Virus genome (UHGV): UHGV-1560016
Direction: 5' to 3' (one strand)
DNA length: 11,429 nucleotides
Source of the DNA: a virus
Shown here: positions 1 to 11,429 of the stretch, in pieces
Layout of the letters: each line of letters begins with the position of its first letter
Position numbering within the stretch: position 1 is the first letter of the stretch
Position numbers and translations under genes: made by a program
The notes under the pieces: model-generated
What the model saw: the letters and a program-made list of their open reading frames with translations, nothing else
Databases searched by the model: none
What the model was told of the DNA's origin: nothing

Positions 1-1
1 T

Positions 2-238
2 GATGAAAAAGAACTTGATAATGCAATTAATAAAATCATCGTAACGTCGCTCTTTTCCTGTCTCAGCGACACTCAGCAAAAACAGTTCTACGAATCGGCT
101 TTCAACATGATCGAGCGTTGTTGTTTCTGCGATGCCGACGAGTTACCTGAAAAAATCAGGAAACAGTTGGCTGATGCTCTTCGAGTGCGACTTTCTGACC
201 AATTTTCTGAAATGTACTCTCCGAATTTGGACAAATAG
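2..238 (+). CDS. Hypothetical protein, 3' part only (5' end lies outside the window); reads ...NMIERCCFCDADELPEKIRKQLADALRVRLSDQFSEMYSPNLDK*
   Basis: Hand translation of frame 2 is open from the window edge to TAG at 236-238. It is absent from the ORF track, presumably because it is 5'-truncated with no long M-initiated stretch. It lies in AT-rich DNA and overlaps the antisense ORF 156-431 by 83 nt, so only one of the two may be real. Confidence 0.3.
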   Translation, partial: DEKELDNAINKIIVTSLFSCLSDTQQKQFYESAFNMIERCCFCDADELPEKIRKQLADALRVRLSDQFSEMYSPNLDK

Positions 239-431
239 AAAAAGGCCATTTCCATTCAGGGTCTGATGGAAATACTTCAGCCTGTTCCAAAGCACGGCGT
301 AAAGAGAACACAACTCCAGCCATAATCTGATGTTTCCCATTGGTCCAGCTATCGCCGCTCTGATCTACAGGGGCGGCTATGTCGTATGACCAAACGACTT
401 CACAGTTATTGTTTAAAATCTGGACTTTCAT
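156..431 (-). CDS. Hypothetical small protein (about 91 aa from the ATG at 431; the ORF track extends it to 473)
   Basis: ATG at 431-429 (minus) is preceded by AGGTG with a 6-nt spacing. It sits downstream of the leftward promoter at 558-585. No family recognised. Overlaps the + strand partial ORF at its 3' end and contains the inverted repeat 248-273. Confidence 0.4.
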   Translation of the reverse strand: MKVQILNNNCEVVWSYDIAAPVDQSGDSWTNGKHQIMAGVVFSLRRALEQAEVFPSDPEWKWPFSICPNSESTFQKIGQKVALEEHQPTVS

Positions 432-557
432 TTCATACACCTGCTTTAACATGAGTGCCTGGTGGCACAACATGACTCAACGAATCATCCTGGACTTCAT
501 ATGCCCCAGGCGGCTACTTCGTGGGCGTCCTGCCTGTTCGTTGTTTCGCTTGGGTAC

Positions 558-585
558 ATTATGTATCTCAAAGGTACATTGTCAA
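558..585 (-). promoter_or_regulatory. Candidate sigma70 promoter directing leftward transcription (PL-like): -35 TTGACA, 16-nt spacer, -10 CATAAT, overlapped by operator-like repeats
   Basis: Minus-strand TTGACA is the complement of 580-585 and CATAAT the complement of 558-563, with a 16-nt spacer (564-579). GGTACATT is directly repeated at 553-560 and 573-580. The palindrome TACAT-T-ATGTA at 555-565 overlaps the -10. Confidence 0.45.
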
Positions 586-586
586 G

Positions 587-613
587 TATAAAAAAACCTG
601 CCGAAGCAGGTTC
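587..613 (-). terminator. Intrinsic terminator of the repressor gene
   Basis: A 7-bp stem (595-601 AACCTGC pairing 606-612 GCAGGTT) with a 4-nt loop reads on the minus strand as stem, UUCG loop, stem, then a U-run (complement of the A-run at 590-596). It lies 11 nt downstream of the repressor stop at 625-627. Confidence 0.6.
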
Positions 614-624
614 ATAAACATTGA

Positions 625-1299
625 TTAGGCTTTGATTTTGTATCTTCTTGGTTTTCCTGAGAAAATCACTGTGCCAATTATAGAGCAATTACCGTTGATC
701 TTAATGTAAGGCTCAGGCCAGTTTGGGTTTAACGCTTTGAGATAACGCTGTGTCCCATCTTCTATCAACCTTTTGAAGGTGGTTTCGCCTGTATCGTGCA
801 TCAATGCAATAACGTCGTCACCGTGGCAGGCAGGTACTTCAGGATCGACAAAAATCATGTCTCCCGGGCGGTACTCATCAATCATTGAATCACCTATCAC
901 CCGCAAGATATAAGTCATTTCCCCACAGGGTACAGGGCAGGGATACGTTTCTGCTGTGCTCAAATCAACCTCAGAATATCCAACTTCTTTCCATGCTCCG
1001 GCCTGTACCCATGATATGACAGGGACTAATGTGATTTGTTTATTAGTGATTGAAACATCAGGTTTTTTTGTGATGTTCGTTGTCTGGTGTTCTTGATCGA
1101 GCCATCCGACAGGCAGGTCGAAACATTTTTCGATGTGTCGTGCCATGCTGTCACCGATATTTTTAGTAGCACCATCCCCCATAAACCTGCTGGTCTGGGT
1201 TGGCTCGCGATCAATCATAGTGGCAAAGGAAGAATTCCCGCCAACACCATCTCTCAGTTTTCTGGCGTTAGACCGCCGGATGTCATGGATTGTTTTCAT
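625..1299 (-). CDS. Phage CI/LexA-like repressor with C-terminal S24 autopeptidase domain (224 aa)
   Basis: The C-terminal half carries the S24 signature GDSM (IGDSMIDEY, nucleophile Ser) and a downstream KRL (TFKRLIEDG, general-base Lys), with LexA-like spacing. The N-terminal ~70 aa are basic and typical of a DNA-binding domain. It is divergent from a Cro-like gene and followed by its own terminator. The 224-aa size matches what I recall for e14 CohE (unverified). Confidence 0.88.
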   Translation of the reverse strand: MKTIHDIRRSNARKLRDGVGGNSSFATMIDREPTQTSRFMGDGATKNIGDSMARHIEKCFDLPVGWLDQEHQTTNITKKPDVSITNKQITLVPVISWVQAGAWKEVGYSEVDLSTAETYPCPVPCGEMTYILRVIGDSMIDEYRPGDMIFVDPEVPACHGDDVIALMHDTGETTFKRLIEDGTQRYLKALNPNWPEPYIKINGNCSIIGTVIFSGKPRRYKIKA

Positions 1300-1315
1300 A
1301 ACGAAATTAAAACCC

Positions 1316-1334
1316 TTGTACCGTTAAGGTACAA
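1316..1334. promoter_or_regulatory. Operator candidate: perfect 7-5-7 inverted repeat TTGTACC-GTTAA-GGTACAA
   Basis: The arms 1316-1322 and 1328-1334 are exact reverse complements. It lies 17 bp upstream of the repressor start codon in the divergent intergenic region. Confidence 0.5.
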
Positions 1335-1339
1335 GTATC

Positions 1340-1367
1340 TTGAAGGTTCATTTCAATCATGTAATAT
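1340..1367 (+). promoter_or_regulatory. Candidate rightward promoter (PR-like) for the Cro-like gene: -35 TTGAAG, 16-nt spacer, -10 TAATAT
   Basis: TTGAAG at 1340-1345 and TAATAT at 1362-1367 with a 16-nt spacer. GGAGG RBS at 1375-1379 and ATG at 1390. Confidence 0.45.
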
Positions 1368-1387
1368 GTACACCGGAGGTACATATT
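1363..1387. promoter_or_regulatory. Operator candidate: 9-7-9 perfect inverted repeat AATATGTAC-ACCGGAG-GTACATATT overlapping the -10 and RBS of the Cro-like gene
   Basis: The arms 1363-1371 and 1379-1387 are exact reverse complements (checked base by base). It shares the GTACA core with the repeats at 553-580 and 1316-1334. Confidence 0.55.
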
Positions 1388-1389
1388 GT

Positions 1390-1704
1390 ATGAAAGCGTA
1401 TTGGGACTCTTTAACCAAAGAACAGCAGGGCGAGTTGGCCGGAAAAGTTGGCTCAACACCTGGCTACTTACGGCTGGTTTTCAATGGCTATAAAAAAGCC
1501 AGTTTTGTGCTGGCTAAAAAACTTGAGCAATGCACGTCAGGTGCAATTACGAAATCTGACTTAAGACCGGATACCCGCCAGCAGGATGATCTGAACAGTC
1601 TGGATGAACTGCAAACGCTGGCGATTGATGTTGATTATCTCGAGCCCGGTAACGGGCCTGACGGCGATATCGAACATCACACCGAAATAACCCTTCCTTC
1701 CTGA
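1390..1704 (+). CDS. Cro/YdaS-like helix-turn-helix regulator (104 aa) with an acidic C-terminal extension
   Basis: ATG at 1390 with GGAGG 10 nt upstream. The N-terminal segment LAGKVGSTPGYLRLVFNGYKKASFVLAKKLEQCTSG resembles phage Cro/YdaS-type HTH proteins. It is divergent from the repressor. The longer track ORF 1087-1704 overlaps the repressor antisense and is not the true start. Confidence 0.7.
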   Translation: MKAYWDSLTKEQQGELAGKVGSTPGYLRLVFNGYKKASFVLAKKLEQCTSGAITKSDLRPDTRQQDDLNSLDELQTLAIDVDYLEPGNGPDGDIEHHTEITLPS

Positions 1705-1875
1705 GGATCCTCATGTTTGTCAAACCTGTTAAAGGGCGTTCCTGACCCTGCCCGCGGCGACCTTTTGCCCGCCGAAGGGCGAAATGTTGACGAGAACAAC
1801 TACTGGCTGCGCCGTGAAGTAGCGGGTGATATCCGGCGCGTGAATAAAAAGGTGAATACCGATGACGAGCTTTAA
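1705..1875 (+). other. Start-less open frame (56 codons) ending at a TAA that overlaps the sheath start; possible 3' remnant of the ancestral gene preceding the sheath gene
   Basis: Frame 1 is open from just after the Cro-like TGA (1702-1704) to TAA at 1873-1875 with no ATG. The only candidate start is TTG at 1717 with no RBS. Its stop overlaps the sheath ATG (1862) in the manner of translationally coupled phage genes. Confidence 0.25.
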
Positions 1876-3355
1876 CACCATTCCGTCGAATACGCTGGTT
1901 CCGCTGTTTTATGCGGAAATGGATAATCAGGCGGCGAATACTGCACAGGACAGCGGAGCATCGCTGCTGATTGGTCATGCCAATAACGGTGCAGAGATTG
2001 TTGCCAACAGTCTGGTACTGATGCCGTCGGCAGACTATGCACGCCAGATTTGTGGTGCGGGAAGTCAGCTGGCGCGTATGGTCGAGGCTTATCGCCAGAC
2101 CGACCCGTTTGGCGAGCTATATGTGATTGCCGTTCCTGAATCCACGGGCGCGGCGGCAACGGTTACGCTGACGGTGACCGGCGCGGCAACCGAAACCGGC
2201 ACGGTGAATGTTTATGTGGGACGTACCCGCGTGCAGGCACCGGTGACCAACGGCGATAACGTTGCGACGATTGCCAGCAGTATCCAGGATGCCATCAATG
2301 CCGTTCCGACCCTGCCGTTTACTGCCTCATCTTCGGCAGGCGTGGTCACACTGACCGCGCGTCATAAGGGGCTTTGCGGGAATGAAATTCCTGTCAGCCT
2401 CAATTACTACGGCTTTGGTGGGGGCGAAGTGCTGCCAGCGGGCGTACAGATTGCCGTGGCGACGGGTACCGCCGGAACGGGCGCTCCGGTTCTCACCGGC
2501 GCGGTGGCTGCAATGGCGGATGAGCCGTTTGATTATATCGGCCTGCCGTTCAACGACACAGCCTCCGTTAACACGCTGGTGACCGAGATGAACGATACCA
2601 GCGGTCGCTGGAGCTATGCGCGTCAGCTGTATGGTCATGTGTATACGGCAAAGATCGGCACGCTGTCAGAACTGGTGACCGCAGGTGACCAGTTTAACCA
2701 GCAGCACATTACCCTGGCGGGATACGAAAAAGAGACCCAGACGCCTGCCGACGAGCTGGCGGCAAGCCGTACCGCCCGCGCAGCGGTGTTTATCCGCAAC
2801 GATCCGGCACGTCCCACGCAGACCGGTGAGCTGGTGGGTATGCTGCCTGCGCCGAAGGGGAAACGGTTCACGATGACCGAACAACAGACCCTGCTGTCTC
2901 ATGGCGTGGCAACGGCGTGTGTCGAAAGCGGGGTGCTGCGCATTCAGCGTGATGTCACCACGTACAGGAAAAACGCTTACGGTGTTGCGGATAACAGCTA
3001 CCTCGACAGCGAGACGCTGCATACCAGCGCGTATGTGCTGCGCAAACTGAAATCCGTCATTACCAGTAAGTACGGGCGTCACAAGCTTGCCAGCGACGGT
3101 ACCCGCTTTGGTCCCGGTCAGGCGATTGTCACACCGGCGGTGATCAAAGGGGAACTGCTGGCAACCTACCGTCAGCTTGAGCGTGCGGGGATCGTGGAAA
3201 ACTACGAACTGTTTAAGCAGTACCTGGTTGTGGAGCGTGATGCCAGCGATCCGAACCGCCTGAACACGCTGTTCCCGCCTGACTATGTTAACCAGTTGCG
3301 TGTCTTTGCCGTGGTTAACCAGTTCCGTCTTCAGTATTCAGAGGAGTCTGCATAA
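1862..3355 (+). CDS. Contractile tail sheath protein (Mu gpL-like, 497 aa)
   Basis: A 497-aa ORF immediately upstream of, and coupled to, a 118-aa tube gene (TAATG overlap at 3353-3357), followed by chaperone and tape measure genes. This is the size and order of myovirus sheath genes. GAGGAG RBS for the next gene is embedded in its 3' end. Confidence 0.85.
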   Translation: MTSFNTIPSNTLVPLFYAEMDNQAANTAQDSGASLLIGHANNGAEIVANSLVLMPSADYARQICGAGSQLARMVEAYRQTDPFGELYVIAVPESTGAAATVTLTVTGAATETGTVNVYVGRTRVQAPVTNGDNVATIASSIQDAINAVPTLPFTASSSAGVVTLTARHKGLCGNEIPVSLNYYGFGGGEVLPAGVQIAVATGTAGTGAPVLTGAVAAMADEPFDYIGLPFNDTASVNTLVTEMNDTSGRWSYARQLYGHVYTAKIGTLSELVTAGDQFNQQHITLAGYEKETQTPADELAASRTARAAVFIRNDPARPTQTGELVGMLPAPKGKRFTMTEQQTLLSHGVATACVESGVLRIQRDVTTYRKNAYGVADNSYLDSETLHTSAYVLRKLKSVITSKYGRHKLASDGTRFGPGQAIVTPAVIKGELLATYRQLERAGIVENYELFKQYLVVERDASDPNRLNTLFPPDYVNQLRVFAVVNQFRLQYSEESA

Positions 3356-3711
3356 TGGCCCGTATCGGGGGAACCTGTTATTTCAAAATTGACGGTCAGC
3401 AGCTATCGCTGACCGGCGGCATTGAGGTGCCCATGAACAGGACGGTCAATGATGACATCATCGGCCTGGACGGTTCAGTGGACCGCAAGGAAACTCACCG
3501 TGCGCCCTATGTCAAAGGGACCTTCAAGGTGCCGAAGAATTTTCCGGTGAACAAAATCACCTCGTCTGATGAGATGACCATCACTGCCGAGCTGGCGAAC
3601 GGTCAGGTCTATGTACTGTCGTCTGCCTGGCTGCACGGCGAAGCGAACCATAATGCCGAAGAAGGCACGGTTGATCTTGAGTTCCACGGTGAAGAAGGGG
3701 ATTACCAGTGA
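3355..3711 (+). CDS. Tail tube protein (Mu gpM-like, 118 aa)
   Basis: ATG at 3355 overlaps the sheath stop, with GAGGAG 8 nt upstream. Size and position between sheath and chaperone/tape measure fit a tube protein. Confidence 0.82.
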   Translation: MARIGGTCYFKIDGQQLSLTGGIEVPMNRTVNDDIIGLDGSVDRKETHRAPYVKGTFKVPKNFPVNKITSSDEMTITAELANGQVYVLSSAWLHGEANHNAEEGTVDLEFHGEEGDYQ

Positions 3712-4031
3712 TTGAGCTTGTACTTAAAAAACCGATCATCGCCCACAAAGAAACACTGCATGTGCTGGAAATACGTGAGCCTACGTATGACGAGATTGAG
3801 GCGCTGGGGTTCCCTTTCTCTGTTTCACCTGATGGTGGTATGAAAATGGACAGTCAGGTAGCGCTGAAATATATCCCGCTTCTGGCCGGGATCCCGCGCT
3901 CGTCTGCAGCGCAGATGACGAAGCTGGATATTTTCAAGGCAGGCATGATTGTAATGCGTTTTTTTACCGGCTTGGAGACGGAAGAGACCTCCGGAAGCGA
4001 TTCTACAATGTCGCGTGGTTCTGGAAATTAA
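3708..4031 (+). CDS. Tail assembly chaperone, short form (107 aa, GTG start)
   Basis: GTG at 3708 overlaps the tube TGA (GTGA). It sits between tube and tape measure and contains a T7 slippery run leading into a -1 frame extension. Confidence 0.72.
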   Translation: MIELVLKKPIIAHKETLHVLEIREPTYDEIEALGFPFSVSPDGGMKMDSQVALKYIPLLAGIPRSSAAQMTKLDIFKAGMIVMRFFTGLETEETSGSDSTMSRGSGN

Positions 4032-4123
4032 ACCCCCTTGAACTTCGCCGGACGGCTATTTCCCACTTTGCTGATCTGGAGGCAGAGGCCGTCCGTATAA
4101 ATGAGGAGATGAAGCATGGCTGA
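3708..4123 (+). CDS. Tail assembly chaperone, long form made by programmed -1 frameshift at TTTTTTT (3959-3965); predicted about 139 aa
   Basis: Zero-frame codons cgT-TTT-TTT-acc give a T_TTT_TTT heptamer. The -1 frame is open from 3833 (after TGA at 3830-3832) to TGA at 4121-4123, which overlaps the tape-measure ATG (4116). This is the G/GT-type arrangement conserved in tailed phages. Confidence 0.6.
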
Positions 4124-6023
4124 TAATTTTCAGCTGAAAGCCATCATCACCGCCGTTGACAGGCTGTCCGGCCCGCTTAAAGGTATGCAGCGTCAGCTTA
4201 AGGGGTTTCAGAAAGAAGTCTCCAGCCTTGCTCTGGGCGCTGCCGGGGCGGGTACTGCAATAATGGGGGCACTGGCACTCCCTGTAAAATCAGCCATCAC
4301 CCTTGAATCGAAGATGGCTGATGTCCGCAAAGTGGTAGACGGTCTGGATACGCCGGATGCGTTTAAGGCCATGACGGAGCAGGTACGCGCTTTGTCTACT
4401 GAGCTTCCCATGTCTGCAGACGGGATCGCGGAAATTGTGGCGGCTGGCGGTCAGGCCGGGATTGCACGTGATGAACTGATGCAGTTTGCCACTGATGCGG
4501 TGAAGATGGGCGTGGCCTTTGATACCACGGCTGAAGAGTCCGGGCAGATGATGGCCCAGTGGCGTACTGCGTTTAATATGACGCAGGATGAAGTGGCCGG
4601 GCTGGCTGACAAAATCAACTACCTTGGTAATACCGGCCCGGCGAATGCGAAGAAAATCTCCGATATTGTTACGCGTATTGGTCCTTTAGGTGGTGTTGCA
4701 GGTGTGGCTTCCGGCGAAATCGCGGCAATGGGGGCAACCATTGCCGGGATGGGCGTGGAGTCAGAAATTGCCGCCACAGGGATCAAGAACTTCATGCTTT
4801 CCCTGACCGCGGGAAATTCCGCGACAAAATCGCAGAAACAGGCATTACGTTTTCTGCGGATCAATCCGAAGAAATTAGCTGCTGATATGCAGAAAGATGC
4901 CCGGGGAACCATGCTGTCTGTACTGGATGCGATGGCTAAAGTGCCCAAAGAAAAACAGGCAGCTGTGCTGAATGCCCTGTTCGGGAAAGAGTCTCTGGGC
5001 GCGATAGCACCTCTGCTGACTAACCTTGATTTGTTGCGTACCAACTTCAGGCGGGTTGCGGATTCCCAGCAGTATGGCAGTTCGATGCAGAAGGAATATG
5101 CTTCGAGGGCAGCGACGACGGAAAACCAGCTTTTACTTCTGCAAAATCAACTTGATGCCATTTCTTCCACGCTGGGGGAAACGTTTCTTCCTGAGGTTAA
5201 TGATGGTCTTGAAGAGGTAAAACCGCTCCTTGAGGAAGTGAGAACGTTTGTCCGTGAAAACCCGGAGCTCGTTAAGACCATTGCTAAAATCGGTCTGGCC
5301 TTACTGACGGTGGGAGCCGCTGCAGGCTCTTTGTCCAGAATTATGAAAGTTCTCGGCGGTGTGATGAATATGACGCCTGCTAAGGGGCTGATTGCTCTTC
5401 TGGTTGGTGGCGCTTACCTCATTATTGATAACTGGGAAACCGTAGGTCCTGTCATAAAAAAAGTCTGGCACGTGGTGGATGAAACGGCGCAGGCGATGGG
5501 GGGATGGGAAACTGTTCTGAAAGCGATTGCCCTGTTTATGGCAACCAAATGGGTTGCTGACGTTACCAAATCCATTACCGCAGTGACCAGAGAGATGCGT
5601 ACGCTGGGGAAGGTATCGGCAGAAACGGGATTGATGGGGAAAGGCCGCGGCTTTATCGGGAAGGCCGGGGTATATGGTTTTCTGGGAACCCTGATGTATG
5701 AGCCGGTTAAAGATACTCTGGAAAGTGTTGTTCCTGAAGATACGGTTAACTGGCTGGATAATAAAGGGCTGTTTCTGGCTTCAGACTGGACGCCTTTTTT
5801 TGATCGTAAAGAGTACGAGCAGTATCAGGCCAGCCTGAGTCAGTACAAACCCAATGTTCCGCTGTTGAATCCATCTTCTTCCATGACACAGCACAGCGAG
5901 CTGAAAGTCACGTTCGAGAATGCTCCGCCAGGTATGAAGATAATTGATGTACCGGGCAAAGCCGATCCCCTGATGAAAATCACGCACGATGTGGGGTATT
6001 CCCCTTTTCGTTTTCCACGATAA
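4116..6023 (+). CDS. Tail tape measure protein (635 aa)
   Basis: Largest ORF in the operon, directly after the frameshifted chaperone pair. It has Gly/Ala-rich hydrophobic segments (e.g. LALGAAGAGTAIMGALALPV, GPLGGVAGVASGEIAAMGATIAGMGV) typical of tape measure proteins. Confidence 0.88.
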   Translation: MADNFQLKAIITAVDRLSGPLKGMQRQLKGFQKEVSSLALGAAGAGTAIMGALALPVKSAITLESKMADVRKVVDGLDTPDAFKAMTEQVRALSTELPMSADGIAEIVAAGGQAGIARDELMQFATDAVKMGVAFDTTAEESGQMMAQWRTAFNMTQDEVAGLADKINYLGNTGPANAKKISDIVTRIGPLGGVAGVASGEIAAMGATIAGMGVESEIAATGIKNFMLSLTAGNSATKSQKQALRFLRINPKKLAADMQKDARGTMLSVLDAMAKVPKEKQAAVLNALFGKESLGAIAPLLTNLDLLRTNFRRVADSQQYGSSMQKEYASRAATTENQLLLLQNQLDAISSTLGETFLPEVNDGLEEVKPLLEEVRTFVRENPELVKTIAKIGLALLTVGAAAGSLSRIMKVLGGVMNMTPAKGLIALLVGGAYLIIDNWETVGPVIKKVWHVVDETAQAMGGWETVLKAIALFMATKWVADVTKSITAVTREMRTLGKVSAETGLMGKGRGFIGKAGVYGFLGTLMYEPVKDTLESVVPEDTVNWLDNKGLFLASDWTPFFDRKEYEQYQASLSQYKPNVPLLNPSSSMTQHSELKVTFENAPPGMKIIDVPGKADPLMKITHDVGYSPFRFPR

Positions 6024-6047
6024 CGCAGTCCTTTTTGAGGTCAGTCT

Positions 6048-7424
6048 ATGGATTTATCCTCATTTCCCACCCGACCTTCATTACTTTCGTCGTCTTCAGG
6101 CTGGCGTGACAGACTTCAGGACGCGTCATTTCGCGGCGTGCCGTTTAAGGTTGAAGAAGAAAGTGCGGGAACCGGTCGCCGTGTGGAAACACATGAATAC
6201 CCGAACCGCGACAAACCCTATACCGAAGACCTGGGGAAAATCACTTTTCGCTCGTCCATCACGGCTTATGTGGTGGGAGATGACTGCTTTGACCAGCGCG
6301 ATCGCCTGATTGACGCGCTGAATAAACCCGGTCCCGGCACGCTTGTCCATCCGACATACGGTGAGCTGAAAGTCTGTGTTGACGGAGAAGTTCGGGTCAG
6401 CACATCGAAGAGTGAAGGGCGTATTGTCCGCTTTGACCTGAAGTTTGTCGAAGCGGGAGAACTCTCTTACCCCACTTCAGGTGCGGCGACGGCGCAGACG
6501 CTGATGTCATCCTGTTCTGCACTGGATGACTGCATCAGTGACAGCTTCAGAGGTTTCAGTATCGATGGCGTGGCGGATTTCGTGCAGAACGACGTCGTTG
6601 GTAATGTCAGCACAATGCTTGGGTATGTTTCTGATGCGATGAAAGTGGTGGATTCTGCCGTATCGGATGCTGCCAGGCTGTTGCAGGGGGATATCTCGGT
6701 ACTTCTGCCGCCACCATCGTCAGGCAAAAATCTCGTTGAGCAGGTGCAGAAAATGTGGCGTACCGGGAAACGCCTTTATGGTAACGCCAGCGACCTGGTC
6801 ACCATGATCAAAACGCTTTCCGGTGTCAGCCTCGGCAGCGATCTGCAACCGCGCGGCGTCTGGAAAACGGACAGTAAAACCACCGCCACGGCTACGCAGC
6901 AGCGTAATGTGGTTGCCAGCACCCTTCGTACGACCGCAATCAGTGAAGCGGCGTATGCCGTCACCCGATTGCCTGCGCCAACAACTTCCGCGGTGATGCA
7001 GAATTCCGCAGTGGGGCAGGCAACAACACCTGCGCAGAGCACTGGCTGGCCTTCCGTCACGCATCCGGCACTGAACAATGCACCGGCGGTGAAAAACACG
7101 GTTGACCTGCCGACGTGGGAAGAACTGACTGACATTCGCGACACACTGAATACGGCAATTGATAAGGAGTTGTCCCGTACAACCAGTGATGCGCTGTTTC
7201 TGGCGCTGCGCCGGGTGAAAGCAGATCTGAATGCGGATATCAACACGCGCCTTGAACAGTCTGCACGGATCATTCAGCGCACACCGGATGAGGTTTTACC
7301 CGCGCTGGTGCTGGCGGCGACCTGGTTTGATAACGCGGCGCGTGACGCGGACATTATCCGGCGTAATGCCATTACGCATCCCGGCTTTGTGCCGGTGATC
7401 CCTCTGAAGGTGCCAGTGCAATGA
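6048..7424 (+). CDS. Mu gp43/N-like protein (DNA circularization protein N family; baseplate hub component), 458 aa
   Basis: ATG at 6048 with GAGG 7 nt upstream. The N-terminal region (FRGVPFKVEEE...GRRVETHEYPNRDKPYTEDLG) matches my recollection of the DNA_circ_N domain of Mu N-like proteins. Position right after the tape measure fits. Confidence 0.75.
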   Translation: MDLSSFPTRPSLLSSSSGWRDRLQDASFRGVPFKVEEESAGTGRRVETHEYPNRDKPYTEDLGKITFRSSITAYVVGDDCFDQRDRLIDALNKPGPGTLVHPTYGELKVCVDGEVRVSTSKSEGRIVRFDLKFVEAGELSYPTSGAATAQTLMSSCSALDDCISDSFRGFSIDGVADFVQNDVVGNVSTMLGYVSDAMKVVDSAVSDAARLLQGDISVLLPPPSSGKNLVEQVQKMWRTGKRLYGNASDLVTMIKTLSGVSLGSDLQPRGVWKTDSKTTATATQQRNVVASTLRTTAISEAAYAVTRLPAPTTSAVMQNSAVGQATTPAQSTGWPSVTHPALNNAPAVKNTVDLPTWEELTDIRDTLNTAIDKELSRTTSDALFLALRRVKADLNADINTRLEQSARIIQRTPDEVLPALVLAATWFDNAARDADIIRRNAITHPGFVPVIPLKVPVQ

Positions 7425-8500
7425 ACGACAATGTCACGCTACGGGTAAATGGCCGGGAGTGGAATGGCTGGACATCGGTGCGCATCGGTGCCGGTATTGA
7501 ACGGCTGGCGCGGGATTTCAGTGTGGAGATCACCCGCCAGTGGCCGGGAGATGAGGGTATCACCACGCTTCAGCCGCGCATTAGAAACGGTTCAAAAGTG
7601 GAAGTGCTGATTGGTGATGAGCTGGTGATCACCGGCTGGGTGGAGGCGACTCCCGTTCGTTACGATGCCCGTTCGGTCAGCACCGGTATTGCCGGACGTA
7701 GTCTGACGGCTGACCTGATTGACTGTGCAGCCGAACCGACACAGTTTAACGGACGCTCGCTGGTGCAGATTGCGCAGGCGCTTGCTGCGCCTTTCGGCAT
7801 TGAGGTGGTGAACAGCGGTGCGCCGTCGGGTGTTATTCCTGATGTTCAGCCTGATCACGGTGAAACGGTGATTGAGGTAATCAACAAAATACTCGGTCAG
7901 CAGCAGGCACTGGCTTACGACGACCCGCACGGCAGGCTGGTGATTGGCGGTATTGGCTCAACGCGGGCACATACCGCGCTGGTACTTGGGGAAAACATCC
8001 TTTCCTGCGATACGGAGAAGAGTATCCGGGAGCGGTTTTCTGTTTACCAGGTGGCGGGGCAGCGTGCCGGAAACGACGATGATTTCGGTGAGGCCACCAC
8101 CACCGCGCTGCGGGCCCGCACAGAGGACGCATTTATTGCCCGTTACCGTCCGATGTATATCAGGCAGACAGGGCAGGCCACGGGGGCAGGCTGTATTGCG
8201 CGTGCTGACTTTGAAGCCCGACAACGGGCGGCGCGGACGGATGAAACCACTTATGTGGTGCAGGGCTGGCGACAGGGTAACGGTACGCTGTGGCAGCCCA
8301 ACCAGCGGGTGATTGTCTTCGATCCGGTCTGTAGTTTCGACAATACCGAACTGCTTGTTTCGGAAGTCACGTTTACTCAGGACCAGAACGGCACCCTGAC
8401 GGAAATCCGTGTCGGCCCGCCTGATGCTTATCTGCCTGAACCCGAAGATCCCGGCGTGCGGAAAAAGAAAAAAGCCAGAGTACAGGAGGACCCGTTCTGA
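7421..8500 (+). CDS. Baseplate hub protein (Mu gp44/P-like), 359 aa
   Basis: ATG overlaps the stop of the preceding gene (ATGA at 7421-7424). Size and position between the N-like and spike genes fit the Mu-like order. Confidence 0.75.
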   Translation: MNDNVTLRVNGREWNGWTSVRIGAGIERLARDFSVEITRQWPGDEGITTLQPRIRNGSKVEVLIGDELVITGWVEATPVRYDARSVSTGIAGRSLTADLIDCAAEPTQFNGRSLVQIAQALAAPFGIEVVNSGAPSGVIPDVQPDHGETVIEVINKILGQQQALAYDDPHGRLVIGGIGSTRAHTALVLGENILSCDTEKSIRERFSVYQVAGQRAGNDDDFGEATTTALRARTEDAFIARYRPMYIRQTGQATGAGCIARADFEARQRAARTDETTYVVQGWRQGNGTLWQPNQRVIVFDPVCSFDNTELLVSEVTFTQDQNGTLTEIRVGPPDAYLPEPEDPGVRKKKKARVQEDPF

Positions 8501-9048
8501 TGAGGGCGATTGAAGCCATGCAGCGACAACTCCTCGGCCTGATTGGGCGGGCAGTGGTGAAAAGCATCAGTGCCGCCACGAAATGTCAGACCGTGGATGT
8601 GTCCCTGATTGCCGGTGAACCCAAAGCCGGGGTTGAACATCTTGAACCCTACGGTTTTACCGCAAGGGCAAACAGCGGTGCGGAAGCGGTGGTGTTGTTT
8701 CCGGATGGCGACCGTTCTCATGCGGTGGTTGTTACGGTGTCGGACCGGCGCTACCGCCTGAAAGGGCTGCAGACGGGTGAGGTGGCTGTCTATGACGATC
8801 AGGGGCAGTCCGTGACGCTGGCCCGGGAGGGGATCGTGGTGGACGGTGCAGGTAAAACGATCACGTTTCGCAATGCGCCTAAGGCACGTTTTGAAATGGA
8901 CCTGGAAGTGACCGGACAGGTGAAAGACCTGTGCGACTCCACCGGCACCACCATGTCAGCGATGCGGCTTGCCTATAACGGGCATCGTCACAGAGAGAAC
9001 GGTCAGGGCAGTAACACCGACAAACCTGATAAAGCGATGGAGGCATGA
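8500..9048 (+). CDS. Baseplate central spike / assembly protein V-like (Mu gp45-like), 182 aa
   Basis: TGATG overlap with the upstream gene and AGGAGG at 8484-8489. Size and position fit gp45/gpV-type spike proteins. Confidence 0.75.
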   Translation: MRAIEAMQRQLLGLIGRAVVKSISAATKCQTVDVSLIAGEPKAGVEHLEPYGFTARANSGAEAVVLFPDGDRSHAVVVTVSDRRYRLKGLQTGEVAVYDDQGQSVTLAREGIVVDGAGKTITFRNAPKARFEMDLEVTGQVKDLCDSTGTTMSAMRLAYNGHRHRENGQGSNTDKPDKAMEA

Positions 9049-9473
9049 TGGAACTGTGGCTGACGGTGAACGGTAAACGCACCTGCGCCAGCGCACAACT
9101 GGATCCGCTGACCCGCGCCGTGGTGATTTCCCTGTTTACCTGGCGGCGGGCGGAGCCTGATGACAACGCCGACGTCCCGATGGGATGGTGGGGGGATACC
9201 TGGCCTGCGGTACAGAATGACCGTTACGGCTCCCGACTGTGGCTGCTTCAGCGCAGCAAACTGACCAATCAGCTGGTGCAGACGGTAAGGGGGTATATCC
9301 GCGAATGCCTGCAATGGATGATTGATGACGGCGTGGTGTCCCGTATTGATCTGGATATCCGCCGCACCGGGATTAATGAACTGGGTAACAGTATCACTCT
9401 CTGGCGTCGTGACGGACCGGTAATGATTTCTTTTGATGATCTGTGGAGTGCGATAACGCATGGCGGACAGTGA
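9045..9473 (+). CDS. Baseplate protein of the GP46 family (Mu gp46-like, T4 gp25-like wedge), 142 aa
   Basis: ATGATG start overlaps the upstream stop (start may be 9045 or 9048), with GGAGG at 9039-9043. Size and order fit. Confidence 0.75.
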   Translation: MMELWLTVNGKRTCASAQLDPLTRAVVISLFTWRRAEPDDNADVPMGWWGDTWPAVQNDRYGSRLWLLQRSKLTNQLVQTVRGYIRECLQWMIDDGVVSRIDLDIRRTGINELGNSITLWRRDGPVMISFDDLWSAITHGGQ

Positions 9474-10518
9474 ATTTCAGCGCCCGACGCTGGCAGAAAA
9501 TATCAGTATGCTCCGTAACGATTTATTCGCCAGGCTGGACGTCAGCGACACGCTCCGGCGCATGGATGAAGACGTGCGGGCAAAGGTGTATGCGGCGGCG
9601 CTGCATACGGTTTACGGGTACATCGATTATCTGGCAATGAACATGCTGCCTGACCTGTGCGATGAGTCCTGGCTGGCGCGACATGCTGCGATGAAACGGT
9701 GTCCGCGCAAGGGGGCCACGGCTGCCAGCGGGTATATGCGCTGGGAAGGTGTCAGCGATGGCCTGAAGGTGACCGCCGGGAGTGTTATTCAGCGCGATGA
9801 CCTGGTTCAGTACACGGCAACTGCCGATGCAACCAGCTCCGGTGGTGTCCTGCGCGTGCCGATCGCCTGCTCAAGTTCAGGCGCGGTCGGTAACGCTGAC
9901 GACGGTACGTCATTAATCCTGGTCACGCCGGTGAATGGTCTGCCGTCTTCCGGTGTGGCTGACACCCTGACAGGCGGATTTGATACTGAAGATCTGGAAA
10001 CGTGGCGCGCCCGCATCATTGAGCGGTATTACTGGACGCCGCAGGGCGGGGCTGACGTGGACTATGTCGTCTGGGCTAAAGAAGTGCCCGGCATTACCCG
10101 CGCATGGACATACCGTCACTGGATGGGAACGGGAACTGTCGGTGTGATGATTGCCAGCAGTGACCTGATTAATCCCATTCCGGAAGAATCAACGGAAACG
10201 GCGGCAAGACAACACATTGAGCCACTGGCCCCGGTGGCAGGCTCTGATTTGTATGTATTCAGGCCGGTGGCGCATAAAGTGGATTTTCATATCCGCGTGA
10301 CGCCGGACACACCGGAAATACGGGCTGCCATCACCGCCGAGTTGCGTTCGTTCCTGCTGCGTGATGGTTATCCGCAGGGAGAACTGAAGGTATCGCGTAT
10401 CAGTGAGGCGATTTCCGGTGCGAACGGGGAATACAGCCATCAGTTGCTTGCCCCGGCGGACAATATCTCCATTGCAAAAAATGAACTGGCGGTTCTGGGG
10501 ACGATTTCATGGACGTGA
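9460..10518 (+). CDS. Baseplate J-like protein (Mu gp47-like), 352 aa
   Basis: Start overlaps the upstream gene by 14 nt. Size and order match baseplate J-family proteins in Mu-like and P2-like tails. Confidence 0.8.
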
Positions 10519-11093
10519 CAAACGATGATTACATCCGCCTGTTATCGGCACTGTTGCCGCCCGGTCCTGCATGGTCAGCCAGCGATCCGGCGATTGCCGG
10601 TGCGGCACCTTCATTAACCCGCGTTCATCAGCGTGCGGATGCCCTGATGCGGGAGCTGGATCCGCGCACCACCACTGAACTGATAAACCGCTGGGAGCGT
10701 CTGTGCGGTCTGCCGGATGAATGTATTCCCGCAGGGACACAGACCCTTCGCCAGCGTCAGCAACGACTGGATGCGAAGGTTAACCTGGCGGGCGGCATCA
10801 ACGAGGATTTTTACCTTGCACAGCTTGCTGCCCTGGGCAGACCAGACGCTACCATCACGCGATACGACAAAAGCACGTTCACCTGCTCATCGGCCTGTAC
10901 TGACGCGGTGAATGCGCCGGAATGGCGGTATTACTGGCAGGTCAACATGCCAGCCGCCACCAACACCACCTGGATGACATGTGGCGATCCCTGTGATTCC
11001 GCACTGCGTATCTGGGGCGACACCGTTGTCGAGTGCGTGCTTAACAAACTCTGCCCGTCGCATACCTACGTAATTTTTAAATATCCGGAGTAA
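10509..11093 (+). CDS. Baseplate/tail protein, Mu gp48-like (DUF2313/YmfQ-like), 194 aa
   Basis: Start overlaps the upstream gene by 10 nt. Size and position (after baseplate J, before tail fibre) fit. Confidence 0.75.
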
Positions 11094-11096
11094 TCC

Positions 11097-11429
11097 ATGC
11101 ATCGTATAGACACGAAAACCGCGCAGAAGGATAAGTTCGGCGCGGGTAAGAACGGTTTTACCCGTGGTAACCCCCAGACTGGCACGCCTGCCACCGATCT
11201 GGATGATGACTACTTTGACATGTTGCAGGAAGAACTTTGTAGCGTGGTGGAGGCATCCGGTGCCAGTCTGGAGAAGGCGCGGCACGACCAGCTGCTTACC
11301 GCGCTTCGTGCGCTGCTGTTAAGCCGCAAGAATCCGTTTGGCGATATCAAATCGGATGGCACGGTGAAAACGGCTCTCGAAAACCTTGGTTTGGGAGAAG
11401 CCAGATATATCATTCAGCGAGGAGCTAAT
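11097..11429 (+). CDS. Tail fibre protein, N-terminal part only (3' end lies outside the window)
   Basis: ATG at 11097 with GGAG at 11087-11090. The frame is open for 111 codons to the window end. It follows the gp48-like gene, where Mu-like and P2-like modules place the fibre gene. Confidence 0.7.

Follow-up and report, generated by a model that had tools for sequence, protein, structure and literature searches.

Background

The cI-N interval is described as a hotspot of mosaic diversity, in which the rexAB genes of phage lambda occupy the corresponding site and bstA lies just downstream of a prophage repressor (PMC8585504). BstA and aba constitute a defense with cognate self-immunity (PMC8585504), and in ST64B, an SfV-like prophage, induction turns on the genes that follow cI together with the lytic genes (PMC7067206). 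Convergent excludons are 3'-overlapping transcription units whose expression is predicted to be mutually exclusive through transcriptional interference and RNase III (PMC12288877). The sieB-ydaF locus of the Rac prophage is listed as a convergent excludon of E. coli K-12, and RNA-seq defines the ymfI-ymfJ genes of prophage e14 (b1143/b1144) as another one, in at least 50% of 58 MG1655 data sets (PMC12288877). Both the RNA and the protein of ymfJ rise late in the SOS response (PMC11002266).

The gene pair that we describe here lies at the left end of a window of 11,429 nucleotides (the whole stretch of DNA that was analyzed, from the virus genome UHGV-1560016) and consists of a rightward (+ strand) and a leftward (- strand) ORF that converge and overlap at their 3' ends. 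It occupies the same slot as ymfI/ymfJ, between the same conserved flanks and with the same block of sequence before the rightward gene, and the e14 genes are likewise convergent, with a 63-nt coding overlap and with the leftward gene as the first one after PL. The two pairs nevertheless lack sequence or profile similarity to each other (hhalign probability <1%), and YmfJ is basic (pI 9.1) as compared to the acidic product of our - ORF; YmfI and YmfJ share with the proteins described here the lack of an assigned function. The sieB/esc/sas locus of P22 offers a likeness as an early-left accessory locus whose output is switched by an antisense transcript and which includes self-immunity of the resident phage (PMC12197685, PMC7067206), but the antisense partner in P22 is a non-coding RNA, whereas the partner in our pair encodes a conserved protein. 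BstA/aba and RexAB share the repressor-adjacent neighborhood (PMC8585504) and differ in that bstA and rexAB point the same way as cI and share its expression, in that aba is a DNA element and not a protein, and in having no PADLOC or Pfam similarity to the pair. Most excludons overlap in their UTRs only, whereas the overlap here takes in ~40-80 nt of both coding sequences and is dual-coding; excludons are defined by overlapping transcripts, and for this pair the overlap of 83 nt of coding sequence is at the gene level, as read from the genes alone. Repressor-adjacent accessory cassettes with a convergent, excludon-like layout are of a kind already known, and what sets this locus apart is its well-supported dual-coding antisense overlap, together with the presence of a gene that annotations often miss.

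The immunity region and its two leftmost ORFs

Over its first 1.4 kb the window matches a prophage of E. coli D1 (locus L001) at 100% identity and Shigella phage SfV at 98.4%. By sequence, this left arm belongs to an SfV/e14-type lambdoid prophage, of which it forms the immunity region. It encodes a cI-type LexA/S24 repressor, a homologue of ymfK, on the - strand at 625..1299 (assigned from the sequence and the annotation of relatives) and cro, a homologue of ymfT, at 1390-1704, together with the operator region. A preliminary description of the window had called this arm AT-rich, which is borne out by a composition of 43-47% GC versus 57-61% in the tail genes, and the coordinates that it gave for the ORFs, the ribosome-binding site, their overlap and an inverted repeat all proved exact on re-checking.

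The + ORF is open in the window from base 2 and ends at a TAG codon (2..238, TAG at 236-238). It had been taken to be cut by the window edge, which is correct, but only three codons (Met-Thr-Phe) are missing, the ATG lying 8 nt to the left of window base 1. Extension of the window leftward, as had been suggested, into the 100%-identical D1 locus recovers the full gene of 81 aa at L001 5993-6238. The product (UniProt A0A0L0XXI4_ECOLX) matches PHROG 3311 over its full length (81/81 positions, E = 3e-55) and has homologues of 58-64% identity in Salmonella, Klebsiella and Yersinia. Its Shine-Dalgarno sequence, AAGGAA, is kept in all of the loci compared.

The - ORF (156..431, ATG at 431, stop at 156-158) encodes 91 aa and is the first gene after PL; it corresponds to RefSeq WP_021563905.1, to UniProt A0A229AGU8_ECOLX and to orf33 of SfV, where it is annotated from an earlier start as a protein of 98 aa. 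The in-frame upstream ATG codons at 452 (the orf33 start) and 473 (which would give 105 aa) are not conserved, and because all homologues begin with MKVQ and have their own Shine-Dalgarno sequence, we place the start at 431. The Shine-Dalgarno sequence AGGTG (- strand, 438..442, 6 nt before the ATG) is represented in diverged loci by GAGG, GAGGA or AAGGA at the same position. The protein matches PHROG 3195 (E = 4e-65, 91/98 positions). A first set of diverged homologues, from Salmonella and metagenomic contigs, is 58-68% identical to it, and further ones extend down to 46-50% identity, with remote relatives beyond. The stop codon varies among relatives, giving products of 91, 93, 122 or 146 aa; the ORF is conserved up to about residue 85, and past that point there is no selection in the - frame, because the tail lies in DNA that varies along the + frame. 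Such artefactually long - frames probably explain why gene callers drop the + ORF, which is unannotated both in the D1 RefSeq locus and in the SfV record.

Evidence that both ORFs are genes

The preliminary description, noting that the two ORFs are antisense to each other, had concluded that probably only one of them is real. There is some reason for such a view. The D1 RefSeq locus and SfV annotate the - ORF only, and among the RefSeq hits listed the annotation under the match names a single hypothetical protein, which in D1, the one RefSeq locus opened, is the - ORF. Long antisense ORFs arise by chance, moreover, and the - frame is open for 122-146 aa in some relatives in the absence of selection. 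Matches to PHROGs, for their part, indicate only that both ORFs were called as genes somewhere. What decides the question is the evolutionary evidence.

That evidence comes from an alignment of 10 distinct versions of the module, with pairwise DNA identities of 63-77%. Where the two ORFs do not overlap, each is under purifying selection in its own frame and not in the opposite one: pN/pS (Nei-Gojobori) is 0.28 for codons 1-61 of the + ORF, as compared to 1.47 when that stretch is read in antisense, and 0.38 for codons 1-71 of the - ORF, as compared to 1.79 in antisense. Across the 10 modules, entropy in the segment that is exclusive to the + ORF peaks at the third codon position of that ORF (1.01 versus 0.43 and 0.31), and in the segment exclusive to the - ORF it peaks at the third position of the - codons (0.88 versus 0.53 and 0.30). 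Both genes retain an ATG and an upstream Shine-Dalgarno sequence in all lineages compared, and the distance from ATG to ATG is exactly 439 nt in the 10 distinct modules, with zero indels. The convergent overlapping partner is also kept in the remote loci L018, L019, L024 and L026, where the two start codons are 436-439 nt apart, and the L024 pair still matches both PHROG 3311 and PHROG 3195.

The coding overlap itself (156..238, both strands, 83 nt) includes a dual-coding core of ~41 nt (176-217) that is conserved in all lineages. In this core the + frame reads (S/A)EALRERL opposite (R/K)VALEE in the - frame, with invariant residues in both. Synonymous divergence, which is 0.5-0.9 outside the overlap, falls to ~0.1-0.5 inside it in both frames, and this collapse is the signature expected of dual coding.

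The two genes have also traveled together. Loci were fetched both ways, by way of homologues of the - ORF (Salmonella, metagenomes) and by way of homologues of the + ORF (Klebsiella, Yersinia); every locus fetched with the - ORF has a + homologue opposite and 3'-overlapping, and all of those fetched with the + ORF contain the - ORF, even where gene callers had missed it. By tblastn both genes are present in 16/16 loci, and the pair is convergent and 3'-overlapping in every related locus examined, whether from E. coli, Salmonella, Klebsiella, Yersinia or metagenomes. Being conserved as coding sequences across genera, both ORFs are far beyond what chance would leave, and on this comparative evidence they are genuine protein-coding genes under purifying selection. 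The view that one is a chance antisense frame must explain a pN/pS of 0.28-0.38 in each non-overlapping part with values above 1 in the opposite frame, the conservation of both starts and Shine-Dalgarno sequences, and the intactness of both genes in remote relatives that PHROGs 3311 and 3195 still recognize; it is highly improbable and, at the level of evolutionary evidence, refuted.

A further argument against a full-length - ORF had been drawn from an 8-bp inverted repeat within it (- strand, 248..273), which with the GGCC and T-rich run beside it was read as a weak terminator. The arms are exactly where they were reported (ATTTCCAT at 248-255 and ATGGAAAT at 266-273), and the local fold is stable (-14.2 kcal/mol, z = -3.4 versus shuffles). 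Perfect 8-bp inverted repeats of this kind number 8 in the window, as compared to 1.7 expected. As an intrinsic terminator the element is rejected: its stem has only two G-C pairs, a terminator scan does not call it, and it is a lineage-specific feature absent from all 8 diverged modules. The adjoining conserved sequence 'AAAAGGCCA', which contains the GGCC and the T-run, consists of the invariant Trp-Pro-Phe codons of the - ORF, which is itself conserved to about residue 85. With the repeat absent in homologues and the GGCC and T-run coding, the hairpin is no argument against the full-length - ORF. A search of positions 2-431 against Rfam found nothing.

Expression signals around the pair

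The segment 553..585 on the - strand is, from its sequence, PL with its operators. The predicted promoter is a near-consensus sigma-70 type (11/12 matches), with a -35 element TTGACA at 585-580, a 16-nt spacer and a -10 element CATAAT at 563-558. An operator palindrome, GGTACAnnnTGTATC, overlaps PL and recurs beside cro. A perfect palindrome, GGTACATTATGTATC, at 553-567 covers the -10 element and has 5 matches in the window versus 0.58 expected, among them a one-mismatch copy at 1378-1392 by cro; it is also part of a set of repeats that PL has in common with the cI-cro intergenic region. The finding of PL reading from 585 to 558 together with its operator palindrome agrees with the earlier suggestion that the ORFs lie downstream of a repressor-controlled leftward promoter. 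An intrinsic terminator after cI (- strand, 613 to 594), found by the terminator scan and annotated in SfV, separates cI from PL and would thereby insulate the - ORF from the repressor transcript. The - ORF is accordingly the first ORF of the predicted early-left transcript, after a leader of ~120 nt.

Within this 5' UTR is an element of ~70 nt (- strand, 479..548) that consists of a near-invariant core, GAACAGGCAGGACGCCCACGAAGTAGCCGCC, followed by a hairpin in which three pairs show compensatory changes across 10 loci. The element is present in e14 and SfIV, both of which lack the pair, as well as in PhiR29 and several Salmonella and Klebsiella loci, and in Yersinia prophages it is found on the far side of the gene pair. 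From this distribution the PL leader element is a backbone feature that is not tied to the pair. It matches no Rfam family. The idea of an HK022-type put RNA found no support, as the element does not resemble HK022 put and is not repeated near PR. As the product of the first PL gene, the - protein might by position have been a lambda N-type antiterminator, a reading that is rejected on its pI of 4.95 and its lack of an Arg-rich N-terminus; an N-type protein also pairs with its own nut site, and the leader element is found in e14 and SfIV where there is no - ORF.

The + ORF is preceded by a conserved block (L001 5925-5965, 30-70 nt left of window base 1) that is annotated as a terminator in SfV. 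Its sequence, GCCTG-TCTTTTC-ACCAC-TT-CAGGC-TCG-GTGGT-ATCCT, lies ~35 nt before the + ATG and is conserved in all lineages. Two inverted repeats are interleaved in it, GCCTG/CAGGC and ACCAC/GTGGT, and each shows compensatory changes from one lineage to another. The block contains a candidate promoter for the + gene, TTcACC-N16-TGgTATCCT (8/12 consensus matches, with a TGn motif), the spacer of which is a covarying inverted repeat. It is also found ahead of ymfI in e14 and of another rightward cargo gene in L007 (at ~5112). As far as can be judged from sequence, it behaves as a portable expression signal for rightward cargo, and it may be a promoter with an operator or else a structured RNA. An H-type pseudoknot is doubtful, as its loops would be too short in L018 and in Yersinia.

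Protein properties and family searches

Both proteins are computed to be small (~10 kDa), acidic (pI 4.5-5.6) and soluble, with no transmembrane segment and a maximum 19-residue Kyte-Doolittle hydropathy of at most 0.9. The + protein has an invariant Cys-x-(A/I/V/T)-D motif and the - protein a conserved Trp-rich core. The earlier impression that neither belongs to a recognizable family has held up. Scans of both proteins against Pfam, NCBIfam and PADLOC gave nothing significant, a sequence-profile search of the PDB had no match below E = 0.01, both proteins are labeled hypothetical in databases, and their only family matches, PHROGs 3311 and 3195, have no assigned function. Structure prediction, proposed earlier along with profile searches, brought no family either: the AF2 model of the + protein has three helices (pLDDT 67) and in Foldseek searches of the PDB and BFVD had no hit better than E = 1, and for the - protein the predicted structure was too poor to use (pLDDT 44). 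When 1.84 billion representatives were searched exhaustively with an HMM profile of the - ORF, there were only 17 matches, all of the same family; the most remote relatives described above come from this search. A profile search of genome contigs with the + ORF profile gave no confirmed locus. Among known anti-phage defense systems (PADLOC-DB v2) there was no genuine match for either protein; the + ORF had only a spurious match to SspC (E = 0.035) and the - ORF none.

Three described classes were considered and set aside. A type II toxin-antitoxin system is not indicated, in that the genes are convergent and not co-directional and have no domain in Pfam, NCBIfam or PADLOC. Type I toxin-antitoxin loci are likewise convergent and 3'-overlapping but, unlike the pair, encode a small hydrophobic membrane toxin together with an antisense RNA, whereas both proteins here are acidic and soluble with the low hydropathy given above. 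SieB is a membrane protein, and superinfection exclusion of the SieB type is rejected for soluble proteins that have no transmembrane segment and no SieB Pfam match at E <= 1.

Distribution of the pair and content of the slot

The pair is present in 426 of 5426 complete E. coli genomes (~8%), and among GenBank phages only in SfV, vB_EcoM-720R4 and SKA5. Of the best 80 IMG/VR contigs, all of them identical copies that add diversity of context and not of sequence, 77 have an intact + ORF, and the sequence that lies 200-260 nt ahead of the - start, toward PL and the repressor, takes 24 distinct forms. Diverged copies of the pair adjoin at least four different repressor types. Conversely, relatives with the same repressor and operator-PL region, including e14, which also has the same left flank, carry unrelated genes in the slot: the convergent ymfI/ymfJ (63-nt overlap) in e14, two rightward ORFs in SfIV, a 242-aa ORF in PhiR29 and small ORFs in Ayreon. 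The earlier remark that this position is typical for cargo is confirmed, and by these comparisons the pair is most likely a mobile and conserved accessory cassette of two genes that occupies the hotspot beside the lambdoid prophage repressor.

Possible roles of the pair

The reading that we favor, as probable though by no means secure, is that two real genes form one conserved and mobile repressor-adjacent cassette with excludon-like, mutually exclusive expression. The - gene would stay off in the lysogen, with its product appearing at once upon induction or infection, and the + gene would be expressed from a weak or moderate promoter of its own in the upstream block when PL is repressed. As each transcript would run antisense through the other gene, the firing of PL would shut the + gene off in the manner of an excludon-type switch. 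In the most speculative step of this scheme, the + protein would be an accessory factor of the lysogenic state and the - protein an immediate-early factor in the same process, perhaps a counter-factor or a self-immunity protein, by analogy with the logic of SieB/Esc/sas or BstA/aba. Physical overlap forces co-inheritance, so that the co-occurrence of the two genes suggests functional coupling and is no proof of it. The pair may be exclusion, anti-defense or toxin-like cargo of the sort that the preliminary description had in mind for this position; such a role has a point against it, as does a defense role, in the lack of a family match for either protein, and exclusion in particular has a further one in their acidic and soluble nature, which is unlike that of membrane exclusion proteins.

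Inhibition of host proteins is a typical role of small acidic early proteins, which lends some weight to the idea that the two genes are unrelated neighbors, the - gene encoding an immediate-early host-takeover or anti-defense protein and the + gene being an independent moron, with 3' ends that were merged by genome compaction and are locked together only by the overlap. The slot does house many unrelated cargo genes, and the overlap does enforce co-inheritance. A point mutation could remove either gene, however, yet both are under purifying selection with the same geometry in all lineages, and e14 independently has a convergent overlapping pair in the same slot, which suggests that the layout itself is selected; we regard mere neighborhood as possible but unlikely. 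Another proposal, for which we see little probability, is that the pair serves the phage's own developmental control (lysis-lysogeny or induction, with functions like those of cIII, an anti-repressor or ant/sar) and is not host-directed cargo. The pair does adjoin PL and cI and is found only in prophage immunity regions, and convergent antisense control is known from the immI region of P22 and from lambda oop/cII (PMC7067206). Against this, it sits by several unrelated repressor types, and the same cI, cro and operators occur in related phages that have other genes instead of the pair, so that the switch can do without it.

The layout that the pair shares with type I toxin-antitoxin loci (convergent, with overlapping 3' ends), the strict pairing and the predicted contrast of lysogen-state and induction-state promoters would also suit a toxin-antitoxin-like addiction or abortive module, in which a harmful PL-driven - protein would be neutralized, when it leaks in the lysogen, by the + gene through its protein and/or its antisense transcript. 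The - protein, though, has no transmembrane segment, is not basic and contains no toxin domain, both proteins are acidic and lack a PADLOC or Pfam match, and type II systems are co-directional operons, all of which makes such a module decidedly unlikely. Returning to the cassette with mutually exclusive expression, its bolder extension is that the pair is a previously unrecognized switch module of prophages, made up of two proteins, that works by means of the antisense coding overlap itself and in which the + protein acts in the lysogen, e.g., as a new exclusion or abortive-infection effector. We consider this extension a rather improbable one; if true, it would make a new defense-with-self-immunity system out of two orphan protein families. 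The pair is, in our estimation, a reasonable candidate for an accessory function coupled to the lysogenic/lytic switch rather than a demonstrated new mechanism.

The locus is of interest in other respects as well. The + gene, in spite of its presence in ~8% of complete E. coli genomes, is often left unannotated, and callers in relatives tend to favor the - frame, sometimes in an artefactually extended form. To our knowledge, well-supported antisense dual-coding gene pairs are uncommon, and this one is a clean, evolution-backed example of antisense-overlapping genes with a dual-coding segment that is conserved across genera. It is also a compact and experimentally tractable cassette in a hotspot of rexAB, bstA and sieB-like functions.

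Other observations on the window and its relatives

The cro (ymfT) gene of the window is cut near codon 56 (window ~1556) and continues in frame into sequence whose usual place is immediately ahead of the tail sheath gene. Compared with E. coli D1, ~19 kb comprising the replication, lysis and head genes are absent. This junction occurs in 0 of 5426 complete E. coli genomes, so that the source is either a deleted prophage remnant or a chimeric assembly. Some E. coli genomes (hits H72-H75) have a pair that breaks off at window position 194, where a phage tail gene follows directly; these represent a further deletion derivative of this type of prophage.

The - ORF domain of remote relatives follows, as part of one fused protein, an N-terminal 'MEFKDLP...' domain of ~85 aa (L018 4001-4579), and in L007 (4572-4772) the same domain is a separate small gene further along the PL operon; it matches only PHROGs 9419, 2151, 1363 and 33007, all of which are entries with no assigned function. 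At the translation-initiation region of the + ORF (L001 5978-5995), the 15 nt AAGGAAAATCAAATG recur unchanged at the start of bstA, within the aba self-immunity element of Salmonella prophage BTP1 (PMC8585504), an identity that may be due to chance or to a common cassette junction. Just left of the window, on the - strand of the D1 locus (L001 5690-5913), is a match to an STnc100-like sRNA (43.4 bits, E = 1e-7; the gathering score is 47), which underlies a pseudogene that PGAP annotates as a 'frameshifted hypothetical protein'. The flank that contains this match is constant in 72 of the best 80 IMG/VR contigs bearing the pair.

Follow-up and report, generated by a model that had tools for sequence, protein, structure and literature searches.

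A probable repressor-controlled early-left promoter and operator in an e14/SfV-type prophage immunity region, with a conserved structured leader RNA at the start of its predicted transcript

The DNA just past the repressor gene terminator of virus genome UHGV-1560016 raises the question of how transcription that leaves the immunity region to the left is started, and whether the repressor governs it. We examined this within a stretch of 11,429 nt (referred to hereafter as the window), for which a preliminary description had proposed an operator-controlled promoter resembling lambda PL. Judging from sequence comparison, we consider it very probable that a lambdoid prophage of the e14/SfV type has its early-left promoter and operator (PL/OL) at bases 542–585, and that this promoter is repressor-controlled. 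Positions 1–1573 of the window share 98–100% identity with the immunity region of SfV and of SfV/e14-like E. coli prophages, and similarity to positions 1–1900 occurs in 2,424 of 5,426 complete E. coli genomes, with K-12 e14, SfV and Stx2c- and Cdt-converting phages among the carriers of a similar module. The SfV record annotates a terminator (window ~588–612), orf33 (156–452) and a "putative operator region" (1316–1384) that coincides with the cI–cro operators of the window; it annotates no PL, OL or leftward promoter. Our literature search returned no footprint and no mapped PL start, the original SfV and e14 papers, which may describe the site, lying outside that search.

The promoter hexamers are as the preliminary description gave them, TTGACA and CATAAT on the minus strand (read at 585–580 and 563–558), with a 16-nt spacer that is one below the optimum. 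This site scores 11 of 12 against the sigma-70 consensus and is the best of seven promoter-like sites returned by a promoter scan of the 11.4-kb window; by our own arithmetic, ~0.15 sites scoring at least 11/12 are expected by chance per window. The hexamers by themselves are only mildly unusual, and the argument rests on context. On the upstream side, the promoter was correctly placed just past the repressor terminator: a scan calls this hairpin on the minus strand (613–594), and its T-run (593–587) directly abuts the −35 hexamer. The terminator is annotated in the SfV and Ayreon records, and in Edwardsiella phage EPP-1 its stem is kept via compensatory changes. On the downstream side, what we predict to be a sigma-70-type promoter downstream of the repressor gene, pointing away from it, is followed by a co-directional orf33-like gene. 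The GenBank record of phage Ayreon annotates a promoter exactly at the equivalent of 558–585.

Table 1. Coordinates of predicted and observed features around the repressor gene (window positions)
Feature	Position	Strand	Basis or remark
orf33-like gene, first on leftward transcript	156..431	-	SfV orf33 homologue, phrog_3195; alternative starts 452, 473
Conserved structured leader RNA, ~66–75 nt	478..543	-	alignments, pair counts, mutual information, covariance model
Leader RNA P1 (closing helix)	543–537 with 484–478	-	begins ~+8 from predicted start
Leader RNA P2, putative, 3 bp	534–532 with 514–512	-	no covariation
Leader RNA P3 (hairpin)	510–506 with 493–489	-	covariation
OL2, probable weaker operator, 2 mismatches	542..558	.	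spans −10 edge, start site, +1 to +10
Predicted transcription start	550..551	-	7–8 nt past −10; inferred from promoter geometry; K-12 equivalent ~1,202,184–1,202,185, minus strand of NC_000913.3
−10 hexamer CATAAT of PL	558..563	-	read and scan; invariant in 6-sequence alignment
OL1, TGTAT-CTCAAAG-GTACA, 1 mismatch	562..578	.	fills −35/−10 spacer; motif search
−35 hexamer TTGACA of PL	580..585	-	read and scan; invariant in 6 phages/prophages
Intrinsic terminator of repressor gene	594..613	-	scan: 8-bp stem and T-run
cI-like repressor gene, 224 aa	625..1299	-	e14 YmfK/CohE and SfV cI type; LexA-like S24 autoprotease
cI-side operator TGTAC-CGTTAAG-GTACA	1317..1333	.	18–34 bp upstream of cI ATG
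Likely PR −10 TAATAT	1363–1368		own reading; PR hexamers below scan threshold
cro-side operator TGTAC-ACCGGAG-GTACA	1367..1383	.	overlaps likely PR −10 and cro ribosome-binding site
Chimeric cro' (cro/ymfT homologue)	1390..1704	+	homology breakpoints; PHROG matches split between protein halves

The promoter is overlapped by repeats that the preliminary description had read as a direct-repeat operator element, two copies of GGTACATT 20 bp apart (553–560 and 573–580). Both copies are real, but the unit of the operator is an inverted repeat, TGTAC-N7-GTACA, rather than the direct repeat; the copies are perfect half-sites of two adjacent operators, OL1 and OL2, whose centres are 20 bp apart and each of which opens with the perfect extended half-site AATGTACC on the transcribed strand. 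The GTACA core that had been said to be common with the operators at 1316–1387 is borne out, since TGTAC-N7-GTACA is present at PL and at both cI–cro sites. With at most one mismatch allowed, this motif has three sites in the window (562–578, 1317–1333 and 1367–1383) against 0.15 expected, a count reached by none of 200 shuffles, and allowing two mismatches adds a fourth (542–558). The palindrome TACAT-T-ATGTA (555–565) is also there, but is not a unit of its own: it forms where the right half of OL1 abuts the left half of OL2, and we rejected it as an operator on the grounds that it is this junction of two N7-type sites and that OR has no such palindrome. Because OL2 carries two mismatches in the window (both in the right half) and three in Hafnia phage yong2, a second operator at PL can be called secure only in EPP-1, where OL1 is perfect and the OL2 equivalent, 20 bp away, has one mismatch. 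At the other end of the repressor gene, the operator at 1317–1333 is placed over the cI promoter by the finding that the K-12 ymfK transcript has no leader, like the cI transcript made from lambda PRM (PMC4681348). As a separate observation, the PL region of HK022 (L004 28320–28370) has GTAC-containing repeats (TGTACTATTGGTAC and AAGTACAT) around its promoter, a hint that a phage whose repressor is different may have a related operator half-site.

The layout that had been described for the window (repressor gene, terminator, then an operator-overlapped promoter pointing away) is conserved in K-12 e14, SfV, Ayreon, yong2 and EPP-1. The repressors of yong2 and EPP-1 are 79 and 74% identical to that of the window and DNA identity at the end of the repressor gene is 73–82%, and the order of elements in these two phages is the same as in the window: cI stop, terminator hairpin, T-run, TTGACA, AATGTAC-N7-(G/A)TACA, CATAAT, GTAC. 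All hexamer bases and half-sites are kept at 73% overall DNA identity while spacers and flanks drift, and the combination of conserved half-sites with variable N7 spacers (CTTTGAG, CATTGAG, CCATGCG) is the signature of a protein-binding site. OL1 has the same position in K-12 e14, yong2 and EPP-1, and the GTAC right after the −10 is kept in five of six aligned sequences, Ayreon having GTAT. The two OR sites of EPP-1 are spaced 50 bp apart, as in the window, and both K-12 e14 (10 kb searched) and yong2 give the same three-site operator picture; the e14 promoter and operators, between ymfK and ymfJ, are identical to those of the window. Homology to phages of the same immunity (Ayreon, cdtI, 2H10 and Stx2c phages) starts at ~528–542, from which it follows that promoter and operator move with the repressor gene as one immunity module.

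The repressor gene itself encodes a protein with a Pfam Peptidase_S24 match (E = 1.5e-26), a PHROG match to transcriptional repressor and the RefSeq annotation ymfK, LexA family protein. Its autocleavage motifs (an Ala100-Gly101 cleavage site, Ser138 in GDSM and Lys176 in FKRL) are invariant among the aligned repressors. The annotated start of the EPP-1 repressor (L132 1378–2112) is probably 22 codons too far upstream, since the orthologues begin MKT and the extension would put an operator (2065–2081) inside the coding sequence.

Beyond the predicted start, the alignments, pair counts and covariance model identify a structured RNA. The core, AGGCAGGACGCCCACGAAGUAGCCG, is invariant or nearly so, spanning the 25 nt between P1 and P3 and holding the putative P2; conservation extends to the P3 loop (GGCAUAYGAA) and to a 3′ AUGA. 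Almost no gaps are needed to align the 155 distinct variants, and the column pairs with the highest mutual information among them are all Watson–Crick partners, with 3–4 pair types and 97–99% pairing. Compensatory changes are seen at five of five P3 pairs and six of seven P1 pairs in a 51-sequence alignment, for which the covariation score is 0.50, compared with 0.13 in shuffles (0 of 500 reach the observed value) and at most 0.11 when partners are slid. A covariance model built on this element matches the window at 469–550 on the minus strand with 93.5 bits, the window, SfV and K-12 e14 together ranging over 75–94 bits. We orient the RNA by the promoter upstream and the co-directional genes downstream; G-U and A-C counts in its pairs are about equal in small numbers and are not decisive. 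Sequences past P1 differ among phages, and the element thus has no conserved expression platform.

This RNA is widespread and strongly conserved beyond the immunity type of the window. Window positions 479–545 are conserved in phages whose immunity regions are unrelated, where they invariably fall in unannotated DNA, the carriers including SfII, ST64B, SEN34, SPN3UB, mEp237, mEp460, ZF40, YeP1 and phiNP as well as Klebsiella and Pantoea phages and T5-like Providencia phages (loci L133 6103–6185 in K-12 e14, between ymfK and ymfJ; L001 3469–3550 in SfV; L005–L009; and ~180 others). The exact 15-mer core GCCCACGAAGTAGCC is found in at least 120 IMG/VR contigs, and GTDB species-representative genomes have 80 loci with a 24-nt version of the core, almost all of them in Enterobacterales, with several copies in some Xenorhabdus. 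In ST64B, SPN3UB and ZF40 the RNA lies 100–170 nt past the cI stop, and early-left genes in the same orientation come after it (recE for SPN3UB, an exonuclease for ZF40); in mEp237 it is followed directly by kil and an exonuclease gene. At ~60% of more than 100 loci of other immunity types, the core is preceded by a promoter-like site whose hexamers vary and whose −10 ends 28–39 nt 5′ of the core; the corresponding distance in the window is 31 nt, and the sharing of this distance across loci lends independent support to a transcription start at PL.

Observations on several individual loci are recorded here. Single Xenorhabdus genomes carry up to four copies of the RNA core (e.g., L149, L150, L181 and L185 of Xenorhabdus sp. 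TCT-1), presumably one per prophage. In T5-like virulent phages (Providencia vB_PreS_PR1, L009 1501–1550, and PSTCR5) the motif sits in an intergenic region before an operon whose last gene is the A2 DNA-transfer gene, and in PR1 it is within the terminal repeat, with a boxA-like CGCTCTTTAAAAA directly after it. The PL leader of yong2 (L131 1118–1191) has a tRNA-Gly(CCC) gene where other phages have the structured RNA. Ayreon (L003 ~2047–2060, minus strand) has an identical PL/OL without the RNA motif, followed by a ~550-nt untranslated leader with a boxA-like CGCTCTTTTTACAA, which suggests that a different antitermination module may fill the same slot.

One alternative is that PL chiefly makes a stand-alone structured sRNA of ~70 nt, with orf33 and the later genes incidental. 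The element begins within ~10 nt of the predicted start and is far more conserved than anything downstream, as this alternative would have it; however, no terminator follows the element (the hairpin at 469–456 is without a U-run, and from 478 to 156 the scans find no terminator on the minus strand), and in annotated phages co-directional early genes (kil, recE, exo) always come after it. We regard an sRNA as the main product of PL as unlikely, and such a reading would still leave PL repressor-controlled.

The main rival to the PL/OL reading is of a different kind, namely that PL, orf33 and a downstream terminator form a moron, an autonomous and constitutive cassette free of repressor control. 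SfV does annotate terminators on either side of orf33, a gene for which no function is known, and the gene that follows the promoter varies among relatives (ymfJ in K-12, others elsewhere). Against this, the spacer of the promoter holds an operator of OR sequence that is conserved with the repressor in diverged phages, and the promoter moves with the immunity module, not with orf33. Expression data from K-12, which concern ymfJ, a different downstream gene from the orf33 of the window, behind an identical promoter, also speak against a constitutive cassette, as this gene is off until late in the SOS response (PMC11002266). After DNA damage, ymfJ, intE and ymfM rise late, from ~50 min, with ymfJ reaching a log2 change of ~4.8 late in the response, and the study authors attribute this late e14 induction to the cI-like repressor (PMC11002266). 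In addition, intE, xisE, ymfH and ymfJ fall in one iModulon with rightward e14 genes (the YmfT iModulon; PMC12132413). Taken with these observations, a moron promoter seems to us quite improbable.

Weaker still, and in our estimate very improbable, is that the hexamers and GTAC repeats are a chance resemblance (the ~0.15 matches expected per window notwithstanding, drift of spacers and flanks has left hexamers and half-sites fully conserved) or that LexA controls the leftward genes directly, as older lists that counted ymfJ and intE as LexA-regulated would imply (noted in PMC11002266), given that no LexA box (CTGT-N8-ACAG) could be read within 540–600 and that e14 genes come on ~40 min later than genuine LexA targets and depart from the relation with LexA heterology index (PMC11002266).

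The lambda-PL-like reading of the preliminary description is thus supported by the conserved layout, by the Ayreon promoter annotation and by the behaviour of K-12 ymfJ behind an identical promoter (PMC11002266, PMC12132413). For this repressor-controlled PL, we propose the following means of regulation. In the lysogen, dimers of the cI-like repressor would bind OL1, between the −35 and −10 hexamers, and probably the weaker OL2 too, over the −10 edge and start site; as the centres of OL1 and OL2 are two helical turns apart, binding to the two is perhaps cooperative. Repressor on these operators would exclude RNA polymerase from PL, while the cI terminator would keep transcription from the cI promoter out of the left operon. 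Upon DNA damage, RecA-stimulated autocleavage of the LexA-like repressor would free PL and PR together, and polymerase would start near 551/550 and travel leftward via the folded leader RNA (543–478) and the orf33-like gene (431–156) and beyond. We infer repressor binding, the start site, cooperativity and a function of the leader RNA, with binding predicted indirectly, from operators that are conserved alongside orthologous repressors.

The PL/OL assignment completes the regulatory map for an immunity module that is very common, and this map would account for the late-SOS behaviour of the leftward e14 genes; it also offers a candidate operator consensus for YmfK/CohE-type repressors, WWTGTAC-N7-GTACAWW. 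The arrangement is an ordinary lambda-like one, whose promoter was already annotated in one relative (Ayreon).

To the right of OR, the window prophage has none of the DNA that in K-12 e14 and SfV separates codon ~61 of cro from the tail-terminator gene. The match to E. coli and SfV stops at 1573, and the match to tail DNA runs from 1556. In cro', Cro residues ~1–61 continue in frame into the last ~44 residues of a tail-terminator protein. Judging from these breakpoints, cro' is the product of a deletion by which the genes for replication, lysis and head were lost. The deletion reaches from codon ~61 of cro to the 3′ end of the tail-terminator gene (~19 kb in E. coli D1), with the junction (window 1556–1704 region) at an imperfect microhomology, CTGACTTAAGACCGGATA versus CTGACTGAAGAC--GATA. 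Neither the 5,426 complete E. coli genomes nor the GTDB species representatives contain this cro–tail junction. The chimeric gene lies directly 5′ of Mu-like tail genes (DUF2635, sheath), and the deletion leaves a repressor/PR-controlled tail-gene block reminiscent of tailocin loci.

On the leftward side, the orf33-like gene has no Pfam match and belongs to a PHROG family without known function. An N-like match was found neither for the first post-PL gene of the window (Pfam and PHROGs) nor for those of K-12 e14, ST64B, SPN3UB, ZF40 and Ayreon (PHROGs only), the PHROG matches of first genes being to function-unknown families or none, and a novel N analogue could escape PHROGs. The only known mechanism by which early transcripts of N-less lambdoid phages pass terminators is that of HK022 and HK639, put RNA. 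This RNA suppresses terminators in cis and depends on the zinc-binding domain of the RNA polymerase β′ subunit. The leader RNA resembles put in its position, right at the 5′ end of the PL transcript (HK022 putL begins at +1 to +3; PMC9378689), in its similar size (~65–75 nt) and high degree of structure, and in lying beside first downstream genes that, where examined, have no N-like match; there is one copy per phage, as annotated for HK639. The architectures differ, put being two side-by-side stem-loops with a triplex and the leader RNA two hairpins closed by an outer helix, and the −10-like AACCAU of putL is missing. Also absent from the leader RNA are the two adjacent stem-loops and the conserved GACGAACGGCGCGUC...AAACCAUGCGUCGG core of put. 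Our covariance model (R1) has no match at putL or putR in HK022 or HK639, and blastn with the leader element did not retrieve these phages, whose put sequences were also compared by eye. With no model match and a different architecture, we rejected the assignment of the leader RNA to put RNA; it is not a detectable relative.

Nor does the leader RNA correspond to a curated family: Rfam 15 gives no minus-strand match over 478–543, even at E up to 10, and a scan of window 1–2000 gives sub-threshold matches only, mostly on the plus strand and driven by the terminator hairpin. As a control, HK022 putL is also without an Rfam match, Rfam having no put family, so the negative is of limited weight and says only that the motif is not curated. 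A full-text literature search for the RNA core sequence returned only unrelated primer matches.

A put-like role would call for terminators to be passed, and we therefore counted them, at 124 non-redundant loci, in the 2.5 kb of same-strand sequence that follows the RNA, a count confined to intrinsic terminators, Rho-dependent ones not being predictable. Under loose criteria at least one is found at 80 of the 124 loci, and since the antisense control is higher this figure is uninformative; under strict criteria strong terminators are found at 11 of 124, versus 2.7 in shuffles. Strong terminators are thus enriched but uncommon, which lowers the probability of antitermination and keeps other functions (5′ stabiliser, ribozyme, sensor or protein-binding site) as candidates. 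A put-like antiterminator or anti-pausing role is the most attractive function for the leader RNA, albeit one we put forward as doubtful, and we are equally tentative in suggesting that the element may represent a previously undescribed class of cis-acting, polymerase-modifying RNA, an analogue of put unrelated to it in sequence. If this were so, it would provide for processive antitermination or anti-pausing of the early operons of the N-less SfV, SfII, SfIV, ST64B, SPN3UB (a recE-carrying Salmonella phage), ZF40 and e14, and even for the T5-like Providencia phages, with the repressor-controlled PL as the switch that launches the RNA. Sitting at the put position, yet unrelated to put and far more widespread, the leader RNA is an obvious candidate for a second means of passing terminators without N. 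It is more consequential than PL/OL, and the copy carried by E. coli K-12 allows its function to be tested directly there.

The closest known systems are K-12 e14 and SfV, which in the promoter region are essentially the same DNA as the window, with identical promoter and operators; K-12 e14 has ymfJ where the window has orf33, and its copy of the leader RNA has diverged (74.9 versus 93.5 bits). The likeness to lambda PL/OL lies in a strong sigma-70 promoter at the 3′ side of the repressor gene, pointing away from it and overlapped by operators of the OR type; in a repressor that is a LexA-like autoprotease, by virtue of which PL and PR would be released together by the SOS response; and in the cI mRNA, leaderless in K-12 e14 as from lambda PRM (PMC4681348). 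Lambda has three operators at PL and three adjacent sites at OR; the window differs in having two at PL, a strong one and a weak one with centres 20 bp apart, two at OR that are spaced by 50 bp, and an operator of the form TGTAC-N7-GTACA. Its cI terminator directly abuts the −35 hexamer, with no rexAB region, and in place of an N gene and nutL (boxA/boxB) a different, larger structured RNA occupies that position.

Follow-up and report, generated by a model that had tools for sequence, protein, structure and literature searches.

The window analysed here, an 11,429-nucleotide stretch of the virus genome UHGV-1560016, is the left two-thirds of a defective Escherichia coli prophage of the SfV/SfIV/e14 group, whose parent type combines lambdoid regulation, an HK97-type head and a Mu-like contractile tail. 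Matches to Pfam and PHROG families reveal a ymfK repressor gene facing a Cro-like ORF, followed by a Mu-like tail cluster that extends from the sheath gene to the N-terminus of the tail fibre. We are highly confident that this element is a recent, ordinary, decaying remnant of an SfV/e14-family prophage, generated by a single 18.9-kb deletion, and not an established phage-tail bacteriocin.

Organization of the window

The gene order and coordinates (Table 1) agree with a first-pass annotation in which a repressor switch is joined to contractile-tail genes. Our Pfam and PHROG searches of the window likewise revealed no head, packaging, replication or lysis genes between the switch and the tail genes. 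Other parts of that description needed revision. The gene called Cro-like does end at position 1704 on the plus strand and its product is a Cro/YdaS-like helix-turn-helix protein, but the gene is a chimera whose final 43 codons derive from a tail terminator. The proposed direct step from this gene to the sheath gene at 1862 overlooked an intervening DUF2635 (Mu gp38-like) gene. To call the tail operon complete was an overstatement, since the tail terminator and neck/tail-completion genes, which start the tail module in intact relatives, are missing. The order from sheath to tail fibre is as described, but the fibre gene is only partial, being interrupted by the end of the window.

Table 1. Features of the 11,429-nucleotide window.
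Feature	Position	Strand	Evidence or remarks
ymfK, λ cI-like repressor with C-terminal S24 self-cleaving domain	625-1299	-	Pfam Peptidase_S24, E = 1.5e-26; phrog_4 transcriptional repressor, E = 1.7e-49
Operator-like palindrome TGTACC-N5-GGTACA, first copy (putative)	1316-1334	.	Perfect inverted repeat CTTGTACC/GGTACAAG, arms 5 nt apart
pR-like promoter (putative)	1340-1367	+	-35 TTGAAG, 16-nt spacer, -10 TAATAT; read by eye
Operator-like palindrome TGTACA-N5-GGTACA, second copy (putative)	1367-1383	.	Overlaps -10 region; half-site common to first palindrome
Chimeric ORF, YmfT (Cro-like) residues 1-61 plus last 43 tail-terminator residues, in frame	1390-1704	+	ATG at 1390; three-way alignment with both D1 parents
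Deletion junction	1570-1573	.	4-bp exact microhomology GATA within imperfect match CTGACTtAAGACcgGATA (1556-1573)
DUF2635 (Mu gp38-like) gene, broken	1713-1875	+	5-bp deletion (GGTCA) between 1737 and 1738; stop after 10 codons
Tail sheath	1862-3355	+	Phage_sheath_1, _1C, _domII; phrog_165, E = 4e-230
Tail tube	3355-3711	+	PF10618, E = 3.3e-33; phrog_185
Tail assembly chaperone	3708-4031 (extended product to 4123)	+	PF10109
Tape measure protein	4116-6023	+	PF10145, E = 2.2e-42; phrog_28, E = 7.8e-143
Mu gp43-like tail/'DNA circularisation' protein (DNA_circ_N)	6048-7424	+	PF07157, E = 3.3e-34; phrog_184
Mu gp44/P-like baseplate hub	7421-8500	+	GpP-like_1st, Gp44-like_2nd, GpP_4th; phrog_177
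Mu gp45-like baseplate assembly/spike protein	8500-9048	+	PF06890, E = 1.5e-24
Mu gp46-like baseplate wedge protein	9048-9473	+	PF07409, E = 5.8e-33; phrog_180
Baseplate J/Mu gp47-like protein	9460-10518	+	PF04865, E = 6.5e-53
Mu gp48/YmfQ-like baseplate protein	10509-11093	+	PF10076, E = 9.4e-27; phrog_203
Tail-fibre gene, partial	11097-11429	+	Constant N-terminal part and first 28 bases of variable part; phrog_1396 tail fibre protein, E = 2.2e-54
26-bp Pin-type (hix/gix/pix-like) crossover site	11374-11399	.	End of constant part of fibre gene

The homologous repressor gene in E. coli D1 and K-12 e14 is annotated as ymfK, of the LexA family. The translation has QAG as its cleavage-site motif, a serine in GDSM and a lysine in TFKRL, the last of which aligns with TFKKL of λ cI; with a cleavage site and Ser/Lys dyad present, YmfK looks cleavable. 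The first palindrome is a candidate operator by virtue of its location between the divergent ymfK and ymfT genes. A consensus promoter scanner did not report the pR-like promoter, and so this element remains putative. A terminator scan of the interval from the early promoter to the sheath gene found no convincing plus-strand terminator.

All the large tail genes are intact, and their lengths equal those in phage SfIV. The chaperone gene carries a slippery T_TTT_TTT sequence at 3959-3965, from which the -1 frame is open to a stop at 4121-4123, and a -1 frameshift at this site likely produces the extended protein. Gene calls in related loci use a 141-residue start for the Mu gp46-like protein. 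The frameshift in the DUF2635 gene was defined by alignment with the copies in D1, SfIV and three related loci (L003, L004 and L007); the intact version encodes 55 residues and matches PF10948 (E = 1.2e-15). Three alternative fibre C-termini occur in related loci and diverge just past the Pin-type site, whose inverted partner lies approximately 1.87 kb downstream, adjoining pin (L018, L022, D1 and K-12 e14).

One deletion joined the switch to the tail genes

Both parts of the window match a single intact prophage that adjoins tRNA-Thr/proA in E. coli D1 (NZ_CP010134.1). Positions 1-1573 are 100% identical to one part of this prophage and positions 1556-11400 are 99.9% identical to a second, and the genes annotated between these segments in D1 are those for replication, Q, holin/lysozyme/Rz, terminase, portal, capsid and connectors. 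The D1 stretch that is missing between the two flanks measures exactly 18,905 bp. Similarly, the tail half aligns over 9.85 kb with the isolated phage SfIV at 98.1% identity, and in that phage terminase, portal, capsid and connector genes directly precede the matching tail module. The first-pass annotation had offered the loss of central modules by deletion as one of two explanations, and comparison with D1 now documents this loss base by base, with a defined junction.

A single illegitimate recombination at the 4-bp microhomology removed this DNA. Its endpoints reach from the last five sense codons (and the stop codon) of ymfT to approximately codon 143 of the tail-terminator gene, and the crossover is visible when the window is aligned with the two D1 parent sequences. 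The genes removed comprise ymfL, replication and nin-type genes, the Q antiterminator, holin/lysozyme/Rz, HNH, the small and large terminase subunits, portal, protease, capsid, connectors, the neck protein and the terminator domain. The resulting in-frame fusion protein has 104 residues, of which 1-64 match phrog_35 and 60-103 match phrog_5122. In the D1 protein of 186 residues the PF23840 terminator domain spans positions 3-135, so none of it survives in a fusion that retains only the last 43. Deletion of the replication, lysis, packaging and head genes thus left the repressor switch adjoining the tail genes.

Distribution and origin of the junction

The window appears to derive from a short metagenome contig, given that it is 99.99% identical over 11,401 bases to one such contig (L006). 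Short contigs can be chimeric, and so the junction might be an assembly artefact, or the window might belong to a rearranged but complete prophage with head genes just beyond its ends. The chance that either is correct is negligible. The exact 104-residue fusion protein is encoded on 16 contigs that come from different metagenomes and sequencing runs and from different assemblers, the junction is also present in two finished GenBank chromosomes (CP058796.1 and CM129609.1), and a k-mer misjoin is impossible from a 4-bp overlap. Furthermore, the element continues on its left side through an SfV-type integrase to tRNA-Thr and proA (the thrW/proA site; L003) and on its right side through the fibre gene, tfa, pin, a GIY-YIG gene and IS1 to corA (L018 and L022). 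Inspection of the flanks, as the first-pass annotation had advised, uncovered no capsid, terminase or portal genes beside the element. Independent copies of the junction and the flanks of the full element therefore refute this reading.

Besides the integrase arm and pin, the full element still has its cI-like/Cro-like switch and the tail genes, beginning with DUF2635 and ending at the invertible fibre segment. In CP058796.1 and CM129609.1 the whole element has no head genes, lysis cassette or tail terminator, and no holin, endolysin or spanin gene was found anywhere in the full element. A survey of 5,426 complete RefSeq E. coli genomes recovered at least 80% of the window from 208 of them but the junction from none, and the cluster of the fusion protein has 2 members.

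The same junction resides in three backgrounds: at thrW with an SfV-type integrase, with an e14-type left arm and a sheath gene, and in an e14 at icd. Across these backgrounds the repressor gene differs by approximately 1% (10-11 sites among the ymfK alleles). Repeated formation of the junction by programmed or hot-spot recombination would account for this pattern, but we consider this very unlikely. The exact homology at the crossover is just 4 bp, whereas the D1 prophage offers 846 better direct-repeat pairs (at least 10 bp, 5-30 kb apart), and the junction does not resemble the Pin crossover site. Moreover, positions 1374-1819 are identical in all 10 contigs compared, as expected for one origin followed by recombination of the flanks. 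The three backgrounds and the divergence of the repressor gene indicate that the junction has survived for enough time for recombination to carry it between prophages, and that it is not simply the private lesion of one clone.

Tailocin or remnant

The other explanation in the first-pass annotation was a domesticated tailocin under a cleavable repressor. In this view, the deletion would have yielded a functional or nascent R-type tailocin, with a headless, non-replicating tail cluster under an SOS-cleavable repressor, and with lysis supplied by co-induced prophages. Such an arrangement would fit the intact structural genes from sheath to gp48 in canonical order, the S24 repressor with its cleavage site and Ser/Lys dyad, the lack of a strong plus-strand terminator ahead of the sheath gene, and the presence of the Pin-invertible fibre segment in both orientations among deleted copies. 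In addition, Pseudomonas has co-opted SfV-type tails as tailocins (PMC4542187). Some observations do count against a remnant: large tail genes of SfIV length leave the sequence still compatible with a functional tail cluster, a cleavable-looking repressor with tail genes placed under it by deletion has the regulatory logic of a tailocin, and the junction is found in more than one prophage context. Nor are the missing functions decisive. F-type pyocin clusters do without a tail terminator (bioRxiv 10.1101/2021.02.16.431561), some extracellular contractile-injection loci have no lysis cassette (PMC10598620), and co-resident prophages could lyse the cell.

Nevertheless, we judge a tailocin to be unlikely. 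The full element lacks every lysis gene sought and the terminator domain, and the junction is absent from the complete genomes surveyed. A strain whose right-hand flank is the same carries an intact prophage that is nearly identical to the deleted element, and since the tail region of deleted copies differs from the intact prophage by only 0 to 2 substitutions, the intactness of the tail genes reflects youth and not selection. The few changes private to the deleted copies are three amino-acid replacements and a single frameshift, none being synonymous; the 5-bp DUF2635 frameshift is present in the window and in L006. Finally, copies of the junction in the icd/e14 context have undergone a second deletion, of 10,444 bp, that removed sheath through fibre and hence all tail genes. 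Decay of the element is continuing.

Relationship to known phages and tailocins

The closest intact relatives are the temperate Shigella/E. coli phages SfIV, SfV, SfI and SfII, whose tail modules are 97-98% identical to that of the window, and the D1 prophage (99.9%). These share with the window element their integration site, tRNA-thrW beside proA (PMC3636060; D1 and L003 loci), as well as lambdoid regulation and a Mu-like tail (PMC3636060, PMC4542187). They differ in carrying 18.9 kb that the window element has lost, with the genes for replication, Q, lysis, packaging, the head, connectors and the terminator. The window element cannot form virions.

K-12 e14, a cryptic prophage at icd, has the same ymfK/ymfT switch (the hits to window positions 1-1573 carry the annotations ymfK and ymfT) and the tail-end genes jayE/baseplate J, ymfQ and stf/tfa. 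It also shares the Pin-invertible fibre segment, whose 26-bp sites are identical. It is also defective through internal deletions, with annotated chimeras that include ymfN ('chimeric replication protein/phage terminase') and beeE/jayE fragments, and some copies of our junction reside in an e14 at icd (L007-L009). However, different deletions have stripped K-12 e14 of nearly all its tail genes while leaving ymfL and ymfM in place, whereas the window element kept the whole tail cluster, lost ymfT-to-terminator in one step, and has the thrW/proA site and an SfV-type integrase (L003).

A Mu-like tail under an S24 repressor had been viewed as an unusual tailocin configuration, which is incorrect in two respects. 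Phages of the SfV group are themselves lambdoid and have Mu-like tails (PMC3636060, PMC4542187), and the SfV-type R-syringacin of Pseudomonas syringae has a prtR-prtN-type module (PMC4684702), so the arrangement is already known as a tailocin. This R-type syringacin (the Rp4 tailocin of strain B728a) resembles the window in that its contractile tail cluster is of the SfV/Mu type and contains neither head nor replication genes (PMC4542187), and is accompanied by the rtsB-rtsA regulatory module, equivalent to prtR-prtN (PMC4684702). It occupies a fixed trpE-trpG locus conserved across strains, with lysis functions, an activator and demonstrated killing (PMC4542187, PMC4684702). In contrast, the E. 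coli element is rare and recent, possesses neither a lysis cassette nor an activator, and can still be recognised as a prophage, its integrase lying at an att site.

The tails of R-type pyocins are P2-like. In Pseudomonas aeruginosa these headless contractile tails are expressed upon RecA-stimulated cleavage of an S24-type repressor (PMC4684702, PMC10598620). Control by PrtR is indirect, through repression of the activator gene prtN, whereas YmfK would act directly on a promoter reading into the tail genes; a Pfam search of the window found no PrtN-like protein. Pyocin clusters also encode holin, lysin and spanins (PMC10598620), which the E. coli element lacks.

Expected behaviour of the remnant

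The deletion has probably deprived the tail genes of their normal Q-dependent late transcription and placed them immediately downstream of the early rightward promoter. As no terminator between the two is convincing, read-through into the tail genes is expected during the SOS response: RecA-stimulated self-cleavage of YmfK would permit transcription of the YmfT-terminator fusion that reads on into the tail genes. The output would be at most intracellular tail material and not released killing particles, because there is no lysis cassette and the tail is probably uncapped. The element is probably best seen as a cryptic prophage, retained because it does no harm and still provides immunity.

Gene order and parent prophage

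The first-pass annotation described an immunity switch joined directly to a contractile-tail operon, and matches to Pfam and PHROG families bear out this gene order. The λ cI-like S24 repressor gene ymfK is divergent from a fusion open reading frame (ORF) with a Cro/YdaS-type helix-turn-helix, which is followed by genes for sheath, tube, assembly chaperone and tape measure, then by homologues of Mu gp43, gp44, gp45, gp46, gp47 and gp48, and finally by a tail-fibre N-terminus; every one of these tail genes has a strong Pfam or PHROG match. Between the switch and the tail genes of the window, these searches found no genes for head, packaging, replication or lysis, and the gap of 1704-1862 is occupied by a DUF2635 (Mu gp38-like) gene. 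The chaperone gene carries a slippery T_TTT_TTT sequence and an open -1 frame that overlaps the tape-measure start, which is the usual layout for the predicted programmed frameshift of tail chaperones.

Coordinates of features in the window and in related loci
Sequence	Feature	Position	Strand	Remarks
Window	ORF downstream of ymfK	156-473	-	phrog_3195, E = 8e-70
Window	Terminator-like hairpin and T-run	594-613	-	Immediately past the ymfK stop codon
Window	ymfK (S24 repressor, 224 residues)	625-1299	-	Peptidase_S24, E = 1.5e-26; phrog_4 (phage repressor), E = 1.7e-49
Window	Candidate operator, first palindrome	1316-1334
Window	Candidate rightward promoter	1340-1367		TTGAAG, 16 nt, TAATAT
Window	Candidate operator, second palindrome	1367-1383
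Window	Fusion ORF (104 residues)	1390-1704	+	ATG at 1390, stop at 1704
Window	Crossover	1570-1573		GATA
Window	DUF2635 gene	1713-1875		Frameshifted
Window	Tail genes, beginning with sheath	from 1862
Window	Slippery sequence in chaperone gene	3959-3965		-1 frame open to 4121-4123
Window	Pin-type crossover site, 26 bp	11374-11399		Closes constant part of fibre gene
L018 (CP058796.1)	Partner crossover site	17195-17220
L023 (K-12 e14)	Partner crossover site	15606-15631
L018 (CP058796.1)	Second integrase (439 residues)	1-2006		Arm-DNA-bind_3
L002 (D1)	GIY-YIG, corA, ysgD, IS1 block	2546-5757
L018 and L022 (CM129609.1)	GIY-YIG, corA, ysgD, IS1 block	18832-21377
L007	e14-type element at icd with junction and second deletion	10324-10500
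L008	e14-type element at icd with junction and second deletion	3783-3959
L009	e14-type element at icd with junction and second deletion	8066-8242

By megablast, the window resolves into two blocks that overlap at 1556-1573. The first (1-1573) is 100% identical to the ymfK/ymfT region of an intact prophage in E. coli D1 (NZ_CP010134.1), and the second (1556-11400) matches that prophage's tail region with 99.9% identity. The names ymfK and ymfT annotated for the immunity genes are also used in the K-12 cryptic prophage e14. The tail block is 98.1% identical over 9.85 kb to that of the isolated Shigella phage SfIV, in which terminase, portal, capsid and connector genes directly precede it. Between the two blocks, the D1 prophage has ymfL, replication and nin-type genes and the Q antiterminator as early and regulatory genes, and a holin, a GH24 lysozyme and an Rz1-like gene for lysis. 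Its genes for packaging and the head (HNH, small and large terminase, portal, protease and capsid) also lie there, as do those for connectors, a neck protein and the tail terminator.

The pairing of a Mu-like tail cluster with an S24 repressor had been regarded as unusual for a tailocin. The SfI, SfV and e14 group is lambdoid and integrates at tRNA-thrW adjoining proA (PMC3636060), and the SfV tail is Mu-like (PMC4542187). A Mu-like tail and a λ-type S24 repressor in one genome are thus the norm for the SfV family, and the pairing is an ordinary one.

The deletion junction

A three-way alignment and an exact coordinate calculation establish that 18,905 bp present in the D1 prophage have been lost. 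The crossover falls within the tetranucleotide GATA, which is surrounded by an imperfect match; the ymfT side reads CTGACTtAAGACcgGATA and the terminator side CTGACTgAAGACGATA. The resulting cro-like gene keeps the first 61 codons of YmfT, but in place of the five native terminal residues (IYPKD) it continues in frame with the 43 C-terminal residues of the tail terminator. None of the PF23840 terminator domain is retained, because this domain spans residues 3-135 of the 186-residue D1 protein. The deletion took the replication, Q, lysis, terminase, portal, capsid and connector genes, and none of these is found elsewhere in the element. The earlier suggestion of a prophage that had lost its central modules by deletion is therefore correct, and the lesion can now be placed at the level of single bases relative to D1.

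A second, smaller lesion affects DUF2635, in which a 5-bp deletion (GGTCA) between 1737 and 1738 introduces a stop after 10 codons. This change is present only in the window and in a near-identical contig (L006), and the gene is intact in all other copies compared (junction-bearing loci L003, L004 and L007, D1, and SfIV). A TTG at 1717, in the downstream frame of DUF2635, could in principle restart a 52-residue product.

The whole element and its chromosomal flanks

The layout of the entire element was pieced together from several junction-bearing loci, with the integrase lying outside the window. On the left are proA, tRNA-Thr(CGT), the integrase, five small genes, ymfK, the fusion ORF and DUF2635; the middle comprises sheath through gp48; and on the right are the fibre, tfa, inverted tfa and fibre fragments, pin, a GIY-YIG gene, IS1 and corA. 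In the junction-bearing locus L003, the integrase adjoins tRNA-Thr(CGT) and proA, and the chromosomal flank is 100% identical to E. coli. The thrW gene is the integration site of SfI and SfV (PMC3636060).

Gene lists for three junction-bearing loci that together cover the whole element (L003 and the GenBank chromosomes CP058796.1 and CM129609.1, here L018 and L022) contain no head, terminase or lysis genes. Head genes of the same element flanking the window, which had been named as the observation that would speak against a headless cluster, were looked for and not found. Two other explanations are rejected. An assembly chimera is excluded, since the same junction recurs in independent samples, in the output of different assemblers and in two chromosomes, and a complete but rearranged prophage is rejected, since no head or terminase genes flank the element. 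A phage satellite can probably be set aside as well. For packaging, SfI and SfV use a cos site (PMC3636060), and this site would be expected beside the terminase genes and hence inside the deleted segment.

The right-hand flank, consisting of pin, the GIY-YIG gene, IS1, corA, ysgD and IS1, is common to D1 and both deleted chromosomes, which points to a recent deletion within one lineage. The GIY-YIG gene is LEM-3-like and lies directly past the end of pin; corA and ysgD follow between two IS1 copies. In CP058796.1, a second integrase gene is located just outside the element's own integrase. ARAGORN finds no tRNA beside it, suggesting that this strain carries a tandem insertion at the thrW site.

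A 26-bp Pin-type crossover site marks the end of the constant part of the fibre gene, and three different fibre C-termini follow this site among related loci. A 1.87-kb segment is found in opposite orientations in the deletion-bearing CP058796.1 and CM129609.1, and thus the Pin inversion switch appears to be still active in these chromosomes.

Taken together, near-identical modules, an attachment site with the element's own integrase, and a definable lesion are what we find here for a defective prophage of the SfV/e14 group. We consider it very likely that the window represents a rare and recent remnant left by a deletion in an SfV/e14-type prophage.

Distribution of the junction and subsequent decay

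Megablast searches with 1-2200 and 1400-1740 found the junction in none of 5,426 complete RefSeq E. coli genomes. Likewise, the junction-spanning 29-mer CTTAAGACCGGATACCCGCCAGCAGGATG has no match in a set holding one genome per species or in JGI metagenome contigs. The junction was recovered solely by exact look-ups of two proteins. The 104-residue fusion protein led to 16 contigs, which were produced by different assemblers and come from public sequencing runs as well as several human-gut metagenome assemblies; the cluster of this protein contains just two entries, one of which is an E. coli protein from NCBI. The gp43-like protein led to the junction in CP058796.1, where one synonymous change lies beside it, and in CM129609.1; both chromosomes are known here from their GenBank-derived loci alone.

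Across the 9.8-kb tail region, each deleted copy differs from D1 by 0 to 2 substitutions outside one recombination tract in L004. Changes private to the deleted copies are the DUF2635 frameshift and three amino acid replacements (S>L in sheath, G>S in gp44 and K>E in gp45), with no synonymous changes. These give no hint of purifying selection, and three substitutions are too few for a formal test. In L004, ten clustered substitutions, nine of them synonymous, fall in gp47 and gp48 at the equivalent of window positions 10332-10610. Elsewhere in the tail region L004 hardly differs from the other copies, and the cluster looks like a short recombination tract from another prophage.

The same junction is present in other contexts. 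One locus (L010) has an e14-type left arm and still carries the sheath gene. Three others (L007-L009) are e14-type elements at icd in which a second deletion of 10,444 bp, running from the 3' end of DUF2635 into a tfa gene, has removed every tail gene and left a 'mini-e14'. Across the thrW, e14-type-arm and icd backgrounds, ymfK differs at 10-11 sites, and the sequence around the junction (1374-1819) is identical in all ten contigs compared. We infer that the three backgrounds reflect one origin followed by recombination between related resident prophages. Repeated formation of the same junction at a recombination hot spot is unlikely, because only 4 bp match exactly at the crossover and the D1 prophage offers 846 direct-repeat pairs of at least 10 bp, located 5-30 kb apart, that would be better substrates.

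The YmfK switch and predicted expression of the tail genes

YmfK has the sequence features of a RecA-cleavable, self-cleaving repressor of the λ cI/LexA type. It carries a QAG cleavage-site motif and the residues of a Ser/Lys catalytic dyad, a serine in GDSM and a lysine in TFKRL. The lysine motif falls within the alignment to structures of the λ cI C-terminal domain. The Peptidase_S24 match covers residues 93-212, and residues 1-92 match regulator families phrog_12107 and phrog_5736. Between ymfK and ymfT are two palindromes of the form TGTAC(C/A)-N5-GGTACA that are candidate operators, the second of which is overlapped by a plausible rightward promoter. A consensus promoter scan did not report an early rightward promoter, and so we present both promoter and operators as a reading of the sequence.

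No convincing plus-strand terminator was found in 1390-1862, where the only candidates are two weak hairpins inside the ymfT coding sequence; the part that holds these hairpins is 100% identical in the intact D1 prophage. Because the Q antiterminator and the upstream end of the late region are deleted, the early rightward promoter would be the only one left upstream of the tail genes. SOS induction would then be expected to cause transcription of the fusion ORF and read-through into the tail genes. The tail components made in this way would lack a terminator, and the element would supply no lysis function of its own.

Comparison with tailocins and related systems

Compared with an R-type tailocin, the tail cluster gives a mixed picture. 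It has genes for sheath, tube, chaperone, tape measure, hub, spike, wedge proteins and fibre and none for a head, but the tail terminator is lost and DUF2635 is frameshifted in this copy. F-type pyocin clusters lack a tail terminator (10.1101/2021.02.16.431561), and thus its loss is a caution rather than a disproof. A feature that does recall a tailocin is a putative stress-responsive regulator, the S24 repressor, which is divergent from the candidate promoter now leading into the tail genes.

Other features do not fit. R-tailocin clusters normally encode holin, endolysin and spanins (PMC10598620). No such cassette appears in the gene lists of L018, L022 and L003, and the parent prophage's own holin, GH24 lysozyme and Rz-like genes fall within the deleted segment. 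Furthermore, the junction's absence from all 5,426 complete genomes, the two-member protein cluster, the few differences from an intact prophage (with one frameshift and three replacements as the private changes) and the loss of the tail genes in one lineage reveal neither conservation at a fixed locus nor selection that maintains the genes. The domesticated tailocin proposed in the first-pass annotation is therefore not supported.

The predicted regulation also differs from that of pyocins, because PrtR acts through the activator PrtN (PMC4684702), whereas YmfK would act directly on the promoter that reads into the tail genes. No PrtN-like activator is present in the window, where the fusion ORF is the sole gene separating the repressor from the tail genes. 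Its single Pfam match is to YdaS (E = 5.7e-4), below the curated cut-off of that family, and no pyocin-activator family matches it at E values up to 0.01. Even if a tailocin interpretation were correct it would have a precedent, since the R-type syringacin is already documented as an SfV-type tail co-opted as a tailocin together with a module equivalent to prtR-prtN (PMC4542187, PMC4684702). In kind, the element is closest to the K-12 cryptic prophage e14. The two share the ymfK/ymfT switch and the Pin-invertible fibre segment, including its 26-bp sites, and e14 has deletion chimeras of its own, such as ymfN, annotated as 'chimeric replication protein/phage terminase'.

Implications

We regard it as very improbable that the deletion marks the birth of a tailocin. 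In such a scenario, one 18.9-kb deletion would have removed everything lethal or virion-specific and placed a complete SfV-type tail operon under an SOS-cleavable cI-like repressor instead of Q-dependent late control. Contractile tails would be made upon DNA damage, released through lysis by co-resident prophages and retargeted by the Pin-invertible fibre, and selection would have spread the junction to three backgrounds. Were this true, a single deletion could turn a temperate phage into an SOS-controlled tail weapon, and the first step of tailocin evolution would be experimentally accessible in E. coli.

As the very likely remnant of an SfV/e14-type prophage, the element instead provides a base-resolved decay series, from the intact D1 prophage through an 18.9-kb deletion that leaves switch and tail to a further 10.4-kb deletion that leaves a switch-only mini-e14. 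This matters for annotation: what is listed as a 104-residue 'hypothetical protein' is a deletion chimera and not a new regulator, and a switch-plus-tail architecture alone is insufficient for scoring an element as a tailocin.

Follow-up and report, generated by a model that had tools for sequence, protein, structure and literature searches.

Two inverted repeats between cI and cro as probable copies of one 17-bp operator in a lambdoid immunity region of the e14/SfV group

We analysed an 11,429-nucleotide stretch of the viral genome UHGV-1560016 (hereafter the window), in which a cI-type repressor gene and a gene derived from cro are divergently arranged on either side of an intergenic gap of 90 bp.

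625-1299, minus strand: cI-type repressor gene (ymfK/cohE of e14; cI of SfV and SfIV), 224 aa.
1390-1704, plus strand: cro-derived gene, delimited by homology breakpoints and by protein and DNA comparison with SfIV.

The cI product has an N-terminal HTH domain and an S24 autocleavage domain (Pfam Peptidase_S24, E = 1.5e-26, residues 93-212), and its C-terminal domain matches the structures of lambda CI (1.9e-9), UmuD and LexA. Its translation contains the cleavage motif VQA100-G101, S138 in GDSM and K176 in FKRL, and the whole protein is 100% identical to that of E. coli loci. The N-terminal domain had no Pfam HTH match at E < 0.01 and matched the SPC32H Rep structure 5d50 only weakly (E = 0.0018). 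Cro is an HTH protein of the YdaS family, with a weak match to Pfam YdaS_toxin (5.7e-4, below the curated cut-off) and weak matches to the solved Cro structures 8co2 and 8c7k. The ATG of cro is located at 1390, not at 1391. Codons 1 to 61 of the 66-aa Cro (ymfT/croE) are joined in frame to the final 43 codons of a tail terminator gene (homologue of SfIV_09) at about 1556-1573, with replacement of the last five cro codons, and the fused gene is named 'phage tail terminator protein' by PGAP.

The prophage is decayed here, and the deletion by which cro became fused to the tail terminator gene places Mu-like tail genes directly downstream of the cro promoter, PR. The tail module found there looks complete and of the Mu contractile type, with sheath, tube, chaperone, tape measure and baseplate genes. 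The same arrangement of truncated cro and tail genes recurs in 16 independent metagenome contigs and at two chromosomal sites. The junction was absent from IMG/VR (searched with an exact 44-mer) and from 5426 complete E. coli genomes.

The region from 1290 to 1400 is 100% identical to the ymfK(cohE)-ymfT(croE) intergenic region of e14 in K-12 MG1655, and is present in 1326 of the 5426 complete E. coli genomes, about a quarter of them, K-12 included. Positions 1316-1384 correspond to a 'putative operator region' in the GenBank entry of SfV (U82619.2, 26377-26445), and positions 500-1573 are 98-99% identical to SfV and SfIV, the cI and Cro of SfIV being described in the SfIV paper as 100% identical to those of SfV. 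With near-identical cI, operators and cro (except for the last five cro codons), this element would have the same immunity specificity as the e14/SfV group. The switch was already known and its putative operator region already in GenBank; the 17-bp unit, a central weak site and the copies at OL were worked out here.

The original prediction had described two perfect inverted repeats in the gap, TTGTACC-GTTAA-GGTACAA at 1316-1334 (IR1) and AATATGTAC-ACCGGAG-GTACATATT at 1363-1387 (IR2), and direct reading of the sequence showed both to be present there with perfect arms. IR1 is a perfect 8-5-8 repeat, CTTGTACC-GTTAA-GGTACAAG (1315-1335), with one more base on each side than in the 7-5-7 form given earlier, while IR2 can be extended imperfectly to arms of 15 nt with 87% complementarity (1357-1393). 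The GTAC cores start at 1318 and 1329 in IR1 and at 1368 and 1379 in IR2. Because the distance between the cores is 11 bp in both, IR1 and IR2 are, on sequence grounds, two copies of one 17-bp site, TGTAC-N7-GTACA, which is equivalent to the 6-5-6 repeat TGTACC-N5-GGTACA.

We compared this region with 16 homologous but diverged switches, drawn from some 15 genera of enterobacteria (Pseudocitrobacter, Klebsiella, Atlantibacter, Leclercia, Phytobacter, Enterobacter, Pantoea, Trabulsiella, Kluyvera, Limnobaculum, Rahnella, Edwardsiella and others), whose CI proteins are 73-88% identical. A scan of viral contigs returned only 100%-identical copies and added no diversity. The results of this comparison showed that both repeats are present, in register, in all 16 of the diverged homologues examined, so that the original prediction withstood its own test for their absence from homologous switch regions. 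The OR region of the 16 homologues aligns without gaps, with the highest information content in the arms and the lowest in the 5-nt centres; the arms and the distances from site to site are invariant, and the centres vary freely. The presumed recognition regions of both proteins (REPTQxSR in CI and GYLRL(V/I)F in Cro) are also conserved across the homologues, in agreement with the invariance of the half-sites. Because half-sites and presumed recognition helices of CI and Cro are all conserved in the 16 homologues, there is no protein-DNA covariation by which to identify the binder.

We then compared the window with shuffled sequences. Inverted repeats with arms of at least 7 nt and spacers of 3 to 8 nt gave 9 entries (7 distinct) in the window vs 4.7 per shuffle, and those with arms of at least 9 nt gave 2 vs 0.27 per shuffle. 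A single perfect short inverted repeat is therefore unremarkable in this window, and the excess over chance lies in the shared motif. TGTAC-N7-GTACA, with at most one mismatch, occurs three times in the 11.4 kb (562-578, 1317-1333 and 1367-1383) when 0.15 is expected; all three matches are inside the immunity region, and three copies were reached in 0 of 200 shuffles. When a weight matrix was built from homologues of other genera alone, these three sites had the top three scores of the window, 23.4, 23.6 and 21.8 bits, respectively; the best score in 100 shuffles was 15.8 bits. Sites of at least 8 bits numbered six vs 0.3 expected, all of them within 331-1383. Within the homologous loci (2-3.7 kb each), sites of at least 15 bits were found only at the operator positions, a result that is partly circular as the matrix was trained on those sites. 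GGTACA half-sites are also present inside cI, at 929-934 and at 1004-1009 (where GGTACA encodes W-V-Q of the CI cleavage motif); they are unpaired in the 17-bp geometry and were taken as coding coincidences.

The sites and promoters proposed for the gap between cI and cro (OR) are the following.

1317-1333, no strand: proposed operator A (OR3-like), TGTACC-GTTAA-GGTACA, the core of IR1; 23.6 bits.
1334-1350, no strand: proposed operator C (OR2-like, weak), AGTATC-TTGAA-GGTTCA; 9.4 bits in the window.
1367-1383, no strand: proposed operator B (OR1-like), TGTACA-CCGGA-GGTACA, the core of IR2; 21.8 bits.
1340-1367, plus strand: predicted PR, with a -35 TTGAAG (1340-1345), a 16-nt spacer and a -10 TAATAT (1362-1367).
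1306-1334, minus strand: candidate PRM, with a -35 TTGTAC (1334-1329), a 17-nt spacer and a -10 TTTAAT (1311-1306).

The repeats had been said to flank and overlap the promoter of cro, and the positions of the predicted PR hexamers and of the cro Shine-Dalgarno (GGAGG, 1375-1379, inside the spacer of IR2) agree with this. Within operator B lie the end of the PR -10, the start site predicted near 1374 and the Shine-Dalgarno. The predicted PR matches the consensus at 8 of 12 positions, which is below the threshold of our consensus scan, and the TTG of its -35 and the TAATAT are conserved in the homologues. Operator A overlaps the -35 and the spacer of the candidate PRM; its arms are invariant and its 5-nt centre varies freely among 17 distinct sequences. 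The distance from A to B is fixed at 50 bp in all homologues, and at the sixth position of the left arm the two sites show a consistent difference, with C in A and mostly A in B.

Operator C adjoins A, covers the -35 of PR and is centred at -43 from the cI ATG. Its right half, GGTTCA, is invariant in 17 of 17 distinct sequences, though it lies mostly within the PR spacer, while its left half is degenerate and reads AGTACC in most homologues. The score of C ranges from 10.7 to 12.3 bits in the closer homologues and is negative in the most diverged ones. We hold with moderate confidence that site C, as read from its sequence, is an operator; by itself it is not significant.

The -10 of the candidate PRM ends 6 nt ahead of the cI ATG, which implies a leaderless cI mRNA. 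A TAAT block is found 6 nt from the cI ATG in most homologues (7 nt in homologue L018; degenerate in L013), the bases between this block and the ATG vary, and a properly spaced Shine-Dalgarno is lacking. The candidate PRM matches the consensus at 8 of 12 positions, was not flagged by the scan and has a -10 without the usual A at position 2; for this last reason, both a leaderless cI message from this promoter and the activation geometry at -43 are proposed only tentatively.

A second group of sites was found beyond the other end of cI (OL).

562-578, no strand: proposed operator OL1, TGTATC-TCAAA-GGTACA, in the spacer of PL; one mismatch, 23.4 bits.
542-558, no strand: proposed operator OL2 (weak), TGTTTC-GCTTG-GGTACA; 12.0 bits.
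558-585, minus strand: PL, with a -35 TTGACA (585-580), a 16-nt spacer and a -10 CATAAT (563-558).
594-613, minus strand: intrinsic terminator of cI, an 8-bp stem followed by a T run.

PL reads leftward into the ORF at 156-473, matches the consensus at 11 of 12 positions, has both hexamers invariant in the homologues and coincides with bases annotated as 'promoter' in phage Ayreon (MF807953.1); the cI terminator is annotated as a putative rho-independent terminator in SfV and Ayreon. Among 19 distinct sequences the OL1 block, GGTACATTATGTA(C/T)C-N5-GGTACATTGTCAAG, does not vary outside its 5-nt centre, which is free, and the leftward flanks are unrelated; the pattern seen at OR is found here even amid unrelated flanking DNA. 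OL2, at a distance of 20 bp from OL1, lies over the start site predicted for PL, near 551; it was picked up a second time, independently, as a direct repeat of OL1 (19 nt, spacing 20). Its right half is near-invariant (AGTACA in L018) while its left half is present in some homologues only, with scores from -18.6 to +18.3. The weak halves of C and OL2 are lost in the most diverged homologues, and neither site is individually significant. Each of the strong sites is placed on a promoter core: OL1 overlaps that of PL, and B and A would overlap those of the predicted PR and the candidate PRM, respectively.

These results make it highly probable that the two repeats are two of the three strong copies, accompanied by two weak ones, of a single twofold-symmetric operator in the lambdoid immunity region of e14, SfV and SfIV. 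Several characters of a lambdoid switch are found at this locus: an S24 repressor gene divergent from a gene for a small HTH Cro, several intergenic operators of about 17 bp and a second set of operators at PL. The part of the original prediction that made the repeats operators of the cI/cro switch is thus very probably right as far as sequence can tell, while its suggestion of two binding modes or two proteins from the spacer lengths was not supported, and the central weak site and the copies at OL/PL had escaped it. By analogy, both CI and Cro likely use sites A and B; the assignment of a protein to a site, and any preference, would be purely by analogy with lambda, a scheme in which CI would prefer B and OL1, and Cro A. 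The literature describes cohE as coding for a CI-like repressor. We found no CohE or CroE binding experiment and no operator mapping in the searchable literature, which did not cover the primary SfV and e14 papers.

A CI dimer would sit on each 17-bp site, with one HTH on each GTAC half-site. When bound at B, CI would cover the -10, the start site and the ribosome-binding site of PR and turn off cro and the genes downstream. The weak site C, over the -35 of PR and at -43 of the divergent cI promoter, would probably be filled cooperatively, in a position that may match that of OR2, from which lambda CI activates PRM. Occupation of A, over the -35 and spacer of the cI promoter, would result in negative autoregulation by excess CI or in shut-off of cI by Cro, while OL1 and OL2 would occlude the strong leftward PL. 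DNA damage would lead to RecA-stimulated self-cleavage of CI at Ala100-Gly101 and free PR and PL, and Cro would then bind to the same sites.

The original prediction had taken the spacers of 5 and 7 nt to suggest two binding modes or two proteins, for example repressor and Cro; IR1 might then be a site for the repressor only and IR2 a site for Cro only. The perfect arms are indeed of unequal length, the centres are unequal in sequence, two DNA-binding proteins are encoded beside the sites, and the consistent A/B difference at left-arm position 6 could tune preference. We nevertheless find this reading unlikely, as the GTAC starts are the same 11 bp apart in both repeats and one weight matrix describes A, B and OL1. 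The spacers appear different because the flanks of IR2 happen to lengthen its palindrome outward and because its left-arm position 6 is an A and not a C. The left flank of IR2 is the PR -10 TAATAT, and its outer bases on the right are, like the others, not conserved in the homologues. The unequal centres of A and B would reflect other information encoded at these sites rather than different binding modes, the centre of B being constrained by the GGAG of the cro Shine-Dalgarno and not by another spacing.

Binding of the repeats by host LexA, by a regulator of another prophage or by a nucleoid protein is very unlikely. In favour of such a factor, the C-terminal domain of the repressor resembles that of LexA and e14 has SOS-inducible functions, but the literature places the e14 division inhibitor SfiC outside LexA control although it is SOS-inducible, and no LexA box (CTGT-N8-ACAG, at most one mismatch) was found within 500-1400. 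The sites, moreover, travel with the cI/cro pair across many genera and into unrelated flanks.

The repeats could also act as RNA hairpins, IR1 as a minus-strand terminator or attenuator upstream of cI and IR2 as a stem-loop controlling translation of the cro mRNA. The folding energy of each is -11.5 kcal/mol (IR1, z = -4.1; IR2, z = -2.2), the scan marked the minus strand of IR1 as terminator-like, and the stem of IR2 can be extended to 14 pairs, AUG included, so that the stem would hold the start codon and the loop the Shine-Dalgarno. Against this, what is conserved in the arms is their sequence, which is found at three promoters; at one of these, with OL1, the transcribed strand does not form a stable hairpin (-2.8 kcal/mol, z = -0.5). 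The homologues have kept neither the T run that follows IR1 nor the extended pairing of IR2, the latter because the distance from GGTACA to the ATG varies. With a predicted PR start at about 1374, inside IR2, only the 3' arm of this repeat would be transcribed, and an RNA with this 5' end is not unusually structured (z = +0.3). An Rfam search gave no family match, its sole match being insignificant (E = 0.44). We rejected the terminator and the translational hairpin on these grounds and give this explanation a very slim chance.

Chance palindromes without function, of which several perfect ones of 7-8 nt are expected in 11 kb, are effectively refuted by the enrichment of the motif, its overlap with promoters and its conservation across genera with free centres.

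A single operator present in several copies, the reading we prefer, provides an explicit model for the e14/SfV immunity group: TGTACC-N5-GGTACA, with three sites at OR and two at OL. The 'YmfT iModulon', which is SOS-inducible, and the division inhibitor of e14 could be easier to interpret with this model, which also eases the design of ChIP, EMSA and reporter assays on CohE and CroE. The finding is an ordinary one because GenBank already marks the putative operator region of e14/SfV; it matters little beyond housekeeping and does not challenge current ideas on lambdoid switches. That the CI/operator switch serves here as an SOS-triggered control of headless tails, an incipient tailocin, strikes us as highly improbable; with a truncated tail terminator, tail-like particles are not expected. 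A milder alternative is that the non-lambda spacing, in which a weak site directly adjoining A lies between two perfect ones at a distance of 50 bp from each other, could reflect another mode of cooperativity or looping.

Compared with known systems, the switch is lambda-like in its divergent cI (S24 autocleaving, with an HTH) and cro, in its partially symmetric 17-bp operators and in its three intergenic sites, of which the one nearest cro would lie over the predicted PR, the one nearest cI over the candidate cI promoter and the middle one upstream of the -35 of the latter. The middle site, C, spans -35 to -51 relative to the cI ATG, and OR2 of lambda lies at about -34 to -50. The probably leaderless cI message and the second set of operators, at a strong PL past the cI terminator, are lambda-like as well. 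Unlike in lambda, whose half-site is TATCAC and whose sites are separated by 6-7 bp, the half-site here is the unrelated TGTACC, and the gaps are 0 bp between A and C, which abut (17 bp centre to centre), and 16 bp between C and B (33 bp centre to centre); the rules of cooperativity may therefore differ. Further differences from lambda are that two sites rather than three are detectable at OL and that Cro belongs to the YdaS family of HTH proteins; no cII, cIII or N is reported from this phage group in the SfIV paper. The SOS box of LexA is comparable in being palindromic, in having a repressor of the S24 family and in its SOS-inducible outcome, but its spacing and half-site differ and CTGT-N8-ACAG is absent from the switch. 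The P22 c2 and 434 cI systems, whose operators bear no sequence resemblance to the sites described here, follow the same logic, with dimeric HTH repressors on symmetric sites of 14-18 bp at OR and OL.

The two inverted repeats were read directly in the sequence, and both are as originally predicted: TTGTACC-GTTAA-GGTACAA at 1316-1334 (IR1) and AATATGTAC-ACCGGAG-GTACATATT at 1363-1387 (IR2). IR1 is longer by one base on each side (a perfect 8-5-8 repeat, 1315-1335) and IR2 has an imperfect extension (15-nt arms with 87% complementarity, 1357-1393); the cro-like ORF (1390-1704) starts at the ATG at 1390. Inverted repeats with arms of at least 7 nt and spacers of 3-8 nt gave 9 entries (7 distinct) in the window versus 4.7 per shuffle, and those with arms of at least 9 nt numbered 2 versus 0.27 expected from shuffles. 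One short perfect palindrome would not stand out in 11.4 kb, and on palindrome counts alone the observation would be weak.

Comparison of the cores placed the GTAC starts of IR1 at 1318 and 1329 and those of IR2 at 1368 and 1379, 11 bp apart in each repeat; both repeats are therefore TGTAC-N7-GTACA (equivalent to 6-5-6 TGTACC-N5-GGTACA). With one mismatch allowed, this pattern matched three times in the window (562-578, 1317-1333 and 1367-1383) versus 0.15 expected, and none of 200 shuffles reached three matches. The window thus carries one conserved 17-bp symmetric motif in three strong copies, each over a promoter-like core, flanked by the genes for a CI-type S24 repressor and for Cro. The reading of the repeats as operators of a cI/cro switch is very probably right, while the shared core geometry excludes spacers of 5 and 7 nt as grounds for two binding modes or two proteins. 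The contrast in spacers arises because the palindromes extend outward to different lengths; in the alignment of homologues, the outer left part of the 9-nt arms of IR2 is the PR -10 (TAATAT) and the outer right part consists of non-conserved bases. CI and Cro likely differ in their preference among the sites. The GGTACA half-site has 7 of its 10 window copies within 553-1383. Two of these seven, inside the cI coding sequence (929-934 and 1004-1009) and unpaired in the 17-bp geometry, are probably coding coincidences, since the second encodes W-V-Q of the cleavage motif. The elements of the region are as follows.

542-558: putative operator OL2, TGTTTC-GCTTG-GGTACA, 20 bp from OL1
562-578: putative operator OL1
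585..558, leftward: near-consensus promoter PL, TTGACA-16-CATAAT, 11/12 consensus positions
594-613: cI terminator, preceding PL
625-1299, minus strand: CI-type repressor gene, 224 aa, Peptidase_S24 domain (Pfam)
1317-1333: putative operator, site A
1334..1329 (TTGTAC), 17-nt spacer, 1311..1306 (TTTAAT), minus strand: candidate cI promoter (PRM), ending 6 nt before the ATG
1334-1350: putative operator, site C, AGTATC-TTGAA-GGTTCA, directly adjoining A
1340-1345 (-35 TTGAAG), 16-nt spacer, 1362-1367 (-10 TAATAT): predicted PR, placed by eye
1367-1383: putative operator, site B

Sequence identity places 479-1573 as the immunity region of the e14/SfV group (E. coli prophage and Shigella phage): ymfK (LexA-family protein) and ymfT (YdaS-family HTH) of E. 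coli match it at 99-100% identity, and the cI and cro genes from Shigella phages SfV and SfIV, as well as from several coliphages, at 98-99%. Positions 1290-1400 match E. coli K-12 MG1655 at 100% identity, and 1326 of the 5426 complete genomes of E. coli contain them. The 'putative operator region' of SfV (GenBank U82619.2, 26377-26445) corresponds to 1316-1384, nearly the coordinates originally predicted. The feature had thus been annotated before, as the operator region of an immunity type that is very common among E. coli/Shigella prophages. The C-terminal domain of the repressor gave structure matches to lambda CI, UmuD and LexA, and its translation contains a lambda-like cleavage motif (VQA100-G101), Ser138 in GDSM and Lys176 in FKRL. 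Cro matched the YdaS family below Pfam's curated cut-off and gave weak matches to two solved 'Cro' structures. Homology to SfV/SfIV is lost left of about 479-500, a mosaic boundary (window 1-478), and the presumed first PL gene (ORF 156-473, minus strand) had no Pfam match.

The CI protein was then scanned against one genome per species, which gave 19 loci (CI 73-100% identical), including 16 diverged loci (CI 73-88% identical) in Pseudocitrobacter, Klebsiella, Atlantibacter, Leclercia, Phytobacter, Enterobacter, Pantoea, Trabulsiella, Kluyvera, Limnobaculum, Rahnella, Edwardsiella and other genera. The repeats were present in these homologous switches, with arms kept in the 16 diverged loci and no case of absence. 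The cI-cro intergenic alignment had zero gaps from site A to site B, and the distance between them was constant at 50 bp. Among 17 distinct sequences, the arms TGTACC/GGTACA had maximal information content and the five central bases of site A were free (GTTAA, TTAAA, TCAAA, TTGTT, TCTTG and others). The OL block GGTACATTATGTA(C/T)C-N5-GGTACATTGTCAAG was invariant with a free 5-nt centre in 19 distinct sequences, and was kept even when the DNA on its left was unrelated. A weight matrix was trained on the homologues only, leaving out the window and identical E. coli loci. Its top three hits in the window were the three strong sites (23.6, 23.4 and 21.8 bits), versus a maximum of 15.8 bits in 100 shuffles; six window sites reached at least 8 bits versus 0.3 expected, all within 331-1383. 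Scores of at least 15 bits fell at these positions only in every homologous locus, a result with some circularity, since those very sites had served to train the matrix. Protein-DNA covariation was uninformative because recognition helices and half-sites were both conserved in all homologues, and a scan of viral contigs returned identical copies only.

This conservation also bears on whether the repeats act as RNA hairpins. IR1 was flagged terminator-like, and IR1 and IR2 each fold at -11.5 kcal/mol. However, homologues keep neither the T run nor the extended stem of IR2, and it is as sequence that the arms are conserved; on the transcribed strand the motif at PL does not fold, RNA begun at the predicted PR start would hold only the 3' arm of IR2, and no Rfam family matched. 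That the sites are LexA targets is opposed by the lack of an SOS box within 500-1400.

As putative operators, the sites are placed relative to the promoters as follows. OL1 is inside the spacer of PL, whose bases carry the annotation 'promoter' in phage Ayreon. On the predicted PR, with a start near 1374 and a Shine-Dalgarno GGAGG at 1375-1379, B would span about -7 to +10 and C about -40 to -24. On the candidate PRM, A would lie at -18 to -34 and C at -35 to -51, which is where lambda OR2 lies relative to PRM. PR and PRM are predictions that match only 8/12 consensus positions each and fell below the scan threshold, and the candidate PRM -10 is without A at position 2. This PRM ends 6 nt before the ATG, and the cI message therefore appears leaderless. 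The TAAT block is 6 nt from the cI ATG in most homologues (7 nt in homologous locus L018, degenerate in L013), the bases between the two vary, and no properly spaced Shine-Dalgarno was found for cI in the window or the homologues.

Site C is, with moderate confidence, a probable weak operator. Its right half, GGTTCA, is invariant in 17/17 sequences and lies mostly inside the PR spacer, and promoter function places little constraint on a spacer. Most homologues have AGTACC as the left half, and site C scores 9.4 bits in the window, 10.7-12.3 in closer homologues and below zero in the most diverged ones. OL2 was picked up independently by the repeat finder as a 19-nt direct repeat; one half (GGTACA) is near-invariant (AGTACA in L018) and the other variable. 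In homologous locus L011 a further complete site, TGTACC-AAGTT-GGTTCG, lies left of the OL block, about 20 bp past OL2, a hint of a third OL operator in some relatives.

Downstream, the match to the immunity region runs to 1573, and the match to the Mu-like tail module of SfIV/SfV begins at 1556. Codon 61 (of 66) of cro continues in frame into the final 43 codons of the homologue of SfIV_09, a tail terminator per PGAP (fusion within 1556-1704), with the join (about 1556-1573) at patchy microhomology CTGAC..AAGAC..GATA. The deletion takes out all replication, late-control, lysis and head genes and leaves the tail module directly downstream of PR, which would now read straight into tail genes. 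The identical 104-aa fusion protein was found on 16 metagenome or SRA contigs, some adjoining proA with flanks 100% identical to E. coli and others in an e14-like element adjoining icd; the junction was absent from 5426 complete E. coli genomes and, as an exact 44-mer, from IMG/VR. The window is 99.99% identical to contig L029. Relative to L026, L028, L030 and SfIV, it has a 5-nt deletion (GGTCA) after 1739 which frameshifts the DUF2635 gene (ATG 1713) after about 9 codons, so that no more than an ORF beginning with TTG (1717-1875) is left; the cause is either further decay or a mistake in the assembly of the metagenome contig. The truncated tail terminator, the frameshifted DUF2635 gene and the lack of lysis genes in view look like prophage decay rather than a working tailocin. 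L030, L031 and L032, which lie next to icd, carry the same fusion and DUF2635 gene in an e14-type element (icd, integrase with arm-binding domain, Exc); a larger deletion follows there, directly beyond which come genes for tail-fibre assembly, an invertase gene and an HNH (mcrA-like) gene. The pattern suggests either transfer of the junction from one prophage to another by recombination or a series of successive deletions.

No experimental operator mapping for the e14/SfV immunity group was found in the literature searched, the primary SfV/e14 papers lying outside it. By analogy with lambda, CI dimers on B, cooperatively with C, would shut PR and stimulate PRM; site A would serve negative autoregulation or be the preferred site of Cro for shutting off cI; OL1 and OL2 would shut PL, and RecA-stimulated CI cleavage would lead to induction. 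Literature on e14 agrees with this proposed switch: cohE is described as coding for a repressor like CI, and the division inhibitor of e14 can be induced by SOS without being under LexA control. The e14 'YmfT iModulon' is reported to respond to oxidative stress. The switch differs from that of lambda in its half-site sequence, in its spacing (A adjoins C, their centres 17 bp apart, with 33 bp from C to B) and in showing just two detectable sites at OL; a further difference is that cII, cIII and N are reported in the SfIV paper to be absent from this phage group. The candidate cI message would resemble the message from lambda PRM, which is also leaderless.

Follow-up and report, generated by a model that had tools for sequence, protein, structure and literature searches.

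The analysed stretch of DNA (the window, 11,429 nt) is identical to the ENA metagenome scaffold ERZ28597165 scaffold_2048 (labelled L006) and contains three blocks: a leftward repressor gene, a rightward 104-aa ORF, and a Mu-like tail module that begins at position 1862 (Table 1). The flanks are E. coli chromosome (100% identity). BLAST against complete E. coli genomes named the left block as the ymfK/ymfT immunity region of the e14 family and the right block as tail terminator, DUF2635, sheath and tube genes, and none of these genomes covered the two blocks contiguously. As an intact reference we used the prophage of the SfV/e14 type located at thrW/proA in E. coli D1 (the D1 prophage). This family combines a lambdoid immunity region and Q-dependent late control with a head of the HK97 type and a contractile tail like that of Mu. 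Positions 1556-11401 are 98.1% identical to SfIV and 97-98% identical to SfV, SfI and SfII, all serotype-converting phages of Shigella flexneri; the tail match starts at exactly 1556 in all 55 matching phage records. SfV is also 98.4% identical to the window at 1-1573 (cI/operator/cro), and its tail genes orf9-orf22 (96-98% identity) have the same order, with the terminator (orf9), DUF2635 (orf10) and sheath (orf11) genes at the start. No integrase or att site lies in the window itself; the near-identical sibling loci L003-L005 are located at proA/thrW with an integrase.

Table 1. Positions of the features in the window and, in the last row, of the second deletion in sibling loci.
Feature	Position	Strand	Basis or remark
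PL-like promoter TTGACA-16-CATAAT, 11/12; operator 562-578 between the hexamers	558..585	-	promoter scan
Intrinsic terminator-like hairpin and T-run just past the ymfK stop	594..613	-	scan
ymfK/cohE (SfV cI), LexA/CI-type S24 autoprotease repressor, 224 aa	625..1299	-	Peptidase_S24, E = 1.5e-26 (Pfam)
OR-like operator region; TGTAC-N7-GTACA 17-mers at 1317-1333 and 1367-1383, degenerate copy at 1334-1350	1317..1383	.	
PR-like promoter candidate TTGAAG(1340)-16-TAATAT(1362), 8/12	1340..1367	+	lenient scan
Native ymfT/croE (SfV cro), codons 1-61, predicted HTH kept	1390..1573	+	100% identity to D1 ymfT
Deletion junction in imperfect microhomology	1556..1573	.	
Tail terminator (SfV orf9), last 43 codons and stop, in frame with ymfT	1574..1704	+	
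DUF2635 (Mu gp38-like, SfV orf10), frameshifted	1713..1875	+	alignment with relatives
Tail sheath, 497 aa, intact	1862..3355	+	comparison with relatives and D1
Tube	3355-3711	+	Pfam families; frame intact
Tail assembly chaperone	3708-4031	+	Pfam families; frame intact
Tape measure	4116-6023	+	Pfam families; frame intact
DNA circulation protein	6048-7424	+	Pfam families; frame intact
Baseplate hub gpP	7421-8500	+	Pfam families; frame intact
gp45	8500-9048	+	Pfam families; frame intact
gp46	9048-9473	+	Pfam families; frame intact
gp47/J	9460-10518	+	Pfam families; frame intact
gp48/YmfQ	10509-11093	+	Pfam families; frame intact
Tail fibre, 5' part, continues past the window end	11097..11429	+	
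Region with the second deletion in sibling loci	L007:10314-10520, L008:3773-4131, L009:8056-8244		

The repressor YmfK is 100% identical to that of D1 and matches SfV cI. Its sequence motifs include an Ala100-Gly101 cleavage pair, Ser138 (in GDSM) and Lys176. Copies of the palindrome TGTAY-N7-GTACA lie at 562-578, 1317-1333 and 1367-1383 (five matches on both strands, compared with 0.01 expected), and the operator region coincides with the 'putative operator region' of SfV (26377-26445). The PR candidate falls under the 9/12 threshold of the scan tool, yet it is the best pair of its interval, and its placement suggests that it is flanked and overlapped by the operators. The rightward genes of e14 (SfiC/ymfM) are SOS-inducible independently of LexA and are thought to be controlled by CohE (bioRxiv 10.1101/2020.11.19.390815). 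Because of the operators, the autoprotease motifs of YmfK and this literature on e14, we infer with good grounds that PR is derepressed in the SOS response. A literature search covering DUF2635, cohE/croE and the mapping of e14 promoters yielded nothing of use.

Two further promoter-like arrangements lie around ymfK. On the minus strand, 542-613 has a PL-like organization with a degenerate operator copy at 542-560, and the promoter faces an ORF at 156-473 (98-105 aa, PHROG 3195) to which no function is assigned. A possible PRM-like promoter for ymfK, TTGTAC-17-TTTAAT, was recognized by eye at 1296-1335 on the minus strand, under the operator at 1317-1333. Only 6 nt separate its end from the ATG at 1299, and the repressor mRNA would thus be leaderless or nearly so. 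The cI mRNA of lambda is likewise leaderless.

The tail module is free of internal stops at 3355..11093, and over about 9.5 kb a single nonsynonymous change separates it from D1. A Shine-Dalgarno (SD) sequence belonging to the sheath gene itself, AAGGTG, lies 8 nt 5' of the ATG at 1862, as read from the sequence. An 85-nt gap (4032-4115) separates the chaperone ORF from the tape measure start. Such a gap is the usual site of a frameshift-extended product of the tail assembly chaperone.

The ORF at 1390-1704 had been taken as a Cro-like gene in the first-pass annotation. It is instead an in-frame fusion of ymfT with the tail terminator gene that arose from a deletion. The chimera of 104 aa consists of residues 1-61 of YmfT/Cro, whose native form has 66 aa, and the last 43 residues of the tail terminator, which has 186 aa when intact. 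Positions 1-1573 are 100% identical to the ymfK-ymfT side of D1, and 1556-3400 correspond to its terminator-DUF2635-sheath side except for three positions in the junction repeat and a 5-bp gap. The chimera matches PHROG 35 ('transcriptional repressor') with E = 8e-13, and its YdaS score in Pfam is 20.1 bits (E = 5.7e-4), compared with 25.1 bits for native YmfT, both under the cut-off of 30; RefSeq names native YmfT a YdaS family HTH protein. PHROG 5122 aligns with chimera residues 60-103 and, in the intact terminator, with residues 79-185. Nothing is left of the Pfam Phage_tail_terminator domain, which spans residues 3-135 of the 186.

The distance from the start to the stop codon of the chimera is 315 bp in the window and 19,220 bp in D1; therefore, 18,905 bp are missing. 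The junction lies in a 16/18 direct repeat (CTGACTtAAGACcgGATA in ymfT and CTGACTgAAGAC--GATA in the tail terminator gene), which has exact stretches of just 6, 5 and 4 nt, and the two copies are 18,907 bp apart in the D1 prophage. The k-mer CTGACTTAAGACCGGATACCCGCCAGCAGG can serve as a marker of the junction. Short-homology (illegitimate) deletions were reportedly described in lacI by Albertini et al. in 1982, and the deletion in the window similarly ends in a short imperfect direct repeat. The D1 prophage contains 87 exact 12-mer pairs and 2,751 12-mer pairs with at most one mismatch. Because these 2,751 pairs are as good or better, the junction repeat is not an obvious hotspot.

The missing interval, as read from D1, begins with ymfL, ash, replication genes, PerC-type regulators, RusA and a Q-family antiterminator. 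It continues with a methyltransferase, holin, GH24 endolysin and LysC, followed by HNH, both terminase subunits, portal, protease and major capsid protein genes, and ends with the connectors, the Neck1/tail-completion protein (PHROG 879) and most of the terminator gene. SfV has the same layout, with an annotated Q, downstream terminators and S/R/Rz/Rz1. Because Q, the lysis cassette, the terminase and the HK97-like head genes are all in the missing interval, the element is defective. Head and packaging genes are absent from the window. Lysis genes were sought in the window up to 11429, D1, SfV and the fully sequenced small remnant L008. None is present in the window or after the tail genes of D1 or L008, and those of D1 and SfV are located solely in the deleted interval. 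In summary, the window lacks, relative to SfV, SfIV, SfI, SfII and the thrW prophages, everything from cro codon 61 to the last 43 codons of orf9, and its orf10 is frameshifted.

The stretch at 1705-1861 had been described as a 157-bp spacer. This description does not hold; the stretch is a broken small gene of the late operon, DUF2635, and not an intergenic region. This gene precedes the sheath gene in all relatives, and its orthologue in SfV (orf10) is annotated as 'similar to phage Mu GP38'. It starts with the ATG at 1713, preceded by an SD sequence GAGGA (1703-1707), and the stop codon of the relatives (TAA) corresponds to 1873-1875, overlapping the sheath start by 14 nt. In the window, the loss of 5 bp (GGTCA after 1737) causes a frameshift with a premature stop at 1743-1745, and no uninterrupted DUF2635 ORF is present before the sheath gene. 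The ORF from ATG 1713 reads MFVKPVKGRS and then stops, the +1 frame runs on as VPDPARGDLLPAEGRNVDENNYWLRREVAGDIRRVNKKVNTDDEL before its stop, and 116 nt are left untranslated ahead of the sheath ATG. The intact orthologue of D1 matches PF10948 with E = 1.2e-15 (57.4 bits, cut-off 26.6). A 52-aa ORF opening at TTG 1717 covers most of DUF2635 from about residue 12 (phrog_208, E = 3.5e-18). D1 and all other contigs with the junction have an uninterrupted gene (55-58 aa), and only the contig of the window has it broken. The 5-bp deletion was seen in one metagenome contig from two samples and could be an assembly error.

The first-pass annotation was correct in finding neither a promoter nor a terminator at 1705-1861. 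Consensus scans returned no promoter-like or terminator-like site on the plus strand. In a lenient scan, the best sigma-70 pair was 7/12 (TTGTCA at 1717 with a 2/6 -10), no -10 was better than 2/6 at any allowed spacing, and no usable promoter remained. The hexamer TTGACG at 1787-1792, singled out earlier as a -35 without a usable -10, indeed has only 1/6 candidates at spacings of 15-17 bp. There is no hairpin followed by a U-run, and the sole T-run is TTTT at 1763. The predicted RNA fold is no more stable than that of shuffled sequences (z = -0.03) and no Rfam family matches, and a structured RNA or riboswitch was rejected on these grounds. In D1 and SfV, the equivalent DNA lies downstream of at least 20 co-oriented late genes after the Q gene. 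Such signals are not expected in this DNA, which comes from within a long late operon under antitermination.

Consensus scans are blind to activator-dependent promoters, and the stretch offers two good -35-like hexamers, TTGACG (1787) and TTGTCA (1717). A cryptic, non-consensus or activator-dependent promoter at 1705-1861, driving the tail genes independently of PR, is nevertheless scarcely credible, given the poor -10 hexamers at all allowed spacings. The same DNA is mid-operon coding sequence in intact phages, and no activator of the Mu C or Ogr type is annotated in the intact relatives D1 and SfV. We therefore rejected the idea of a late activator or cryptic promoter, since a usable -10 is absent and the intact relatives use Q antitermination.

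Upstream of this stretch, weak terminator-like hairpins occur at 1460-1477 and 1485-1501 in the native ymfT part. Their frequency is no higher than in shuffled sequences, and they are also present in intact phages, where transcription from PR must continue into ymfL. Further downstream, terminator-like sites on the plus strand are weak (for example, at 5161, 6757 and 7816) and occur at the frequency expected by chance (11 found, 10.4 ± 3.5 expected).

These features suggest how the remnant may have formed and how it may work. The 18,905-bp deletion, with its ends in a short imperfect repeat, joined cro codon 61 to the last 43 terminator codons, and the tail genes would now be a 3' extension of the PR transcript. 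YmfK would bind the 17-bp operators at 1317-1383, and its SOS-induced autocleavage would derepress PR, so that RNA polymerase could proceed across the chimera and what remains of DUF2635 to the sheath gene and onward. Reading the tail genes from PR after SOS is a reasonable expectation from the order of these elements. Because Q and the Q promoter region are deleted, read-through from PR is the only evident route of tail gene transcription. The expression would probably be modest and transient because the polymerase is not modified by Q and the predicted HTH of Cro is retained. Such a polymerase may read through inefficiently over distances above 10 kb, and the chimeric Cro, with its HTH kept, may shut PR down again.

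The tail genes might even be effectively silent, with the PR transcripts ending or being shut off ahead of the sheath gene or shortly past it by Cro feedback, by Rho acting on the untranslated DUF2635 remnant, or through the missing Q modification, in which case the new arrangement would have no regulatory consequence. We regard this as rather unlikely. Both Q and the Q loading site are deleted, 116 nt are untranslated before the sheath ATG, and the HTH region is kept in the chimeric Cro, all of which are consistent with silence. However, an intrinsic terminator is undetectable at 1390-1861, the downstream candidates are at chance level, and the sheath gene has its own SD sequence. Moreover, an untranslated stretch of 116 nt is short for Rho loading.

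The first-pass annotation had also reasoned that, if the tail genes are read from PR, repressor cleavage would switch on tail production directly, without a late activator. The premise of read-through is supported: the tail genes lie directly 3' of PR, no recognizable terminator or promoter intervenes, and Q is deleted. The design implied by the second half is not. The arrangement is the scar of the 18,905-bp deletion. None of 5,426 complete E. coli genomes has the junction, the window has lost the terminator and all lysis genes, and the tail is itself deleted in the siblings L007-L009. The placement of the tail genes under PR is an accident of deletion and not an evolved circuit.

The alternative that the window represents a domesticated R-type tailocin, in which a headless tail has been selected under direct control of an SOS-cleavable CI-type repressor with no late activator, deserves consideration because the tail and baseplate genes are intact throughout, from sheath to gp48, the head and packaging genes are absent, and an S24 repressor with its operators lies immediately upstream. 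In these respects the window resembles R-type pyocins and R-tailocins, which have a contractile tail set without head genes beside an S24-type SOS-sensitive repressor. R-pyocins retain a gpU-like tube/sheath terminator and their own holin/lysin cassette, use the PrtN activator under the PrtR repressor, and occupy fixed chromosomal loci. In contrast, the terminator and lysis genes of the window are deleted, an activator is absent, and the locus is rare.

The terminator of contractile tails forms the face that binds the head, and it caps and stabilizes the tube and sheath (PMC10457771). In the window it is cut to 43 C-terminal residues without the Pfam domain, and Neck1 is lost. The holin, endolysin and spanin are in the deleted interval, with nothing lysis-like 3' of the tail genes in D1 and L008. 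Because both the tail terminator and the lysis genes are gone, a working tailocin is unlikely, and an element that also lacks Neck1 is unlikely to yield stable, released, killing particles. The tail genes are near-identical to those of the intact prophage, so that their intactness probably reflects youth rather than purifying selection. The occurrence of the junction on three backgrounds and at two chromosomal sites (described below) could reflect selection; against this, it is missing from the complete E. coli genomes as well as from IMG/VR, JGI metagenomes and GTDB representatives, L007-L009 are tail-less, and DUF2635 is broken in this contig. Taken together, we consider a domesticated tailocin very unlikely. 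A paper on an E. coli ST131 'tailocin' (PMC9205054) concerns a P2-like prophage and was set aside as not relevant.

A related possibility is an accidental one-step circuit from SOS to the tail, that is, a tailocin caught at birth and favoured on three haplotypes at two att sites, which appears highly improbable to us. The junction could have been favoured for removing lethal functions (the division inhibitors ymfL/ymfM, lysis and replication) while keeping immunity and an inducible tail. [quoted passage not shown] The 43 residues encoded at 1574-1704 are the terminator C-terminus, corresponding to this sheath-contacting segment, and by analogy the segment fused to Cro might still cap sheaths.

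Independent assemblies from ENA and Logan contain the exact 104-aa chimera on 16 contigs (the cluster table counts 11), and a variant differing at three residues is on one or two further contigs (E. coli run SRR8310848); NCBI lists this variant too, as E. coli protein EEV6091117.1. The junction is thus present on ~17 metagenome or isolate contigs in total, compared with at least 1,000 contigs for native YmfT. Among the 5,426 complete E. coli genomes, 1,946 match a query of window 600-3400, covering the repressor, cro and sheath region, yet none has the junction. It is also absent, including alternative resolutions of the repeat, from the GTDB representative genomes, IMG/VR and JGI metagenomes.

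Because the window is a metagenome scaffold and both sides share an 18-bp near-repeat, we considered whether the assembly had wrongly joined two parts of one prophage. The identical junction occurs in 10 loci from different samples in ENA and Logan assemblies, and it is also found in the E. coli run SRR8310848, with its 104-aa product deposited at NCBI. In addition, the exact stretches in the near-repeat appear too short to mislead an assembler. An assembly artefact, rejected here because the junction is on independent contigs, is exceedingly improbable.

The loci with the junction fall into three haplotypes. The first comprises the window and L003-L005 and equals D1 on both sides; L003-L005 occupy the proA/thrW attachment site with the same integrase as their relatives of the SfV type. 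The second comprises L007-L009 (10 SNPs on the left and one on the right), in which the same junction lies at icd, the e14 site, alongside the integrase, pin and mcrA of e14. These loci have lost the whole tail module in a second deletion, which joins DUF2635 at its 3' end (after AAAAAGGTGAA, corresponding to window 1856) to a tail-fibre-assembly gene and creates a 58-aa DUF2635 variant. The third is L015 (L015:3008-3540, Logan SRR8310848), with nine SNPs on the left and SNPs of the SfV type rightwards from window 1590. Its junction is at the same position on an SfV-type haplotype, with the three amino acid differences in the terminator part of the chimera; it encodes a DUF2635 protein of 56 aa and a sheath of 498 aa, and its tape-measure region differs.

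Taken alone, a simple one-time recent deletion does not account for these three haplotypes. In L015, either the deletion recurred or recombination carried it right up to the junction. The repeat is ordinary, yet its junction is found on three haplotypes. Because the repeat is unremarkable, independent recurrence at exactly this pair is improbable a priori, and recurrent deletion at a hotspot is unlikely. We favour a single origin and later homologous exchange with homoimmune DNA of the SfV type, either co-resident or incoming, in which the conversion tracts run up to the heterology boundary.

The remnants differ from the intact prophage by zero to one substitution per tail gene. The single nonsynonymous change from D1 in about 9.5 kb indicates that the deletion is very recent, and the intact tail ORFs are for this reason uninformative on selection. 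Decay is ongoing, as L007-L009 have lost the tail. Considering all these observations, the window is very probably a recent deletion derivative of an E. coli temperate prophage of the SfV/e14 family, produced by ordinary prophage decay. It is a fresh instance of a well-known kind of object, the deletion-derived defective prophage.

This reading corrects an annotation trap, in which a chimeric ORF and a frameshifted small gene mimicked a regulator followed by a promoter-less spacer. It also provides a base-resolved example of how one deletion puts late structural genes under a repressor-controlled immediate-early promoter and simultaneously removes the killing functions, and rewiring of this kind has been proposed as a step in prophage domestication. 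The element is otherwise ordinary (rare, young and decaying further) and raises no new regulatory or mechanistic question.

A comparison with e14 of E. coli K-12 illustrates another outcome of decay. It has the same repressor/cro module (ymfK and ymfT in RefSeq) and the same family of tail genes (ymfQ corresponds to gp48), and it is also a defective remnant shaped by internal deletions. Its gene list runs cohE/ymfK, croE/ymfT, ymfL, ymfM ... jayE, ymfQ, stfE, pinE and mcrA. In K-12, ymfT is presumably intact and followed by ymfL and ymfM, whereas the genes from sheath to baseplate are presumably lost. The window is the opposite case, with the early genes gone and the tail genes retained.

Follow-up and report, generated by a model that had tools for sequence, protein, structure and literature searches.

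Relatives of the locus

In phage Mu, the genes for the tail terminator (gene 37, K), gp38 (gene 38), and the tail sheath (gene 39, L) stand in a row, and the same three-gene order is found in the stretch of viral DNA analyzed here (11,429 nucleotides of UHGV-1560016, referred to as the window). In the Mu virion the terminator caps both the tube and the sheath, while gp38 was not resolved by cryo-EM (PMC11915804). The Mu record AF083977 lists gp38 as a "putative sheath terminator," an annotation that comes without evidence. Mu genes 37 and 38 overlap, as do 38 and 39, whereas in the window the terminator stop and the following start lie 8 nt apart. The gp38 counterpart in the window belongs to the DUF2635 family, with homologues in the same position in SfV, SfI, SfII, ST64B, phiP27, Mu (gene 38), and a tail-only cluster of Pseudomonas. 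It is 38.5% identical to Mu gp38 and 96% identical to SfV orf10, which sits upstream of the sheath gene and whose record carries the note "similar to Mu GP38." The tail terminator itself gives a weak Pfam Gp37 match.

Phages of the SfV/SfI/SfII/ST64B/phiP27 type and the prophage at thrW-proA in Escherichia coli D1 share both gene order and sequence with the window. The likeness to D1 is near identity and takes in the repressor, the cro-like gene, the terminator, DUF2635, sheath, tube, chaperone, tape measure, and the Mu-like baseplate. Unlike D1, the window lacks 18,905 bp and carries a 5-bp frameshift in DUF2635. The same ymfK/ymfT immunity genes are found in e14 of E. coli K-12 and in reduced variants of it at icd. 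Contigs L007 to L009 and L016 are at icd, with genes for a Pin recombinase and a McrA-like HNH protein, and their deletions start at the same site in ymfT as that of the window. K-12 e14 itself has an intact ymfT-ymfL join and so differs from the window at the junction. By comparison with contig L003 and D1, the window sits at the thrW-proA site, and it keeps the whole tail module, unlike the e14 variants. The element is a prophage remnant of the SfV/e14 type, a known kind.

Tails of this type have also been co-opted. In Pseudomonas, R-type tailocins derived from Mu/SfV (R-syringacin; the P. fluorescens Q8r1-96 cluster EU982300) have tail-only content under a repressor. In EU982300, as here, a DUF2635 homologue lies directly upstream of the sheath gene. 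That cluster keeps a full-length terminator homologue (Orf9, 29% identity, E=5e-28), DUF2635, holin, and lysozyme, which agrees with what has been published on SfV/Mu-derived syringacins (PMC4542187), while the window has lost terminator, holin, and lysozyme. The retention of DUF2635 in a tail-only cluster suggests that it may serve tail assembly rather than the joining of heads.

Set against these relatives, the window is very probably a recent deletion derivative of a temperate SfV/e14-type E. coli prophage, with an HK97-like head and a Mu-like contractile tail, that is now a decaying remnant carrying two lesions, one large and one small. The features on which this reading is based are collected in Table 1.

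Table 1. Features of the window and of the DNA missing from it
Feature	Position	Strand	Remarks
ymfK-type LexA/S24 prophage repressor	625-1299	-	Intact, 224 aa; Pfam PF00717, E=1.5e-26; 100% identical to D1 ymfK (annotated LexA family protein)
Chimeric ORF	1390-1704	+	104 aa; YmfT (Cro/YdaS-like) residues 1-61 in frame with the 43 C-terminal residues of the tail terminator
True deletion junction	1570-1573	+	4-bp microhomology GATA; compared base by base with both parental sites in D1
Tail-terminator 3' stub (Mu gpK/gp37 equivalent)	1574-1704	+	Own TGA at 1702-1704; identical to D1 and ECCHD184
12-bp palindrome	1702-1713	+	TGA stop, GAGGA Shine-Dalgarno (1703-1707), 5-nt spacer, and A of the DUF2635 ATG; identical in intact prophages
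DUF2635 gene, 5' end	1713-1745	+	ATG and 9 codons (MFVKPVKGRS), then premature TGA at 1743-1745 from the frameshift
5-bp deletion	1737-1739	+	GGTCA or GTCAG, placement ambiguous by one G; from alignments to intact prophages
Rest of DUF2635 frame	1717-1875	+	Open from 1705; TTG 1717 could act as a weak rescue start (52 aa)
Tail sheath gene	1862-3355	+	Intact, 497 aa, same length in D1; own AAGGTGA ribosome site; 14-nt overlap between its start and the end of DUF2635
Deleted genes (D1 annotation)			ymfL, ash, replication/regulatory genes; rusA, kilA-N, DUF968, Q antiterminator; DNA methyltransferase
Deleted genes (D1 annotation), continued			Holin, GH24 endolysin, LysC/Rz1-like gene; HNH endonuclease, terminase; portal, protease, capsid, head-completion genes

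An 18.9-kb deletion with its junction in a chimeric ORF

A first-pass annotation had placed a possible deletion or fusion junction at a 12-bp palindrome that ends a Cro-like ORF, and had read the open frame beyond it as the 3' stub of a gpK-like gene. A large deletion junction at this locus is real, though it lies about 130 bp upstream of the palindrome and in another gene: alignment with related complete prophages places the breakpoint at 1570-1573, inside the "Cro" ORF. In the comparison with D1, the ymfT parent matches the window through 1573 and the terminator parent matches it from 1570. The shared GATA sits within a looser similarity (CTGACTtAAGACcgGATA versus CTGACTgAAGAC--GATA). Because the two parents are joined at this point, the supposed Cro gene is a chimera. 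Intact YmfT has 66 aa and ends in ...LRPDIYPKD; residues 1-61 of the ORF match it and are identical to a RefSeq protein named "ymfT, YdaS family," the gene being divergent from ymfK. The remainder, TRQQDD...ITLPS, is the C terminus of the D1 tail terminator. PHROG matches split the ORF in the same manner (phrog_35 on residues 1-64, phrog_5122 on 60-103), and Pfam PF15943 (Cro/YdaS) gives 20.1 bits, below its cut-off of 30. The terminator domain, PF23840, occupies residues 3-135 of the 186-aa D1 protein and is wholly deleted in the window, which keeps residues 144-186; the 104-aa ORF correspondingly has no PF23840 match, i.e., no terminator domain. A gpK-like 3' stub does exist, farther upstream than proposed, where it makes up the final 43 codons of what was taken for a Cro gene.

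How much has been lost? In D1 the two parental sites belong to one prophage and are separated by 18,905 bp; the DNA missing relative to D1, about 30 genes, stretches from codon 61 of ymfT to codon 143 of the terminator gene. On the left, window positions 1-1573 are 100% identical to the ymfK-ymfT immunity region of D1. On the right, positions 1570-11400 differ from the D1 tail region only by a 5-bp gap and one SNP (8581), a near identity that makes the 18.9-kb deletion very recent. A megablast search with positions 1300-2300 against 5,426 complete E. coli genomes gives the same picture: in about 1,900 of these the match does not begin until query position 257 (window 1556), and the region is annotated as phage tail terminator, DUF2635 domain-containing protein, and phage tail sheath. 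Base composition, which had been thought to change exactly at the palindrome, steps up at 1570 instead, from a GC content of 0.44 (1-1569) to 0.56 (1570-11429), and is already 0.52 in 1570-1704.

Very probably a single illegitimate recombination event fused two sites, ...CCGGATA at the 3' end of ymfT and ...GACGATA close to the end of the terminator gene. The 18.9 kb lost in this event carried early, replication, lysis, and head genes, and the fusion created an in-frame YmfT'-'terminator ORF. All sequence downstream of 1574 is native phage DNA. A crossover by a Pin/Hin-type invertase was considered as the cause of the 1570 junction and rejected. The ymfT site (...GACCGGATA/TCTATCCG, where the slash here and below marks the break) is unlike the putative pix-like site at 11381-11401 (AAAACCTTGGTTTGGGAGAAG, with an AAACC-TT-GGTTT core), the two showing no likeness by inspection.

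The palindrome and the frame that follows it

The palindrome described by the first-pass annotation is there: TGAGGATCCTCA is perfect over its 12 bp, includes the TGA that ends the ORF at 1390-1704, and contains a GGATCC (BamHI) site at 1705. What it is not is a breakpoint, since the same 12 bp occur in full-length context in intact prophages, an outcome named beforehand as refuting that idea. Sequence comparison with the full-length prophages of E. coli D1 and ECCHD184 shows identity through the palindrome and its flanks on both sides. In both prophages the TGA is the stop of the 186-aa tail terminator, the ATG after the 5-nt spacer opens a DUF2635 gene of 55-56 aa, and the stop of that gene overlaps the sheath start. 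The corresponding join in SfV, TGAGAATCTTCATG, has the same stop-spacer-start layout without the palindrome and without the BamHI site. The window holds four perfect 12-bp palindromes, against 2.8 +/- 1.6 in mononucleotide shuffles (31% of shuffles reach four), and four BamHI sites. With a frequency at the chance rate and no conservation in SfV, the notion that this palindrome recurs at junctions fell away, and a recurring junction motif was ruled out. A functional RNA structure was also ruled out: folding energies around the palindrome were within the shuffle range, no better than those of shuffled sequence, and an Rfam scan of 1200-2100 gave no match. The palindrome is incidental, an ordinary join of two phage tail genes that supplies the terminator stop and the ribosome site and start of DUF2635.

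The open frame was likewise correctly described in its extent. Frame 1 is open over 1705-1872 and ends in a TAA at 1873-1875, giving the 14-nt overlap with the sheath gene from ATG 1862. Its identity is another matter. A search of the 56-codon frame against phage proteins finds DUF2635 (the Mu gp38 family; PHROG 208, E=4.5e-25) and not a gpK-like C terminus, so that the frame is a homologue of Mu gp38, not gpK. The suggestion that it was the gene preceding the sheath gene holds; it lies directly upstream of and overlaps sheath, downstream of the tail terminator, and the order is the same in D1, ECCHD184, SfV, Mu, and EU982300. The suggestion that it is a 3' stub left by the large deletion does not hold, as this is a 55-codon gene with its own ATG at 1713 and an internal 5-bp deletion. 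Nor is it truly start-less. Frame 1 has no ATG of its own, though ATG 1713 stands inside the palindrome, in another frame, 5 nt after GAGGA, and TTG 1717 is in frame.

The intact gene begins MFVKPVKGRSVPDPARG, and in D1 and ECCHD184 it reads MFVKPVKGRSVPDPARGDLLPAEGRNVDENNYWLRREVAGDIRRVNKKVNTDDEL. In the window, the ATG frame is interrupted after 10 codons by the TGA at 1743-1745. When the five missing bases are computationally reinserted, the full 55-aa protein is restored exactly, from which it follows that the "start-less" stretch is the body of DUF2635 thrown off its own ATG by a -5 frameshift. Against a gathering cut-off of 26.6 bits for Pfam PF10948 (DUF2635), the restored protein scores 57.4 bits (profile positions 1-45) and the ORF from TTG scores 44.4 bits (positions 8-45). 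A PDB sequence search with DUF2635 returned only a spurious coiled-coil match (E=1.1), and a literature search under "DUF2635" found no papers. The Pfam domains of the sheath were found on the sister contig.

What would the frameshift do? Ribosomes that start at ATG 1713 would stop at 1743-1745, 117 nt before the sheath start, and the native termination-reinitiation coupling across the 14-nt overlap would thereby be lost, leaving the sheath gene to depend on its own AAGGTGA site. DUF2635 would be inactive, and the element would be a decaying remnant without a function of its own. TTG 1717 lies 9 nt after GAGGA, and the 52-aa product from it still scores as DUF2635. Since such a product is possible, we infer, rather than observe, the loss of DUF2635 function; the product would carry MSNLLKG in place of the conserved N-terminal motif.

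Distribution and order of events

The exact junction was found in none of the 5,426 complete E. coli genomes and in none of the species-representative genomes. At least 16 public contigs encode an identical 104-aa fusion protein, and the same junction is carried by contigs L003 to L010. The flank of L003 is 100% E. coli. L003 to L005 run from int through ymfK and the fusion to an intact DUF2635 and the full tail module, and L010 also combines the junction with an intact DUF2635. L006, which closely resembles the window's own contig, has no called DUF2635 gene. L007 to L009, at icd, bear a further deletion that reaches from the 3' end of DUF2635 into the tail-fiber assembly genes. An allelic copy of the fusion is known from an NCBI isolate (protein EEV6091117.1, P0002), with three substitutions in the terminator part and a diverged tail allele.

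The small lesion is far rarer. It is present in 0 of 848 complete genomes with the DUF2635 gene and 0 of 7 other junction contigs, its only carriers being the window and L006. Junction contigs with an intact DUF2635 alongside a frameshift seen only in these two place the 18.9-kb deletion first and the 5-bp deletion later. The order is then from the intact prophage to the 18.9-kb deletion, and from there either to the 5-bp frameshift, in this lineage only, or to loss of the tail module, in others.

Decay, artifact, or domestication?

Other readings of these lesions have to be weighed. That the palindrome with its BamHI site is itself a deletion or engineering junction, with the open frame as the 3' stub of a gpK-like gene, gains some appeal from its position on a stop codon and from the rise in GC across the region. 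This reading is left with next to no probability by the identical 12 bp and flanks in full-length prophages, by late-region homology that begins at 1570 and not 1702, by the 2.8 such palindromes expected by chance in the window, and by the frame being a DUF2635 (gp38-like) gene complete but for 5 bp. Could the frame change in DUF2635 be functional recoding, by a programmed frameshift or use of the TTG, rather than a lesion? TTG 1717 is in frame, 9 nt from GAGGA, and its product matches PF10948 at 44.4 bits. A recoding signal would be expected to persist among relatives, and the gene is unshifted in 848 of 848 complete genomes and in every other junction-bearing contig. Moreover, the 52-aa product has MSNLLKG where the homologues of SfV, Mu, and Pseudomonas have a common N-terminal motif (hydrophobic-K-P-x-x-G-R/K-x-V/I-x-DP), and the stronger ATG 4 nt upstream of the TTG would probably take most initiations. 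Recoding is accordingly a very improbable account. Slightly less so, and still unlikely, is an assembly or sequencing artifact, with the gene intact in the organism. Both carriers of the 5-bp deletion are short-read metagenome assemblies, and an error common to related metagenome data sets could in principle be its source. A 5-bp loss outside a homopolymer is an atypical error, however, and the two carriers differ at SNP 8581 and in the tail-fiber cassette after 11401, which makes them separate assemblies.

A true lesion leaves the question of whether the element as a whole is decaying or has been domesticated as a tail-only cassette, an R-type tailocin in which the tail operon stands behind an SOS-controlled early promoter and DNA damage leads to the release of killing particles. 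Several features would suit a tailocin. The repressor retains its S24 self-cleavage domain intact, an early promoter is present, the tail genes from sheath to the Mu gp48 homologue are all full length, and head and replication genes are absent, all having been within the deleted 18.9 kb. Pseudomonas has co-opted SfV/Mu-like tails to this end, and more than one sample contains the junction. Against this, the tail gene set is not complete: the terminator, which caps tube and sheath in Mu (PMC11915804), is cut to its 43 C-terminal residues, and DUF2635 is frameshifted, whereas the Pseudomonas cluster has both a full-length terminator homologue (Orf9) and DUF2635. The holin, endolysin, and Rz1-like genes were within the deleted 18.9 kb, and no lytic gene is annotated in the retained arms of D1 (the DNA beyond the end of the window lies outside the data), so that no dedicated lysis cassette is found in those arms. 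One SNP in 9.8 kb relative to D1 leaves no time for selection, and relatives go on losing DUF2635 (the window) or the whole tail module (L007 to L009). Domestication is therefore rated as very unlikely, and decay, which is rated as very probable, is the better reading.

A recurrent breakpoint in ymfT and rusA

The 18.9-kb deletion does not stand alone. A search with the fusion protein found dozens of E. coli proteins that are YmfT exactly over residues 1-61 and then continue into unrelated tails, many with Pfam domains that belong to phage genes lying farther downstream (RusA, DUF968, Q, methyltransferase, capsid, GP46, tail-fiber assembly). Among the matches listed and after de-duplication, about 56 distinct tails begin at YmfT residues 61/62, versus one or two per codon elsewhere. 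One tail, ILSLIHI, proved to be Nextera adapter read-through and was set aside as an artifact. D61 is followed in every case by I, T, N, K, M, S, or R, residues whose codons begin with A if S and R are AGY/AGR, so that the conserved DNA appears to run through ...CCGGATA. When 18 of the tails were mapped on D1, all were same-strand deletions, of 0.34-29.5 kb, and no inversions were seen among them. All were compatible with a left parent ending at GGATA or GGATATC and with microhomology of 1-9 nt, the mean being 3.7 nt versus 0.67 expected by chance. At the DNA level, ymfT in the complete genome SCEC020001 switches at GGATA into the lom/tail-fiber region. The YmfT-GP46 fusion is present in 28 collection blocks, on contigs of up to 333 kb.

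The site is not confined to ymfT. The protein P0135 consists of RusA residues 1-69 joined to the same terminator tail as in the window, and D1 rusA reads ...CTCCGGATA/ACCGG at the fusion point. A second hot spot was predicted at rusA and then found, with about 48 distinct RusA fusions at codon 69 versus at most three per codon elsewhere. Several right-hand partners are common to the YmfT and RusA sets, and a third site, GGACCGGTTA/TCCCGG, serves as both left and right partner. Some YmfT-X junctions could have formed in two steps, with RusA-X arising first, followed by recombination between ymfT and rusA at a 7-bp repeat.

Do the partner sites have anything in common? Of 34 mapped sites, 31 have T at -1 and 33 have A at 0, and on the retained side 25 have C at +2, versus a background of 0.31 (p=6e-7). 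Weaker signals are G at -4, C at +3, and G at +4. The prophage strand has 42 GGATA sites; those with C at +2 were used in 6 of 17 cases, versus 0 of 25 for those without (Fisher p=0.002). This survey was protein based and seeded on two genes, ymfT and rusA. Within that scope, the junction at 1570-1573 appears to sit on a recurrent, nucleotide-precise deletion site (CCGGATA/N-C), and the large deletion in the window is one case of a recurrent class that breaks at CCGG-W-TA/N-CC-like sites in these prophages.

Candidate causes of the hot spot

Short-homology illegitimate recombination in E. coli is a close parallel, given the 1-9 nt of identical sequence at the junctions described here. The breakpoints differ in recurring at nucleotide precision at a motif, and the retained side of the partner is constrained by the C at +2, which is not predicted by end annealing alone. 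Selection for retention of the repressor explains the direction of the deletions, not their nucleotide precision. One tentative proposal, to which we give somewhat less than an even chance, is a sequence-directed deletion process acting on SfV/e14/lambdoid prophages, in which (C)CGG-W-TA/N-CC(G) sites recombine with nucleotide precision and carve out remnants that retain immunity. With the same reserve, the sites would be ymfT codon 61, rusA codon 69, a second rusA site, and those in the genes for DUF968, methyltransferase, capsid, terminator, and GP46. Candidates for the agent are a nuclease, a resolvase, or a topoisomerase with a preference for such sites.

Two leads fall under that description. 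The RusA resolvase cuts 5' of CC, and the prophage's own RusA is a lead as the agent. Gyrase acting at the REP-like CCGGATAA is another; the text of the Topo-Seq paper gives no core motif with which this sequence could be compared.

A number of other candidates were discarded. There is an AAG PAM 5' of the site, yet CRISPR/Cas3 would, by reasoning only, degrade the side that is retained. A Pin quasi-site bears no likeness to the pix-like site. For adjacent deletion mediated by an insertion sequence, no IS is left at any junction. Restriction of the EcoRV or BsaBI type at GATATC or GATNNNNATC would cut between GAT and ATC and not keep the terminal A that P0043 needs, and neither site is present at rusA. 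RAYT transposases do not fit, since they cut at a CT beside hairpins flanked by GTAG. Assembly chimeras were rejected since the microhomology is at most 9 nt, far under assembler k-mer sizes, and since cases occur in complete genomes and in contigs of more than 4 Mb. Ascertainment bias was rejected as well: breaks at codons 45-60 would score 93-127 bits and be listed, and about 6 were seen there versus about 56 at 61/62.

Implications

Taken alone, the feature that first drew attention to this locus is ordinary: within a prophage remnant, a native gene join followed by a small pseudogenized gene. It shows that a breakpoint can be mimicked by nothing more than a short palindrome, a restriction site, and an open frame. 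The locus also provides a dated series of steps in prophage decay, from intact D1 to the 18.9-kb deletion and on to either the 5-bp frameshift or a complete loss of the tail module. The locus is chiefly of interest as an example of a recurrent, motif-bound breakpoint. Dozens of independent deletions begin at one exact nucleotide, in ymfT or in rusA, and finish at sites that resemble it. If deletions of this kind are truly directed by sequence, e14-like cryptic elements would arise in a semiprogrammed manner rather than through random decay. Should they be driven by a specific enzyme or DNA structure, the origin of e14-like cryptic elements would be explained, and prophage domestication would become experimentally tractable.

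Recurrent deletion endpoints

The sites of the form CCGGATA/N-C (slash, the break) are recurrent deletion endpoints, and they are precise to the nucleotide. Among E. coli assemblies, about 56 distinct fusions of YmfT residues 1-61, the cro-like protein, and about 48 distinct fusions of RusA residues 1-69 were found. The partner sites of both sets have T at -1, A at 0, and C at +2 in common, and the only GGATA sites in use are those with C at +2. Not every apparent fusion is biological. The protein P0046 continues past YmfT residue 61 as ILSLIHI, which was rejected as biology because it is a translation of the Nextera mosaic-end adapter CTGTCTCTTATACACATC, left untrimmed in public (Logan) contigs.

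Prophage relatives located at icd carry a second, independent deletion that runs from the 3' end of DUF2635, the small gene upstream of the sheath gene, to a remnant of a tail-fibre assembly gene. In L007 and L008 the junction reads ...AAAAAGGTGAAC up to the break and AGAAGCACAG beyond it, has no TA motif at the site, and produces a DUF2635 variant of 58 amino acids.

Locations of the features discussed
Feature	Location	Remarks
Recurrent endpoint	window 1564-1579	...GACCGGATA/CCC
Recurrent endpoint, equivalents in D1 (intact reference prophage)	L011	reverse strand
Recurrent endpoint	L015 9001-9070	
Recurrent endpoint	L016/L017 6001-6459	
Second deletion junction	L007 ~10470; L008 ~3930	window equivalent ~1856
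Operator-like repeats	window 1315-1335, 1366-1385	between divergent repressor and cro-like genes
Operator-like repeat, further upstream	window 553-580	
Defence gene annotated Dsr1	L015 340-4167 (SCEC020001)	adjoins integrase
Defence gene, YobI-ATPase Pfam match	L007 2726-6367	adjoins e14-type integrase
Defence gene, GmrSD Pfam matches	L017 10496-12385	adjoins Pin fragment

Flanking and variable regions

The operator-like sequences are inverted repeats with GGTACA/TGTACC cores (CTTGTACCGTTAAGGTACAAG; ATGTACACCGGAGGTACAT). Scanning 1200-2000 of the window for promoters revealed no sigma-70 consensus site. Anti-phage defence genes lie at the edges of three prophage remnants (L015, L007, and L017).

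Over 1570-11400, the window differs from D1 only by the 5-bp deletion and by a single substitution at 8581, in the baseplate gene region, where it has A and both D1 and L003-L005, contigs sharing its junction and tail module, have G; L006, another such contig, also differs from the window at 8581. Otherwise identical contigs diverge after AAAACCTTGGTTTGGGAGAAG in the tail-fibre gene, with three unrelated continuations (the window compared with L003-L006 and D1). Window 11381-11401 looks like a Pin-type inversion crossover serving at least three alternative fibre C termini.

Follow-up and report, generated by a model that had tools for sequence, protein, structure and literature searches.

Sequence evidence for a programmed -1 frameshift in the tail assembly chaperone gene of an SfIV-like prophage

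Results

Organisation of the tail genes

We analysed a stretch of phage DNA of 11,429 nt, referred to below as the window. Its source type is an SfIV-like prophage of E. coli/Shigella: the 1046 bases around the site of interest share 99.9% identity with Escherichia phage vB_EcoM-720R4 and 99% with Shigella phage SfIV, and copies of the 416-base feature under study, with no less than 98.6% identity, were found in 212 of 5426 complete E. coli genomes. Gene order and Pfam matches identify the tail module as Mu-type and contractile. The features used in the following are listed below.

1717-1875: DUF2635 protein (PF10948)
1862..3355, + strand: tail sheath protein gene (PF04984, PF17482, PF17481)
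3355..3711, + strand: tail tube protein gene, upstream neighbour of the chaperone gene (PF10618 Tail_tube, E 3.3e-33)
3708..4031, + strand: tail assembly chaperone, short form (PF10109 Phage_TAC_7, E 1.2e-7)
3959..3965, + strand: slippery heptamer T_TTT_TTT, codons CGT TTT TTT (R84 F85 F86)
3965..4123, + strand: -1 frame extension, 52 codons (YRLGDGRDLRKRFYNVAWFWKLNPLELRRTAISHFADLEAEAVRINEEMKHG) followed by TGA
join(3708..3965, 3965..4123): predicted long form of the chaperone, 138 aa
4116..6023, + strand: tape measure protein gene (PF10145 PhageMin_Tail, E 2.2e-42)
6048 (start): DNA circularisation protein gene, followed by homologues of the Mu baseplate proteins P/Gp44, Gp45 and Gp46, a Baseplate_J protein and Gp48

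The chaperone gene lies between the genes for the tube (PF10618) and the tape measure (PF10145), and its GTG start overlaps the stop of the tube gene. Its short form, which we take as the zero frame, runs from the GTG at 3708 to the TAA at 4029-4031 and has 107 aa. The match to PF10109, a family described as 'tail assembly chaperone proteins E, or 41 or 14', scores 32.1 bits against a cut-off of 25. Residues 5-86 correspond to profile positions 3-78 of 79, and the domain therefore stops exactly at the FF dipeptide of the slippery run. The short form also matches phrog_166 'tail protein' (E 1.9e-25) and is named 'phage tail assembly protein' in RefSeq. An NCBIfam search returned no match and a PDB sequence search returned nothing meaningful.

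A mosaic breakpoint lies at approximately 3736-3745 of the window, where the nucleotide match to SfV, SfI, SfII and two other phages stops just inside the chaperone gene. These phages have about 96% nucleotide identity to the window across the tube gene and, according to the annotation, the sheath gene is also within this common stretch; their chaperones have 44-46% protein identity to that of the window. Judging from this pattern, the chaperone has been exchanged as a unit, presumably together with the tape measure. Such joint exchange would be expected, because the two proteins bind each other.

Slippery heptamer and reading frames

The run at 3959-3965 reads g-TTTTTTT-a and the local zero-frame peptide is ...MRFF. 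Since position 3959 is the third position of its codon (CGT, 3957-3959), the run is T_TTT_TTT in the zero frame, a member of the motif class H_HH.U_UU.Y that is rated efficient in E. coli. The phase counted from the GTG at 3708 thus agrees with the original prediction, which had placed a slippery T_TTT_TTT in the chaperone frame. The predicted extent of the -1 frame was likewise reproduced by our frame check: it is open from 3833 to the TGA at 4121-4123, and after a -1 slip the TAC at 3965 would be read next, with 52 sense codons in all (YRLGDGRD...EEMKHG). This TGA does overlap the start of the tape-measure gene, as had been claimed, the overlap with the ATG at 4116 being 8 nt. The +1 frame is open only over 3955-4041 and is closed at 4041.

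Within the window alone, these features are not striking. TTTTTTT occurs 5 times, at 1063-1069 among other places, against 1.7 expected, with 13 of 200 shuffles reaching 5, and an open stretch of 52 codons is not rare by itself. A single T7 run with an open -1 frame being unremarkable, the case has to rest on the comparison with homologues.

Other slippery motifs were seen nearby. The tape-measure gene shares the reading frame of the chaperone's zero frame, and it contains a second T_TTT_TTT in zero-frame phase at 5795-5803. The next -1 codon there is TGA; a slip would truncate the tape measure protein by about 75 residues and add nothing, and this occurrence may be due to chance. Within the chaperone gene, C_CCT_TTC at 3812-3818 is in phase at residue 36 and belongs to a motif class that is also efficient in E. 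coli reporters. The -1 frame after it meets a stop at 3830-3832, and a slip there would be abortive.

Conservation in related loci

We compared the site by hand in ten phages, namely phiP27, ST64B, YeP1, SfV, SfII, Pantoea AH07, Edwardsiella EPP-1, Stutzerimonas PG1, Pseudomonas DVM-2008 and Burkholderia BgVeeders33, whose chaperones range from 75% down to 31% identity to that of the window. In each of the ten, a T_TTT_TTN in zero-frame phase falls at residues 84-89, and the -1 frame is open from the heptamer to a stop at most 10 nt from the tape-measure start. We then analysed by script 317 related loci collected from viral contigs, contigs of one genome per species and phage records. The relatives span enterobacteria to Pseudomonas and Burkholderia and, once duplicates are removed, correspond to 119 distinct proteins (13 clusters at 70% identity, 4 at 50%). 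The in-phase T_TTT_TTN is kept in 316 of the 317 loci. Among the 119 distinct proteins the heptamer is TTTTTTC in 60, TTTTTTT in 49, TTTTTTG in 9 and TTTTTTA in 1. In every locus bearing a heptamer the -1 extension is 50-63 codons long, and in each of the 13 cluster representatives and of the 11 phage records examined the stop of the -1 frame lies at the tape-measure start or no more than 10 nt from it. The +1 frame is not conserved, with 0 to 76 open codons among the relatives.

The silent positions at the run are also constrained. All 119 distinct proteins have T as the wobble base preceding the run, compared to 15-31% T for the same codon families elsewhere in the genes, and the codons concerned (GGT, AGT, CGT, AAT and CCT) encode five amino acids. 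The first Phe codon of the run is TTT in all of them, compared to 42% elsewhere. This bias argues for selection on the nucleotide sequence itself.

The original prediction had also named homologues with a closed -1 frame as grounds for refuting it. The frame is open in 316 of the 317 loci, and the only homologue without the heptamer is Paraburkholderia phage IPK (PV588664.1, approximately 1240-1460; locus L090), whose record is marked UNVERIFIED. IPK encodes the FF dipeptide as TTC TTC, and its -1 frame is closed where the other homologues have the slip site; the motif HFWNVSP is still found in the -1 frame further downstream, after a GTG. This exception may stem from an error in the sequence, from a shift site that has moved elsewhere or from independent initiation. 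Because loss of the heptamer and closure of the frame coincide there, IPK does not weaken the case for the window.

One cluster of relatives probably extends the arrangement to another kind of element. All 40 distinct variants in the cluster of Pseudomonas phage DVM-2008 (P. fluorescens Q8r1-96) have an in-phase T_TTT_TTC and a -1 extension of 54 codons. A related SfV-like tail cluster has been described together with bacteriocin genes in prophage 01 of Pf-5 (PMC2647930), and the elements of the DVM-2008 cluster are probably tailocin-like. They would then rely on the same frameshift.

Coding character of the -1 frame

In 24 phage records, a tblastn search with the 52-aa peptide returned homologues at the corresponding place, with identities between 83% and 39%, and the alignment of extension peptides has a conserved motif, L..(Y/F)..A.(F/Y)W...P......A.RI. 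The peptide alone matches phrog_32181 (E 4.5e-6), which indicates that homologous peptides have been called as separate ORFs in other phage annotations. No Pfam family matched the extension at E <= 0.1, and an AlphaFold2 model of the long form based on 5 database sequences was uninformative (mean pLDDT 44.5).

We calculated divergence by codon position for 595 sequence pairs that are 3-30% diverged. Past the zero-frame stop, divergence at -1 codon positions 1, 2 and 3 was 0.072, 0.040 and 0.253, respectively, and where both frames are open the pattern was flat (0.171, 0.112 and 0.154). This pattern indicates that 4032-4115, which every record examined labels as intergenic, evolves under purifying selection as a protein in the -1 frame. 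No ORF of at least 20 aa starting with ATG, GTG or TTG was found in the -1 frame over 3833-4123. Lacking a start codon of its own, the extension would be reachable only from the upstream frame, and independent initiation of the extension in the window was rejected as an explanation on this ground.

Search for stimulatory elements

A stimulatory stem-loop downstream of 3965, for which the original prediction had advised a search, did not emerge. The 80 nt downstream of the heptamer do not fold better than their shuffles (z = +0.66), z-scores for 13 lineage representatives were inconsistent and mostly near zero with no common structure, and RNAalifold on eight sub-lineage sequences gave 0 consensus pairs. 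We therefore rejected a downstream stimulatory RNA structure on the basis of the single-sequence, 13-lineage and RNAalifold folds. Inspection of 3939-3958 by eye gave no Shine-Dalgarno-like GGAG or GAGG, only AAGG and CAGG. A role of the T-run as part of a terminator was rejected as well, there being no terminator-like site on the + strand in 3300-4500.

With no stimulator found, the efficiency of the shift is perhaps only a few tenths of a percent. According to the E. coli reporter values that we take from the supplement of Sharma 2014, the -1 shift without stimulator is 0.33% for U_UUU_UUU, 0.28% for the lambda site G_GGA_AAG and 0.12% for U_UUU_UUC, and with a pseudoknot U_UUU_UUU reaches 10%. 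By these values a bare U_UUU_UUU is as slippery as the site of lambda.

Annotation of the site

The expectation that automated annotation calls only the short form held throughout: none of the 12 phage records of this family examined has a joined CDS, and neither has the RefSeq PGAP annotation of an E. coli chromosome. These annotations leave a gap of 84-140 nt after the short form, labelled intergenic, whereas the P2 record does carry a join.

Some database proteins (P0003-P0007 and P0001) have the two frames fused by indels. P0007, a 'bacteriophage protein' of Shigella flexneri on 661 contigs, has the zero-frame tail joined to the extension about 12 codons past the slip site, by what we take to be a 1-nt insertion. 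In P0001 only one of the two Phe residues is present, as would fit a directly fused frame at a T5 run. Unless these are assembly errors, prophages with such fused forms would have the long form only and probably do not build tails.

Discussion

Proposed mechanism

The anatomy of the site, its homology, its conservation and the coding signature of its -1 frame are direct observations, and from them we infer that slippage takes place and that it is ribosomal. We estimate a probability of roughly 0.88 that a programmed -1 ribosomal frameshift yields two products here, of 107 aa and 138 aa. Most ribosomes would stay in frame and produce the 107-aa protein. With one tRNA-Phe on UUU 3960-3962 in the P site and another on UUU 3963-3965 in the A site, a small proportion of the ribosomes would slip back by one base, and on U_UUU_UUU both tRNAs could re-pair perfectly. 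Translation would then proceed through 52 codons of the -1 frame and end at the TGA at 4121-4123, giving a 138-aa protein with the same 86 N-terminal residues as the short form and a different C-terminal domain. The shift would proceed without an RNA stimulator and would yield a small, fixed fraction of 138-aa product. If lambda G/GT and P2 E/E+E' are a guide, the N-terminal domain common to both forms would coat the tape measure protein and the extension would recruit the tube protein, and a fixed low ratio of long to short form would be needed for a tail of correct length.

The protein product is compatible with another route. RNA polymerase stuttering on the T7 run could add one U to some of the transcripts, and the 138-aa protein (R-F-F-Y-R...) resulting from their standard translation would be indistinguishable from the ribosomal one. 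Homopolymeric A/T runs are known slippage sites, and run-length variants exist in databases, such as the directly fused T5 form P0001. However, efficient transcriptional slippage in bacteria usually needs runs of 8-9 or more, while 60 of the 119 distinct homologues have only six T's followed by C, another 10 have six T's followed by G or A, and P2 uses T6G for its reported frameshift. The run is, in addition, always in the phase X_XXY_YYZ, although part of this constancy is due to common descent. In favour of stuttering, E. coli genes are depleted of UUUUUUU in all three frames, and Sharma et al. hold transcriptional slippage or indels partly responsible for it. Because more than half of the relatives, and P2, have six T's only, we consider transcriptional slippage quite unlikely as the main route to the long form.

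Recoding of either kind would be superfluous if the 107-aa protein were the only product and the open -1 frame and the T-run were there by chance or as a relic. One T7 and a 52-codon open frame are statistically ordinary in a single sequence, and all public annotations have the short form alone. Against this, lineages with as little as about 30% protein identity still share the heptamer and its phase, as well as how long the -1 frame stays open and where it stops, the 84-nt 'intergenic' stretch evolves under purifying selection in the -1 frame, and the site of the window is homologous to that of P2, which together make such a coincidence very improbable. Alternatively, internal initiation in the -1 frame might yield the conserved C-terminal domain as a small protein of its own, with no fusion. 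IPK would suit this idea: it lacks the heptamer, its -1 frame is closed at the slip position, and a GTG precedes the motif in that frame. The window, however, offers no such ORF of 20 aa or more, and a conserved in-phase heptamer would be left without a reason. We regard internal initiation as scarcely credible for the window and retain the -1 ribosomal frameshift as the preferred reading.

The last base of the heptamer varies among lineages. T7 is carried by the lineage of the window, phiP27, ST64B and Yersinia YeP1; most relatives, including the Pseudomonas tailocin clusters, have T6C and P2 has T6G. The stimulator-free shift differs about three-fold between heptamer variants, judging from the 0.33% and 0.12% among the E. 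coli reporter values of the Sharma 2014 supplement. One could speculate that the last base tunes the ratio of the two products, that T7 additionally allows some transcriptional slippage and that the homopolymer serves as a mutational on/off point for tail assembly in prophages. We consider this combined proposal unlikely; if it were true, two mechanisms would feed one product.

The value of these results is mainly one of annotation, and the understanding of frameshifting or tail assembly is unchanged. The site is widespread in SfIV-, SfV-, phiP27- and ST64B-like prophages of E. coli, Shigella and Salmonella, and it is also present in relatives from Yersinia, Pantoea and Edwardsiella and in SfV-like tail clusters of Pseudomonas. 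A second product that looks essential is missing from every annotation record examined. A simple rule could be added to annotation pipelines, namely to call a joined CDS where a PF10109 domain ends in T_TTT_TTN and the -1 frame is open to the tape-measure start. The arrangement is already well known from P2 and lambda, and what public annotation has passed over here is ordinary biology.

Comparison with known systems

The sheath, tube, tape measure, DNA circularisation protein and Gp44-48 homologues around the chaperone gene are those of a Mu-like tail, and Mu gp41 itself has a weak match to PF10109. However, Mu gp41 belongs to PF23746 (9.1e-35) and the protein of the window matches PF10109 only. 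A -2 shift is mentioned for Mu in the literature (PMC5009743, PMC2628397), while the +1/-2 frame of the window closes at 4041 and is not conserved; a Mu-like +1/-2 shift was rejected for these reasons. By these matches and frames, the chaperone of the window is not of the Mu gp41 type, despite the Mu-like remainder of the tail.

The likeness to G/GT of phage lambda is one of arrangement. Both sites have the same gene position, between the major tail and tape-measure genes, and two proteins with a common N-terminus in a fixed ratio are predicted for the window as they are found in lambda. The two slip sites are comparable in stimulator-free reporters (0.28% for lambda, 0.33% for the window heptamer), and the lambda shift is not known to require an RNA stimulator either. 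The differences are the heptamer (G_GGA_AAG in lambda), the tRNAs (Gly/Lys in lambda, Phe/Phe in the window), the lack of detectable sequence similarity and the non-contractile tail of lambda. An excess of the long form is reported to be deleterious in lambda. The review PMC5009743 assigns binding of the tape measure to G and to the G part of GT, assigns binding of the major tail protein to the T domain, and calls the ratio of roughly 30:1 crucial.

The closest parallel is E/E+E' of phage P2. The P2 record lists E with 91 aa and E+E' as a join across a -1 frameshift site; this site reads GGT TTT TTG, which is T_TTT_TTG in the same phase as the heptamer of the window. PMC3091744, citing Christie 2002 and Xu 2004, gives TTTTTTG as the site of the P2 -1 shift and as conserved in P2-like Burkholderia phages, and its account of the P2 site is one without a downstream hairpin. 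P2 E+E' matches PF10109 (E 2.3e-12) with residues 7-85 at profile positions 2-78 of 79, which places the P2 slip site at the same end of the same domain. We aligned a profile of 13 long forms to P2 E+E' with hhalign and obtained 123 columns over both halves (probability 89.7%, E 1.8e-6), with the junctions GF|F and GF|V of the window family and P2 in register.

The two systems thus share a T_TTT_TTN heptamer that follows a GGT-type codon in the same phase, similar product sizes (91 and 141-142 aa in P2, 107 and 138 aa in the window), an 8-nt overlap of the extension stop with the tape-measure start (E' stop and gene T in P2) and, as far as the folds above and the cited account of P2 go, the absence of a downstream structure. 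They differ in that sequence identity is only about 16%, and the extension of the window falls below the threshold of Pfam PF06528 (Phage_P2_GpE); the family profile aligns to E' within the full-length match. The heptamer of the window ends in T, with a Phe codon in the A site where P2 has Leu, the zero-frame tail past the site has 21 codons compared to 6 in P2, and the surrounding tail genes are Mu-type and not P2-type. The claim that the locus has the conserved chaperone-pair arrangement of lambda G/GT and P2 E/E+E' is supported by the PF10109 match, the gene position, the 316 of 317 loci, the coding -1 frame and the positional homology of the site to that of P2. Together, these sequence comparisons support the site as a typical, though unannotated, representative of the frameshifted tail assembly chaperones of the P2 E/E+E' kind.
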